From Callorhinchus milii (lineage: Eukaryota): a DNA stretch of 64,000 nucleotides. Made by a program: the position numbers and the translations under genes. Positions 1 to 64,000 of the stretch are shown in pieces. Numbering within the stretch: the stretch's first letter is position 1; the number at the start of each line of letters is the position of its first letter. Under the pieces are notes generated by a model, which saw only the letters and a list, made by a program, of their open reading frames with translations, searched no databases and was not told the DNA's origin. Where the stretch lies: the NCBI RefSeq assembly GCF_018977255.1, contig NW_024704742.1, forward strand, positions 133,054,001 through 133,118,000, given 5' to 3'.

Positions 1-9
1 CTCCTCATG

Positions 10-435
10 TCAGGCAGGCTCAGTCGGTCACTCACTCGCCTCTGAGCCACAAGGTTATGTGGTCAAGCTCAACTTCAGCACTTTGAGCTCCCAGTTCAGG
101 CTGACACTCTAGTGCAGTGCTGGGGGTATTCTGCACTGTTGGAAGTGTCGTTTTTCAGATGGGACGTTAACCCAAGGTCCCATCTAATTGTCCAATTGGA
201 CGTTAAAAATCCAATGGCACTATTCGAAAAGTGAAGTGAGTTTCTCTCAATCTGACCAACAATCTCCTGAAATAAATTTGGTTGTTCCCTTCATGATCCT
301 TTGTGTCATGAAGTGTGCAAATTGGTTGCTGCATTCACCTACAAAATCATTACATTTTACAGTATATCTTGTGACGCTCTCTGAGACGTCCTCCAAACAA
401 GAAAGGCGCTGTATCAAATGTAAAGATTATTATTA
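10..435 (+). mobile_element. Deu-domain SINE (SacSINE1/AmnSINE1-like)
   Basis: Degenerate tRNA-like head, body ggctgacactctagtgcagtgc...gatgggacgttaa...ggcactattcg, L2-like tail aaaggcgctgtatcaaatg(att)n. Confidence 0.75.
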
Positions 436-543
436 GTATGAAATGGCACAAATATCACCCATCAGTACAGATGTGATGTGAAAGGCAACAAAATACATTG
501 GATTTGTTCAGCTTTCTAATAAAAAATGTTCTTTTTTTATATT

Positions 544-902
544 GGAGTTCTGTAGCTCAGCGGTTAGAGCACTCGCCTCGCAAGCGAGAGACCTGGGTTC
601 GATTCCTGGCAGGATGAAATGTTGGGCAAGCTTCCTTGCTCTACAAGCCTCTGTTTAGCTAGCAGTAAGTAGTTAGTTGATTGGCGGATCGCTTTTCCGG
701 GGGTAATTCCTTCCAAAAAAAATAATAATAATAAATTGGTCACTTCAATCTACGACTATTCATGGGACACTGTGCGAAATTGCTGCCACATTTTGCCCAC
801 AAAATATACAGTCAATTCATCTTACAGTATATTCTGTGAAGCGCTTTGAGACGTCTAGAAGACGTAATAAGGCGCTATATCAAATGCATGGATTATTATT
901 AT
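544..902 (+). mobile_element. tRNA-Ala-derived SINE, full length
   Basis: A box TAGCTCAGCGG, anticodon arm CTCGC-CTCGCAA-GCGAG (CGC), B box GGTTCGATTCC, shared body, (ATT)n tail; many copies in the window. Confidence 0.9.
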
Positions 903-1205
903 ATAAAGGGATATGGCATGAAAGCAAGGCATTCAGCCCAACTAGTCCATGCCAATATTTATATTCCACAAGAGTATACCCCTCTCTTCCTTTCGCCTCA
1001 TTTATCCTTCGAGTTTCCTCTTAAATAGATTTATACTTTTTGCTTCAACCACAGCTTCCCACAGTGAGTACCATATTCTCACCACCCCCTCCTAAACTCT
1101 CCTTTAGATCTACAACTAGCTACTCTATATTTATAACCCTCTAGTTTTGGACTCACCAAAAATTGGAAACAGCCTATTCCCGTCCACCTTATCAAATCCT
1201 TCATC

Positions 1206-1287
1206 TTAAAAATGTAACCAAGGAGTTCTGTGCTGTGCTCTGAGTAGTGTCAGAGGACAGCACAGAACTCCTTGGTTACATTTTTAA
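1206..1287. repeat. Near-perfect inverted repeat (38-bp arms, 6-nt loop)
   Basis: Arms 1206-1243 and 1250-1287 are reverse complements with one mismatch. Confidence 0.95.
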
Positions 1288-1638
1288 CTATTGTTAGCTT
1301 GGCTTTGCTTCCTAAGACGATTCCTTGCACTGGGAGGCAGTAAGGAAGGCTGCATTTGCTCAGAGTGTGATGCTGGAGCTTTGAAGGGCATAGTAGGGAA
1401 TTGTAGGGAATAGGAGAGGGGAATAGGAGAGGGAAATAGGAGGGTATAGGAAAGGGGAATAGGAGGAATGGGGGCTTGAGTGGGATATAAACACTATCAT
1501 GGACTAGTTGGGCTAAATGGTGTGTTTTCATCCAATATCAGAACAATACTCTAGGATGCATCAAGGTGTAGAGCAAGTTGACATAGGTTTAGAGTTGCAA
1601 TTTCAGGACAGTCACCAGGAAGTTTTTCTTTACCAAGT

Positions 1639-1963
1639 GGAGTCCTGTAGCTCAGTGGTTAGAGCACTCGCTTTGCAAGTGAGAGACCTGAGTTCAATTC
1701 CAGGCAGAGGGCGAAACCTTGGGCAAGTTTCCTTACTCCACACAGAGCCTAATAATAATCCCTCCAAAAAACAAAGCAATAATAAATTGGTCATTTTCAA
1801 TCTACGACTGTTTGTGGGACATTGCTGTGCACAATTGGCTGTCGCGTTCGCCCACAAATATACAGTCAATCCACTTTACAGTCTATTCTGTGAAGCGCTT
1901 TGGGACGTCTAGAAGACGTGAAAAGCGCTATATCAAATGCAAGGATTATTATTATTATTATTA
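1639..1963 (+). mobile_element. tRNA-Ala SINE, short-body variant (TGC anticodon)
   Basis: Same head and tail as 544-902, but lacks the ctgtttacctagc...ttttcc block. Confidence 0.9.
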
Positions 1964-2168
1964 CACTAAAGACTGGAACAGGTTTGCCAGGGAGGGTGTG
2001 TGCTGTGATAGGAGGACAGTGGTTGGGTGGGCATTGTGGAAGCCTAAGATCAGATGGGCTGAAGGGGCTTTCTTCATCCAAACTGATCGTGTGATCTTGT
2101 GATGTAACTCGTGATGTGGGTGCTGTTTCTTTGACCCACACTAACAAGTGCAATTGTTGTTTCAGGAG

Positions 2169-2247
2169 ATGGCTAACACTGTGACGTCTGCCTGTTGTGT
2201 GGTGGTGGCCCTCCTGATGGTGTGCGTGCAGGGCAGCAACGAACTGG
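2169..2247 (+). CDS. CNTFR: CNTFR-like cytokine receptor, first coding exon (signal peptide MANTVTSACCVVVALLMVCVQGSNEL-G)
   Basis: Acceptor ttgttgtttcag ends at 2165, ATG at 2169, hydrophobic leader resembling the CNTFR MA-x-x-V-x-x-ACC-x-V leader, phase-1 donor G|gtaagg at 2247/2248 joins in frame to the exon at 18036. Symbol from recalled similarity; could be a paralog. Confidence 0.85.
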
Positions 2248-2974
2248 GTAAGGAAACACTCAAAAGCTTTTCTTTCATTTATTCTGGGATGTGCGTTGCT
2301 ACGTGATTTTGTCACGCTTCTTAATGAGGGTTTCTTAACGCAAGTCACTCTATTATTACCATTATATTCCCGGGCTCCGATTTTCCGGGCACAGCGAAAC
2401 CTTAGGCAAGTTTCCTTACTCCACACACACCTGTTTACCTAGCAGTTAGTAGGAACCTGGCTGTTAGTCGATTGGTGGATCCCTTTCCGGAGATAATAAT
2501 TCCTCTCCCAAAAATGTGGTCACTCAATCCACAACTGTTTGTGGGACACTGCTGTGTGCAATTGGCTGCCGCATTTTACCCACAAAATACACGGTCAATC
2601 TACTTTATAATATAATTTGTGAAGCGCTTTGAGATGTCTCAACGGTATGGTAAGGCGCTATATCAAATGCAAGAATTATTATCGTTGCTCCAATTCAGTC
2701 CATCTTTCTCGGGGTAGGGGGTGGGAGGTGGGAGAGGGGTGAGAGAATAGGTTGTGAAGTGTGCGGTGTTCCTTCGGTTACCGGAGGGAGCCCCTTACTG
2801 GATTTCTGAATGAAGACATTCCGTTACAAAATAATGCAAAGTTGATTGACCCCAGAATTGTGGAAACGTTCGCTATTGATTTGGAAGCTGGTTTTCTCCA
2901 GTTCTTAAAAAAGAACCGACTTCTAGGTTAATATAGACTGAATTTAAGAATTCTAATAATACTTGTGCTTGATA

Positions 2975-3330
2975 CAGATATCCTTCGGGGCAGTTTTCTG
3001 CAGTGACTATGTGAACACAGCAGCAGATTTTCACTGTCTCACGAACAGCCATGACGTAAATGTCTTTTTTTTAATTGAGGAGGAGTGGAAATTGTTAGTC
3101 AGAAGCCAGGAGAAGCACCCTTCTCATTTTGAATAGTGCCATGGGATCCTTAACATCCACCTGAACAGGCAGATAGGATCAGTTTAACGTCTTGGCGAAA
3201 GATTAACTGCCCCCAGCACTGCATTGGAGTGTCAGCTTAGACTACGTGAGTTCAACGTCCCGATGTGGCGTTTGAATCAACAACCTTCTGCTTCAGAGGC
3301 AAGCGTGCTACCACTGCGCCAGGCCAACAC
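2975..3330 (-). mobile_element. Deu-domain SINE
   Basis: Reverse complement of the family at 10-435. Confidence 0.7.
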
Positions 3331-3864
3331 ACAAACCACTCGATCACTTCAACTCCCAACTCAATGAACTGATGAGTTGAGTTTCAGTCAGTGATCAGCT
3401 TTGAAAGGCATGTCGATTATCATGGAAATTTAAATTTTCTCCCCGCTTTTCTACCACATCCTCTGATATCTATAAACTGCTCTGAATGCTTCCCTCATGA
3501 ACTGATTTAATGTCTTCACAGGGAAATACAAATAATCATTATTCTACCATCCCGTTCCCCCTCAGGCTTGGTGTAGTGGTTGGGTCAGAAAATGTTCTGC
3601 TCCGTCGCAGCTGCTTATCTTTGAGTTTTGCTTCTGAGTGGATAAAATACAATTTATATTTATATACAGCGCCTTTCATGTCCCAAAATGCTTTCACAGA
3701 TCTGGATGGGCACTCAAGCTGTGGGTGGGAACTGATGGAAGTGGGTAGTGGAAAGATGCCCGAAAGCACAGTCAAAGAGATAAGTTTTGAAATGTGTCTT
3801 GAAAGAGAGGAGGGAATCAGTGGAACGCCACGTCAAGCCACTTTTTAAATGAATCCCATTGTAC

Positions 3865-4095
3865 TGGCCACGACAACATTTTCTGGTAACCCTGTTCCAG
3901 TTCTTAAATACCCTCTGCATTGAGAAAAACTTCCTGGTGTCTGTCCTGGAATTGCCATTTGTAACTCTAAACCTCGTGTGTCCTCTTGTTCGACTGTCTT
4001 GGTACATCCAAAAGTACTGAGTTTACTTTTTCAATCCCATTTAAAATTGTATACACCTCTATGAGGTCCCCTCTGAACCGTCTTCTCTCAAAACA
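3865..4095 (-). mobile_element. CR1 LINE ORF2 3' fragment
   Basis: Translates to ERRRFRGDLIEVYTILNG and RTRGH..FRV....RTDTRKFFSMQRVFKNWN, the CR1 ORF2 C-terminus. Confidence 0.85.
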
Positions 4096-5784
4096 ATACC
4101 AATCTGCATTTATGTAGCACCTTTCACATGGGGAGGACATCTCAAAGGTGTATCCTACTTGAAGGGCTCTATATAAAAGCAAGTTACTGTTGTACGTAGG
4201 GAAGAAGAAAATTCCTTCGATAAAGAATCTCGCTTTCTTAATCAACCAAGGAATCCTGGTAAGAATAATCCTAGGATAAACTATAACGTCTAGTGACCCG
4301 TGTGTTTCAACAACAAGAACTTGGATTTATATAGCGCCCTCCAAGCTGGACGGCATATCAGAGCGCTTTTGAACGCAAACATGGTAGCCACCTTACAGCA
4401 ATATCACCGTAAATCATGACCCAAACAGGGTTTTTTTAGACGTTGCATGGAACCTGCACATCAAAGCTAAATCAGAAGCCCTTCTGTTTCCTCTCTCCCG
4501 GCTGGATTCTACATCTCAGGTGCAAAAATGCCTGACTACCATTAACATAAAGGACGTTTTAATACGTACCATACCGCTCAGATCAGAGACTAGCAACGGG
4601 AGGCGGTGGAGCTGCTCTATGCATCACTGAGTCCTTCTCCTGCTGGGCAAGCAGGAAATAACCCATCATTCATTGTCCTTGCCCAGACCACGAGGCAGGA
4701 GGGGTCACCCGCAGGGGTCTGGAGAAAGGGCTGGTAAATGGGACTGAAAGGATTGCTCTTAAAGGAGACGGCATAGACATGATGGGCCAAGGCCTTCTCC
4801 TGTGGAGTAAATTTCTAAGGTTCGATAGGATTATTTATCATTCCTCGGACTCATCGTACAGCGCAGTTTACTCAAAAAGATACCCAACACTTTACTCCCG
4901 ATCACCAGAGATCATTCTTACCAGAATTCCTTGGTTGATTAACAAGGCGAGATTCTTTGTTGAAGCAATTCCATTTCTTGCCTTCACACAACAGGAACTT
5001 GCTTTTATACAGCACTCTTCAGGCAGGATAACGACTCAGAGCGCTGCAAATTAGTGGGGTCGGACACTGAGCAAGGGAGAAGTGGGTCAAGGGAAGGTGA
5101 CCATTAGATGTGTTCAAAGAAGTAGGTTTTAAAGACCATTGGAGGTGAAGGGAGCCAAGAGAGGGATCGAGGTATAGGGATAGAGACCAGGCAGCTTCAT
5201 ACCTTATGGAGAGTAGTGACTGAAGACTCGGCCACTGGTAGTGATGGGGCGTGGGTGGGGTGGGGTAGGGGGGGGTTGATATGTGGACCTGGCCTGTGTT
5301 AGCTGAGTGGAGAGCAGAGGAGTGGGGTACGAGCAGATCAGAGTGTTAGGGAGTTAATAGGGTGTAAACCAGTGGCAACTTCTTTGATTGGCCAACAAAA
5401 TAAATGGTTCAAGAATATTTCTTGATTTAGGGCATAAATCTATGCTAATTTGTTTATTCCATGATTATTTTGTTGGCCAAGGTTGTCCACCGTCAGCATA
5501 AAGGGAGTATGTAACATGAAATTCCATTATAATTCCCGTCAACCAAGGGAATTCCGGAAGTGAGTTATACTTAGCATCATAGACATCTATGGCACAGAAG
5601 AAGGCCATTCAGCTCATCGTGTCTGTTGCCGGCTGCCTCAAGAGAAATCCTTTCAGTTCCATGTATCTGCCCTTTCCCCATACCCTGCAACTGACTCTTT
5701 TTAAGGAATCTGTCTATGGAACCAATTAAGCACAGCTTGGCTTAGCCTGCTTCCAATTCCTAGTTTGCGATCATCATTTGCACA

Positions 5785-6130
5785 AAATAATAACAACAAT
5801 CATAATCCTTGCATTATATATTGCCTTGTCACGTTGTTGAGATGTCTCAAAGCGCTTCGCAGGGTGTATCGTAAAGTGGATTGTAAAGTGCATTTTGCGG
5901 GCGAAAAGCAGCAGGCAATTGTGCACAGCAGTGTCCCACAAACGGTCGTGGATTCAGTGACCAAGTTAACTTTTTGGGGGGAGGGATTATTACCCTCAGA
6001 AAGCGATCTGTCAATCGACTAACAGCCGGATTCATACTTACTGCTAGGTAAACAGAGGCATGTGGAGTAAGGAGACCTCTAGCTTTCTATGCGTGCCGAT
6101 TGCTCTGACCACTGAACTATGGGACTCCAC
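5785..6130 (-). mobile_element. tRNA-Ala SINE
   Basis: Reverse complement of the 544-902 family. Confidence 0.8.
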
Positions 6131-8574
6131 AAAACTCAGATTCCTTATTAAGGAATTTCCCAAATGAGCCCCACTATGGGTTTCAAACTTCACTCCAAGG
6201 GACCAGAGATATCCGGGTTTTTTTAAATCTCTCGATGGAACTAAATGCAGCAGAACCTCAGTTCCTGCTACATTTGCCTACAAAAATAAACCAATCTCCA
6301 AGTCTGACTTGCGAAGCACTACAAAAAAATGTGAGTCCTTTCATTCTTTTTGTCAGTCACTAGCCCCTCCCTCTGCTCAGTTAACATCAGCCTGCTTCAT
6401 CATGTCATCATTTCCCACTCTTGGGCGCTGCATATATATATATATATATATATTAAAAAAATGTGATCACTCAATCCATGACCTGGGTTTGATTCCCGGC
6501 AGGGCGAAATGTTGGGCAAATATATGCCTCTGTTTACCTAGCTGTAAGTAGGAATCCGGTTGTTAGTCGATTGGCAGATCGCTTTTCCGGGTATAATTCC
6601 TTCCAAAAAAAATAATAATAATAAATTGGTCACTTCAATCCTCGACTGTTAATGGGACACTGCTGCGCACAATCATCTGTGGTGTTTCTCCCATAAATTA
6701 TACGATCAATTCACTTTACGGTATATTCCGTGAAGCGGTTTGAGACATCTCGACGACGTGATAAGGTGCTGTATGAAATATAAGGATTATATTATTATTA
6801 TATAATCGTTGCTGTTTTTGTACAGTCCCGCAGTGTAACAGGGTGGCAGGCATACACCCATGCAATTACCGAAACCCGAATATTTTGCCTAGACTTAGCA
6901 CACGTGACCATTTGGTTGAGAAGTTACAATCTCATACAATTGAAAGAGATCCTTAAATTCATTTGGAAGCTGCTTTTTCCTTGGTCCTTTTTTTTTAGAA
7001 AACTAGGACGGAAAAAAAATGCTGGCTTCCAATTAAAGATCGAATTTAATACTTTTTTGTCCTCGCTTTGAGACGAAACAGTGTTGCAGCCTAGCACGAG
7101 GTAGAATTTCATGCCACTGAACGGTCTGTAACCCAAGATAGGCATTGGGAATAAGCTGATGTTACAACAATAACAGCAACTTGCATTTATATAATGTCCT
7201 TCACGTGGGGTAGCATCTCGGAGTGCTTGACAAACACACAGTCACTAGACTTCACATTAAAATTCCGCGAAGTGTTTTGAGACGTCCTCCTGACATAAAA
7301 GGTTCTGTATAGGATTATCTCCTCAGGCTGCTGAGGCACTCATCCATGCATTCATCTTGTCCAGGCTTGACTACCCCAATTCCCTGCTTATCAGACTACT
7401 CATCTCTTGCCTTCACGCCTTGGGATCTCCTTACGATGTGAAAGGCACTATACAAATGTAATTTGTTGTTGTTCACAATATGCAGACTATCTCGAATTCT
7501 GCAGTTCGTGACCTTTACCGCACTAGGCTCCGCAAATTTATCATCCCCATCCAAATCCAGGTCCACTGGCTCCCCACCCCCCACGGATTGAGTCTGAGAT
7601 CGTCATCATCCTCACCTTTAAATCCATTTGCGGTCTTGCCCCACCTTCCCTCTGCAACCTCCCCAAACTGTGCCAGCCTCCCCTACCTGCTCCACTATCA
7701 TCAGTCAGGCTTTAACCTTATCTGCGTCCACTCACTGGAACCACATCCCAGAGCCCCCCTGCCTCTCATTAACGACCCTCACTTCCTTCAAGATCCACGT
7801 GTGACTGCGTTTTCGGTCATTTTTCGAATGAAAGGGGTTTTCGGATTAGCAGGGAGGGTAGGAGTAGGAGGGTGATTGAAAGTGCGGTCGAACAGGAGGG
7901 TCTTGAGACGTGCCTTGAAGGAGGCAAGGGAGGGCGCAAGCCGAACGGACTGTGGGATAGAGTTCCACTGCCCTGAAAAAGGGAATTTCAAAAAGTGCTC
8001 AGCAAGCACGCTAAAGTGACGTTCAAGGCTTTGCCTGTGGCTACGCCATGGATGTGCTGCTGAAACCCAATTCTGGGGTAGGCTCCAGAAGGGTTAAACG
8101 ATTCACAGGAAAAAGTGTGTATCAAGTGGACCGTAATGTTAAAGAACTGTCAATCCCTGACTGATTAGCTGTCTAGAAGGAATTTGAAACAGATGTCTCT
8201 CAGCCTACCCTCCAGGAGAATATTTCCCTCCCTCAAAACCAAATGCATTGATGGAATTAGCGAGAGAATAATAGGTTTCTGCATGTTGCGTTGAGAATAT
8301 TTTCCGGGAATACATAAACCTGTTTTAATGAATGGTTTCAGAATAATAATAGTAGTTTGAATCACTACCTAATGAGAAATAAAGATAATAATCTGTGCAT
8401 TGGATATATGGCAACTTCCTGAGTTCTGAAATTCTTCTTAGTATTAACCTGTGAGAACTCATTGTGCAGTATAATCCTAATAATCATTGTAATCTGTACA
8501 TTTGAGATAACATGCTTTACATCAGGAGGATGTCTCGAAGCGCTTTACAGAATGCAACAACAACAATTTGCATT

Positions 8575-8910
8575 GTGGAATCCCATATATTAGTGGTTAG
8601 CACGCTCCCCTAGCAAGCAAGAGGACCCAGGTTCGATTCCCAGGCAGGTCGAAACCTTAGGCAAGTTTCCTTAATCCACACCCCTCTGTTTACCTAGCAG
8701 TAAGTAGGTTGTTAGTCAATTAGTAATAATCCCTCCAAAAAAATGTGGTCGCTCAATCCACCACTGGTTGTGGGACACTGCTGTGCACAATAGCTGCTGT
8801 GTTTCACCCACAAAGTACATAGTCAATTCACTTTACAATATATTCTGTGAGCGCTTTGAGACCTCTTAACGACGTGATAAGACACTATATCAAATACAAG
8901 GATTGTTATA
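8575..8910 (+). mobile_element. tRNA-Ala SINE
   Basis: B box GGTTCGATTCC, shared body and tail. Confidence 0.85.
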
Positions 8911-9079
8911 CTATTAGTATTTATATTGACCCCTTTAAGTGGGGTAGTATCTCAGAGAATTGATATACTGTAAAGTGTAGTGACTGTGCATTTTTAGGTG
9001 AACGCTGCAGCCACTTTGCATACACCAAGGTTCCACAATTAGCTATGAAGTGAACGACCCAATTTTATTTGGGTGGTTG

Positions 9080-10040
9080 TTGACCACAAATGACATTCTC
9101 TGTATCTGTGACGAGGGCTCCCTCTGCCTCCTCCTCCTGGATCTCTCTGCCGCGTTCGACACAGTCGAGCACGGCATCCTCCTCGATTGGCTCTCCTCCC
9201 TCATCTACCTCAGTGGGATCTCACTCGCAGGTTCAAGTCCTACTTAACCAACCACCTCCATTTCATCTCAGCAAATGGTTTCTCCTCCTGCCCCTGCCCG
9301 ATCATCTGTGAGGTACCCAGGGCTCCATCCTTGGCCCTCTTCTTTTCCTTATCTATGTGCTCCCTCTTGCCAATGTGTTCCGCAGACACAGGGTAAACTT
9401 CCACATGTAAGCGGATGACACACAAATCTACTTTGCCTCCTCCAGTACCAACTCCAGGTCTGCCAATGTTCTATCAGCTTGTCTGGCAGACATCAAGGCC
9501 TGGATGAGTGTAAACTTCCTGCAGTTGAACGTGGACAAGATGGAAGCCATTCTCTTGGCTCAAGTTAACACCTTCGCTCCTGTGGATGTAAACTCCTCAT
9601 CTTCCTTGGGCTCTCCCTCAGACTCACAGTTCCAGCGCGCAACCTAGGCGTCCGGTTCGACACCCAGCTGTCTTTCTTCTCCCACATCCGGTTCCTGACC
9701 AGGACCACTTTCTTCCACCCCCATCACATTGCCCGCCACCAACCGTACCTTATCCCAAATGCTGCCGAAACCCTCGTGCATGCGTTTGTCACCTCCCGCT
9801 TGGATTACTCCAACGCACTCCTCGCCGGTCTCCCCAGCTCCACCATTCACAAGATCCAAATCATTCAAAGCTCTGCCACCCCCAGACTGACCCAAACCAA
9901 ACTCCCGTCCCCACATCGCACCAGTTCTGGCCTAGGCTCCACTGGATCCCCATCACCGAACGGATCAAATTCCGCCACTGTTAAGTGCTCTGAGACGCTA
10001 ACCTGCGTGAAGGGTGCTATATAGGTGCAAGTTGTTGTTG
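9080..10040 (+). mobile_element. L2 LINE, 5'-truncated with internal deletion
   Basis: LLLLDLSAAFDTVEHGILL, decayed YADD (M*ADDTQIY), HAFVTSRLDYSNALLAGLP, (TTG)n tail. Confidence 0.92.
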
Positions 10041-12759
10041 ACCAGGATCATAAAATTTAACATTGTGCAAAATTAGAAGAAAGATCTACATTTCAGCCTT
10101 GATTTGGATGCTGTTTCTCCGCAGTTCTTAAAAACAAACCAGCTTTGAATATAAGACCGAGTTTGAGAATTTTTCAGGCAATTCTGGGTGATTCTTATAT
10201 TTTAAGACAACATGATCTTACAAGTGTCAGCCTTGCTCAGTTGGTTGTACTCTCTCCTCTGGGTCAGAAGGTTATGGTATCAAGTCTCACTCTGGGGATT
10301 TGCAGCTTGCAGTCAATGGATGCAATGGCAGGGGAGGGGAGTGCTGCATTGGCTGAACATTAAATATTAACCATCTTTCGGATCAAACATTAAACTGTCT
10401 GGTTTGCCTGTTCAGGTGAACGTTAAATATCCTGTAATGCTATTCAAACAGACAAGCGAGTTCCTCATGGTGACCCGGACCAACAGTCCTCTAGTTAGAT
10501 TGTTGTTCACTTCATGGCAGCTTGTGGGGCAAATTGGCTGCTGTGTTTTCCTATAAAATATGTGCTTCCTACACTTTACATAAAAACACTAAATTAAATG
10601 CAACAGCTTTATTATTGCAGGCTAAGACGAGGTGGAAGTTCGGAGCTTTAGGTATGCAAAATTCTGGGCAATAAAATCGACCAGCAAATGCAAAAGAATG
10701 GTATCAGAGGCCGTGACAGAAATAGCAAGGAATTGGAAAGACGGCTTCCTGGAGGAACAAGCAGTGATATAAATTAGTGGTCCAGAGGGTAGGGCAAAAC
10801 TTTGAGCAAGTTTCCTTATTCCACACGCCGCTGTTCACCTAGCAGTAAGTGGGAAGCTGGTTGTTAGTCGATTGGCAGATCACTTTTTTGGTGGTAATAA
10901 TCCCTTAAAAAGAATAGTAATAACAATTTGGTCACTCAATCCATGACTGATTGTGGGACACTACTGTATGCAATTGGCTGCTGCGTTTTGCCCACAAAAA
11001 TACAAAGTTACTTTCCTTTACAGTATATTCTGAGACATCTCGAAGACGTGATAAGGCGTTATACCAAATGCAAGGATTATTATTATTTTTATTATTATTA
11101 CTCCCTTTGTACATTTTTTATGGTTGGGATTGTCTTCAACTGTTGTGTTGTTACCATATTTATTTGCTCGCAACACTTTTACTGGCCTGTATGTCTTAGA
11201 AGAATGGTAAGCCATTATTGTTTTACACATAGTCGAGACTTGTAGCACCGCATAAATCTGTAAGATATGAGGACTGGGGAAAGGCAGGGACGTAACTGGA
11301 CAGCTCATTCAAAGAGAGAACCAGCACAGACATAGCCTCATTCTGTGCTGTAATTTCAGTGTGAATCTGGACTTCTTTCAGCAGGCAGTGCGCAGCCAAC
11401 AGTACAAGAGGCAATTCTTCCATTTTCTCTTACTTTTTCAACAAACACAGCAAACGTAGTGAATAAAAATGCCTTTTAAACACTCTTACACGTGATATCA
11501 ACCTTCACTTGTCTGCCTTATCTGGCCCATCAGTTTTAAAAAAACTGGTTCATTGGAATATTTTTCTCCCAGATTTCCAGACAGCTGGTTTGAATTGGTG
11601 TTGGACAAGGAAAGTCCATCTCATATATTTATCCTGAAGGGTGAAACTCGGTGCTTTCCAATCAGAGCCATCCTTCTTCCTGGAATCTTTCAACTGTGCA
11701 GTTTCTTCCCCCGACCTTCCCACACCATGCATCGTGTGTGTCAGCCTGGTTTCAACCCCTGTCAGGACTTTGAAATCATAGCCTAGACCAGTGGTGACTA
11801 ATGTTTAAGGTTGAGCAACACAAATAAATTTTCTTGATTGAATGTGTCCTTGACATTGAGCATCAGCAGGCTGTTAGATTGAAACGCTCACTGCTGGCAT
11901 TCCTGTAGATAGCAATTAGTTTTCCAATGGTCTTAATGTTGAGTCAGTGACAAATTTAACGTTGGATTTCATTTCCTTTGTCTAATATGTAAAATTTTGC
12001 TAAATTTTGGTTACATTGTTCAATTGTTTTTCTGGTCAGTCGGTATCTGACACGCAGAAATCCATCACCATGCTTAAAAGTATCCAACCCAATCTGAGAG
12101 TTCCACATATTTATGTTACCAACACATAAATAATGAGTAATAATAAATAATAATAATTTAGTCACTCAATCCATGACTGTTTGTGGGACATTGCTGTACG
12201 CAATTTGCTGCCACGTTTCAGCCCACAAAATATACAGTCAGTTCAATTTGCAGTATTGTACTGTGAAGCGCTTTGAGATATCTCAACGCACGATAAGGTG
12301 TTATATTAAATGCAACGATTATTATTAATATTACTATTATTGGAATTCCCCTGTGTCTGGAATGTGCACTCCTTCTTTCCCTGGAGGAACGCGCCCTGTT
12401 GACCAGAGAGTATTAGGTACAGGTTGGCAAGAGCCAAGGCTTGGGGACCGCAGAGTGTGCTTTGGGGGTAACAGCTGGAATTTAACCAGCTATCACCGCA
12501 CAGCTTGACATTGAGATTACTGTCTGGCAAGCTTCCCACTGCTGGTCCAGCTAGAAAATTGTGCAATTCAGCCTTAATTCAGGGGATGTTTTGTTTTTAA
12601 GATCATATGGAAAACCAACTTCTAAATTTAGACTGAATTTAAGTCAATGATCTCAGGAATAAAACCATGAGATTACCACAGGTCTCACAAGCAGGAATCC
12701 TAACTGTTTTTTTTTCTGACTGACTGACTGCATTGATCTGCACAGTTATACTACCTCAC

Positions 12760-13580
12760 CCAGCCAGTGCATAACCTTGGTGTCTTACTGACCCCTCTCC
12801 CAGGTATCATTCAAGCCCAACACCAAGCTCTCACTTGTTTGACTTTTCCTCACCTCTATAACTCTGCTCGCCCCCACTCACTACCTCTCCCCTCAGGCTG
12901 CCGAGACCCTCACCCCCCCTTTCTCACCTCCAGCCTTGAGTGCTGAAACTCCCTGCTCTCTGGATCCCCCAACTCTTCCCTACACAAGCTGCAGATTGTT
13001 CAGAAATCTGCGGTCTGTGATTTCACCTGCATCAGGCTCTGTGACCCTATCATCCCCATCAAGCCTATACTCACTAGGCTCCATTTGTCTCCCCATCCCT
13101 CTGTGGATCAATTTCAAAATTCTCATCCTCATGTTAAAAACCCCTCCAAGGCCTCGCCTCCATCGTATCTCGTTGTTGTTGTTGTCTTTCATGTCGGGAG
13201 GACGTCCCGAGGCGATGGATAATGAGGGGTTTGCACTCGAGCTGGGGTTAGGATCAGAGAGGGGTGGAGGGGAAGTGGAGTGGAGGAGAGAAGGTGACTG
13301 AAAACACGGTTGAAAAGGAAAGTCTTGAGATGGGCCTTAAAGGAGGCAAGGGAGGGGGCAAGGCAGAGGAGCTCAGGATGGAGTTCCAGAGGGTGGGAGC
13401 AGAAAGGCTGAAGGCCTGACTGACGATAGTGGAGCAGGCAGACTGGGGGACATGGAGGGAGAGGACTAGGTAGGAACTAGAAGTGGAGGGCTTTAAAGAT
13501 GAGGACAAGGATCTTGAACTCAATCCTCTGGGGTATGGGAAGTCAGTGAGCCAGGCAAGGATGGGGGTAATCGACTCACA
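12760..13580. mobile_element. Two L2 3' fragments in opposite orientations (about 12760-13170 +, about 13170-13580 -)
   Basis: LPIPLWINFKILIL on +; AFSLSAPTLWNSI on -. Confidence 0.75.
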
Positions 13581-14811
13581 AAGCTGTGTTCAGATTGACT
13601 GTCATGTTTGCCCACAAATACACAGACGCTACAATTTAAGAAAAACTCTGAGCTTTGAAATGTTTTGATGTGATAAAGCGCAACATCCGATGTAAGGATT
13701 ATTCGGATCAGTATGTCTGTGTTAAAGGTGACTGCTTAATCCATTTATCCGTATTACAAACCTGTCATTTTAGCAATGCTCGTTTCTCTTACCTCTTACC
13801 TTATGTGATTATTCTCTAATTGTTGGGAGACAATGGCAGCTAACTGGTATATGTCAAAGTGCATGTTAAATTAAGTTAAACTAAATTAAATTGGTGACTT
13901 TTCACAGATAGCTGTTAATCCAAATTGATTTGATAGACTGGTTGCAATCTATTTAATTAGGTAATAAATAAAATAAAACAAATTATTGATATATTCTGGT
14001 GGGCATGAAAGCAGTATATCAGTATGTAATGTGTGATGGCCTCCGGTCTTAGAAAGATTAAAAGAGCAAACAGATTGACGGCAATTGATTGCCAGCAGCT
14101 ATAAATGTTTCAATAATAACCAGTTATGCTGCATCCACTAGCCTGAGCAAGTCTCAGAGTCAGGCATTGAATAATTATCCTGGGCTTGAAATATTTGACA
14201 AAAAGAGACAAATTGATTTCACGTGTCTGAAACTTTATGCCCCCAATGCTTGAAAGACCAGCCCCACTTAGGAAGAATATTGGGTAAAATGTGATCTTGT
14301 TTCTTAAGAAGATATACAGTCATATACACACGATATACACAAAACGTACCATCAATTCACTTTACAGTATACTCTGTGAAGACGTGATAATGCTTTATAT
14401 CAACTGGAAAGTTTATTATTATTAACCCAATCCTTGTGTTAATTAGCACAAGTTATAAGTGAAGGGACTCCTCAGAATGATATCCTTATGTTGACTATCA
14501 TCCATGGAGTAAAGGGTAGGGATGGGGTGGAGGATGGTGAAGAGAGGTTAGCAGGGTCTCCATGGTTCCAAGCTGGCTCCAAGATGAAAAGCCTTGAAGT
14601 GAGTGACCAATTTTACCTGGGGGGGTGTTAGCCAGGATACCTAGAGAAGCTCCCTTCTCTTTTCAAATAGTAGATTAATATCAGCCAAAACTGGCAGACT
14701 GGACCTTGAGTTCACGTCTCATTCGAAGGGCAACATCTCTGAAAATACAATATTCCCTTGTTGCTACTAGAGTTTCGGGCTAGGCTTTGAGCTGGAGATC
14801 CTGACGGGGGA

Positions 14812-15015
14812 ACATAGGCACGGGAGGAGGCAATTCAGCCCCTTGAGCCTGTTCTGCCATTCCGAATACCCACCTTTGCCTCATATCGCTTGATACCCTG
14901 ACCTAGTAACAATCTATCCACCTCAGTCTTGAACATTTGAATGGATCCAGCATCCACAGCCTTTTGGGGAAACAGATAGTTCCAGATTTCCACCACCCTT
15001 TGTGTGAAAAGGGGC
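14812..15015 (-). mobile_element. CR1 3' end
   Basis: FTQRVVEIWN...AVDAGSIQMFKTEVDRLL. Confidence 0.85.
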
Positions 15016-15654
15016 TCAAAATCATGACCTTCTGACTCTTGACCCCGTCCTGAAGGTGTGAGCCAACCCCCCCCCCCACCCCCACCTGCCCAACCGAGCC
15101 TAGCAGCCGGCCCCGATGTTTTGGACATTTATGAAGTGCCATGGGGTCCACTAATGACAGTTCTCAAAGTACGATTTCTCATAAGTTTCTGAGATTTGCT
15201 CTAGTTACAATGCAATGCCTCAGTCAGTTGACAAGTACTTCAATAGGAACATCGTGGGTCTGAGTTTGCCTGTCTAAGCTTGTGATATGTCCACAGCACT
15301 GTAATTGCCATTTGGAAGTGGTTGAACTGACAGTGAGTTGACCTGGGCATTTATATTACAGTTCATTACTGTGCCCAATTAATCAGGGGGTCGTGTGATG
15401 GAACGGGACGTTTTTTGAGGTTTTGGAGTATCAAAAAAAGGAAACAGCTTGCATTGATGGGAAAAGTGCCAAGTTTCTGCATTGCCCAATGCAAAGAGAG
15501 CCAGACTGTAGCACTGTGCCCCAGAAGGCTAAAGCAAGCGCATTTTCTCCCCTTGTCTCTCTTAGATGTTGTTTAGATGCTCAAAACTCTTTTTGGGAGG
15601 AGCGGGAAGGAATGGGAGAATTGGGGGGCATGGGGAGGAAATGACATTTTATTA

Positions 15655-16015
15655 TTCCTGTAGCTCTAGACCACTCGCCTCGCAATCGAGAGGATCTGGG
15701 CTTGAATCCCGGGTCGGACGAAACATTGGGCAAGTTTTCTTACTCCACATGTCTCTGTTTACCTAGGAGTAAGTAGGAACCCAGTTGTTAGTCGATTAGC
15801 AGATTGTTTTTCTGGGAGTAATAATCCCTTAAAAAAATAATTATTATAATTTGGTCACTCAATCCACGACTGTTTGTGGGACACTGCTGTGTGCAATTGG
15901 CTGCCGGGTTTCCCCACAAAATATACAATCAATTCACTTTCTGTGAAGTGCTTTGAGACGTCTCGAAGACATGTTAAAGTGCTACATCAAATGCAAGGAT
16001 TATTATTTTTATTAC
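15655..16015 (+). mobile_element. tRNA-Ala SINE
   Basis: Shared head, body and (ATT)n tail. Confidence 0.85.
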
Positions 16016-16494
16016 TATATAAAATGTTTCACTTGGGAGAATACTTGCACTTCTTAAAACGTTTGTCAATTTCGACAGAGGAGTCGGACTTTTGTTTTAT
16101 GGGTTTTGCACTAAAGAGGAGTGTGGTCGTGACCTTGTGACATGTTCCACAATACCATGGCCTTAAACCTCAATGAATGGTCACATTCCGTCACACACAA
16201 AAGCATCTTGGTTGTGGTCAGCATGACCACAGCACTATGGCTTCAAAGAGTGTTCCCTTTATCTTTGCAGGTGAGGTTTTAGCTATTCCAACCCTGTTTC
16301 CCAGCTTCTATCTGACTTGTTACCCCTTCCACCCTCCCCACGTTCAAAGGCCGCTTCTGGATGTAGCTCTTAGACCACAAAATATACAGTCAATTAATTC
16401 ACTTTATATTATGTTCTTCATAACGCCCAGCCGCACCCTCTTCAGCTCCCATCCCGAGCCTATATTATAATAATATATAATATAGAGGTTAAAA

Positions 16495-16810
16495 AGCAGA
16501 TGGTGAGAACGGGGTTAATGGGGCTTAAAGTGGATACGTCGCCAGGTCCCACTGGGATGTATCTGAGAACCCCGAGGGAGGTCAATGATGAAATAATAGA
16601 GGCTCTGACTATCATATCATTAGTCGGTGGATACCAGCTTTGTCTTGGGGACAAGAAAGTGGCAAATGTCACTCCGCTGTTTAAGAAAAGGAAAAGGGAA
16701 GAGCCAGGGAACTGTAGACCAGTGAGTCTCATGTCACTTGTAGGCAAGTGGTTTGAGGTCACAATAAGGATGTGGTTTTGGAACACATAGAAAAGATAAA
16801 CTGATAAGAA
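16495..16810 (+). mobile_element. CR1 RT N-terminal fragment
   Basis: LKVDTSPGPTGMY...ANVTPLFKKRKREEPGNCRPVSLMSLVGK. Confidence 0.9.
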
Positions 16811-17296
16811 TAATACTACTACTAATAATAATTCTTGCATTTGATATAGCGCCTTCTCAAAATGTTGAGACGTTTTAAAGCGCTTCACAGAATATACCGT
16901 AAAGTGAATTGACTGTGTATTTTATGGGCAAAACGCAGAAGCCAATTGCACACAGCATTGTCCCACAAACAGTCATGGACTGAGTGACCAATTTTGGGGG
17001 GGGAGAGTGATTATTACCCCCAGAAAGCGATCCGCCAATCGCCAAACTGGGGTCTACTAACCGTTAGGTTATCAGAAGCGTGTGGAGTAATAATAATAAT
17101 AATGCTTCCATTTGATATAGAGCTTTACCACTTATTTGAGATGTTTCAAAAAGCTTCACAGATATACTGTAAAGTGAATTGACTATATTTTGTGGGCAAA
17201 ACACAGCAGCCAATTGGACACAGAATTGTCGCACAAATAGTCGTGGGTGGATTGCGCGACCAAATAATTATTATTATTTTTTATTATTTTTAAGGA

Positions 17297-17733
17297 ACAA
17301 CAACAATAAGATTCCATTTATTGAGCGCCTTTCACGTCGGGAGGACGTCCCAAGGCGCTGTACAGTTGGGTCAGGACCCGAGCAGGGGGGAAATGGTCAG
17401 GGTGAAGGGAGGGAAGGGAGGGAGCGAGGAGAGGGTAGAGAGTCGAGAGGGGAGCTAAAGGCACAATCAAAGAGAAAGGTCTTGAGACCGGCCTTGAAGG
17501 AGGAAAGGGAGGAGGCAAAGCGAAGGCACTGGGGATAGAGTTCCAGAGCCTCGGGGCTGAGAGGCTGAAGACCCGGCCACCGATGGCAGGGCGGTTGGGG
17601 CGGGGGATGTGGAGCAGACCGGAGCGAGAGGAACGGAGGGTACGGGCAGGTAGGTAGGGGGATAGTAGGTCGGAGAGGTAGGAGGGAGCAAGGCCGTGAA
17701 TGGCCTTGTAGGTGAGGATGAGGATCTTGAATT
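17297..17733 (-). mobile_element. Young L2 3' fragment inserted in a SINE
   Basis: FKILILTYKAIHGLAPSYLSDLL...FSLSAPRLWNSIP; nearly identical to the copy at 38640-39170. Confidence 0.93.
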
Positions 17734-18035
17734 CGGAATTATTACCCCCAGAAAAGCAATCTGCCAATCGACTAACAACCAGGTTCCTACTTACAGCTAG
17801 GTAAACCAGAGGTGGAGTAAGGAAACTTGACTCAGGTTTTGCCCCGCTCAGGAATAAAGTGCCTTATCACGTCACTGAGACGAACCAATGTGCTTTACAA
17901 GTTATATTGTAATGTGATGTGACAGGCGTATTATGCAGGTCAAATGCGGTGGCGAATTTGCCCGACTCTGAAAAACAACTATAGGATTTGCTGTTATGTC
18001 TAATGCAAATCCCTTTATTTTCCTTCCGGTCACAG

Positions 18036-18275
18036 GTGGAGCCATTCAGTGCAGAAGTATGGGTAGCAATGTGACCCTGGAGTGCGATGGAGGGAGCATT
18101 GACTCCAAAGTGAGGTGGCAATTTAATGGGCGCAACGTAGCACACAGCGAGCGGGTCATTGTGCAAGGCACCAACCTCATCCTGAGGAACGTGGATTCAT
18201 CTCACACTGGGACCTACAGCTGCTACGAGGATTCGACAGGAGACCTGAAGAATGAAGTAACAATCCAAGTCGGAA
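18036..18275 (+). CDS. CNTFR: CNTFR-like receptor, Ig-like domain exon (GAIQCRSMGSNVTLEC...VRWQFNG...HTGTYSCY...TIQVG)
   Basis: Polypyrimidine tract plus cacag acceptor, 240-nt open exon with Ig C..W..Y-x-C pattern, donor A|gtaagt, phase 1-1. Confidence 0.9.
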
Positions 18276-18414
18276 GTAAGTAGTCTTTAAGCATGTTTTT
18301 TTCTTTGAAATATTCAATTTCATCAAGATGTTCTGAGCTCGCTGTGTGTATAAATCAACTCAGGATGGTCTGGACTTGGAGTGACCAAAGAACAAAGTTA
18401 CAGCAAAGTTGCGT

Positions 18415-19000
18415 CATTGAGCCTGGCTGAGTTGGTAGTGCTCTCGCTTCTGCTTTCACCTCCCCTCTCGACTCTCTACCCCCTCCTCGCTTCCTCCCTT
18501 CCCTCCCCTCACCCTGACTAGTTCCCCCCTGCTCGGGTCCCGACCCAACTGTCCAGCGCCTTGGGACGTTCTCCCGACGTGAAAGGCGCTCTATAAATGC
18601 AATCTTGTTGTTGTTGAGTCAGAAGGTCATGGGTTCAAGACCCATGTTGGGTACTTTGGACTTACATAGTCTTAGGCTGATGCTCCAATGCAGTGCTGGG
18701 AGGTGTTCCACAATTGAAGGTACCGTCCTTAGGATGAGACATTAAACTGAGGTCCTGTTCATGTGGACTTTAGAGATCGCATGGCACGAGTTGTAAAAAG
18801 AAGGGAGTTTCTCCCAGTGTCCTGGCCAACAATCCCCCAGATAAAAATTAATCATTCATTTCATGGCTGCTTGTGTGGTATTGCTGTGTGCAAAATTGGC
18901 TGCCGCATTCGTCGACAAAATACACAATCACCGCATTTTATTACGTGAAGCATTTTGAGGCATCCTCCTGATATGAAAGGCGCTTTATCAAATGAGGCTT
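18415..19000 (+). mobile_element. Deu-domain SINE interrupted by an L2 tail (about 18452-18615)
   Basis: Head gcctggctgagttggtagtgctctcgcttctg resumes as agtcagaaggtcatgggttcaag after the L2 (TTG)n tail. Confidence 0.8.
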
Positions 19001-19834
19001 ATAATTCTTTTAGAATTAATATTACCAAATATGACGAAATATGAACAAAGTAGCACTGACCAGAAACCGCTGGAGCCTAATGTTAGATTGTACACTCCCT
19101 GGGACAGTTGTGATGGTTTAGATCTGGATAACAGTGTGGTCTGGTGCAGGGATATCTTCCTGTAAGCAGAAGTGCATCACTCTGACCCGCAGGGGATCTC
19201 TGCTCTGGCGCCACAATGAGTCAATGGGAATTCCTGAAGTCGTTTCTCATCCAGGGAATTGGTCATTAAGGAACGCTGGAGACCTGAGCTAAATTAACAA
19301 AATCTCGGCTGGGTAAAAAAGTGAAAGGCAACCTCCTCAATCCAATCACTTCCACTTAACGTAGCAGATCACTAACCCGGAACCCCTGCCGTTTCCACTT
19401 ACAGAGTCTCAGAACTTTCTGGACTTTCTAAAGAGTACAAGTCTTGATGTGCATTCAATTTACACATGGTGTTTTATGTCTTTCAGTCTAAAACCTAAGT
19501 TGAATGTTACCAGACTGCCAAGGCGAAGACAAGTTACGAGTAGTTATGTGAAGTTTTAACATCTACTTTACAGCTTTGAGGAATTTTAACGAGTTAAGGG
19601 TCAGTTTGCCACGCATAGTTTTAAACGTGTCTATTTTGGCAAGAGAAGGGAACGGAGTAGAAAATAGGGGAAGAAAATATAACAAAATAATCAATGAGAA
19701 CTTTAACCAGCTGAAAATGTGCAGCTTGCATTTGCAAACTCTTTCTGGCAAGCTTCCCATTGCTTGTCCAGCTTGCAGGAAGATATCCTTGTACCAACTA
19801 GTTATTATTATTATATTTAGTAAATTGCATAATT

Positions 19835-20255
19835 AATAATACTTCCATTTGATATATCACCTTTCGCATCAAAAGGACATCTCAGAGTACTTCACAGGAT
19901 TTACTGTGTAGTGACTGTGTATTTTGTAGGTGAACATGGCAGCTAATTTGTGCAAAGCAATGTCCCCCAAACAGTCATGAAGTGAGTGACCAATTTTATC
20001 CAGGGGATTGTTGGCCAGGACTCCAGGAGGAACTCCCTTCTTTTTTTGAGTAATACCACAGTATCTTTAACGTCCACTTGAACAGGCAGACAGGACCTCA
20101 GTTTAATGTCTCAACCAAAGCACCACACCATTGAATACGGCACCATTGACAATACCACAAAGTGTCAGCATAAGCTGTGAGCTTACATCACAGAGTGGAA
20201 GCTTAACCCCACCACCTTCCTTCCTAATAGCGAGTGCTACTGACTGTGCCAAGGT
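19835..20255 (-). mobile_element. Deu-domain SINE
   Basis: Reverse complement of the family at 10-435. Confidence 0.75.
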
Positions 20256-20737
20256 TACATTCAATGTGCACAGAATGACAATCGTCCAACTCTTCACACT
20301 GTTCAAGTGGGTCTCCTTGCCTTGTCTGGCTTCAGCACATCTGAGATAACCACTCAGACTGCAAATAGTAATGCACTAAGTTGCAGATATAACACTGCAA
20401 CCAGCCTTGGTAGGTAAAGTAGCCTTGAGCAAGCAAATTCAATTAAGGTTGGATCCACTTATAGGCAAACCCAATACAGTCAGTTCCACTTAAAGCAAAT
20501 AACCATGAAGTGAATATTTCTGTTCACTGAAGAGAAAAGGAAACGGAATCTCATTTCATAATCACACCCCTCAGTATTCGCTCCTCTTAACTGAATCACT
20601 TTAGTTACTCCTGGAAAGTGAACAGCATTACCCAGATGACTTACGTTACCATATTCATAGCCACAAATCATACGGAAGCGCTCTGAATTACATGTGCCTT
20701 GTGTTGTTTAAAGACTTGTGAAGAACTATGGCAACTT

Positions 20738-21100
20738 ATAGAACGATCGAATCTTACAGCACAGAAAGAGGCCATTTGGCCCATCGTGCCTGTGCCAGTG
20801 CTTTGAAAGAGCCATCAATCAGTCCCACTCTCCCGCACTTTCCCCATAGCCTTGCAATTTTTTCTTTTCAAGTACCTATCCAATTCCCTTTTGAAAGTTA
20901 TTATTGAATCTGCTTCCACCACCCTTTCAGGCAGTGCATTCCAGATCGTAACAACTCGCTGGGTAAAACAATTTCTCTTCGTCTCCCCTATGGTTCTTCT
21001 ACCAGTTATCTTAAATCTGTGTCCTCTGGTTACCAATTCATCTGCCAGTGGAAATAGTTTCTCCTTATTTACTTCAACAAAACCCCTCATAATCTTAAAA
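20738..21100 (-). mobile_element. CR1 3' end with UTR
   Basis: FKIMRGFVEVNKEKLFPL...TRGHRFKI...FTQRVVTIWNALP...FKRELDRYLK. Confidence 0.92.
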
Positions 21101-21549
21101 TTAGCAATGGGATGTTTTGTAGTTTGTGAAATCCTCATACTATGATATGTTGAGTTCCACAATTCAACCCAGTCTTTGCCTCTTAGATGTTTAAGGCTTG
21201 CCTAATCCACCTATGACACTCGCAAAAGTTACACACAGAGAATAAAATCCCCCAAATAAAATTGGTCATTCACTTCGTGGCTGTTTGTAGGACTTTACTT
21301 CACAATATATCCTTTGAAGTTCTTTGAAATATCCTTTTGACGTGAAAAGCCCTATATTAAATATAAAGATTACGATTGTTATTTTATTTATATAGCATTT
21401 CATAGCAAATGCTAAAACGCAGCCTTAACTTTAAAATGTAGTTTCTGTACATTTTTTAAGATACAACAAAAAACAAACTTCAAAGTTATAACTGATTCCA
21501 AAATTTGCGAAATTCTGGACACTCTGAAGTGTTGCACACCACAACAATA

Positions 21550-21866
21550 AATAAATAATAATCCTTGCATTTGATATAGCGCTTATCATGTCTTCTAGAC
21601 ATCTCAAAGCGCTTCACAAGATGTACTGTAGAGTGAATTGATTGTATATTTGTGGGTGAAACGCCGCAGCCAATTGCACACAGCAGTGTCCCACAAACAG
21701 TGGTGAACTGAAGTGACCAAATTTATTATTTATTTATTTTTTCTTGCGGGATTATTATCAGGTCTTTGGAGTAAGGAAACTTGCCCAAGGTTTCATCCTG
21801 CCAGGAATCTAACCCAGGTCTCTCGCTTGTGAGGCGAGCGCTCTAACCACTGAGCTACAGGACTCC
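21550..21866 (-). mobile_element. tRNA-Ala SINE
   Basis: Complete head (GGAGTCCTGTAGCTCAGTGG) through to the tail. Confidence 0.9.
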
Positions 21867-22591
21867 TAAAACAATGAACTTAAACCTCGACCCCACTGGA
21901 ATTTCTCCGCTGTAGTCAGTATTGTAACATAGTGGGGTTTAGCCAGATGTCTGACAATGCAAATGCCTATCATCGTGCTTGAGAGTATGCAAACCAAACT
22001 GAGAATTCCTCATATGTATTCCGCCTGCACGTGGGAATATTCCTGTATCACACTCCCTGCTGGAGGGACCCACTCTGCTTACTTAATTCCGGAAAGTATT
22101 AAGCACAGGTTGGTAAGAACCAAGACCTGGGGAGCCCAGAGTGTGCATTGGGAGTAACTAACGGAGTCTAACCAGTTAAAATAGTAAAAGATGTCAGGAG
22201 GATGTCTCAAAGTGTTTCGCAGGATATATTGTAAAGTTTAGTGACTGTGTATTTTGTAGGCAAATGCTGCAGCCAATTTGTGCACAACAATGCAATCAGG
22301 TTAATAATAATAATCCTTGCATTTGATATAGCGCTTTTCACGTCGGGAGGACGTCCCAAAGCGCTTCACAGAACACACTGTAAAGTGAATTGACTGTATA
22401 TTTGTGGGCGAACGCGGCAGCCAATTGCGCACAGCAATGTCCCACAAACAGTCGTAGATTGAAAATGACCAATTTAATTATTGTTTTTTTTTTTGGAGGG
22501 ATTAGGTTGTCCGTTTAATGTGTCCTCTGAAGGATGACAACTCCAACAATGAAGCGCACCCCCAGCACTACATTGGAGAGTCAGTCTAGAT

Positions 22592-22815
22592 CAGGGTGGT
22601 CCAACCTTTTGGCTGCTGAGGGCTGGATGCCCTGTTTGAGAAACGTCCGTGGGCCCCATAGCAATATTTTGGTCTTTCCCTTCCAGAAACATAACATAAC
22701 ACTTATGGATTATGGAGGCAGCAGGTGGGCCAGATGAAATGGATGGAGGGGCGGGCCAGATAAAATCAGTGGGCGGACCAGATACGGCCCACGGGCCACC
22801 AGTTGGACCACCCTG
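22592..22815. mobile_element. hAT (Charlie-like) MITE
   Basis: Perfect 14-bp TIR CAGGGTGGTCCAAC; 8-bp TSD GTCTAGAT/GTCTAGAC. Confidence 0.9.
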
Positions 22816-23694
22816 GTCTAGACAATGTGAGTTCAAAGACACGACGTAGAGATTGAACACGCAAGCTTTCTGACTGAGAGGCGGGAGTGCTACAAACTGA
22901 GCCAGGCTAATGCACTGATGTTGCCTGGGCTCACAAGCGATGTGGTTTTGTTGCACAAATCCACCAGATGGTGGTTATTTAAAGAGCGGCAGATCATCTC
23001 CTGATTTTAACAAATAAAAGGCTGTGCTAACGTCTCTATGCCCTGCACGTTTGGCACTCACATTGCCCTGCAAGCACACTGCGGTCTATGAGACTTTGTT
23101 CTCTGAAATTGCGTTGTGGTTTTGAAATCGGTTTCTGCTGAAAGTACATCCGCGTGCCATTTGTGCTCTGACGAGGTCAGGACACCACAATATGCTGCAG
23201 TCTACAAGCCCCTGTTCACCACTCATAATTTCTGCTCAGTAAGAAGTAGCCTCAAACTCACTTATTGCTACCCAGGACTCTGGAATCCATGTAATTCCTG
23301 TGTTTACATGTGGAACCATAACATTGTGAAGTCCTGTAGCATAGCGGTTAGAGCACTCGCCTCAAAAGCGAGAGGTCCTGGGTTTGACTCCCAGTCGGGG
23401 CGAAACCTTAGGCAAGTTTAACTTACTCTACACTCTTCTGTTTACCGAGCAGTAAGTAGGAACCTGGTTGTGGGTCGATTGGCGGATCTTGTTCCGGGAG
23501 TAATAATGCCTTCAAAGTTTTAAAAAACATATATAATAATTTGGTCACTTAATCCATGTCTGGTTGTTGGACACTGCCCACAAAATATACAGTTAATACT
23601 CCTTTATTCCCTTCTCACTCATGCATGATCAAGTCAATTGATCTCTTATATTATCAGTTGGAAAATTTAAGATCCCAGGTGACATTGTGTGACA

Positions 23695-24080
23695 GCGTAG
23701 CTCGGTTGAAAACGCTCTCGCCTCTGGGTTCAAGGCCCACGTCAGGGACTTTGAGCTGATAAAGTCTAAGCTGACACTCCAATGCAATGCTAGAGGGTGT
23801 GGTGCATTGTCAGAGTTACTTGAATGGGATGTTAAACCGAGGATCAGGCTGCCTGTCCAGGTGGACGTTCACAAGGCACTATTCGCGAAAAGAGTTTGTC
23901 ACTGTGTCCTGGCCAACAATCCCCACAGTAAAATTAGTGACTCACTTCATAGCTATTGGTGGGACATTGCTATGTGTAAATTGGCTGCCACTTTGCATAG
24001 AAATACACATTTGCCAAAATTACTATGAAGCACTTTGAGATGGTTTCACAGGATAGACGTGTCAAACACAAAGATTATTA
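23695..24080 (+). mobile_element. Deu-domain SINE
   Basis: Head, Deu body and tail recognisable. Confidence 0.78.
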
Positions 24081-24482
24081 TCATCTACTCCAATCCTATT
24101 GTGCAATCATTGCATGTAACAGACAAACAGCATGAAGTCTCAGCCTGGATTATGTGAGTTCAGAGTCTCTATATGAGGCTCGAACCCACAACTTTCTGAT
24201 TGAGATCCAGGAGTGCTACCAACTGAGCCAGGTTGACACCTCAGTCCAGTCAGTCAATCGCTTGTTTTTGCCAAAATCATAGAATTATTTAGCACAGAAG
24301 GAGGCCTTCCAGCCCATCATGTCTGTGCCGGCTCTTTTGTCCAAATTAATCCCATGAAAGGGAAAAGAGTATAAAACCTTGGGGTTAAACACATGATGTT
24401 TCCTAACGAATTCCTTAACTTAATAAAGGCCGGCGATAATGAATGCGTGGAGAGCAGCACAGCCGATAGAACTCCGCAGGCA

Positions 24483-24541
24483 CCACACGCGCAAACACGC
24501 ACACACGCACACGCACACACACACACGCACACACACACACA
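24483..24541. repeat. (CA/CG)n microsatellite
   Basis: Seen directly. Confidence 0.95.
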
Positions 24542-25104
24542 GCGTTCATAGAATCATTTCACTGGAGATTGCCAGTTGTCCAGATTCAGACCCAGTTAAT
24601 TGATGGTAAACAATCTGATGTTTGGGAAGACAAACCAGCAGGGGACATGCACACTGAGAGTGGAGTTATGCAATCAAACACTGTGCCTCTGAATGTGGGA
24701 TGAATGTACCTCGAAAGAGTGAATGGAAAATGATGTGGTTCATCGGAATTCTAGGCTCGGTGGGTGGTTGGGGGGCGAAGGGGAAAAGAGGGTTATAAAT
24801 TCTTGCCGGGTCAATTTCCTTTATCTAGAGTCAGCTGCACTGCGGGGTGGACTTTGCAAATCCCCTTGAAACATCAGAGCAGAATCGGCTGCTTTGATTT
24901 TATTTTATTTTTGTTTCCTCGCCCACATTTCAGCAGAGCGTAGCGAGTGCAGCCTGCCAACTTACAATCAAGTGCAAGGCTGGCAGGGTTTCAAGTGCGA
25001 TATGTTACTGAATTGGATTCAACAAAGAATCGTATTGTTTTACATTGGCTCAGTAGATGCATAGTTATATTTCACTCCCCACCTCCCCATCCCTCCCCCT
25101 CAGC

Positions 25105-25420
25105 AAAAAAAAAGAGAGAGTGAGGGAGATAAAAAGAGAGGGAAAGAGAGAGAGAGAGAGAGCTAGACAAAAAGATCGAGAGAAAGAGAAAGAAAGAGAC
25201 TGACGGAAAGAGAGAGAAAAAGCAACTTGCATTTATATAGCGCCCTACACGCAGGACGGCCTGTTGGAGCACTTAAAAAGAAAGAAAGACAGAGAGAGAG
25301 AGAGAGAGAGAGAGAAGAAAGAAATAAAGAGAGAGAAAAGAAGAGACAAACCGAAAGAGTCAGAAAGAACAAAAAAGTAAGAATAAAAAAGGAAGAGAGA
25401 AACACAAAGAAGATAAAAGA
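25105..25420. repeat. (GA)n and A-rich low-complexity tract with an embedded L2 tail
   Basis: Seen directly. Confidence 0.9.
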
Positions 25421-25996
25421 AGCAAACGTCCTTTCAATTGTCCAATTAAAAATCCGTCAAATTCAAGAAGAACAAAAAAATGAAAGGAGTCTCTGTACAT
25501 GTTAATTTCTCATTACTAATAAATGACCAATGCTGTCATGTCAGGGTTACGCTTTTCGCTGCCCCTTTTTTCCATGAAAATAGTTTAACTGTCAAGGTCA
25601 GGGGGGAAATAGTCAGTAAACATCTTAAATGGGATAATATTGTCTGGCTAGGAGCTTTCGCCAGATGTACAGCACTGGCAGTGGGATGTTGCTGAAGGAA
25701 TAGAGTTCCTGTCATTATTTAATCCTTTCTATCCCTCATTATAAAATCTATTCATTCCACAGCACCTTGTTATCTCTCTGATCTTCTCACTCCCCCTTTC
25801 TCTGAGCCAAGTCTACGCCCCCTAAACCTTGGAGCTTCCTCCCACTATCCCTCGTCCCCATCCCTCCTCTATCTATCTTCAAATCCCACCTTAAAACCTA
25901 TCTATTTGACAGCATCTACACTCACCTCCCTCCTTCTCCCTCACTTGGCCTCTACCCTGTCACTGTGAAGCACTCCCCTGTGTGAAGAGGCTCTGT

Positions 25997-26520
25997 TGCA
26001 AGATGTTTGGGTTTTATAAGCAACCCTCACTGGGTGAAGTAAAGATGCATACAAATCTTGGGCACAAATTGTCGAACTTTATTCATTCAGATTAGTAAGG
26101 TCATATGATTGGTAGTCAAAGAATACAACAGAATAATGTTTACATATCTATCAAATAAATAAATATATCAGTATATTCTGTAAAGCGATTTGAGACGTCT
26201 AGAAGACGTAAAAAGCGCTATATCAAATGCAAGGATTATTATTATATCCCATGTACAGTTGAACAACAATTAAGGTTGGCGAAACCAAAAGTTGTGGAAG
26301 AGATGGAGGAGTAATTGTCTGTTCGATCACCAAAAGGTATCCAGGTACTGCCGTGCTGCTAATAGCTGGTGAGCGTCGATAAAGATGTTGAAAGTTGGCG
26401 AAGTCTTAAATTTCAATCTTCTTTCTTTAGAGCTGGAATTCGGTTTGCGAACACCCAAGTTTCAACTCTCTGTCTCTTCTACTTTCGTTAAGAATTATCC
26501 TTTGTTGAAACACTCCCTCC
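25997..26520 (-). repeat. 3' LTR of the ERV (U3 end apparently deleted, SINE fragment inserted at about 26168-26245)
   Basis: tgcaagatgtttgggttttata matches tgtaagatgtttggttttata at 30818; 26400-26500 aligns with 30859-30953; AATAAA on the - strand at 26078-26083. Right boundary approximate. Confidence 0.8.
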
Positions 26521-26886
26521 TCAGTCACACCTAGTGAGTGTATTATTATTTGATTTATTCGATTGATTTAGTTCCTATGTTTAAGCAAAATGCATATCTC
26601 ATTTTGCTACAACATAGGAACGTACAATGTAAAGGATATATAAAATAAATCGGAGTATTTACAAGTAATATTGGGATTGTCATTATTATAGCATAATAGC
26701 ATATATAGAATATACCTGTTCACCAGGATATAATGTCATACAGCTAAGATTGGAACGTTTTGTTTACACTCTATAGATTCCTAACCCTTCAAATCTTTGC
26801 AATACTACATTTATCTCAAAGCAAATCTGGCACTATGCCCATCTTAATATCACACAACATATTTCAAATCATTTGTGTAACATATG

Positions 26887-27020
26887 CTTAGGAAGGACAA
26901 GTTTGCAGGGCTTTGGTGAGAGAGCGGGGGAGTGGGTTGAATTGGATAGTTCTTTTCAAAGAGCCAGCACAGACACGATGGGCCGAACAGCCTCCTCTGT
27001 GCTGTAGTATAATTCTATGA
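26887..27020 (+). mobile_element. CR1 3' tail inserted in the ERV env
   Basis: CR1 3' UTR ending ttctatga, flanked by atatg on both sides; its removal restores the env frame AYGSY|VTQMI. Confidence 0.8.
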
Positions 27021-27846
27021 TATGATCCATAGGCATTGCACACTATGGATAAAGCAATTTCATCATTTTCTTTAGCATTATTTCCAATAATTTCATTAAT
27101 CTCATTTGGGTTTTGTTTCAAAAATTCTGCAATACCTTTCATATTAAATAGGGTAAATCATCTTTTGCTGGTTCTTTTATTCCTTCTATCGCTGGATTAA
27201 CTGCTTCCCTTTACTGTACATTTTCGAAAGCATGCAAATGTGGCTTAACAGTATCCAAATCTGATCGATTCCAAATTCAAATCCCAGACCCCAAAATTCC
27301 TGTTGCTGTACCTCCTATCCCTATCCATCAGCTAACATTTGTCTCATAGTAAAACTGTGGGTATCTGTAATTTCCTGATTGATTATAGGGTAATCCACTT
27401 TTTGGTGAAATCGAATCATTCTTTCAATCAATGATGCATCATAGAACATATTATAACCTTTATATTTTGGTTGTTCTTTTACTTCCCATTTGGTCAAATT
27501 CAAAACTACTGGACTGCGGATGCAGTGGATATTATTGATCAATGTACCTTCCTCCTCTTGTCCTAGTCAATCCTGAGGCAGGCCCTTTAAACAGAGGAGG
27601 GCATTATTTTGTTCTTTTATTTTCGTTATGTTCCACTGTACATTCTGTGAATTCTTATTTTCTGCAGCAAGGCTGAACATCCATAATCCCAGTTTGAGTG
27701 ATTCCCATCAATTTAAGATTCATTTCTCCATTTTCTTTTCCCACTAATTCTAATTCCAAATCCCATCCAATTTTCCTTGAATCATAGATTCTTTTGCCAT
27801 CTCAATTGAGTATGTCACATTTTGACACCAAAATTTTTGATTAGTT

Positions 27847-28260
27847 CAACAACAACAACTTGCATTTATATAGCGCCCTTCACGCTGGACAGCGTCTCGG
27901 AGCGCTTAACAGTGCGGAGCCCATTGCCGAGCCAGGGGGAGGGGGAATGTGACCATAGGCGCAGTTGAAGAGGAAGGTGTTCAAGCGCAACCTGAAAATG
28001 GGGAGAGAGGGGGCAAGGCAAAGGATTGAGGGAGAGTTTCACAGCTTCGGGGTGCAGTGACTGAAAGCACAGCTGCCAATGATGGGCGGAGGATCCAGAG
28101 GACAAGGAAGAGGTCAGAGCCAGTCGAGCAGAGGCAGCGGGTAGTAGTGTAGGGAGAGAGCAGGTTGGAGGGATGGGGGACGGGGGTCAGGGCATGAAGG
28201 GATGTAAATAGAAGAGTGAGGATCTTGAAATCGATCTGCTCATTGACAGGGAACCAGTGG
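27847..28260 (-). mobile_element. L2 3' fragment inserted in the ERV env
   Basis: L2 ORF2 end and (TTG)n tail on the - strand. Confidence 0.85.
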
Positions 28261-29317
28261 CATTTTCATCACCTAATGGAATGGTTACTTAATTTGTATA
28301 TATTCAAATGAAGTGTTTCATTCCATTCTTGGATCCTATTATATTTTCAATGCATAATTATTTCCCCATTTTATCCAATTCCTTTTATCTGATGTGGCTG
28401 CAGTTTTTGTCTGCTTTCAGATTTGACTGGTTTTGTTAGGAAAGGGTCACTCTCACATTCACTGGATAAGGTCCCGCTTCCTAAGTTTGAGAAGGATCTA
28501 CCCCTGGTTCTTGTATAAGTATGCGATATATTCCTGAATCTACAAGAGTTACATTAGAAATTTGTAGTGTTAATTTATAATAATAATCTTTGCATTTGAT
28601 ATAGTGCTTTTTATGTCTTCTAGACGTCTCAAAACGCTTCACAGAAATAAACTGTAAAGTGAATTGACTGTATATTTGTCCAATACTGTTTACAGTCGGT
28701 CTTTATAATGCACATCAACAAATGTTCTGCACTTTGAAACGCCAAAAATTAAGGGAACATCCAAATCCGCATTACACGCTGCCACGTTGTCGTTCTAAAA
28801 TAATCATCTTGTGTTATTGGTTCCTTGACAACCTCATTCTCTTTTACCAATCTCCCCACCATTTTCTTTGCGGTCTATGGTATTTTATGGGTATTAGCAG
28901 ATCACTTCCCACTTCCACTAGGATTTCAGGTTCCTCCATGATTGTTTTTATGTTTCGCTTTATATATTTTAAATTGCTTCTCCTTGGTCTATCTAATCCA
29001 CTCTGCCCTTCAGCTGTTCTCTGTCCTTCTCTTATTGTATTTCTCACAATAGCTTCCACTTCTCTGCATTCCCGTTAGATGTGTTATGTGCATTTTACCC
29101 TCCTTCATCCAATGTACTAAAATTAGCACCACTAAGAATATCATCTTGTTCTTCATTTTTCTTGTCTCCGACGCTTTGTTTTCTGTAACATAATCAGGAA
29201 AAGTGAAATGACCCTCCCCTTATTCGAGGTGAAGTCAGGAACCTCCTCCAATTTTAGGATACTTATAACAAATGTGTATGTCGTTGTCCCTTTTTCTTTC
29301 TCAATCTGGGTTGTTGA

Positions 29318-29580
29318 TAATAATATATATTGCATTTGATATAAAGCCTTATCACGTCTTTGAGATGTCGCAAAGCGCTTTATAGAATATACCGTAAAGT
29401 GAATTGACTGTATATTTTGTGGGCGAAACGCGGCAGCCAACAACTGGGTTCCTATTTACTGCTTGGTAATCAAAGGTGTGTGGAGTAAGGAAACTTGTCC
29501 AATGTATCGCCCTGCCTAGGAATCGTACCCAGGTCCTCTCGCTTGCGAGGCGAGTGCTCTAACTAAGCTACCAGACTCCA
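29318..29580 (-). mobile_element. tRNA-Ala SINE located at the large pol deletion of the ERV
   Basis: Head and tail present, middle deleted; flanked by the RT start on one side and the env-proximal region on the other. Confidence 0.85.
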
Positions 29581-29581
29581 T

Positions 29582-29830
29582 TTCTATGGTCAAATGCCAT
29601 GATCCATCTGTTTTTCTAAACAGCCAAACGGAGGAGTTGTTATAGAGGTTGCAACTGTTCTTAAAACGCCCTGTTGTAGTAACAAATCACTTAGTGTCCT
29701 GCACACATGAATCAGCTTCCCAAGGAAAGTAATATTGTTTTTGAGAGTGTGGGGGATCATCACTGGTAATCTTAACTTGCCCTTCTAATTTACCACAGCC
29801 GTGTTTGTGATTTGCAAAAGCAACACTTTG
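29582..29830 (-). pseudogene. Retroviral reverse transcriptase N-terminal remnant
   Basis: FANHKHGCGKL..VKITSDDPPHSQKQYYFPWEA..VQDT / DLLLQQGVLRTVATS / NNSSVWLFRKTDGSWHLTIE with two frameshifts matches the retroviral RT QxQY...LLxQGV...NSPVWPVxKxDGSWRLTID pattern. Confidence 0.88.
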
Positions 29831-29929
29831 AGTGGTCAGTACATTAGCAATGTTAGCATTGTCATGCGTTGACAATTTCTTTAAGTTGTTTCTTTTATTA
29901 CGTAAAGGGCTCCATGATCTGTTATTGTA

Positions 29930-30242
29930 TTCCAAAAATGTGTAACGGGTTTGACACTTTTAACTTGCCATAATAATAATTTATTTGTAAATGTCTTATC
30001 TGAAGTGGAATTGGAAGTGATTCCACCCCATATTGAGAATTGTCTGTAAACCCACCTAATGGCATAACTATCTGAGATGTAAACTACGAGGTTTGTAGCT
30101 CTTTTTCACATACAACAGCTCGAGAGGCACCAGTATCCAGTAAAAATAATTTGTAATGATCTCCTATCGCAACAAATATACATGGTCTCCCGTGACTATC
30201 GATTTCTACAAGGCACATTATTTCTGTGGAGGCCTCTGATTG
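29930..30242 (-). pseudogene. Retroviral aspartic protease remnant
   Basis: Manual translation: EIDSHGRPCIFVAIGDHYKLFLLDTGASRAVV...*FTSQIVMPLGGFTDNSQ...; DTGA codons at 30126-30137; one internal stop. Confidence 0.9.
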
Positions 30243-30245
30243 TCA

Positions 30246-30540
30246 ATCAGAGATATTAGGAACTCCATTAACCTTGCCTCCCCCTTAAATGAGACATATC
30301 GAAGAGGCACTAGGACTCCTCCCTGCCTGACCTTGTATAGCTTTCAGTTCCTCTTGCAGCTTTCCAACTCGAATGAATTTGTCCTATTACGTCTTTTATT
30401 CCCAGACTGGCACTTTTCTCTTTAATTCCATGTTTTTCGAGCTCAGTAAATCTGCTTAAGGTATTCAATCCATGCAGCTTTAGTTTGGTTAGCTTTCACC
30501 ACCTTTTTCTATCTTAATTCTGCAAAAAGCCATCCACACA
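30246..30540 (-). pseudogene. Probable gag remnant, heavily deleted
   Basis: Lies between PBS and protease; fragments CGWLFAELR and ELEKHGIKEK only loosely resemble class III gag motifs. Confidence 0.4.
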
Positions 30541-30797
30541 ACAACAGCAACTTGCATTTATATAGTGCCCTTCACGCGAGTCAGTGTCCCAGAGCACGTC
30601 TCAATCAGAGTGTCACTTTGTTAGTGCCTCCTTAAGAGGAGGGTAACTTTTCCTCCACATTTTCATTGAATTTCATAGACTTTCACGTTTTTAGAATACT
30701 TCTTCTAATCCTGCAACTTGGTCGTTTCAGTTCAGTTGACTACCCCTTTTTTTAATATAGCCAAAGATTTGTACTCATCAAACTTCAACACAATACG

Positions 30798-30815
30798 GTA
30801 CCTGTTTGGATACCA
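30798..30815 (-). promoter_or_regulatory. Degenerate primer-binding site, tRNA-Lys3(UUU)-like
   Basis: TGGTATCCAAACAGGTAC versus the canonical Lys3 PBS TGGCGCCCGAACAGGGAC: 13/18 matches, 4 of the 5 differences are transitions; 2 nt downstream of the LTR end. Confidence 0.6.
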
Positions 30816-30817
30816 AT

Positions 30818-31337
30818 TGTAAGATGTTTGGTTTTATAGACAGTGTTGACAGTCGTCTAAGTCTCAATTCGATCTTCCTTCTTCAGAAGCTGAAATATGG
30901 TTCGTGACTCCAAGGTCCAACTTGCTGTCTCTTCTTTTGTTGAGAATTATCCTTACATTTATATCTTTATATCTTTATATCAATGATACACATTGACTTT
31001 GTAAAGACATCTGGCATTCAAGCTCCACAAAAACATATTTTTAGTCAGATGGTCTCCTCCTGTCCCCAATATCCATAGTTGACAACACTCCCTCACTTTT
31101 ATCAAATCTCTAGCAGTTTGTTTTACACAAGTCTGAGTACCACCGATTTAACGTCCATTGTGTAGTTAACAACAATGTCTTATTAATGATGATGCTGAAA
31201 CTTTGTGTTCGGTAAACATGCTTCCACTGTCCTTGGTCTTCATACACCTCCAGCTTTTCTGAAGCAAACCAATCCATAAGTCTCTACGATTTTCCTTTGG
31301 TCAACTCAAGCAACCCAGAGTTCTGGGATTGCTTACA
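30818..31337 (-). repeat. 5' LTR of the ERV
   Basis: Termini TGTAAG...CTTACA, followed after 2 nt by the PBS; triple TATAAA-like repeat at about 30958-30980 (- strand); shares blocks with 25997-26520. Confidence 0.85.
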
Positions 31338-34300
31338 CTGTAAATGAAATAGACTCATTTAAAAAGCAGATGGGGGAATGGTAGGGTGGGTGTTGTTGAA
31401 GGCTGAGATTTGGATGGGTTGAAGAGCCTTCTTCATCTTGTGATTTTGTGAAATGCTCTTTGACAACACAGTGATTGTGAAACTTGACTTTTGCTTTTGC
31501 TGTTGGAATCTGCGGGCTGTTTCTGTTATTCCATTATTTTTTCCGCGTGATTTGCTGAGAAAGAAGAGTACTAACATCCTATTCTAACACTGTCAAATCA
31601 TGGGCTTGGAAGTTCTGTTTGGCTGGAGGCCTTGCATTGAATGGTAAGTTCTACATATCATTCAGATATTAGCCAGTCGAATTTGCTCACCATTTCATTA
31701 GTTTGTGTGAGCTGTTTACTTAAAAGTCCCATTTCACTACCTTTTCTCCATATCTCTCATCCATATTCATAAGGCAGGATCCACAATAGATTTCAGAGGA
31801 AAGTAAATATTTGAAAAAAGAGTAATTTAACAGGGGTACGTATGTAACAATTACAACAATAACAACTTGCATTTATATAACGCCTTCTTGCAGGGTAGCA
31901 TCCAAGAGCGCTTACATACATGTATGTGTGTGTGTGTTTGTATGTATGTGCATATGCATGTATGTATGTGGGAAAGATTGGACAATGGGACTGAATGAAT
32001 TGATCTTTCAAAGAGCCAAAAGTGGGCTGAATGGCTTTCTTCTGGCTCAGTGGGGTCCTAAGAGATCAGAGGTGGGCAAGCTTGTGGAGGGGTTTGAATT
32101 TGAGCACAAGGGTCTTGTATTCAGTCCTCAGGGGAGGGGGGAGCCAGCAGAGCTTAGTGAGGACAAGAGGGTGGACTCACAGAGTCTTATACAGGAGAGG
32201 GAGATGGGCTGCAGAGTTCTGGGTGAAGCAGAAGTGGAGTAGATCTCAGTAAAACTAACCTGTAACGTTCACAGTTCTCCAAGTATTAAACAAAATAAAA
32301 TATGCATTTGGGTCAGCGCCTACACCTCACCTTCAAAACACATTTCTCCAGCTAATTGCTGTCAAGTGCAGTGATTGTATAATTTGTTAGGCAAACACAG
32401 CAACAACAACTTGCATTTACACAGCACCTTTCACATAGGATAACATGTTGTAGCGCTGCACAGTGGTGGAGTTGGAATCTGATGATGGAGGAGGTTCAGA
32501 GATTAGAGGTGCAGTAGCTGAAGGAAAAGCAAGGAAAAGCTAAATAAATATGTAAATGATAATAACAATTTGGTCACTCAATCCATAACCATTTTTGAGA
32601 CCTTGCTATGTGCAATTGGCTGCCCCCGTTTTACCCACAAAATATACACTTTTCATTACCGTATAGTTCTTTGAGACATCTGAACAACGTGATAAGGCGC
32701 TATATCAAATGCAAGGATTATTATTATTATGTCCCATAATATTCAAGAAATGAATGAATTTATTGTTGCGCACTGTTGGTCAGGACACTGGGGAGAAAGT
32801 CTGTCCTGTTTTTGAATGGTGCCATGTGGGGGAGTGAAACTCCACCCAGGTTTAGATTTGCTCTATTTGGCAAGAGTTTCAGAGCGCTCAGAACCTGGAA
32901 AGAAATGACAGGAAAAAACAGCATTAAAAATTAAGACGTGGATGTAAGAATTTGTCCAATTCTGGATACTCTGAAATCTTAAGAAAATAGAGTAAATCTA
33001 GACTCGAGTGGAATATTTCCCCCGAGTCTTTTAATGTCCACTGAACAAGTAGACAGGATGGCAGCAACAACAACTTACATTTCTATAGTGCCCCTCACGC
33101 AAAGTAGCGTCCCAGAGCGCTTGACAAAGACGGAACATGATATCGAGCCAGGGGAGATGACCGTAGGTATGGTCGAGGAGAAAGGTCTTCAAGCTCGATC
33201 TGAAGATGGGGAAGCAACAACAACAAGATTACATTTCATGTTGATAGGACGTCCCAAGGCGCTGGACAGTGCACAGCATTTCAGACCCAAGCTGGGTTCA
33301 GGGAGGGAGAAGGGAGGGCAGGGGAAGGGGGGTCAATGGCATGGTCGAAGAGGAGGATTTTGAGGTGGGCTTGAAGGATGCTAAGGGGGGGCGAGACGGA
33401 GTGATTGGAGATGGAATTCCAGAGGTTGGCGGCAGAGTGGCTGAAGGCTCTCCCGCCAATGGTGGGGTGGGTGGGTCAGGGAACGTGGAGCAGCCAGAGC
33501 CAGCTGAGTGGAGGGAGCGGGCTAGTTTGCAAGGAGCAAGACAGAGTGATAGAGGAAGAGTGTTCCATAATTTCCGGACCAGAAGGTTGTGGGTTGAAGC
33601 CCCACATTGGGCCTTTCAGTTCATAGTGCTCACTCCATTGCACTGTGCAGCATGTTGGAGGTACCGTCCTTCAGATATGTTAAACCAAGGTCCCGTCTGC
33701 CTGGTCGAGTGGATGTAAAGGTCCCGTGGCGCTATTCAAAAAGAGAAAGGAGTTTCTCCCAGTGTCATGGCACGACCTAGCAAGACAACGACTTGCGTTT
33801 ATATAGCACCCTTCACATGGGGTAGCGTCTCGGAGTGTTTAAGATAATAATAATCCTAATATATAGCGTCTTATCATGTCTTCGAAAAGCCTCAAGGTGC
33901 TTCACAGAATATACTGTAAAGTGCATTGACTGTATATTTTGTGAAACAGGTTAGAAGCCTGGTTGGTGTGTGACCCGTAACAACGAGAGGGAAAGGGGGA
34001 GGGAGGAAAGAAACGAAGCAAAATCCTTAATAAAATAGATTCCATGGGAATGATTTGAAAGCTTTAAAATCATCTCAGGTTCAGATGGTGGTTAGATATC
34101 AAAGCTACCCCAGTATCTGACATCATTTGAACTCAATGAGATTACTGCCTTTTAGTCACTCTTGGGTATCCCTCCATAACAAAGTTTATTGAATTTCCTG
34201 TGGGCAACAATAACTGTGTATTTTTGTAGCATTTGACTTTGGATTTAGGCAGATTATTTTCTCATGTTTTCTTATCGCTGATCTCCTTATATATGCCCGA

Positions 34301-34417
34301 TGTGCCTTATTATGGTACCTAGCCAGCTCAACCTGAGTTCTCGCTGGTCATTTTCATTTTATTTCTGAGGAAGAAGGCAATTGAAAATGCCCAAATGAAT
34401 GCCTGATGACCAGCAGA

Positions 34418-34720
34418 TAATAATAATAATCCTTGCATTATATAGCGCTTTTCACGTCTTCTAGACATCTCAAAGTGCTTCACAGAATATACTGTAAAGT
34501 TAATTGACTGTATGTTTGGGGGGCGAAACATGGCAGCCAATTGCAGCGCAGCACAGCAGTGTCCCACAAACAGTCGTGGATTGAAGTGACCAATTTATTA
34601 TTTTTTTTCTTGAGGGATTATTGTCAGGCGTGTGGAGTAAGGAAACTTGCCCAAGGTTTTGTCTTGCCGGGAATCGAACGCCTGTGAGGCGAGTGCTCTA
34701 ACTACTGAGCCACAGGACTC
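34418..34720 (-). mobile_element. tRNA-Ala SINE
   Basis: Shared family sequence. Confidence 0.88.
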
Positions 34721-37239
34721 TCTAAATGAGAGAGCTTGACATGCTTATCTGGTCCGCTCTTCTACGTGTTCTCACAATCTGGGCTGACATTGCAGTGCAG
34801 TGCTGGGGGGGTGCGCTGAATTGTCAGAGGTGCTGTCCTTCGGATCAGATGTTAAACCGAGGTGCCGTCTGCATGTTCGGTTGGACATTAAAGTTCCCAT
34901 GGCGCTATTTGAAAAGAGAAGGGAGTTTCTCCCAGTGTCTAAAAGCGCCTGACAATTCTAGTTCAAAATGTAAAGTCTAGTGACTGTATATTTTGTAGAC
35001 AATGGTGGCAACAACAAATTTTATTCTACAGCGCCTTTCACATCGGGAGGACGTCCCAAGGAGCTGGACAGTCTGGGATTTGCACCCGATTGGGGGTTAG
35101 GATCAGGAGGGGTGGAGGGCAGGGAAAGTGGGGGTAGGAGGGCACCCTGTTTACTAGTCCCGCAGAGCAATAGGAGCAGATTGTCAACAGCCAATTCTTG
35201 GGGACCCTGGTGAAGTTGGAGAAATAGCATAACCTGTCATTGAGAGTACTATTTTGCAAGCTTTCCCGTTGCTTGTCTAGCTAGACCACCCTACCTAAAG
35301 GCAAAAGTGCTGCCCGTTGAGCCAAACACTGACTGCGATGTAATTCCTATCTTACATTAAAAAAAAGTTAGTAGCCTGAAGTATCTGTTCAATTATGAAT
35401 ACATTTTTCAATGTATTAGATTTCTAAATCTAATAGAAAACAAAACACTCATTGCTACAGGGCAAAACCTAACAGAAAATTCTGTCACAAAACTCTCATG
35501 TGCAAAAGAGCCACATATTCCAATGAGGAGCTGCTCTGCTTGGGGGGACCAGATATGGGCCAGATATTATTGTATGAGCTATAAAAATATAACCGCGGTG
35601 AAGAGATCACTTAAATTTGGATTGGGGTCCAAGTGCAGAGCCTGGATTAATTATTCCGCATTGTAGGAATTACATTGAATGATACGGCATGGAAACAGGC
35701 ATCTGGCCCAACTAGGTCATGCTGGAATTCATACTACACACAGGCCCCCACACCTCCTTTTTCCGCTGTTTTATGGTGTCAACCTAGAGCCTAGTGTCTT
35801 GAGTCAGAAGATTGTGGGTTCGAGCCCCACATCAGGACTTTGAACTCACTAGGCTGGCGGTCGGGCCTTCAGCCTCTCTGCCCCGACCCTTTGGAACTCC
35901 ATTCCACAGTCTCTTCACCTCTCCCCCTCCTTTGCTCCTTCCACATTTGACTCAAGACCCTCCTCTTTGACCTCACCTTCGGTCATCTTGCTATTCCCAC
36001 CCCCTCTGCCCTCCACCCCTATCTGATCTCAACTCGCAGCTCGGGGGCAAACAACTCACTGCCCAGCGCCTTGGGACATCTTTCCAATGTGAAAAATGCT
36101 ATAAATGCAATTTGTTGTTGAGATATTAAACCAAGGTCTAGCCTACCCATCCAGGTGCACATCAAAGATCTCAACCTGCAAAAAGAAAAAAGACGGTTTC
36201 TCCCAGGGTCCTGGCCAATAATCCCCCAGACAGAATTATAGACTCTCTTCATACCTGTTTGTGGGACGTTGCTGATTGCCTGTATGCTGCCATGTTTGCC
36301 TACAAAATACACCGTTTACAGCAAATCTCGTAAGGCATATTTGAGAGACATGAAACTTGCTAGGTCAAATGCAAGGATTATATTCATGTTATTCATGATG
36401 TATGCATGGAGTGAAGTTGAAGTGATTTTACACCATGCTTGGACGAACGAGAATTGAACTTGCATCCAGCAAGCGTTTGCCTGGAGTTCAGCCATACTGT
36501 ATTAAAAAATTTAATTGTTATACTTCTGTACGCTCCATCAGACTTGTATCAACAATCCATCAGATCATTTCTTTGCTCAAGTAGGCAATGTTTTCATATC
36601 ATTTCATTTATTTCTTAAAAAATATTTAGATGGAAAAAAAAAGCCCTCAATTTCTTCGAAAGAATTGGCCGCAGCTATGGAAACAATGTACTGATTGGAA
36701 ACAGTGCTTTTTTTCTGAACAAATAAAATAAGATCTACAATCTATCAAATTAAAGCTACAAATTAGGAACTTCCCCTCGTGCTTTCCGCCCACCCACTTC
36801 TTCCCGGTCCACTCCTCCCTCAGCCAATGACTCAGTTGGTAAATCCACTGCCTGCCTGGAATTTGAATCAATTCAGACAAGCAAGGAATCAGGTTTGATC
36901 CCTGGTCTGTGGGGAATTAACTGATAATAATAATAGTAGTAATAGTAATATTGATCTCAGTAGGGGTGTAATAATTGGCCCAAGCAAGGGAAAACTCAGG
37001 GAAGGATTCCCATGCATGGTCACTGTTGGTGACTGTTGCTGGGAAGGAAGTGCATGTGTATACATTTACATTCACCCAGCGCCATTGGACGTTTCACAGC
37101 ACTTGGTAATGTCGGCTGGTCACCCAAGCTGAGATTGAGGGGAAAGTTGAAAACATGGTCAAAGAGGTATGTCTTGAGAATGTTGATGGCAGCTTGGAAG
37201 TATATAGGGCAACTTTCACATAGTACAGGTGTCTCCAAG

Positions 37240-40158
37240 GGCTTCGCAGGGTTGACGGACAGCAACAAGTCGGGTAAGATCCTGAAGCAGCAGTCCAGCT
37301 GCTCCATGATCGTCTCTCCTCCACCTTCAACTCCCTCGCCCCCCTGAAATCCAGGACGATCTCCAAACCCACCCGATCCCCCTGGTACGACAACCATCTC
37401 CGCCGCCTAAAAACCCAAACCCGTCTGCTCGAGCGCAGATGGCGGAAAACTGCCTAACAGTCCACTGCCAACTGTGGCTCGAGCATCTCCACAGCTACCG
37501 CCGTTCTTTAACACGCGCAAAAACAGCTTTCTACTCCAATATCATCTTGGAGGCTAAACACAACCCCAAAATCTTTTTTCCACCACCCATTACCTCCTCC
37601 GTGCCCCCCCTCAGGCCTCCTCAATCTTCGTATCAAATGCCAAGTGCGAGGAGGTCATGTATTTCTTTTCATCTAAAATACTTAACATCCACCAGGCAGC
37701 CTCATGCACCTTGTCACCCACCACCACACCCTCTCTGTCCCCCTCACCCTCTTCATCATCTGCTCCTATCACCACCTCCATCCTACATTCCTTCCTCCCC
37801 ATCTCTTCCTCCTCCCTCTCATTCACCATCACCTCCATGAAACCCACCACCTGCTGCCTTGACCCCCTCCCCAGCAACTTACTGGTCACCCAGCTCCCCC
37901 TCCTCTGCCCACTACTGGCTGACATCATCAATCAGTCCCTCTCCTCCGGATCAGTCTCTGCCTCCCTCAAAACTGCTGTCATCGCGCCCCCCCCCTCCTG
38001 AAAAAAACCCTCCCTAGATCCCTCAAACCCCAACCATACCGCCCTATTTCTAACCTGCCCTTCCTCTCAAAAGTTCTAGAACTCGTTGTTGCCCACCAAC
38101 TTCGCGCACACCTCTCCTCTCACTCCCTCTTCGAACCCCTCCAGTCCGGTTTCCGCCCACAATACAGAGACTGCACTGCGCTTGTGAAAGTCACAAACGA
38201 CATCTTCTCTATCTGTGACCAGGGCCCCCTCTGCCTCTTTGTCCTCCTGGACCTCTCCACCGCATTCAACACAGTCAATCACGCCATCCTCCTCCACCGC
38301 CTTTCCTCCGTCATCCACCTCAGTGGGACCGCACTCGCCAGGTTCGACTCCTACCTCACAAACCACCAGAAGTACATCTGCACAAACAGCTTCTCCTCCC
38401 GCTCTCACCCGATCACCTGCGGGGTACCCCAAGGATCCATCCTTGGCCCTCTCCTCTTTCTGATCTACATGCTCCCTCTTGGGGATGTCATCGCCGGTCT
38501 TCCCGCCACCTCCCTCCACAAGCTGCAGATCATTCAGAACTCTGCAGCTCGTGTACTGTCCCGCACCAGGCTTCGGGACCACAACACTCCCACCCTCGCT
38601 CGCCTCCACTGGCTCCCCATCCCCCAGAGGATTGATTTCAAGATCCTCATCCTCACCTACAAGGCCATTCACGGCCTTGCTCCCTCCTACCTCTCCGACC
38701 TACTATCCCCCTACCTACCTGCCCGTACCCTCCGTTCCTCTGACTCTGGTCTGCTCCACGTCCCCCGCCCCAACCGCCCTACCATCGGTGGTCGGGCCTT
38801 CAGCCTCTCAGCCCCCAGGCTCTGGAACTCCATCCCCCAGTGCCTTCGCCTTGCTTCCTCCCTTTCCTCCTTCAAGGCCGGTCTCAAAACCTTTCTCTTT
38901 GACCGTGCCTTCAGCTCCCCTCTCGACTCTCTTCCCCCTCCTCGCCCCTCCCTTCCCTCCCCTCACCCTGACCATTTCCCCCCTCCTCGCTCCCTCCCTT
39001 CCCTCCCCTCACCCTGACCATTTCCCCCTCCTTGCTCCCTCCCTTCCCTCCCCTCACCCTGACCATTTCCCCCTGCTCGGGTCATGACCCAACTGTGCAG
39101 CGCCTTGGAACGTCCTCCTGACGTGAAAGGCGCTTTATAAATGGAATCTTGTTGATGTTGTTGTTGTTGTTGTTGTCATCCGCAGACATGGGGTACACTT
39201 CCACATGTATGCAGACGACACCCAACTCTATTTTTCCACCTCTCTTTGTGATCCCCAATCCCCTGATGTTCTGTCAGTATGCCTGTCAGACCTCAGGGGC
39301 TGGATGGGCGCAAATTTCCTTCAGCTGAACGTTGACAAGATGGAAGCCATACTCTTTGGCTCTCGTCAACGTCTAAAATCTCATGGCTCTCACCTCCTCC
39401 ATCTATCCGACCTCCCACTAAAACTCTCCGAACCCGTATGCAACCTAGGCGTCAGGTTCGACCCCCAATTATCCTTCCTCGCAAACATCCGGCCCCTCAC
39501 CAGCACCGCTTTCTTCCACCTCCGACGCATCGCCGTCTCCGCCAATACCTCACTCCAAAAGCCCCTGAAACCCTGGTCCATGCCTTTGTCACCTCTCAGC
39601 TGTCACCTCTAATGCCCTCCTCGCCAGCCTCCCCTTCACTACCATCCATAAAATCCAAATCATTCAAAACTCTGCCGTCCGCATTCTCACCCGCACGAAA
39701 CTTCGCTCCCCGATCACCCCAGTCCTTGCCAGACTGCACTGGCTGCCTGTCCCACAGAGGATCACCTTTAAGATCCTCACCCTTGTCTTCAAATCCCTCC
39801 ACTCTTCTGCATCCCCCCTACCTCTCTGACCTCCTCTCTCCTCAAAACAGTACCTGTTGCCTTTGTTCCTCCAGTTCTGGCCTACTCCTCGTCCCCTGAG
39901 TCCTACGCTCCACCCTCGGCGGTCGTGCCTTCAGCCACTATGCCCCGAGGCTCTGAAACTCCCTTCCTCACTCCCTTCGCCTCACTCCCTCCCTTTCTAT
40001 TTTCTGGTCTCTGCTGAAATCCTTTCTTTTCGACCGCGCCTTTGGTCATCTTCCTCCCCCTTCCCCTGACCCGGTCCCGGGATCTGTTACTGTGAAGCGT
40101 CCTGAGACGCCTTCTGGCGTGGAGGGTGCTATATAAATCCAAGTTGTTGTTGTTGTTG
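37240..40158 (+). mobile_element. Long L2 LINE ORF2 remnant, split by a nested L2
   Basis: PWY...[62 protein letters not shown], then MYADDTQLY after 39180; (TTG)n tail at 40158. Confidence 0.95.
38493..39173 (+). mobile_element. Young L2 3' fragment nested in the older L2
   Basis: TSD TGTCATC at 38486-38492 and 39174-39180; has its own tail and a short tandem expansion in the 3' UTR (about 38935-39075). Confidence 0.92.
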
Positions 40159-41604
40159 AGGAGAGGAAGGAGAATTAATTTAAGATATTTGAGCTAATCT
40201 CAGTCACAGAGGGTTGGAGGAGGGAGGGAGCAAAGACTAGCCTACGTGTTAGGGCTTTGGCTTGCAGGGTTAACAAGAGATGAGTGGAAAAAATCCCTCC
40301 CAGCCCTGCCTGACGAAACAGGCTGGTCTTTCTGTCATCAGCAGTGTCCCGGAGTACTGCAGACCCGCCTGACTCAGGAACTGAACTACCGAGACCACCA
40401 CAGAAGGTTGACTGGAATCTGATATTCTGTTGTCAGTCGTCTCACTTTAAAGACAGTTCAACTCCAAGAAAACCTCCCCTCTCCCGCTGCTTACCTCCCC
40501 CCCACATCCCCAGTCTAGAAGGATAGTCCAGAATAACCAATTTCACGCCTGTAAATGTGAAAGGCACTATACCAAATGTTAGGAAATGGTCTGATCCTAA
40601 TTCAGCACTGGATTTGGATTTCCTGACAAGAGTTCTTGAATCCAGTAAATTCCGTGGACAAAGAAACTGCCTACACTCTCAGTCCAGTTGGCACACGTGA
40701 AGAATAACACTTGGATAAGGGGTAAGAGGATATCTGACACCTGTAGAACTTTCAACCAGCCCGATTCACTACCCAGTGGAGACAGGGTGGGGTGGGTAGG
40801 TGGTGTGGGATAGCTGAACGAGGAGGACTACAGGTTAAAAAAGGTTAAAATCTGCTGCATCCAGACAACTGTGTTTGATTAATGTTTCAGACATCAGATA
40901 AATCAAACCAGCATGGACTGATTCAGAGATAGGATGATTCAGACCTGAAGTGATTCATAGAATGGATATGATGCCTAATGTTTATTCCCTGGACAATGAG
41001 TCAATAAGAACTGCAAACTTTTGATGAGCTTGCTATGCTGCTCTCGAAATGTTTCCTTTCTACAGCATCAACATCTGGATAGAAAGTAATACCAACCCTT
41101 GCATTTGATATCGAGCCTTGAGCGTGTCAGAAAGACGTCTCAAAGCGCTTCACGGGGTTTGATGTGAAGTGAATTGACTGCGTGTTTTGCAGGCGAATAC
41201 AACAGTCCAATTTGCACAGCAATGTTCCCTCAAACAGCCATGAAGTGAATGACCAATTTTTTTTGGGGGGGGGATTGTTGGCAGTACACTGGGAAAATCT
41301 CTCTTCTCTTTTAAAACAGGAAAAGGTTATTTTCGGAAAAGGATTTGAGATACTGAAACATCACAATAAAAATAATAATGGTTAAACCCAAAGCTTTAAT
41401 GGACAAGAATGAATGGAAATGTTGTCAGCCTAGCTCAGTCGGTAGCACTCTCACCACAGAGTCAGAAGGTTGTGGGTTCAAAACAACAAAAGATCCCATG
41501 GCACCACCTAAAAAGTGAAGGGAGTTTCTCTCAGCGTTTTGGCCAGCAATCCCCAAGATTTAAAAAAAATAATTTGCTTCATCAACAGTAACAGAAACTT
41601 ATCT

Positions 41605-41977
41605 AATAATAATAACAATCCTTGAATTTGACATAGCGCCTTATCACGTCTTCAAGACGTCTCAAAGCGCTTCACAGAATATACTGTAAAGTGAATGACT
41701 GTACATTCTGTGAGAAAAACACAGCAGCCATTTAACCCACAGCAGTGGCTCACAGACAGTTGCGGATTGAGTGACCAATTTTTTTTTTTTTTTTGAAGGA
41801 ATTATTACCCCTGAAAAAGCGATCCGCCAATCGAGTAACAACCAGGTTCCTACTCACTGCTAGGTAAACAGAGGCATGTGGAGTATGGAAACTAGCCAAA
41901 TTTTTTCCCTGCTGGGAATCAAATCCAAATCTCTCACTTACGAGGCGAGCGCTCTAACCCCTGAGCTACAGGACTCC
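41605..41977 (-). mobile_element. tRNA-Ala SINE, full length
   Basis: Shared family sequence. Confidence 0.9.
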
Positions 41978-42717
41978 ACAGGACACCATTTATATTGTGC
42001 CCTTCATGCAGGATAGCAGCTGTAGAATGGTGGGGATGGACACTGAGCAAGTGAGGCGTGGTTGAATAACTACCTCTTTATGGCTGTTTCTGGGACATTG
42101 CTGTGCTCAAATTGGTTGCTGCGTTCACTTACAAAATTCAGTGACTACATTTCATAATAAATCCTGTGAAGTACTTTGAGACATCAGCGAAAGTGAAAGG
42201 CCTTATAGCAAATGTAAGGGAAGGTCTGATCCTAATTCAGAGCTGGATGACAGGGTTCTTGAATCTAATAAGCTCTGTGAAGTTTCATTTATTGCCCATG
42301 AGCAAAATGGGCAGATATATTAACTGAAGCCCAAATTGACATATTGAACAGCTTCAGATTGATGCTGTTCGGATCGATGCAGTTCAATGGGATTTGGCCC
42401 GTTTGAGATTCATTCGGAATCAGAAGCTGCTGTGAAGTGTGCCTTCACTGTGTTTTCTAAAAGAGTAGCCCGTTTCTTTCATTTAGTTTGGCCTTCACTG
42501 GCCTGTCTGTTGCTAAACTTTATTGCACTTTACTGGAAGTTTGCCCAAAGCAAATAAAATGGTAATAATCTTTGCATTTAATATAGCATCTCATCACATC
42601 AAAACATCTCAAAGAGTTTACTATAAAGTGTGGTGACCATATATTTGTAGGTAGATGCAGCAGCCATTTTGTGTACAGCTTGTGTCCCAAAGAGCTGGGA
42701 GGTGACTGTCCAATTTA

Positions 42718-43031
42718 GGAGTCCTATAGCTCAGTCGTTAGAGCACTCGCCTCGCAAGCGAGAGACCTGGGTTTGATTCCCGGCAGGGCGAAGCTTTGGG
42801 CAAGTTTCCTTACTCTACATGCCTGATAATAATCCCTCAAGAAAAAAAAATAATGATAAATTGGTCACTTCAATCCACGACTGTTTGTTGGACACTGCTG
42901 TGTGCAATTGGCTGAAGTGTTTCGCCCATAAATATACAGTCAATTCCCTTTACAGTATATTCTGTGAAGCGCTTTGAGGCGTCTAGAAGACATGAAAAGC
43001 TATATCAAATGCAACGATTATTATTATTATT
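42718..43031 (+). mobile_element. tRNA-Ala SINE
   Basis: Shared family sequence. Confidence 0.9.
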
Positions 43032-44440
43032 AACTGAAAGACAATACAATGCAACACAGTTAACATCCATATGTGACTTTTAAGTCAGGAGGACATTTTA
43101 ATATTTAATAGGGAGGGTAGGGGTAGGAGGATGACCAAAGGCGCGGTCAAAGAGGGGGGTCTTGAAGGAGGGAAGGGAGGGTGTGAGAGGAGGGACTGTG
43201 GAATTGAGTTCAAAAAGGTGGGGGCAGAAGGCCTGAAGGCCTGGCTGCTGATGGTGGGGTGGGCAGAGTGGGAGACGTGGAGCAGGCCGGAGCCCGCTGA
43301 GCAGAGGGAGCGGACAGGGCAATCTGGAGTTAGCAGGTCGCAGAGGCAGGGAGGAGAAAGGCCATGAAGGGCTTTTGAGTTTGAAACGAGTGAGCTGGAA
43401 AAAAGGATTCCAATTCCTAGTTTTGCTGAACAACAGAATCAAATCTTAGCCTTTAGTTTATAAGATTAAAAGCTCACTGCTCCTTCCTGGTGATGCACTG
43501 GAGGGTTATAAACCTGTATCTATCCCAGATGTAATTGAGCTGAGCAGCAATCGATCGTACTGTCTTCTCTGTTGAAACGTACGGACCTGGTTGGTCCTCT
43601 CTGAGTTAATGCTTCAATTCAATTTAACAGATAGCAACAGACTTGGCACCTAAAGAGGAAAAGTGTACGTCAAGGCTGCTGGCTGTACTATATTTGATTG
43701 GTCTGATACTGTAGAGGGTGTTCAGAAAGTTTTGTTATCCCTATGTTTGCCTTTCTACAATGCACTGATCGACAACTGAAACATGTGGAAAAATATTGAT
43801 AATTATATGTGAGATGTTGCTGTGTGCAAATTGGCTTCTACGTTCACCCACAAAACACACATTACTACATCTTACAGAATGTTAGTGAAGCACTTTGAGA
43901 CATGACCGACAGTTTATTATTTTAATCACTTTCTCATTCTCTTTCTTGGGTTTGCAAAACAAAACTTGGAATTGAAAGCGTTAAACGAAAAGACTATTTT
44001 GTCAATTTTATTCTTTTTCACTCACACACACACACACACACACATACACACACATCCTCCCCCTTGTTGTACAAGACCGCCTGGTCAAGAGAAACTTTTC
44101 CATGAACTTTAGCCTGGACGGATTACTCGTGATCTCCCTCTTATCTCTTGTCATAACATGCTTTGCAACTTATTGTTGCCACTATAACTCATGGAGGCTG
44201 AGCCCACTTAATCCAATGTGCTACACTGGATGCAGGTTCAGATCTGATGTGATTTACTTCAGACAGTGGGTACACTTTCCCACGCAGAGACTTAGCAAAA
44301 CAGTCCAGATTGATAAGTCTCGGCTTTTCCGTTTGACCAACCTGACAATTTTAATATTTTTCCCCCCCCAGAAGTTTATCGTTGGGGTATGTGATCCGAA
44401 TAAAAAGGGCGACCTTTTAATAAAAAAATATACATATATA

Positions 44441-44549
44441 CAGAGTGACCAAAAAGTCTTGATTATATACCCTATTATCTAAAAAAAATCATAATTTCTT
44501 TAAGACTTATTAGACATTCTAATGATATCACGACTTTTTGGTCACTCTG
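44441..44549. mobile_element. Tc1/mariner-type MITE, 109 bp
   Basis: 23-bp TIR CAGAGTGACCAAAAAGTC(T/G)TGAT with one mismatch; TA on the left flank, GA on the right. Confidence 0.8.
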
Positions 44550-44882
44550 GAAAAGAAAAGGGAAAAGAGGGAGAGAGTATTGGAGAGATGTTTTGAGAAG
44601 TGCCGCTATAACTCTGTAACTTGAGTGTTTCAGAGAGCAGGGTATGGTAGTTGAAGGCTCAGCTGCTAATTGCGGTGGGGAAAGAGGTGGGGGGGTCAAA
44701 GACCCAAGTTTGCCAAGCATGGGCTAGGGTTGCACTGAGCAGAGAGAAAAGCTGGAGCGGAGCACAGAGGTGGGGAGGCACGAGGGAGTGAGAATTGGGA
44801 AACTAGCGTGAAAGAGGGCTAAGCAGGCTATAGAGAGCTGAAACAAGCTTAGTCGGTCCAAAGGCCTTCTTCTGGAATTTGT

Positions 44883-45260
44883 GGAGTCCTGCAGTGTAGT
44901 GGTTAAAGCCTTGCCTCAAAAGCAAGAGGACTTGCGTTCGATTCCAGCGCGGGGAGAAACATCAGGCAAGTTTCCTTACTCCGCACACCTCTGTTGCCTA
45001 GCAGTAAGTAGGAACCTGGTTGTTAGTCGATTGATGGTTTGCTTTTCCAGGGTTTATAATCCCTTAAAAAAAATAATTTCAGCACTCAATCCACAACTGT
45101 TGGTGGGACGCTGTTGTGCGCAATTGGCTGCTGTGTTTTGCCCACAAAATAAACAGTCAATTTACTTTACAGTAGATTCTGTGAAGTGCTTTGTCACGTC
45201 TCAAAGACATGATAAGGCGCTATATCAAATGCAAGGATTATTATTATTATTACTATTATT
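44883..45260 (+). mobile_element. tRNA-Ala SINE, full length
   Basis: Shared family sequence. Confidence 0.88.
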
Positions 45261-45684
45261 CTACCTGGACAAAGTGTTTCTAAGCAAGAAAAGCAAACCT
45301 TGGTGATATTTGGAAACGTGTGCCTTAGAAAGCTTGACTGGTCATCATAACCCATCACTGAAATGCTTTCACCAGTGAGGTCTTAAAACCTGCAGTATCA
45401 GAACTTGAGTGCTTTATGCTGTAATCTGATACCTTTAATTGTGTTACAGCTTTGAAAAAACACTCATATTATTTGCTGTATATTGTAGGTGCTCCTGTTT
45501 GGCTTCAAATGGCTACAGAATGGACGAGAGGCCATTAGTTTCAGATTTCTGATTGTCTTATAGATTTACTGTGTGAAATCATTAAGCCTGTGTGTTAGTT
45601 TTTAATGATAATTTTTATGTAATAATCATTTTATTTATTTATGTTTATTCCTCTTTCTCCACATACCCATTGGGGCGCTCAATA

Positions 45685-46325
45685 ACAACCAGCCTTTCAT
45701 TTGATAAGGGTGCCTATACACGTTGAAACGTCTCCACAGAGTTGCTGTCATGGAGTGATTGTGTATTTGTAGGCGAACATGGAGCCAATTTGCACACAGC
45801 AACTTCCCACAAACAGCCATTGTGTGAATGGCCGATTTTATCTGGACACTTGTTGGCCAGGACACCGGGAGGAACTCTTCTTCCTTCTCTTTTCCAATAG
45901 TGTCACAGGATTTTTGAACAGATAGACAGGACCTCAGGCAATCCTCAAAGGATGGCATCCCTGACAATGTATTTCCTCAGCATAACCTAAGCTGACATGC
46001 TAGTGCAGTGCTGGAGATGTGCTGCATTGTCAGAGGAGCCGCCCTTCGGATGAAACATGAAACTGAAGTTCCGTCTGCCTGTTCAGGTGGGTGTCAAAGA
46101 TCCCATGGCGCTACTCAAAAAGAGAAAGGATTTTCTCCCTGTGTCGAGGCCAATGATCCCCCAGATAAAATCGGGCACTCACTTTGTTGCTTTTTGTGGG
46201 GGACATTGCTGTGCAAAAATTGGATGACGCATTCTCCTACAAAATGCACAGTGTCTTATGAATCTCAAGTACTCTGCTTGTGAAGCAAAGAGCTTTGAGA
46301 GCTCATCCTGAATTGTAAAGATTGT
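45685..46325. mobile_element. Two Deu SINE bodies in opposite orientations (about 45685-45970 -, about 45985-46325 +)
   Basis: Deu body motifs on opposite strands. Confidence 0.7.
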
Positions 46326-47224
46326 TATTACATTATTATTAAGAAATTAATAATATTTATTATTAAGAAATTAATAATATTTATTATTAATAATAATTGT
46401 CTACCGTATTTCGCCCACAAAATACAGTCAGTCCACTTTCCAACATACTCTGTACAGCATCTTAGAGACTTCTCAATGATGTGATAATGCACTGAATCAA
46501 ATGCAAGGATTATTATAAATACAAACATGGAGGTTTGATGAACCGGCCTGCCCCTCCACAGCAATCCAGGAAAGATCATTGCAGTGCCGTGAAGTGGGCT
46601 GGAAACAGTTAGCGGAGTACCATTCAGAATGTCTTCTTGCACAATAAGATTTCGGAGATTGTGTTGCACAATGTCCAATCTTGCAGGCATTAGTTCATAT
46701 AGACGGGGTGGGAGGGGGGAGGTGCAGTAGAAGGGGTGGGGGGGGGGATGGCGTGGGGGTGCATAAAATGTTAACAGACTTCTAAAAAGAGAAACACATG
46801 AGAATATAAACCAAAGCTTGTCAGCAAGTTGAAAGCATAGTCACAATAATGTTTTTTGGCACAGTTGCCTGGCTATAAACTATAATAATAGTTTCATTTA
46901 ATTTACCTATTATTAGAGCTTATCAGCCGGGCAACTGCACTTTGCAGTAAAACTCCTTTGAAGCTTCTTTCACATTTGGATGATATCTCAAAGTGCTTCA
47001 ATGGAATTACTGTAAAATGCAGTGACTGTGTGTTTTTGTAGGCAAACACTTACTGTGTGTGTAATGGGGAGTGTGGCACCAATTAGTGTGGGGGGATTTA
47101 AGTGGCTCATTTTATAGCAGCTCTCCTTTACGACGATTTACATCATTTATTTATTTCACTTCCCAGCATTTTACTGTGAAATGCAGTGACTGTATAATTT
47201 GCATGTGAACCAGTATACATACAG

Positions 47225-47770
47225 CAACAACAACAACTTACATTCAAGGGGCAGAGTTTCCGAGTGGTTAACAGTGGCGGAGCCTGACACCAAGGCAATG
47301 GGACAGAGGAGATAACTGTAAGCACAGTCAAAGAGGAAAGTCATCAGTTGTGATCTAAAAGAGGGGAAGGAGGGGGAAAGGCAGTGGGATTGGGGGTGAG
47401 AGTTCCACAGCTTCGGGGTGTAGTGGCTGAAAGCCCGGCTGCTGATGGTGAAGTGGGGGACAAGCAGCAGGCCAGAGCCAGCGGAGTGGAGGCAGCAAGT
47501 AGTGGGGAGAAAGCAGGTAGGGGAATGGGGAGAAAGGTAGGGAAGTGCCAGGGCATGAAGGGATTTGAGGATCTTGAAATTGATCCGTCCTGTGATAAGG
47601 AGCCAGCAGAGTCTGGTGAGGACTGGTGTGATGGGGGCAAGGAGTTTAGTGTGCGTGAGAATATGGATGGCGGAGTTGTTAATCAATTGTAGTTTGGCGG
47701 TAGTGGAGCTGGGGAGATTGGTGAAGAAGGCATTGGAGTAGTCGAGGCAGGATTTAACCAAAGCATGGAC
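47225..47770 (-). mobile_element. L2 3' fragment
   Basis: LDYSNAFFTNLPSST..KLQLINNSA..ITPVLTRLCWL..INFKIL. Confidence 0.9.
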
Positions 47771-50700
47771 AAGATTTTAGACAGTGTCCCATAAATAGCC
47801 TCAAAGTGAATGACCAATTTTATCTGGGGGAATTGTTGGCCAGGATACCAGGAGATACTTCCTTCTCTTTTCCAATAGTGTCACAGGATCTTTAACAACA
47901 GACAGGACCTCGGTTTAACATCTCATCAAAAGCGCTCCTCCAACCTTTCATTGGAGCATTAGCCTAAGAAGGATTTTCTCCTGGTTTCCTGGCCAATACT
48001 CTCTAGATAGGAACATAAGGACAGGAAGAGGCCATTCAGCCCCTCAAGCCCGTTCCTCCAGTGGAAAAATTGCTAATCCTTTATTAAGGCAGGATACTTA
48101 GTTACACAGTTACATAGAGTGACATAGCACGTAAACAGGCCATTTGGCTGAACAAGTCTGCAATGCTGTTTATACCCTGCATGACCCTCCTATTCCCTTC
48201 TTCTATACCCCTTTAATCCATTCTTTCTATGTATGAAACAAGTTTTATTTTAATGATCATGATGATAATCAAACATATACATATAAAATCTCACAAAATT
48301 CTTTCATTCAATTAATTAATGGCATAGTTATGTTATTTTAGGTGTTTTTGTCGACCACTGATTCTGCTTGAGAGATTAAAAGTTTCACAGGACAAAGAAC
48401 ATCCTGTTTCGTCCCTAGAGGAAGAGTGACCTTTCGTGAACCTCCCAGTGCTCATTAACCTAATAATGACCCTGACGTCTTACGAGGCTTGTGCCATTGG
48501 GACTCTGAGCTCACAGTTTAGTGAGCTGGAGATCTGGAGGGAGCTCTGCATTGTTGGGAGTGCCATCCTTCGGATGAGATGTTAAAATGAGGTGCCTGTT
48601 CAGGTGGACTTTAAAGATCCCATGGTGCTACTCGAAAAGAGATGGGAATTTCTCCCGATGTCCTGACTGGGAATCCCCCAGATATAAGTGGTCATTCACT
48701 TCATTGCTGTTTGTGGGACATTGCTGTGTGCAAATCTGCCACATAAAAGAAAGCCATTTAGAGGAAACAGTGTTCTAATAGGTGGTTTGTTACTCGGATG
48801 TTAAATTATCTCTCAGTGATTTTCTCTCTGTGGTAAACCCAATTTTTTAAACAATAATTTCCTCGCATTTGATCGCATCTTTCATATCCAGAAGTGCTTC
48901 ATTAAAAATGAGTATAAAGCAATAATAATTATTATAATCCATGCATTTGATATAGCGCCTTATTGCGACATTGCAATTTGTTGTTATGGTTCTGATACAA
49001 ACGATGACCGAGAAAAAGGGAGGGAGGTTGTGTTTGGTCAGTCGGATCTGATTCATGCAACGACCCATCTCCATACTTAAGAGTCGTAACCGGACTGAGA
49101 GATCGATTGTTCAATCCATCCATCCAACCATCTCTCCGATCTACACATAGAACTTCCCGGGTATTGGGATTAGCTATCGAGGCAGTGACGTCGATGGGCA
49201 GAATGACCTCTTTGAGTTTCCACCCACTTATACGCTCTTAAAACAAAACCAGGAGGGAAAGGCTGGGAAATAATTAAAGAAAAATGCTTAAGTTAAGTAA
49301 GGTCTTGATTTCTGGAACTCATTAACCCCGTTCCCCTTTCTAAAGAGATGCAGGTGACAAGGGTGCTCCATTCGCTCAGCTCTGCCAAACTGAGAAAAGA
49401 AAATACATGCTACATCCTCACATCAAGGCGCATTGCTTCACTTGACAATATTGTTCCACACATCAGTGAACTTGCTCTGACAACAAAGGGCTGTTCAATG
49501 TGTGTGTCACTCCGGCAGAACATGCGCTTTGGGTGGTGATGGGGGTTAGGGACTCTCAGGCTGATAACCAGCTGGAGGTGGGCTGGCTGAGTGTCTGTCC
49601 GTCCACAGCATCTGGCGGATTTTATTAACCCCTCGTGAGCAAGGAATTGGCACGGGCTGGAAGATGACCTGCTCGTAATCTTCGGCTGCCTCTAAAACCC
49701 TCCAGACGTGCTGTACTCCCAGTATGGGGAACCTACTTGCTCGTTCTGTCCACTTGCTGTGTTTTGCCACTGCCACGCATCCTTTTTAGCTCGTCCAGGA
49801 CAGCTCTGGTGATGCCTCGGGCATTGCTTTGGCTTTAGGGAGCTCAGAGCCCACTGATCGGGGGCTTCAGTCTGGCTCAGTAGCCAGCGTTCTCACGTCT
49901 TGTTCGGGTGATTGCACGTTCCACTCTCACCACGTCAGCACCTGAGCTTACAGTTCACATTGACATGGCAGTGTAACACGAGCCATCCTTCAGACAAGGG
50001 CTTTTTCTCTGGCTTATCCAATGGTTTGAGCATGGCCTTTGGTTGTAACTCTGCCTCTTGGAAGTTGGGACTAAGATCAGCGTCGGAGTGAATTTCCTTT
50101 GCATTGGCCTCAGACACAATCAGATAACCACAGCATGTGCTATTCACACTCCCCATGTGCATCTTGCAAATTGGACTCCCAATGTGATTTCAACCTTACC
50201 GACCTGCATGCATCCTTGGGTCAGCGAACACCAGCCTGCTCCACATCCCGACCTTATCCACACCCCCATCACTGGATGTCAATCAGCCATTCTGCCGCCA
50301 CTCTCTGGAACTCTATCCCAGAGTTCCTCCACCTCACCCTTTCCCCTCACCCCACCTTTAAAATCCATTGTAAGACCTTTTTGATCGGTCACTTTTTCCA
50401 CTCCAACCCCACGATATCCCACGCCCCCAGCCCAACCTTCCAGTCACCTCTGAGAAGGATTTTGACATATCCTCACTACATGGAAGGCACTATATAAATG
50501 TAAAATTGTTGTTATAAAACAAGGTCCTTTTTGGCTGTTGTTTTCGTGAAATCTAAAGATCTCATGAAAACTATTGAAAAAGAGAAGGAAGTTTCTCCCT
50601 GTGTCCTGGACAGTAATCCCCCAGATTAATTGGTCATTCACCTCATGGTTGTTTGTGGGACATTGCTATGTGCAAAATAGGTGCCACATTTCCCTGCAGG

Positions 50701-51112
50701 CACAACATTCTTGACAGTAATTACCTGTGAAGTGCTTTGAGAAGTTTCAGTGCGATAAATTGCTAGAAATTGCAAGTCCTCTCTCTCTCGTCTAATCCTG
50801 ATTAAATTGCTGTCACAGCACATTTATCTCATTGTATTTACCAATCTCTCTGTGAAGGCTATTTTCAGCCGCTAATGATATATGAGATGAGATGTAACCC
50901 CAATGGTGTATTGGGCATTTAGAGACTGGGGTGGAAGCCTGTGTGGTGAAGATTGGAACTGATGCACTGATTAATCAGCTCAGCATAACCCCAGCCAGTT
51001 TGTCAATTATCCTCAGGACTTTGAGCTCACAGTCTCAGAGCACTCCAGAGCAGCTCTGCATTGTTGGAGGTACCGTTCTTCATACGAGACATTAGACTAA
51101 GTCCCATCTGCT

Positions 51113-51425
51113 TATTAATCCTTGCATTTGATATAGCGCTTTTCACGTCGGGAGGACGTCCCAAAGCGCTTCACAGAACACACTGTAAAGTGAATTGACT
51201 GTATATTTGTGGGCGAACGCGGCAGCCAATTGCGCACAGCAATGTCCCATAAACAGTTGTAGATTGAAAATGACCAATTTATTATCGTTTTTGGGGGTTT
51301 TTGGAGGGATTATTATTAGGTGTGTGGAGTAAGGATACTTGCCCAAGGTTTTGCACTGTCTGGAATTGAACTCAGGTCTCTCACTTGCAAAGCGAGTGCT
51401 CTAACTACTGAGCTACAGGACTCCA
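51113..51425 (-). mobile_element. tRNA-Ala SINE (TGC) with an L2-like GACGTCCTCCCGACGTG tail
   Basis: Complete head and tail; inserted into a Deu SINE. Confidence 0.9.
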
Positions 51426-53084
51426 CTATTCAGGTGGCCATTAAAGATTCTGTTAAAGATTAATAATAATAAATAATAATCCTTGCATTTCATACAGCGC
51501 CTTTCTCACCAGAAGGCCATATCAAAATGCTTTGCAGGAATTACTGTAAGCTATAGTGACTGTATATTTTGCAGTCAAAATCCCTAACGTTTTATAGTAC
51601 ATGGCGTCCACAAAGTCCTCTTACAATTTTTATGGAAAGGGGGAACATTGTTAAGACTGCGATGCAAGGGAGAGTTAAGCCATGTCACAGGGCCTGTTAC
51701 AATACAGCGACATGAGACTACGGAGAAGCTGAAACAAGCTGTCAGAGATAATGTCGCCTCCTCACTCCATCCATGTTAAGGAAGCTGTTGTACCGAACAA
51801 GGCGATGGATCATCATCTGGCATGAAAGTGATGGCGCTCAAATACATTTAAACACTTGTACTGGATACAATGCAGTACTTCTAAATACAGTAGAATTATC
51901 ATCATTCTTCCATGTTTCAGCTGTTGGTCAGTGCACTGTAGAAAAAAACATGGTGCTAACAGGACTTGTGAATACCCTGTACAGCCCGGCTAGGCACTGT
52001 GACATGCCTGACCACCCGCGTGTTAACTCTCCCTTGCATCGCGCTGTGGGAGGGAGCCTGCCCCAGTCTTGACAACCTCCCCCCTCCCCAATGCATGGCT
52101 CTGTTTAACCGATCAGCTTCTTTCCTCCAAGAGACAAAGGCTCACTGTACATTTCAATGAGGGAGATGAGAGTGTGGGGACGTGGGAGGTGGGGTGGGGG
52201 TGCGAGGGAGGGTAGATAAGAGAACTTCTTCAGCGATTTCCCACATGTTATTCAAAATCCCCAGCGCATGACAATAGCTTGACCCGAACAGCAAAGCTTT
52301 GGGACAGTGTGTGTTTAAGAGGGTAGTTTCCATAAAAATTGTTTTCCATTCTCAGTGATTTGCAAAGCGAGGAGCCTGAGATTCTAATCTTTTATAGCGA
52401 CCCCCGCAACGCAACAATACAGCAGGGACCACCCAGGAGCAAGGGATCCTTCTCACAGGTTGTCGGGACTTTTTGAATACAAATATAGTTTTATTTGGGG
52501 GGGGAGCGGAGTGAATGGAGATCTTTATCTCTTGTTTTTAAACCTTGAGCCGCCCCTCCTCCCCTCCTTTCTCTCTCCCACTTCCCTCCGGCTTCCTCCC
52601 CCCACCCCGCCACCACCTTTCCATCTGTCCATCTGTCCTGGTAACTTTAAAATCTTTTTTATGGTTGAGAAAAGTCTGGTAACAGCCTCTGTGTAGCCAG
52701 CTGGTGTGTTGTGGGTATTGAGAAAAAGCACTTACAATCACTTCCGCTCCCAAAACAGCACCCATTGTGTAACTAATAATCCTCACAGCTGAGGTAGGTC
52801 CTGGAACCTCGCAAAGGTAATGTCTGTCAACCCCAGTGACTGTATTTATAGGCGAACGTGGCAGCCAATTTGTGAACAGCAAGGTTCCAGAAACAGCTAC
52901 AAAATGAATGACCAGTTTTATCTGGGAGATTGTTGGCCAGGAAATCAGGAGAAATAGGGTCTGTTTGATCTTTTAACGTCTATTTGAACAGGTAGACTTA
53001 AGCGCTTTGATATGTCCTCCTGACACGAGAGTCATCCTGGAGGCAAACAACAATCCAAAGACACTGTTTTCCACCGTTCATCAC

Positions 53085-53808
53085 CTCTTCTGTGCACCCC
53101 CTTAAGTCTCCTCTATCCTCACTCAAACGCCAAGTGCGAAGAGGTCCTAGACTTCTTGGTTGCAGGTCAACTTTCGTTGCATTGTTGCAGGTCAACTTTG
53201 GTCACACCTCTCCCTCCACTCCCTCCTTGAGCCCCTGCAGTCTGGCTTTTGCCCTGCTCACAGCACAGAGACACCACTTATCAAAGTCACAAACATCATT
53301 CTCTCTATCTGTGACCAGGGCTCCCTCTGCCTCCTCGTCCTCCTGGATCTCTCTACTGCATTCGATACGGTCGACCACCCAATCCTCCTCCACCGCTTCT
53401 CCTCCCTCATCTACCTTGTGGGACCACACTCGCATGGTTTGGGTCCTACTGAACCAACCACCTCCACTTCATCTCAGCGAACGGTTTCAACTCCCGCCCC
53501 CAACCCGGTCACCTGCGGGGTACCCCAGGGCTCCTTACTTGTCCCTCTTTCCCTTATCTATATGCTCCGTCTGGGCGATGTCATCAGACACGGGGTAAAC
53601 TTCCACACGAATGCAGATGACATACAAATCTACTTTGCCTCCTCCAGTACCAACTCCAGGTCCGCCAGTATTCTATCAGCCTGTCTGTCAGAAAACAGGG
53701 CCTGGGTGAGTGCAAATTTCCTGCAGCTCAATGTGGACAAGACGGAAGCCATACTTCTTGGCTCCCATCAAAGTCTTCATTCCTATTGAAGTGCAAGTTG
53801 TTGTTGTA
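53085..53808 (+). mobile_element. L2 RT fragment
   Basis: LQSGFCPAHSTET..LLDLSTAFDTVDH..CGVPQGS..NADDIQIY..NFLQLNVDKTE. Confidence 0.92.
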
Positions 53809-56800
53809 TTTACTTTTTCTTGAAGTGGTAGAGTGTATCACGGTTTAAAGTCTTTCCGTAGGAAGGCAAGATACCGCAATAATTCAAATTTACAAAGCAC
53901 CTTTCACATCAGGAGAATGTTACAGAGTCTATCGAATGCTCTCTCTCACCTCATTTGGAGTCCGTCCCAAGATGTACCTTTTTGACCACATTTTTGATCA
54001 GCTTTCCCCTTCCTATCCCCTTCGGCTCCCACCACCAGTTGAGTGCTTTGAGACATCCTCCTGAAGCATATAAATGTAAGTTGTGCAGTAAAATATAATA
54101 CAAAATTTCATTTGTATAGTGCTTTTTGCATCGGGAGGACTGCCCAAGGTGCTGGATAGTATTTTAATTCTTGCATTTGATATAGAGCTTTATCACGTCT
54201 TCGAGACGTCTCAAGGCGCTTCACAGAATATATTGTAAAGTAAATTTGATTGTATATTTTGTGGACGAAACGCAGCAGTCAATTGCAATTGCACAGCAGT
54301 GTCCCACAAACAGTTGTGGATTGAGTGACCAAATTATTATTATTGTATAATGTCTCATAGCGTTTCACAATGGCTGACTAGCAGGACGAGCTTGGTGGAG
54401 AGAAGTTGATCAGAAACGTAGTTGAAGATAGGTCTAAGGCAGGTTTTGAAAATGGGGCGGGAATGGGAAGAAATGGGAAAATGGCAAGGCAGAGGGATGC
54501 GAGATGTTCCAGAGTCTGGGGGTAGAGTGGCTGATAGATGTCAGAAGCTCAGACAGCAGATAAGAATGGAAAGATCTGTGATGGGATTAGTGACTGCATT
54601 ACAGTACCTCTGCTTTCCATAGTTAGGATGGTGACGCTGTGACACTGGAATCTGCAGAGATTCTTACAAAGTCGTACATTCCTGCACTACATGCACTTAG
54701 GTTGCATTGTAAGTGATACTCTTGCCAGAGATTCATTTTGAACTTTGAGAAGCTGTTTTCAGCGACAATATTCTACATAACTATAATGAGTGGTGTATCT
54801 GGTCCAAATTACACAGTACGTCATTATGTTTTACTAAGGGAGTGTTTATAACGCTCTGCCCACCCTCTCCCTCCCCACAATAAAGAGCTGTCTGTCTCGG
54901 TTGGTAACATTCTCACCTCTGGGTCACAAGGTTATGGATTCCAGTCCCACCCAGGGCTTGAGCTGTGAATGCAGACTGACAGCACAGGCTGATACTGATG
55001 GAGCTCAGCACTGTCAGAGTTGCCGTCCTTTGAGTCAGACATAACCCTGAGGTCCGTTCAGCTAGATTCATTGCACTGTTTCATAGAAAAGCAAGTGTTT
55101 CTCGCTGGGTTCTGACCAATAACAACAACAAGATTACATTTGTATAGCGCCTTTCACGTCGGGAGGACGTCCCGGGGCACTGATCTTCCCTCATCCAAAA
55201 GTCACCGAGACCAGGGTTGATGACACTATTCGAGAAGAGAGTTTCTCTCTCCTGGTGTCCTGACCAACAATCACCCTGATAAAATTGGTCACTTACTCCA
55301 TGAATGTTTGTGGGACATTGCTGAGCACAGTTTGGTTGCTGCATTCACCCACAGCCTCTACAGCCTCTACACTTTTCAGTGGTTCCTGTAAAAAGCTTTG
55401 AGACCTCCTTCTGACGTCAAAGACGCTGTATCAAATGTAAAGATTGCTATTTATTACTAAGATGCTGAGTAATTTGGTCATTTATTTCCTCGCTGATCAA
55501 GGGAGGAATTTTCCATCGGAACAGGAATCGCACTCAAAGAAACTCGCTGCATGAAGCACTCTGAGACATTTCACTGAAAGAACCCTAAATCTCCCAGCCC
55601 AGCCCTTAATCCCCCAGCCCTAAATCCCAGAACCCGAGCTATTACCCTAAGAATTCACCTGCCCCCCGTAAACTGACTGAAATATAATCCCTTAGCCTCA
55701 CAATAAACACACCAACCTCATGGAAGTTCTCCCTAGGTTCCTAATTACTGCTAGGGAATCGAACCAGGGTCTTGTCGCTTGCGAGGCGGACATGCTAAGT
55801 ACTATGCTATGGGACTCCACAGGGGTTTAGCACTGGTTCACAGATAATCCATGCCATAATATATGTAATATATAACTGTGCTATAAACAAACCTGTGCTC
55901 AACCATGACATCTTATAACAGGCCCGCCCGACAGTTTATTTTTAAGTGAGAAAAAGAGAAAAGAAAAGATAATTACTATCTCCCATGATGTTAGTTAGCG
56001 TGCTCGCCTCGCAAGCGAGAGGATCCGGGGTAATAAACACTCAAAAAATGTTGTCACTCAATCCACGACTGTGTATGGGACACTGCTGTGGGCGATTGGC
56101 AGCACAGTCAATCCACTTTACACTATATGCTGTGAAGCTCTTTGAGACATTGAGATGATAAGGCGCTATATCAAATTCAAGGATTATTATTATGTTATTT
56201 TTTTCATGCAGCGATGTGAAAACACCTTGAACTCTTTTCAAAATGAGCTTCCCAACACGTGCACGACAGACTGGCTCTTTAATCCCCTGAATGTGGCTTT
56301 TATCAGCAAAGCTAAGCATTCAGCTTCTCCGGTCTAATGGACCTTGTATAAAGGAAAATATTTATCGAAAGTTGGCTTTTCTTCAAACAAAACTTCTGAA
56401 ATTGTAAAAAAAAAGGGAAATCTCTGATCCTGGAGAGGGCTGAGTAACTGACTTGTTCTCTCTGCTGCAGGTGAGGCTATGCAGAGGAGATTTTATAACC
56501 AAAGTTCCCACATTTCCGCCGGCTTTTTTGGATGTGTGCCACCGGCATGCGCTAGTGATCGAGACAGGAGCGTAAAATAACAAGGGGTGAAGTTGGCGGT
56601 GTTCCTTAAAGCATTCCTCACATCAGCTCGAGGCAGTGTAGAGGAGAGCAATGAGGATGATTCCCAGGGGAACAGATTCCCCAGTGTTATAGGAATGAAT
56701 GATAACTTTTATATGTATAGTGCTCTTCTCGCAGGTAGCATCTTGGTATCCTAAACTTTCACTCCCTCCCTCTCTGTCTCTTTCTATCTTGGCTATGGAC

Positions 56801-56811
56801 AGACTTAATGT

Positions 56812-57165
56812 GGGGTCCTCTAGCGTAGTGGTTAGAACTTACGCCTCAGGTTTGATTCCCAGGCAGGGCGAAACCTGAGGCAAGTTTACTTACTCCACGC
56901 GCCTCTGTTTACCTAGCAGTAAGCAGGAACCCGGTTGTTAATCGATTGCCAGATTTCTTTCCGGATGTAATAATCTCTTCAAAAATGTGGTCACTCAATC
57001 CATGACTGTTTGTAGAGCACTGCCAGGTGCAATTGGCTGTTGCGTTTCGCCCACAAAGTACACAGTCAATTTACTTTACAATATATTCTGTGAAGCACTT
57101 TAAGACGTCTCAATGATGTGATAAACACTTTGAGAATATCAAATGCAAGGATTATTAATATTACT
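56812..57165 (+). mobile_element. tRNA-Ala SINE
   Basis: Shared family sequence. Confidence 0.85.
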
Positions 57166-57174
57166 AAACAAACA

Positions 57175-57660
57175 GTCTTGACAGGAGACTCGAAGTGGAG
57201 CTTATAGAGGTATATACATTTGTAAACGGTAATTAGTTGAAAAAGTAAACGCAGAACAATATTTTAAGATTCACCAAGACAGAATAACAAGAGGATATAG
57301 GTTTAGAATTTCAAAGGGCAATTTCAGGACAGACACCACAATATTTTCTTTTAGGCAGAGGGTAATCAATGACTGGAACAGATTGCCAGGATGGGTAGTT
57401 GAGATGAGGAGACCAGGCTCATTTAAAAAAATAAGAAGGATCCTTGCATTCGATGAAACGCCTTATCACGTTGTTGAGACGTCTCAAAGCGCTTCACAGG
57501 ATATACTGTAAAGTGAAGTGATTGTATATTTTGTGGGTGAAACATGGCAGTCAATTGTGCACAGTCATGGGACTATTGGTGTTGTGATGGGAGGATGGGA
57601 GGGTGGGTGTTCTGAGATCCGCTGGGCCCAAGGACCTTCTTCATCTGAACCAATCTTGTG
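57175..57660 (+). mobile_element. CR1 3' fragment interrupted by a SINE
   Basis: Translates to RRRL..ELIEVYTF and ITRGYRFRISKGNFRTD..QRVINDWNRLP. Confidence 0.8.
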
Positions 57661-58104
57661 AGTTCCTTAAACTAGCGGCCAGTCAAAGAACCACAGCAAG
57701 TTTGGTGGTAAGCTTGGAACCCTAGGCTCACCCAGTCACCATGATAATTACTCCAATTTTAAGTTAACACTGGCACTTGTTTAAGGAACGCATTAAGCAA
57801 TACTGCAAATTTTACCTACAAGTTTAAGAATAATATTCCTTGCGTTTGATATAACACCGTTTATATAGCTTGTGACTGAGCTAAGTTGACACAGAAAATG
57901 TTTTACCCTTGTAAATGGGGGGATGCTTGACTTGATGATATGAAGTGGGGTCGTTGCTGTGATATTGGGAACTTCTGATAGTTGTATTCTTAATGAACTG
58001 CCCCGATGATGATAATAATAAATTAATAATAATCCTTGTATGATGGTTAGAGGTTGTGCTCGACTCACTCTTTACTAAAGTTTCTTCCTTATCTTTGTGT
58101 CTAG

Positions 58105-58222
58105 ATGCTCCAATGGAACCAAACGTGATGTGCAGATCAAGTGCGTACCCCATCAGTTTCTACTGCACTTGGCACCTACCGAACCCAACCTTCATCCCGA
58201 CGGAGTTTAATGTCTCTGTGAG
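58105..58222 (+). CDS. CNTFR: CNTFR-like receptor, first half of cytokine-binding FN3 domain (APMEPNVMCRSSAYPISFYCTWHLPNPTFIPTEFNVSV)
   Basis: Acceptor ttcttccttatctttgtgtctag, C-R-S-x-x-Y-P-x-x-F-Y-C-x-W-H-L-P motif typical of CNTFR, donor AG|gtgagt, 118 nt, phase 1-2. Not in the ORF track. Confidence 0.92.
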
Positions 58223-58769
58223 GTGAGTTCTCGTCAGTTCCTCTGTTTGCTCCTGACAAATCATTCGTGAAAGGGAGTTTTTCCCAGTATCCTGACCAAG
58301 TCCTTCCACCCCAGATAAAAATATATATAGTCATCTGTTTTGTGTCTGTTTGTAGGACATTGATGTGGTACTCTTAAAAAATAATCCTTGCATTTGATAT
58401 AGCACCTTATCACGTCTTTGAGACGTCTCAAAGCTCTTCATGGAAAATACTGTCAAGTGAATTGACTGTATTTTGTGGGCAAAACGTATCAGCCAAGTAC
58501 ACTCAGCAGTGTCCCACAAACAGGCGTAGATTCAAAAAAAAATTGTAGTCGTGTGTGTGTGTGAGTGGGGAAGGGGGAGAGAGGAAGGTTATTTTTGACA
58601 AAAAGCAGGAATCCATTTTTTGACTTTTTTTGTCACAATTCCTGGGTTTTCAGATGTCCAATATTATTCCCCACAGAAAACTGTGAAAACCATGTGAAAA
58701 CTGTATGAATGATTGTGTGAATGACTGCGTCATAACCATCTGAAAAACATGTGGGTGAGTGACCCGCCA

Positions 58770-59160
58770 TTTAAATATACAGCCCCCTTCATGCAGGATA
58801 ATGTTTCAGAGCACTTCATAGTGGCGGGGATGGAGGCTGAGCAAGGGAGAAGGGGGAGGGGGAGGTAACCATAGGCGTAGTCTAAAAGGAATGTTTTTAA
58901 GTGGGATTTAAAATTAGATAAAGAGTGGCGAAGGTGGAGGGAGTTCCAGAGGTTAGAGGCAAATGACTGAAGCCTCAGCCACCAATGGTGATGTAGAGGG
59001 GTGGGAGATATACAGCAAGCCTGTGTTAGATGAGCAAAGGAAGCGGACAGGGTATTGGGGTACAAGCAGGTCAGAGAGATAACCCAGCCTAGTGCTAGGG
59101 TAGAAGGGTGAGGAACTTCAAATCGATCCATTCAGAGTCAGGCAGCCAGTGGAGCCTGGC
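58770..59160 (-). mobile_element. Old L2 3' fragment
   Basis: NLWNSL..FKSHLKTFLLD plus tail. Confidence 0.75.
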
Positions 59161-60819
59161 AAGCAAAGGGGATACAGAGAGAAAAAGGAGAGAGAGAGAG
59201 AGATTGGCCAGCGAAGCAAAGCCACACTGAAGCCAGACATTTCAGTTTTAAGTGTTATTTCATTGCGTTTCTGCAAGTGGTCTGTGGGACAAACAATAAA
59301 CAAAGACCTTTTAAACACTCTGTGGTGGGTTGTGGCTGATAATAATATGATAATAATTAATCCTTGCTTTGATATAGTGCCTTATCATGGTGTTGAAATA
59401 TCTCAAGGATTTACTGTAAAATGCAATGACTGTAGATTCATAGGCAAATGTGGCAAATAATTTGTCCACAGCAATGCCCCACAAACAGTCAGGAAGCAAG
59501 TGACCAATTTTATTTGGGGGATTATTGGCAGAGCACGGCAGAAACGTCCTTCTCTTTTCGAATAGTGCCACGAGCTCTTTAAAGTTCACCTTAGCCTACA
59601 ACAACAACAAAATTACATTTGTGTAGCGACTTTCACGTTGGTAGGATGTCCCAAGGCGCTGGGTGTGTGAGCTCAAAGTCCCACGTTGGGGGTGGTGGGT
59701 GTGGTGGGGGCTCAAGGTTGAACCCACAACCTTGTAACTCAGAGGCACAGGTGCAATCGACATGGCATTTCACATGGAGTACGCAGATTTCTTTGCATTG
59801 TCCTTTTTAACCTCCCTGCTTTCCCTGTTTTATTGTTTTATTGCTGTGCGCAAATTAGCTACTGCGTTTTTCGCCCACAAAATACACTGTCAATTCACTT
59901 TACAGCATATTTTGTGGAGCACTTTGAGACGTCTCGACGACGTGATAAGGCGCTATATCAAATGCAAGGATGATTATTATTTATTATTGCTGCGTAGTCT
60001 GTCAGTAAAGGGTTAACGTTCCGAGCCACCTTTACCCTTCCATACACACACTCACACCCTCTGTCTCTCTCACTCCACATACTATCGTATTGACAAGCCA
60101 CCTTGAATCCACGCTAGCACTCAGAGAGCCCTTTGCTTCATTAATATTTTTTTCTCTCTCTCTCCGCCCCCTCTCCCTCCCCTCCTCACCTCCCTAATGC
60201 AACTCTTCTAAGCGCTGCTGTCAGCTTTCAACCCCCCCCCCCCACCCCCCACCCAACCTTTCTCCAAGCTAATGGGAAAGTAATGCAGAGCAGTGTTCAT
60301 ATATGCACCGTTGCTGTCTGCTGTTAGTGTGCAGTCTGGTAGATGATCATTAGCCTGTGGGTTTCTGAGCTTGAATTATACATATAAATGTTCATTTCCA
60401 TTTGAAGCTGATCTGGTGCCAAGGATCTAAATGCATTTCAATGCAAATTGCTGCATCAAGGTCATTCTGCAGCTACACTGATATCCATATTACATTTACA
60501 GGCAACCGCAGAAAGCTCAATGATCTCCAGGTTAGGTTTCTTCTGATGTTTCTCCTGACTGGAGGAGTGTAGCCCCACTTTATATTTTAAAAGGATATGA
60601 AAAAAAAGCCATGAGAGCATTGTTTTATTTTTACATGGAGTTTACTGCATGGAAATTGTAACCCCCATCCTCCCCACTCTACTCCATGTGTCAACCTGGC
60701 TCAGTGGATAGCACTCTTGCCTCTGAGTCAGAGGTTGTAGGTTCAAGCCCCATGTCAGGACTTGGAACCCAAATACAGTCAAAGCTGTCTTCAACAACCT
60801 CTCAAGGAGACTGGACCAC

Positions 60820-61118
60820 ATAGGAACATAGGAACAGGGGTAGGTCATTCAACCCCTCGAGCCTGTTCTGCCATCCTTTTGGATCATGGCTGACCTGTAC
60901 CTCCATATCCTGTATCTCCCATATCCCTTGAACCCTGACCTAACAAATACCTGTCCACCTCAGTCTTGAAAACTTGAATGGATCCAGCATCCATGGCCTT
61001 TTGGGGCAGAGAGTTCCAGATTTCCATGACCCTTTGTATGAAAAAATGCTCCCTGGTTTCGCTTCTAAATGGCCTAGCTCTAATTTTAAGATTATTACGC
61101 CTTGTTCTGAATATCCCC
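60820..61118 (-). mobile_element. CR1 3' end
   Basis: RTRRNNLKIRARPFRSETREHFFIQRVMEIWNSLPQKA. Confidence 0.9.
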
Positions 61119-61895
61119 ATGGCCTTTATATGAGGGTGCCTATGGGTAAGGGTTCGTTGGTGTGTGCATGATTGTGTCCATGCTGTTCCTGTGTGATTAT
61201 TAACAGAGAGTGGTTGCTGAATGGAGGTGGTTGTTTGAACAGGTTTGACTGTATTCTACACTCACTATGCTATACAGTAAATCCTGTGAAGTGCTTTGGG
61301 ACATCCTCCTGACGTGATAAGGTGCGATACCAAAATATAAAGTGCGAAGTACTACATATAGGAAGTAAGAATAGAAAACATGTGGCTGGGATTGAACTTT
61401 CTAGAGGGGAAGCTAAAAGCGATCTAGGGGTGTTGCTTGATTTGTCGTTCGCTCACTGTCAAAACAGCATGAGGCAGCAATAAACCAGCCAAACAGGATG
61501 TTGAGCTGTGTTGCTAAATCAATTGAGTTAAGTTTCGTCCCAAGGCACTACTCGAAAACAGAAATGGGGTTCTCCTGATGTCCTGGCCAAAAATCTCCCA
61601 AGTAAAATTTAGTCATTGATTTCATGGCTGTGCCTGGGATGTTGCTAAGCGTAAATTAGCTGCCGCCTATACCTACAATTATGCAGTCGCGCGCTTCATA
61701 ATAAAATGAATCGACATCAAAACTTCACCATTCTTCCTGTGAAGTGCTTTGAGACGCCCTCTGGGAATGAACAGCGCTGAAATCAAATGCAAGGATCATT
61801 ATTTAGATGGCCAGTGTTGGCAAGATGTTCGTAAGATGGCCTCCTGCTCATCCCTAGTCCCCTCCGCTCCACTATCGGCAACCGTGCTTTCAACC

Positions 61896-62485
61896 AATAC
61901 AATACAATACAATACAATACAATACAAAATTACATTTGTAAACGCCTTTTACATTGGGAGGACGTCCCAAAGCACTGAACATCAGGGATTACAACCCAGG
62001 AGTGGATGGGGGGAGAGGGCAGAGAGGGTAGGAGGATGGCTGAAGGCACGGTCGAAGAGGCGGGTCTTGAGGCGGGCCTTGAAGGAGGCAAGGGAGGGAG
62101 CGAGGTGAAGGGAATGTAGGATGGAGTTCCAGAGGGTGGGGGAAGAGAAGCTGATGGCCCAACTGACGATGGTGAGGAGGGCTGGGCGGGGGACATGGAG
62201 CAGGCCGGAGCCTGCTGAGCGAAGGGAGTGGACCAGTTTATAAGGGGTTAATAAGTTGGAGAGGTAGGAGGAGGCAAAGCCATGGAGGGCGTTGTAGGTG
62301 AGGACGAGAATTTTGAACTCGATCCTCTGAGGGATGGGGAGCCAGAGGAGCCTGGCAAGGGAGGGGGTGATGGGGTCACGGAGTCTGGTGCGGGAGAGGA
62401 TACGAGCTGTAGAGTTCTGGATGATCTGCAGGTTGTGGAGGGAAGAGTTGGGAAGGCCGACAAGCAGGTCACATAGTCCAGCCTG
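61896..62485 (-). mobile_element. L2 3' fragment with an (ATTGT)n tail
   Basis: LQIIQNSTARIL..ITPSLARLLWLPIPQRIEFKILVLTY; (AATAC)n at 61896-61926. Confidence 0.92.
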
Positions 62486-62601
62486 GTTGTCATGACTACA
62501 CCCCAAAGCTTTGAAACTCTCCCGCTCAATCCCTCCGTTTTGTGTTCGAGAGGAATGGTCGGTTTAATCTGTCCTGACTGATGTGCAATTTTGTGTCACA
62601 G

Positions 62602-62768
62602 GCATGGAGAAAAGGAAATTGAGTTTATTAGAGACGACAAGCACAAGAACAGATGCAACGTGAAGTTCGTTGAATTATTTTCCGCGAGTAAGTACACAGT
62701 GACAGTCGTTGCAAGGAACTCGTTGGGATCCAATTCCACCTCCATCTCGTTCAAAGAGGAAACCATAG
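62602..62768 (+). CDS. CNTFR: CNTFR-like receptor, second half of FN3 domain (HGEKEIEFIRDDKHKNRCNVKFVELFSASKYTVTVVARNSLGSNSTSISFKEETI)
   Basis: Acceptor ttttgtgtcacag, HG...KNRC...LFS..KY.V.V...N.LG.N pattern as in CNTFR, donor G|gtaagt, 167 nt, phase 2-1. The WSxWS-containing exons must lie beyond the window. Confidence 0.92.
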
Positions 62769-64000
62769 GTAAGTTCAGAGAAGCATTGACGTGGCAAAAA
62801 TATATATTTTTTGCTTGATCTGACATCCGCAAATCCGTCACCATGCTCAAGAGCATCTAAACCAAACCTAGAGTCTAGTTTAGACACTCTCATGCCACCT
62901 ACGCATGGAAATCTGCAATGGAATGCGCACGCTCTCTCTATCGGGGGATGGCGATCTAACTCTGGAGAGTATTAAGCACAGGTTTACGAGAGCTAAGGTT
63001 TAGGGGAACACCAGCGTGTACATTGGGGCATAAGTACTTAATCGGATTCTCCCGGTCAAAGCTTTGAGAGATCCATCAACAATAACAACAATGCCCTTCA
63101 CACGAGGTGGCATCTAGAGTGCTGAAGAATGGCAGAGTTGAAGAATGATGCCAAGCCAGGGAGAAAAGGGAAGTGACTCTAGGCATGATCGAAGAGGAAA
63201 GTCTTCAGGTGCAATTGGAAGCCAGACAAAGTGGGAGCGGCCAGAGAGATCGAGACAGGGAGTTCTGGAGATTTAGGGGTCGTGGCTGAAGGCATGGCTG
63301 CTGATGTTGTTCCCAAAATTGTGCTGGTTGGAGGTCTTTCCCTGAAACGAACTACTCCAGATCCACTTCTCTACTCTTTTCTCATAACCTGCAGTGTTGT
63401 TTTCCCAATGGGGACTTTGTCCTTTTGACGTTTAAGCTAAGCCCCACCGATTGCTTCAAAATCTCTGATTGAACATCTTCATTTGATTCTTGTTATTATA
63501 ACATAGTTTATGTTGCTCCTTCTGCTCATAATGGATTATTTCTCCCCTCACACACACAATCTCATGTTAGATCTCAACCATGGATGTTCCATTATCTGAT
63601 CAGCTCATTGCGTCACCAGGTCAGAGAAATACATTGACAGGAAGGGATCAACTTTGTATTTGGGAGTAAAATTGACTGTGACTGACTGCTGAGATCCTGA
63701 ACTTTTGAACGCAGGGTTTCAGTAAGGGATCAATTAGTTGCCGAAATCTACAAAGTATGACATTAGGCCATTTTTCTTTTCCCCTTTGAAAACGTATTTT
63801 CTTTTTACGTGGGTTGCTTTCCATTGTGTTTAATGCACTGTTCAAAGTGAGTAGCACATTAAAGGCAAATTGCCTTGGATCATGTTTCACTTATTGGTGC
63901 TAAGTTTGTTTTCCATCATTGGACGTGCTACAGGACATTGAGGCAGCTGTAATATCCTTAGGAAGTCCTGGTTAGTTTCACAATGCTCCTCCTAACTCAT

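Follow-up and report, generated by a model that had tools for sequence, protein, structure and literature searches.

A decayed, very probably snakehead retrovirus-related provirus in Callorhinchus milii with a putative immunoglobulin-like domain ahead of a non-gamma envelope

The window analysed in this study, a stretch of 64,000 nucleotides from Callorhinchus milii, harbours on its minus strand (25997-31337) a decayed provirus that retains remnants of gag, protease, the start of the reverse transcriptase (RT) and env. Its features are as follows:

25993..25996, no strand: target-site duplication CTGT, left, exact repeat
25997..26505, minus: 3' LTR remnant; paralog LTRs L043, L009, L002, L024 and L044 match from ~26505 down
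26167..26246, no strand: nested high-copy repeat tail within the 3' LTR (39 matches in the window; depth peak)
26484..26888, minus: env body, middle part, broken, ending at the deletion into the 3' LTR (profile match 26672-26484, iE 0.0013)
26889..27021, no strand: nested repeat inside env
27022..27618, minus: env body, N-terminal part (profile matches iE 2.2e-9, 4.4e-7 and 2.9e-5; tblastn with P0002, E 2e-8)
27619..28489, minus: spacer of ~450 bp that separates Ig from the env body and is interrupted by a LINE-like insertion
28490..28935, minus: remnant of an Ig V-set-like domain, interrupted by a repeat (28576-28680)
29109..29156, minus: signal-peptide-like start of env (Met, then a hydrophobic run; similar start in L045; signal function judged by eye)
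29150..29316, minus: region directly 3' of integrase (69-74% to the post-integrase region of L028, L029, L031, L034 and L035)
29312..29581, no strand: nested repeat at the pol deletion point (54 matches in the window)
29582..29980, minus: RT start; remaining RT, RNase H and integrase deleted
29980..30242, minus: aspartyl protease remnant with LLDTGA motif (Pfam RVP; 75-85% to paralogs)
30243..30797, minus: gag remnant with internal deletion and no zinc knuckle left (paralog comparison)
30539..30596: nested repeat inside the gag remnant
30798..30815, minus: primer-binding site, tRNA-Lys(TTT), matching host tRNA-Lys(TTT) plus CCA at 13 of 18 positions
30818..31337, minus: 5' LTR, distal block deleted (at least 43 genome matches besides self, 69-89%)
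31338..31341, no strand: target-site duplication CTGT, right, exact repeat

The provirus begins with TGCAAG at 25997 and ends with CTTACA at 31332-31337, while the inner LTR edge, TGTAAG, begins at 30818; LTR termini and a CTGT duplication had been proposed in an initial annotation and were confirmed here. The two LTR segments align significantly though briefly (118 bp, 75% identity, E 9e-15 when searched in the whole window; a further 23 nt match at the terminus), because each LTR has lost a different part. Compared to paralogous LTRs, the 5' LTR lacks the distal block and the 3' LTR, which contains a nested repeat, lacks approximately 400 bp of its U3-side start, gone along with the C-terminal half of env. 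Forty of 210 candidates were scored for the genome matches to the 5' LTR. An exact 4-bp duplication was found at three of 15 other LTR starts tested and an exact 5-bp duplication at none of the 15, where approximately 0.17 exact 4-bp matches would be expected by chance among 43 candidate ends. The annotation's further claim that removing the element restores an L2 tail found weak support: a repeat tail, putatively L2, makes up the left flank (69%, E 2.5e-6), but its continuation on the right amounts to about five bases judged by eye. The element was covered in all four sequencing runs (at most four samples, two studies); among the contigs listed, the left junction is bridged in X1 and the right junction in X2, X3 and X5, and no empty-site joint was present among the joints listed for these four runs. 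The K2P distance of the LTR pair is 0.23 (110 sites), too few sites for dating: it would translate into approximately 500 My at the rate of 2.2e-10 assumed in PMC4422223, which is not credible, and into approximately 50 My at a mammalian rate.

The previously annotated order of primer-binding site, gag, protease, RT start, pol deletion, env and 3' LTR was likewise recovered (env iE 2e-9 to 1e-3), and together with the paired LTRs and the target-site duplication it identifies the element as an endogenous retrovirus (ERV). The primer-binding site matches tRNA-Lys(TTT) at 15-17 of 18 positions in six paralogs. The protease frame (30084-30242) matches Pfam RVP with E 0.0015, slightly below the curated cut-off, and the RT start (29863-29582) shares 37-41% identity with intact relatives (E ~1e-14). 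Paralogs carry the tether, RNase H and integrase at the deleted place, confirming the pol deletion. Deletions, stops, frameshifts and six later repeat insertions have left the provirus dead, and this copy shows no sign of co-option.

For placement, RT was taken from paralogs that are 71-79% identical in DNA to the window over the RT start. Taking copy L032 for the family, RT identity reaches 63-65% with frog, coelacanth and unnamed elements and 54% with snakehead retrovirus (SnRV), compared to 42% for the loki-like RT of L056, 34-40% for class I-like RTs and approximately 40% for foamy RT (49 of 123 columns, counted by eye). The first RT tree contained a 21-row group (89/90) with Rhinophrynus, Latimeria and Xenopus proteins and SnRV just outside, its bootstrap being unsettled, while the second gave an SH-aLRT of 92; P0029 was labelled SnRV because its RT reads by eye like the SnRV row in the supplement of PMC7947760. 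The family RT thus groups with SnRV and apart from class I, with moderate support in trees that held no foamy, CmiFLERV or ERV-L rows. By eye, its motifs follow the SnRV row and not the FLERV, foamy or loki rows. A dual RNase H (tether plus RH), deleted in the window, is present in paralog L031, and tandem CCHC zinc knuckles occur in the Gag of five paralogs (L027, L029, L031, L034 and L035). A homolog search with the family RNase H and an IMG/VR scan with the RT found nothing. L021/L022 and L023 were rejected as possible LTR pairs, having no matching gag or pol; L023 is a short env-side match only.

The window element is very likely an ERV of the SnRV side, and the class III snakehead/foamy/loki neighbourhood suggested by the initial annotation can be narrowed to its snakehead-related part, loki being excluded by RT and foamy probably excluded. 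The 4-bp duplication, which the annotation had read as a pointer to spuma-related viruses, does not serve as one by itself, because 4 bp is listed for ERV1 (and 5 bp for ERV3/ERV4) in PMC4299795; the 5-bp duplication and missing zinc finger of ERV3/ERV4 in table 1 of that paper differ from the 4-bp duplication and knuckles found here. Identity with CmiFLERV, the foamy-like shark lineage described by Aiewsakun and Katzourakis, is improbable. Foamy proteins are the best PDB matches of the family RT and RNase H; like the window Env, CmiFLERV clusters with a frog element (PMC5512871); and foamy Env is F-like. However, foamy also comes first for SnRV RT, which scores higher there (97.5 versus 91.9 bits), so the PDB ranking does not discriminate and was dropped as evidence after this control. 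In addition, the RT motifs follow the SnRV row by eye, and the CCHC knuckles contrast with their absence from the Gag of spumaviruses (PMC2717909), a feature expected across foamy viruses and foamy-like ERVs (FLERV, CFEFV). A recombinant of two insertions, with parts from different viruses, would account for the LTR distance and small overlap, but is slightly more improbable still given the exact duplication on both sides, the colinear gene order and the paralogs that link its parts (L043 from gag start to Ig; L044 from Ig through env to LTR; L029, L031, L036 and L038 from protease to env remnants). Some relatives have been named automatically as, for example, 'Gypsy retrotransposon integrase-like', but a Gypsy retrotransposon next to an unrelated host gene fragment can practically be discarded: the dual RNase H, retroviral RT motifs, Lys primer-binding site and an Env with fusion-peptide-like and TM regions differ from the single RNase H, missing env and metavirus RT of Ty3/Gypsy elements.

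The N-terminal part of the env body contains a Gly-rich fusion-peptide-like stretch near 27327-27280, followed by a helical region, with stops and frameshifts; in paralogs L024, L025 and L026, env extends into a Cys-rich half and a TM anchor. The env profile was built from intact natural proteins, and the homology to these Env-like proteins bears out viral glycoprotein similarity in the region annotated as env. A phmmer search of 1.84 billion proteins identified two Env relatives, P0002 (E 1.6e-19) and P0003 (E 4e-7), and a 757-aa frog protein, intact and with an N-terminal Ig-like domain, is homologous to the window env body. P0005 is an annotated Lithobates pipiens protein, with six named sequences among 14 cluster members. 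Both the CX6CC plus ISD motif and the TLV_coat domain, the hallmark of gamma-type Env, were absent from P0002, P0003, P0005 and the L067 frame and present in control L063. On the strength of this homology, the env of the window family is assigned to predicted non-gamma type I membrane fusion proteins. Its core seems reasonably likely to be F-type. Frog Env aligned with the loki-like Env of L056 (z 5.3 and 10.6; 0 of 300 shuffles each) versus z 0.3 with gamma-type Env, while the L025 and L067 frames alone gave no clear alignment with loki-like Env and hhalign of Env against loki-type Env gave a probability of just 13% (E 0.0022). Pfam Fusion_gly (PF00523) matched no Env, the loki-like control included; PDB sequence searches with Env were empty or gave chance matches, with no match to foamy Env; an IMG/VR scan with the Env alignment found nothing; and an ESM Atlas search gave no usable match, then one chordate cluster at 0.79. 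The AlphaFold model of frog Env was too low in confidence to use (pLDDT 31.5).

The Ig remnant sits after the signal-peptide-like start of env and before the env body, and had not been reported in the initial annotation. It is 77-89% identical in DNA to L043 and L044 and matches Pfam V-set with E 0.0041 (2.4e-4 for the Ig of L043; 0.045 for P0002; no Pfam match for P0005 and P0011), although every family Ig score falls below the Pfam cut-off, the best being 21.7 versus a gathering score of 26 bits. All six weak PDB matches of the frog Ig-like domain are Ig-superfamily chains; its AlphaFold model is all-beta, but a fold search on a model with a pLDDT of 37.7 is uninformative, and a PDB search with the short L043 Ig piece gave a chance match alone. 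The spacer, interrupted by the LINE-like insertion at 27845-28261 (22 matches in the window), had no relevant Pfam match in six frames and no paralog for 28270-28500; a second Ig repeat in L043 and the window spacer was rejected, having no Pfam match. A second ERV group in the Callorhinchus milii genome carries an in-frame Ig-Env fusion whose Ig cannot be aligned to that of the window. Ig matches were found in four of 21 scanned frames, all directly ahead of env (L067, L069, L070 and L071); in L069 the signal peptide, Ig and env start share one frame with one stop, and the Ig passes the Pfam ig cut-off (23.2 versus 21.8 bits). The paralogs with RT used for placement have no Ig region. In the window family, Ig is quite likely part of Env, judging from relatives, in which the in-frame continuity is seen, and not from the window copy.

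There are several potential readings of this domain. The Ig could serve as an immune decoy or in adhesion and not as the attachment head, whether encoded by an accessory ORF of its own between pol and env or carried passively on Env. The whole Env body is retained in P0003, which has no Ig, so this Env class can do without the domain; Ig and env body are separated by the spacer in the window; and crocodilian ERVs have captured ORFs between pol and env, with nectin3 in place of env (PMC4299795). Against this, the frog proteins form a single ORF, L069 a single frame, and the only signal-peptide-like start seen in the window is ahead of Ig, making such a module rather unlikely; that the domain is used for attachment is an evenly balanced proposition. 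It is also possible, with somewhat less than an even chance, that the Ig domains reflect one ancient acquisition that diverged past recognition and was lost in some lineages, and not repeated captures. The Ig position is identical in all lineages, and the RTs of Ig-Env carriers form one clade. However, the three Ig groups (window family; frog; L067/L069/L070/L071) cannot be aligned with one another (best z 2.2), whereas aligning their Env bodies with the frog body gives strong scores (z 34-43), and canonical Ig cysteines were seen by eye in the L069 group only.

Compared to known systems, the window family resembles SnRV and the class III ERVs of clade Huo, including CmiERV lineage I (PMC6001957, PMC4422223), in its RT (a sister group to SnRV), Gag zinc knuckles, dual RNase H and fish host. 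Han's complete CmiERV lineage I copy has an LTR divergence of 3.3%, compared to approximately 23% in the window copy. The SnRV-related anamniote ERVs considered here (10.1101/2021.11.23.469661; XtERV-S, PMC8278194) carry gamma-type Env, as in L063, unlike the non-gamma Env with Ig of the window family; of the possibly undescribed lineage proposed in the initial annotation, the Pol is of a known kind while the envelope looks undescribed. Lokiretroviruses (PMC7947760) share dual RNase H and a weakly homologous Env body, but differ in RT motifs and identity; no Ig domain is mentioned for their Env in that supplement, where 'immunoglobulin' occurs zero times. With foamy virus Env, a class Ib fusion protein, the proposed shared design is an F-type core with an added binding module; the foamy receptor-binding domain is a 330-residue insertion with its own fold, in contrast to an Ig-like domain at the N terminus, a position at which the F scaffold accepts receptor-binding modules (PMC11468914). 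CrocERV31 is likewise an ERV outside classes I and II with Ig-superfamily host sequence, but there a whole nectin3 mRNA replaces env, whereas in the window family Env is kept, with one Ig-like domain attached to it (PMC4299795). Lithobates pipiens LOC143963402 and its paralogs (XP_077329155.1), known here from protein alone, have the same Env body and N-terminal Ig-like domain; the protein is intact and annotated as uncharacterized, and its Ig cannot be aligned to the window Ig. No earlier description of an Ig-Env fusion was found in the literature covered, which did not extend to Chen et al. 2021 or the J Virol study of foamy viruses in cartilaginous fish by Wang, Chen and Cui (2023); Repbase and the bioRxiv supplements, likewise outside it, may describe these families.

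Taken as a whole, the locus is probably best explained as an SnRV-related provirus with an Ig-headed, non-gamma Env. It derives from a single germ-line integration of a class III, very probably SnRV-related (clade Huo) retrovirus, primed by tRNA-Lys(TTT) and producing 4-bp duplications. Its Env would have comprised a signal peptide, an Ig V-set-like domain, a short surface part, a cleavage site and fusion peptide, a Cys-rich body and a TM anchor. The weak loki-type Env homology and the literature point to a body that is probably built on the F-type scaffold also seen in lokiretrovirus and foamy Env. The Ig domain was most likely captured from a host cell-surface receptor, and may have acted as the attachment head of a fusion core whose small size left no room for a large receptor-binding domain of its own. 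More tentatively, these elements may represent an overlooked Env class in the snakehead-related retroviruses of cartilaginous fish and frogs, with a loki/paramyxovirus-F-type core on which different host Igs were captured at least three times as attachment head; in ranid frogs this class would still exist in several intact copies.

Finding a loki-related Env together with a snakehead-clade Pol favours either exchange of env between these groups or an F-type Env in their ancestor, and natural proteins offer a way to test this. Fusion of an Ig domain to Env, if true, would provide a tangible example of the model in PMC11468914, in which a binding module is added to an F scaffold. It would also be a way of capturing host genes that is new and separate from the nectin3 replacement already known. 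A non-gamma Ig-Env class of this kind would escape screens that start from gamma- and beta-type Env (10.1101/2021.11.23.469661).

The proviral element proposed in the initial annotation lies where it was placed, between CTGT duplications at 25993-25996 and 31338-31341, with the termini TGCAAG and CTTACA described there. Its LTRs align over a common 118-bp block (75%, E 9e-15) plus a 23-nt end, and the genome holds at least 43 LTR matches; an exact 4-bp duplication was found at three of 15 other LTR starts and a 5-bp duplication at none. Compared to paralogous LTRs, the 5' LTR (30818-31337) is missing a distal block, while the 3' LTR (25997 to ~26505) lacks its U3-side start, a loss that also took the second half of env. 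The primer site matches host tRNA-Lys(TTT) at 13 of 18 positions, and at 15-17 of 18 in six paralogs. Six later repeat insertions interrupt the element. For the proposed restoration of an L2 tail upon removal of the element, the right side contributes ~5 bases. Integration, priming tRNA, gene order, and decay are established, and the element is a genuine ERV, now dead, whose Pol clade is known. Elsewhere, longer LINE-like open frames occupy 37310-39896 and 53011-53786, and no conspicuous long host coding frame was seen in the 64-kb window. Some paralogs contain internal inversions, within env (L026:2400-4100) or pol (L032:7360-8610), and a stretch of ~55 kb (L035 and G000:C1:13270000-13326000) holds one family member in three copies with equal scores, one of them inverted, a cluster that is a local duplication.

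Because most of pol is gone from the window element, as initially noted, Pol features were read from paralogs located by the window DNA. L031 contains an RNase H domain as well as a tether, and tandem CCHC knuckles occur in L027, L029, L031, L034, and L035. With the L032 RT as query, 19 of 90 candidates proved to be relatives; at their head stood an unnamed protein together with proteins from a frog (Rhinophrynus) and the coelacanth (63-65%). In a 31-row RT tree, built with no foamy row and without L050 (too short), the family fell within a group of 21 rows (89/90). SnRV and a long-branch loki row lay outside this group, class I-like rows stood apart, and the bootstrap was not settled; a 20-row tree, without a loki or foamy row, was concordant (SH-aLRT 92). 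Foamy RT ranked first in PDB searches with either the family RT or SnRV RT. By eye, P0029, one of the proteins hit by the L032 RT, resembles the SnRV row in the PMC7947760 supplement. The family belongs to clade Huo as defined in PMC6001957. One further locus of the same genome served for comparison:

L056, G000:C548:24000-33999: lokiretrovirus-like element, RT near 3290-4000

By eye, the L056 RT is nearly the same as the lamprey loki row (Loki-Pma) of the PMC7947760 supplement, which lists 0 loki in one Chondrichthyes row. Its eight strong matches (95-100%) fall on seven high-numbered contigs and none on large contigs, and its GC is 48% versus ~42% at another locus; a recent cross-class transfer seems a less probable origin than foreign sequence in the assembly.

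The env-like frames gave no Pfam match. A single L025 frame, with X at stops, matched two of 1.84 billion proteins searched, P0002 (749 aa, E 1.6e-19) and P0003 (584 aa, E 4e-7). P0002 led to P0005 (XP_077329155.1), a 757-aa Lithobates pipiens protein annotated as uncharacterized, and named frog proteins make up six of the 14 members of their cluster. A profile of these natural proteins maps to window positions 27618-26484 and to many paralogs. In the frog proteins, a basic motif (absent from P0003) precedes a Gly-rich stretch; they contain 18 cysteines and end in a hydrophobic helix, but neither CX6CC nor the ISD is present. The frog Env body can be aligned with each half of L056's loki-like Env (z 5.3 and 10.6, 0/300 shuffles), while a gamma-type Env gave z 0.3 and no alignment; hhalign of frog-type against loki-like Env was weak (13%). 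Loki Env has been tied to paramyxovirus F (PMC7947760), a link that Pfam scans did not reproduce even in L056, and an F-type Env core for the family is therefore put forward as probable. The same Env class occurs in more diverged copies or families (L060, L046, L047, L068, L072-L079). In P0007 (Lithobates pipiens LOC143998072), a gene prediction of 1397 aa, frog Env is joined to unrelated retroelement sequence, probably through an annotation artefact.

In the window, a remnant resembling an Ig V-set domain (Pfam E 0.0041) follows the signal-peptide-like start (29156) and precedes the env body; L043 (E 2.4e-4), L044, and in part L045 share it. At the N terminus of the frog proteins, an Ig-like stretch shares its ORF with the Env body (V-set E 0.045 for P0002, no match for P0005). 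A genome search with P0003 gave 30 matches, and among 15 loci then examined, four placed an Ig-like domain directly ahead of env. These four make up another ERV group, which shares this Env class and has an N-terminal Ig with two cysteines:

L067:5650-7750
L069:2180-4000, one frame with signal peptide, Ig, and env start
L070
L071

This group's Ig domain weakly matches contactin-2 and other Ig proteins in the PDB, and the three Ig groups (window family, frog, and this one) do not align with one another; P0003 has no Ig, and L072 and L026 gave no Ig match. In the window, Ig and env body are set apart by an insertion and ~450 bases of unassigned sequence, so their joining in this copy is suggested by its relatives. 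The L067 and L069 RTs belong to the family's clade and adjoin L053 and L063 (7005-7763), which pair an SnRV-side RT with gamma-type Env (TLV_coat, ISD, CX6CC); env types were thus swapped inside one RT clade.

As to the suggestion of an undescribed lineage, Pol belongs to a known clade, and the feature that is apparently undescribed is the envelope architecture, Ig plus non-gamma Env. Elephant shark SnRV-related ERVs are already published (PMC4422223), as is capture of Ig-family nectin3 (PMC4299795), although there the Ig-family sequence replaces env. Neither an Ig-Env fusion nor a loki-related Env on SnRV-side Pol was found described in literature searches and in term look-ups within the accessible portions of PMC5512871, PMC10699275, PMC6001957, PMC13709493, PMC2717909, PMC9040795, PMC8672886, and two bioRxiv preprints.

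The main alternative to receptor binding is a decoy or adhesion role for the Ig domain, consistent with P0003 managing without one. The frog surface part, from Ig to cleavage motif, is only ~115 residues, leaving no room for a foamy-sized binding domain, and F cores are described as accepting binding modules at the N terminus (PMC11468914). In the proposed mechanism, Env would form a trimer cleaved ahead of the fusion peptide, and its N-terminal Ig domain may bind a host surface protein.

Follow-up and report, generated by a model that had tools for sequence, protein, structure and literature searches.

The window analysed here, a stretch of 64,000 nucleotides on contig C1 of the Callorhinchus milii genome (992 Mb, with abundant SINE, L2 and CR1 repeats), carries a broken retroviral envelope gene into which the first-pass annotation had read one or possibly two immunoglobulin (Ig) V-set-like domains, taken to be captured host adhesion domains. 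The locus raises the question of whether such a domain is real, whether it belonged to the virus or was inserted later, and what it might have done at the head of a viral fusogen.

The provirus and its fusogen

A decayed provirus with the order LTR-gag-stop-pro-pol-env-LTR spans about 30950 to 26030 of the window on the - strand, on which all features given below lie unless stated. Its 5' LTR remnant (30817..30954) is 75% identical over 118 nt to positions 26386-26502 of the 3' LTR remnant (26030..26502), which has a SINE tail inside it. The gag remnant (30280..30810), matched at the DNA level by copies on contigs C12, C19, C3 and C4, runs to an in-frame stop and is followed by a protease remnant (29900..30220; LLDTGAS at 30123-30143, Pfam RVP E 0.043) and the start of the reverse transcriptase (RT; 29585..29890), which aligns with residues 141-241 of the Pol of snakehead retrovirus (SnRV) at 33% identity over 102 aa (E 1.9e-11). 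The remainder of pol is absent from this copy, and a SINE (29313..29583) of a window repeat family with up to 31 self-matches lies at the deletion junction. The env gene opens with a start and signal-peptide-like stretch (29109..29156; 91% DNA match in the C24 copy); its core (26484..27603), beginning with CP..GP.SG and comprising a fusion-peptide-like stretch (27256-27327) and a heptad region, is matched by tblastn to residues 163-491 of the frog protein P0008 (best E 1.3e-8). Stops, frameshifts, a SINE tail and an L2 LINE piece damage this env, which is also without its C-terminal third including the TM helix: the window copy is dead and contributes fossil evidence only. Elsewhere in the genome, the C19 copy shows identical LTR sequence at both ends, one adjoining gag, and zinc knuckles and the gag stop are present in the C2 and C4 paralogs; the stop between gag and pro-pol is common to the window, two paralogs and SnRV.

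Three minor observations concern the surroundings. An imperfect inverted repeat of ~100 nt, 75% self-complementary, lies near the env end (26546-26648). The SINE copies at 22302-22476 and 51113-51281 are 98% identical, a young subfamily amid older ones. On C1, a pol-bearing region occurs as two near-identical inverted copies 28 kb apart (13.29 Mb and 13.32 Mb; L044-L047), which may be a segmental duplication or an assembly artefact.

Judged from its sequence, the element is a broken SnRV-like ERV, a group that forms lineage I in the accessible part of PMC4422223. For the comparison we used a 10,688-nt viral record, found by RT motif scan, with an RT identical to that of the SnRV row in the PMC7947760 supplement; the same length is given for SnRV in the available text of PMC12193657. 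The likeness extends over the RT motifs, the gag stop before pol, the env core start and the cleavage/fusion-peptide region. Compared by eye, the RT motifs of the C2 paralog match the SnRV row and differ from the two Lokiretrovirus rows shown, and Lokiretrovirus was rejected on this by-eye comparison with its consensus rows; the accessible material of PMC7947760 reports 0 of 3 chondrichthyan genomes as positive for it in one supplement row, and describes a Lokiretrovirus Env similar in its signal peptide, furin site, fusion peptide, long ectodomain and F-like layout. The annotation had suggested that SnRV env may also start with an Ig-like segment. The core homology behind that link holds, if weakly (env family against SnRV Env core, hhalign E 2.6e-4, probability 43%, 205 columns; no direct tblastn match between SnRV Env and the window), and the Ig-like start is itself weak: the SnRV Env N-terminus (L113:6191-6460) shows Ig-like motifs and then a furin site, with a V-set match at E 0.07 and contactin/perlecan Ig matches at E 0.035-0.04. 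SnRV Env differs in having ~430 extra residues and several furin sites between the Ig-like segment and the core, and its Ig-like segment, unlike the window domain, retains two Cys. The available parts of PMC4422223 and PMC12193657 make no mention of an Ig domain in SnRV.

The layout, together with a low-confidence fold search, points to the Env core being an F-like class I fusogen. The core model (pLDDT 39) gave 12 matches at E<=0.001, with TM-scores of 0.15 or less: 4 F/fusion proteins, 6 other glycoproteins and 2 unnamed. PF00523 had no match in the scans of the window or the relative proteins, nor anywhere in a genome search in which the controls were equally silent. A gamma-type Env is ruled out by the intact relatives, all four of which have 400-450 residues between fusion peptide and TM and no CX6CC (0/4); a CXXC is found in one of the four, downstream of the fusion peptide. 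According to the accessible text of PMC11468914, foamy Env has been shown to be an F-like class I fusogen, and it and the paramyxo/pneumovirus F proteins resemble the present Env in being class I with a long post-cleavage ectodomain, the RBD of foamy Env being built in. That RBD is however inserted inside the surface subunit, and the Ig-fold domain II of F belongs to the core and is no N-terminal add-on (PMC11468914).

An Ig-like domain ahead of the core

All nine sequence motifs named by the annotation were found on the - strand at the coordinates it gave, spread over three frames with stops. A furin-type RPRR (28979..28990) lies ahead of the first domain (28448..28939), a V-type domain with a long C-C'' region and no B-F disulfide, to which EILVEV.. 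(28880-28927), WWGDW (28847-28861), FVDVHYKDRL (28693-28722), LTLQISN.. (28514-28573) and PVNVRV (28448-28465) belong. A SINE tail (about 28575-28690, listed as 28575..28690) interrupts it between the D and E strands; pairwise alignments show it to be missing from the C3 and C12 copies, and it was inserted after integration. The V-set marks present comprise the C-strand Trp, a basic residue before D, the L-x-I of the E strand, D-x-G-x-Y before F and the G strand, and these motifs are retained in the C3 and C12 copies. At both canonical Cys positions the sequence has Ile, as the annotation had noted, and the domain agrees with the CD2/SLAM/CEACAM type in being V-type with the B-F disulfide absent. 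Some known V-set subfamilies are likewise without this disulfide.

Profile comparisons speak for the same fold. Against an HMM built from 30 V exons of the same genome, domain 1 (segments chosen by eye) scored 10.0 bits, a value equalled by 0 of 500 shuffles, and when 3,030 unjoined six-frame tiles of the window were scored, the top 3 fell in domain 1 (12.5, 12.3 and 9.2 bits; next 8.2). The annotation's appeal to Pfam Ig models was borne out as to matches and not as to thresholds: V-set was hit by the E-G piece of the window (E 0.057, 14.1 bits) and by the C12 copy (E 3.6e-4, 21.1 bits), both partial owing to frameshifts, yet these scores and that of the intact relative P0002 (14.4 bits) stay below the PF07686 gathering score of 26, and no Cys-less member of the lineage attains a Pfam cut-off. 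A 47-residue in-frame piece of the C12 copy gave 61 PDB matches at E<=10, and the 60 listed are all Ig-domain proteins by name, led by contactin-1 (E 0.0091) and CD48 (E 0.0093), the latter being the best single-domain chain.

An alternative is that a viral domain rich in beta strands shares no more than a few motifs with Ig. The consistent failure of this lineage to pass a Pfam cut-off and the mostly chance-level pairwise likeness among lineages would agree with such a view, which we nevertheless regard as quite unlikely in the face of the top 3 of 3,030 tiles, the uniformly Ig-domain names of the 60 listed PDB matches, the preference for Ig families in a feature search with P0008 (see below) and a sister lineage that exceeds a Pfam Ig cut-off. 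Domain 1 is very probably real, and its assignment to the Ig fold is, in our judgment, highly likely.

The same cannot be said of the second domain that had been proposed. Its candidate region consists of a first part (28262..28440, with GEIIMH at 28350-28367) and a second part with linker (27604..27844, with ENGEM.. at 27697-27735 and DYGCSA at 27671-27688), interrupted by an L2 LINE fragment (27845..28260; no strand assigned). It scored -0.4 bits on the host V profile, with 140 of 500 shuffles as high, and none of the 6 frames scanned contained an Ig family, so that the first part is unsupported as Ig and the score of the second is not significant. The search for copies found no further copy of the first part, and of the whole candidate only the last 85 nt were recovered elsewhere (C6 copy, 74%). 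What stands between domain 1 and the env core is ~140 codons of non-repeat sequence.

A separate lead, at a place other than that of the proposed second domain, comes from the C3 and C12 copies, which have in common ~150 nt upstream of the RPRR equivalent (G000:C12:10279690-10279830, L009/L008; L006:8430-8640 on C3) that are absent in the window. This stretch encodes a second GPFPV..R motif resembling the G strand of domain 1 (z 4.0-4.6, 2-5 of 1000 shuffles, best of 3 frames), and is possibly the remnant of an additional tandem Ig ahead of domain 1.

The annotation had itself named a later processed-pseudogene insertion as the outcome that would undo its reading. A DNA search of the genome recovered the segment at three other places, on C3 (79%), C12 (77%) and C24 (two short pieces). 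The C3 and C12 copies cross the D-E junction uninterrupted by SINE; on C3, domain 1 adjoins the Cys-rich C-terminal half of env (E 2.6e-20), and on C12 an LTR and a gag piece lie upstream of the domain in the same orientation. Since these paralogs keep the segment in proviral context and intact frog relatives have the Ig domain and the fusion core in one ORF, the segment is part of env and no later insertion. A host processed pseudogene or exon arriving after integration, for which the only argument is that this element took up many later insertions, is refuted by the paralogs (three other loci, 77-91% identity) and the single-ORF relatives, and we accord it almost no probability; the segment almost certainly belongs to the viral Env, and the virus already had the Ig domain when the SINE and the L2 were inserted. 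The furin-type site is variable: the C12 copy has RPRG in its place, the C3 copy has not retained it, the protein P0005 has REKR at the corresponding place, and P0008 and P0002 lack it.

Intact relatives and the history of the module

Searching a better-kept env core on C1 against 1.84 billion representatives matched 4 proteins. The best, P0002 (749 aa), is intact and has a V-set match at its N-terminus (E 0.045). P0008, a Lithobates pipiens protein of 757 aa from a cluster of 14 members (6 of them named L. pipiens models), shares with P0002 the layout of signal peptide, Cys-less Ig-like domain, core and TM. In P0005 (Pelodytes) there is a furin site, and motifs mark an Ig-like stretch that contains Cys, whose score on the host profile was equalled by 0 of 500 shuffles. 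In P0003 the signal peptide runs straight into the core, with no N-terminal domain. P0003 is also without a basic cleavage site ahead of the fusion-peptide-like stretch and may represent an env that was co-opted or can no longer fuse.

The frog Cys-less domain is less readily recognised. A Pfam scan found no Ig family in P0008, P0015, P0016 or P0005; a feature search with residues 22-138 of P0008 (best 0.92) had Ig families in 9 of the 10 clusters listed, and the nearest PDB chains were CEACAM1 (E 0.056) and CD84 (E 0.073). On the host V profile the domain reached 1.0-3.2 bits (9 and 4 of 500 shuffles as high), and hhalign gave E 0.025 at a probability of 2%. Structure prediction, which had been proposed as a check on the fold, was uninformative here: the AlphaFold model is all-beta, of low confidence (pLDDT 53), and matched no Ig fold. 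Since pairwise alignment of the window and frog Ig domains is at chance (no significant likeness, z about 1), their homology rests on position and motifs.

Further env sequences in the genome (33 matches with the P0008 query, 50 with P0005) widen the picture. On the 5' side of 12 env loci we found five near-whole Cys-containing Ig domains, two half domains, one Cys-less candidate (L056) and four without any, these four appearing deleted or interrupted. A second env lineage, with a Cys-containing Ig after the signal peptide, is represented by L150/L083 (C23), L152/L103 (C2), L159, L165, L167, L087 and L162. Its Ig has Pfam support at three loci; the C21 copy passes the PF00047 cut-off (23.3 against 21.8 bits), and its Cys-type domain matches contactin-2 (E 0.006).

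In a tree of the env core (18 rows, midpoint root, SnRV on a long branch; the window row fills 38% of columns, partly off-frame), a 9-row clade (99/100) unites the window, all four rows with Cys-less Ig and the Ig-less P0003, and the six Cys-Ig rows and SnRV fall outside it. The Ig module occurs in several Env lineages, and at least one is without it. From the Cys-less clade, the Cys-Ig rows outside it, the one Ig-less relative and the intact relatives it follows that the Ig is an old, modular lineage trait, as the annotation had suspected, with paralogs and frog relatives supporting this and SnRV doing so weakly.

The tree fits either loss of the disulfide in one clade or a second capture. 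The chances are about even that a single ancestral Ig has come down with the core since before the viruses of cartilaginous fish parted from those of frogs, and that one clade lost the disulfide; on this view the likeness to CD2/CEACAM is convergent and no second capture took place. Such an origin is compatible with a role in attachment. The gathering of all four Cys-less-Ig rows in the 9-row clade with six Cys-Ig rows and SnRV outside, a weak likeness between the frog Cys-less and the Pelodytes Cys domain (z 3.7-4.9) and the MLV-type RBD-C, likewise without a B-F disulfide in the accessible text of bioRxiv 2024.03.17.585361, agree with it. However, replacement by a second capture gives the same tree, the Cys-type domains match I-set proteins (e.g. 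contactin-2) whereas the Cys-less ones match V-type, and the root is midpoint only with SnRV on a long branch. More tentatively, and in our estimate rather less probably, the N-terminal slot was filled at least twice from the host IgSF, with an I-set/contactin-like and a CD2/SLAM/CEACAM-like domain, was expanded in tandem in the present cartilaginous-fish lineage and sets receptor use. In this proposal SnRV-like retroviruses, among them the living fish virus and the intact frog ERVs, bear an F-like fusogen with a swappable slot; if true, it would give the IgV-like RBD of MLV-type Env an independent and far older counterpart.

The ultimate source would be a host IgSF gene, captured too long ago for the donor to be named. 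When the C12 piece was searched against the genome, the 4 candidates yielded just three places, all viral, and no host donor, so that the donor expected by the annotation was not found. Its comparison with CD2 and CEACAM fared better in that CD48, CEACAM1 and CD84 are among the nearest chains, but the matches are weak and contactin-1 is tied with CD48; the likeness may reflect merely the missing Cys.

Attachment as a possible role, and its alternatives

Taken together, we consider it somewhat probable that the segment is best explained as the N-terminal Ig module of an old, dead SnRV-like ERV Env. This Env consists of a signal peptide, the N-terminal Ig module, the core and its fusion peptide. 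The core would act as an F/foamy-type class I fusogen that has no attachment protein beside it. Lying upstream of the core cleavage site, the Ig would remain part of the surface subunit, at the spike's tip, and would serve there as an added domain for attachment or receptor binding. Attachment, for which the N-terminal IgV RBDs offer the analogy, is by a slight balance of probability its main role.

The annotation also allowed for an immune decoy. On such a reading a captured CD2/SLAM/CEACAM N-domain would act on the virion or after release at a furin site, in the manner of A43, the cytomegalovirus CD48 homologue described in the accessible text of PMC6448830. The domain does lack the B-F disulfide, CD48 is the best single-domain PDB match of the C12 piece, 9-10 of 14 frog-profile matches are of CD2/CEACAM type (8 CEACAM/biliary glycoprotein rows, 1 SLAM), and furin-like sites lie close to the domain in several members, in SnRV after it. 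However, the furin-type site of the window precedes the domain, so that cleavage there would not free it and would leave it tied to the core; the E-values are weak and by construction favour Cys-less targets; and sister lineages bear a Cys-containing, contactin-like domain at the same position. A43 resembles the present case in being a viral CD2-family Ig domain, but it belongs to a DNA virus, is shed as a protein of its own and has a clear host identity (PMC6448830). We regard the decoy as improbable and retain attachment as the favoured role.

The nearest precedent is found in the available part of bioRxiv 2024.03.17.585361, which describes N-terminal IgV RBDs in gamma-type and alpha-like Env, the MLV-type RBDs being IgV-like without a B-F disulfide and an alpha-like mammalian Env having captured a SIRP-like IgV domain. 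The likeness to RBD-C lies in an N-terminal Env module of IgV fold, a proposed host capture and modular gain and loss. The precedent concerns mammalian gamma/alpha-type Env with a nameable donor, whereas the present Env has a core that is not gamma-type, cartilaginous-fish and frog hosts and no recognisable donor; that portion never uses the words 'fish', 'shark' or 'frog'. The word 'immunoglobulin' is absent from the main text, as far as accessible, of PMC7947760, PMC13524379, PMC12440569, PMC12193657 and bioRxiv 2021.11.23.469661; related literature, likewise available in part, includes PMC9967133 and bioRxiv 2023.10.07.561363. The searchable literature, a scope that leaves aside subscription journals and preprint supplements, held no report of the Ig layout in SnRV-type Env, and in its accessible portions the receptor-binding part of these Envs is undescribed.

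The N-terminal Ig module is accordingly offered as a receptor-binding candidate for SnRV-type Env, testable on the intact frog proteins and SnRV. It would add a second Env class, the F-like Env of fish and amphibians, to the one mammalian alpha-like case of host-IgSF capture, and is relevant to how class I fusogens acquire attachment domains. As to the frog material, the P0008 cluster comprises intact multi-copy L. pipiens env genes annotated as uncharacterized, which are present in Logan contigs too and have no evident canonical furin site; one of its models, P0011, is fused to unrelated retroelement sequence.
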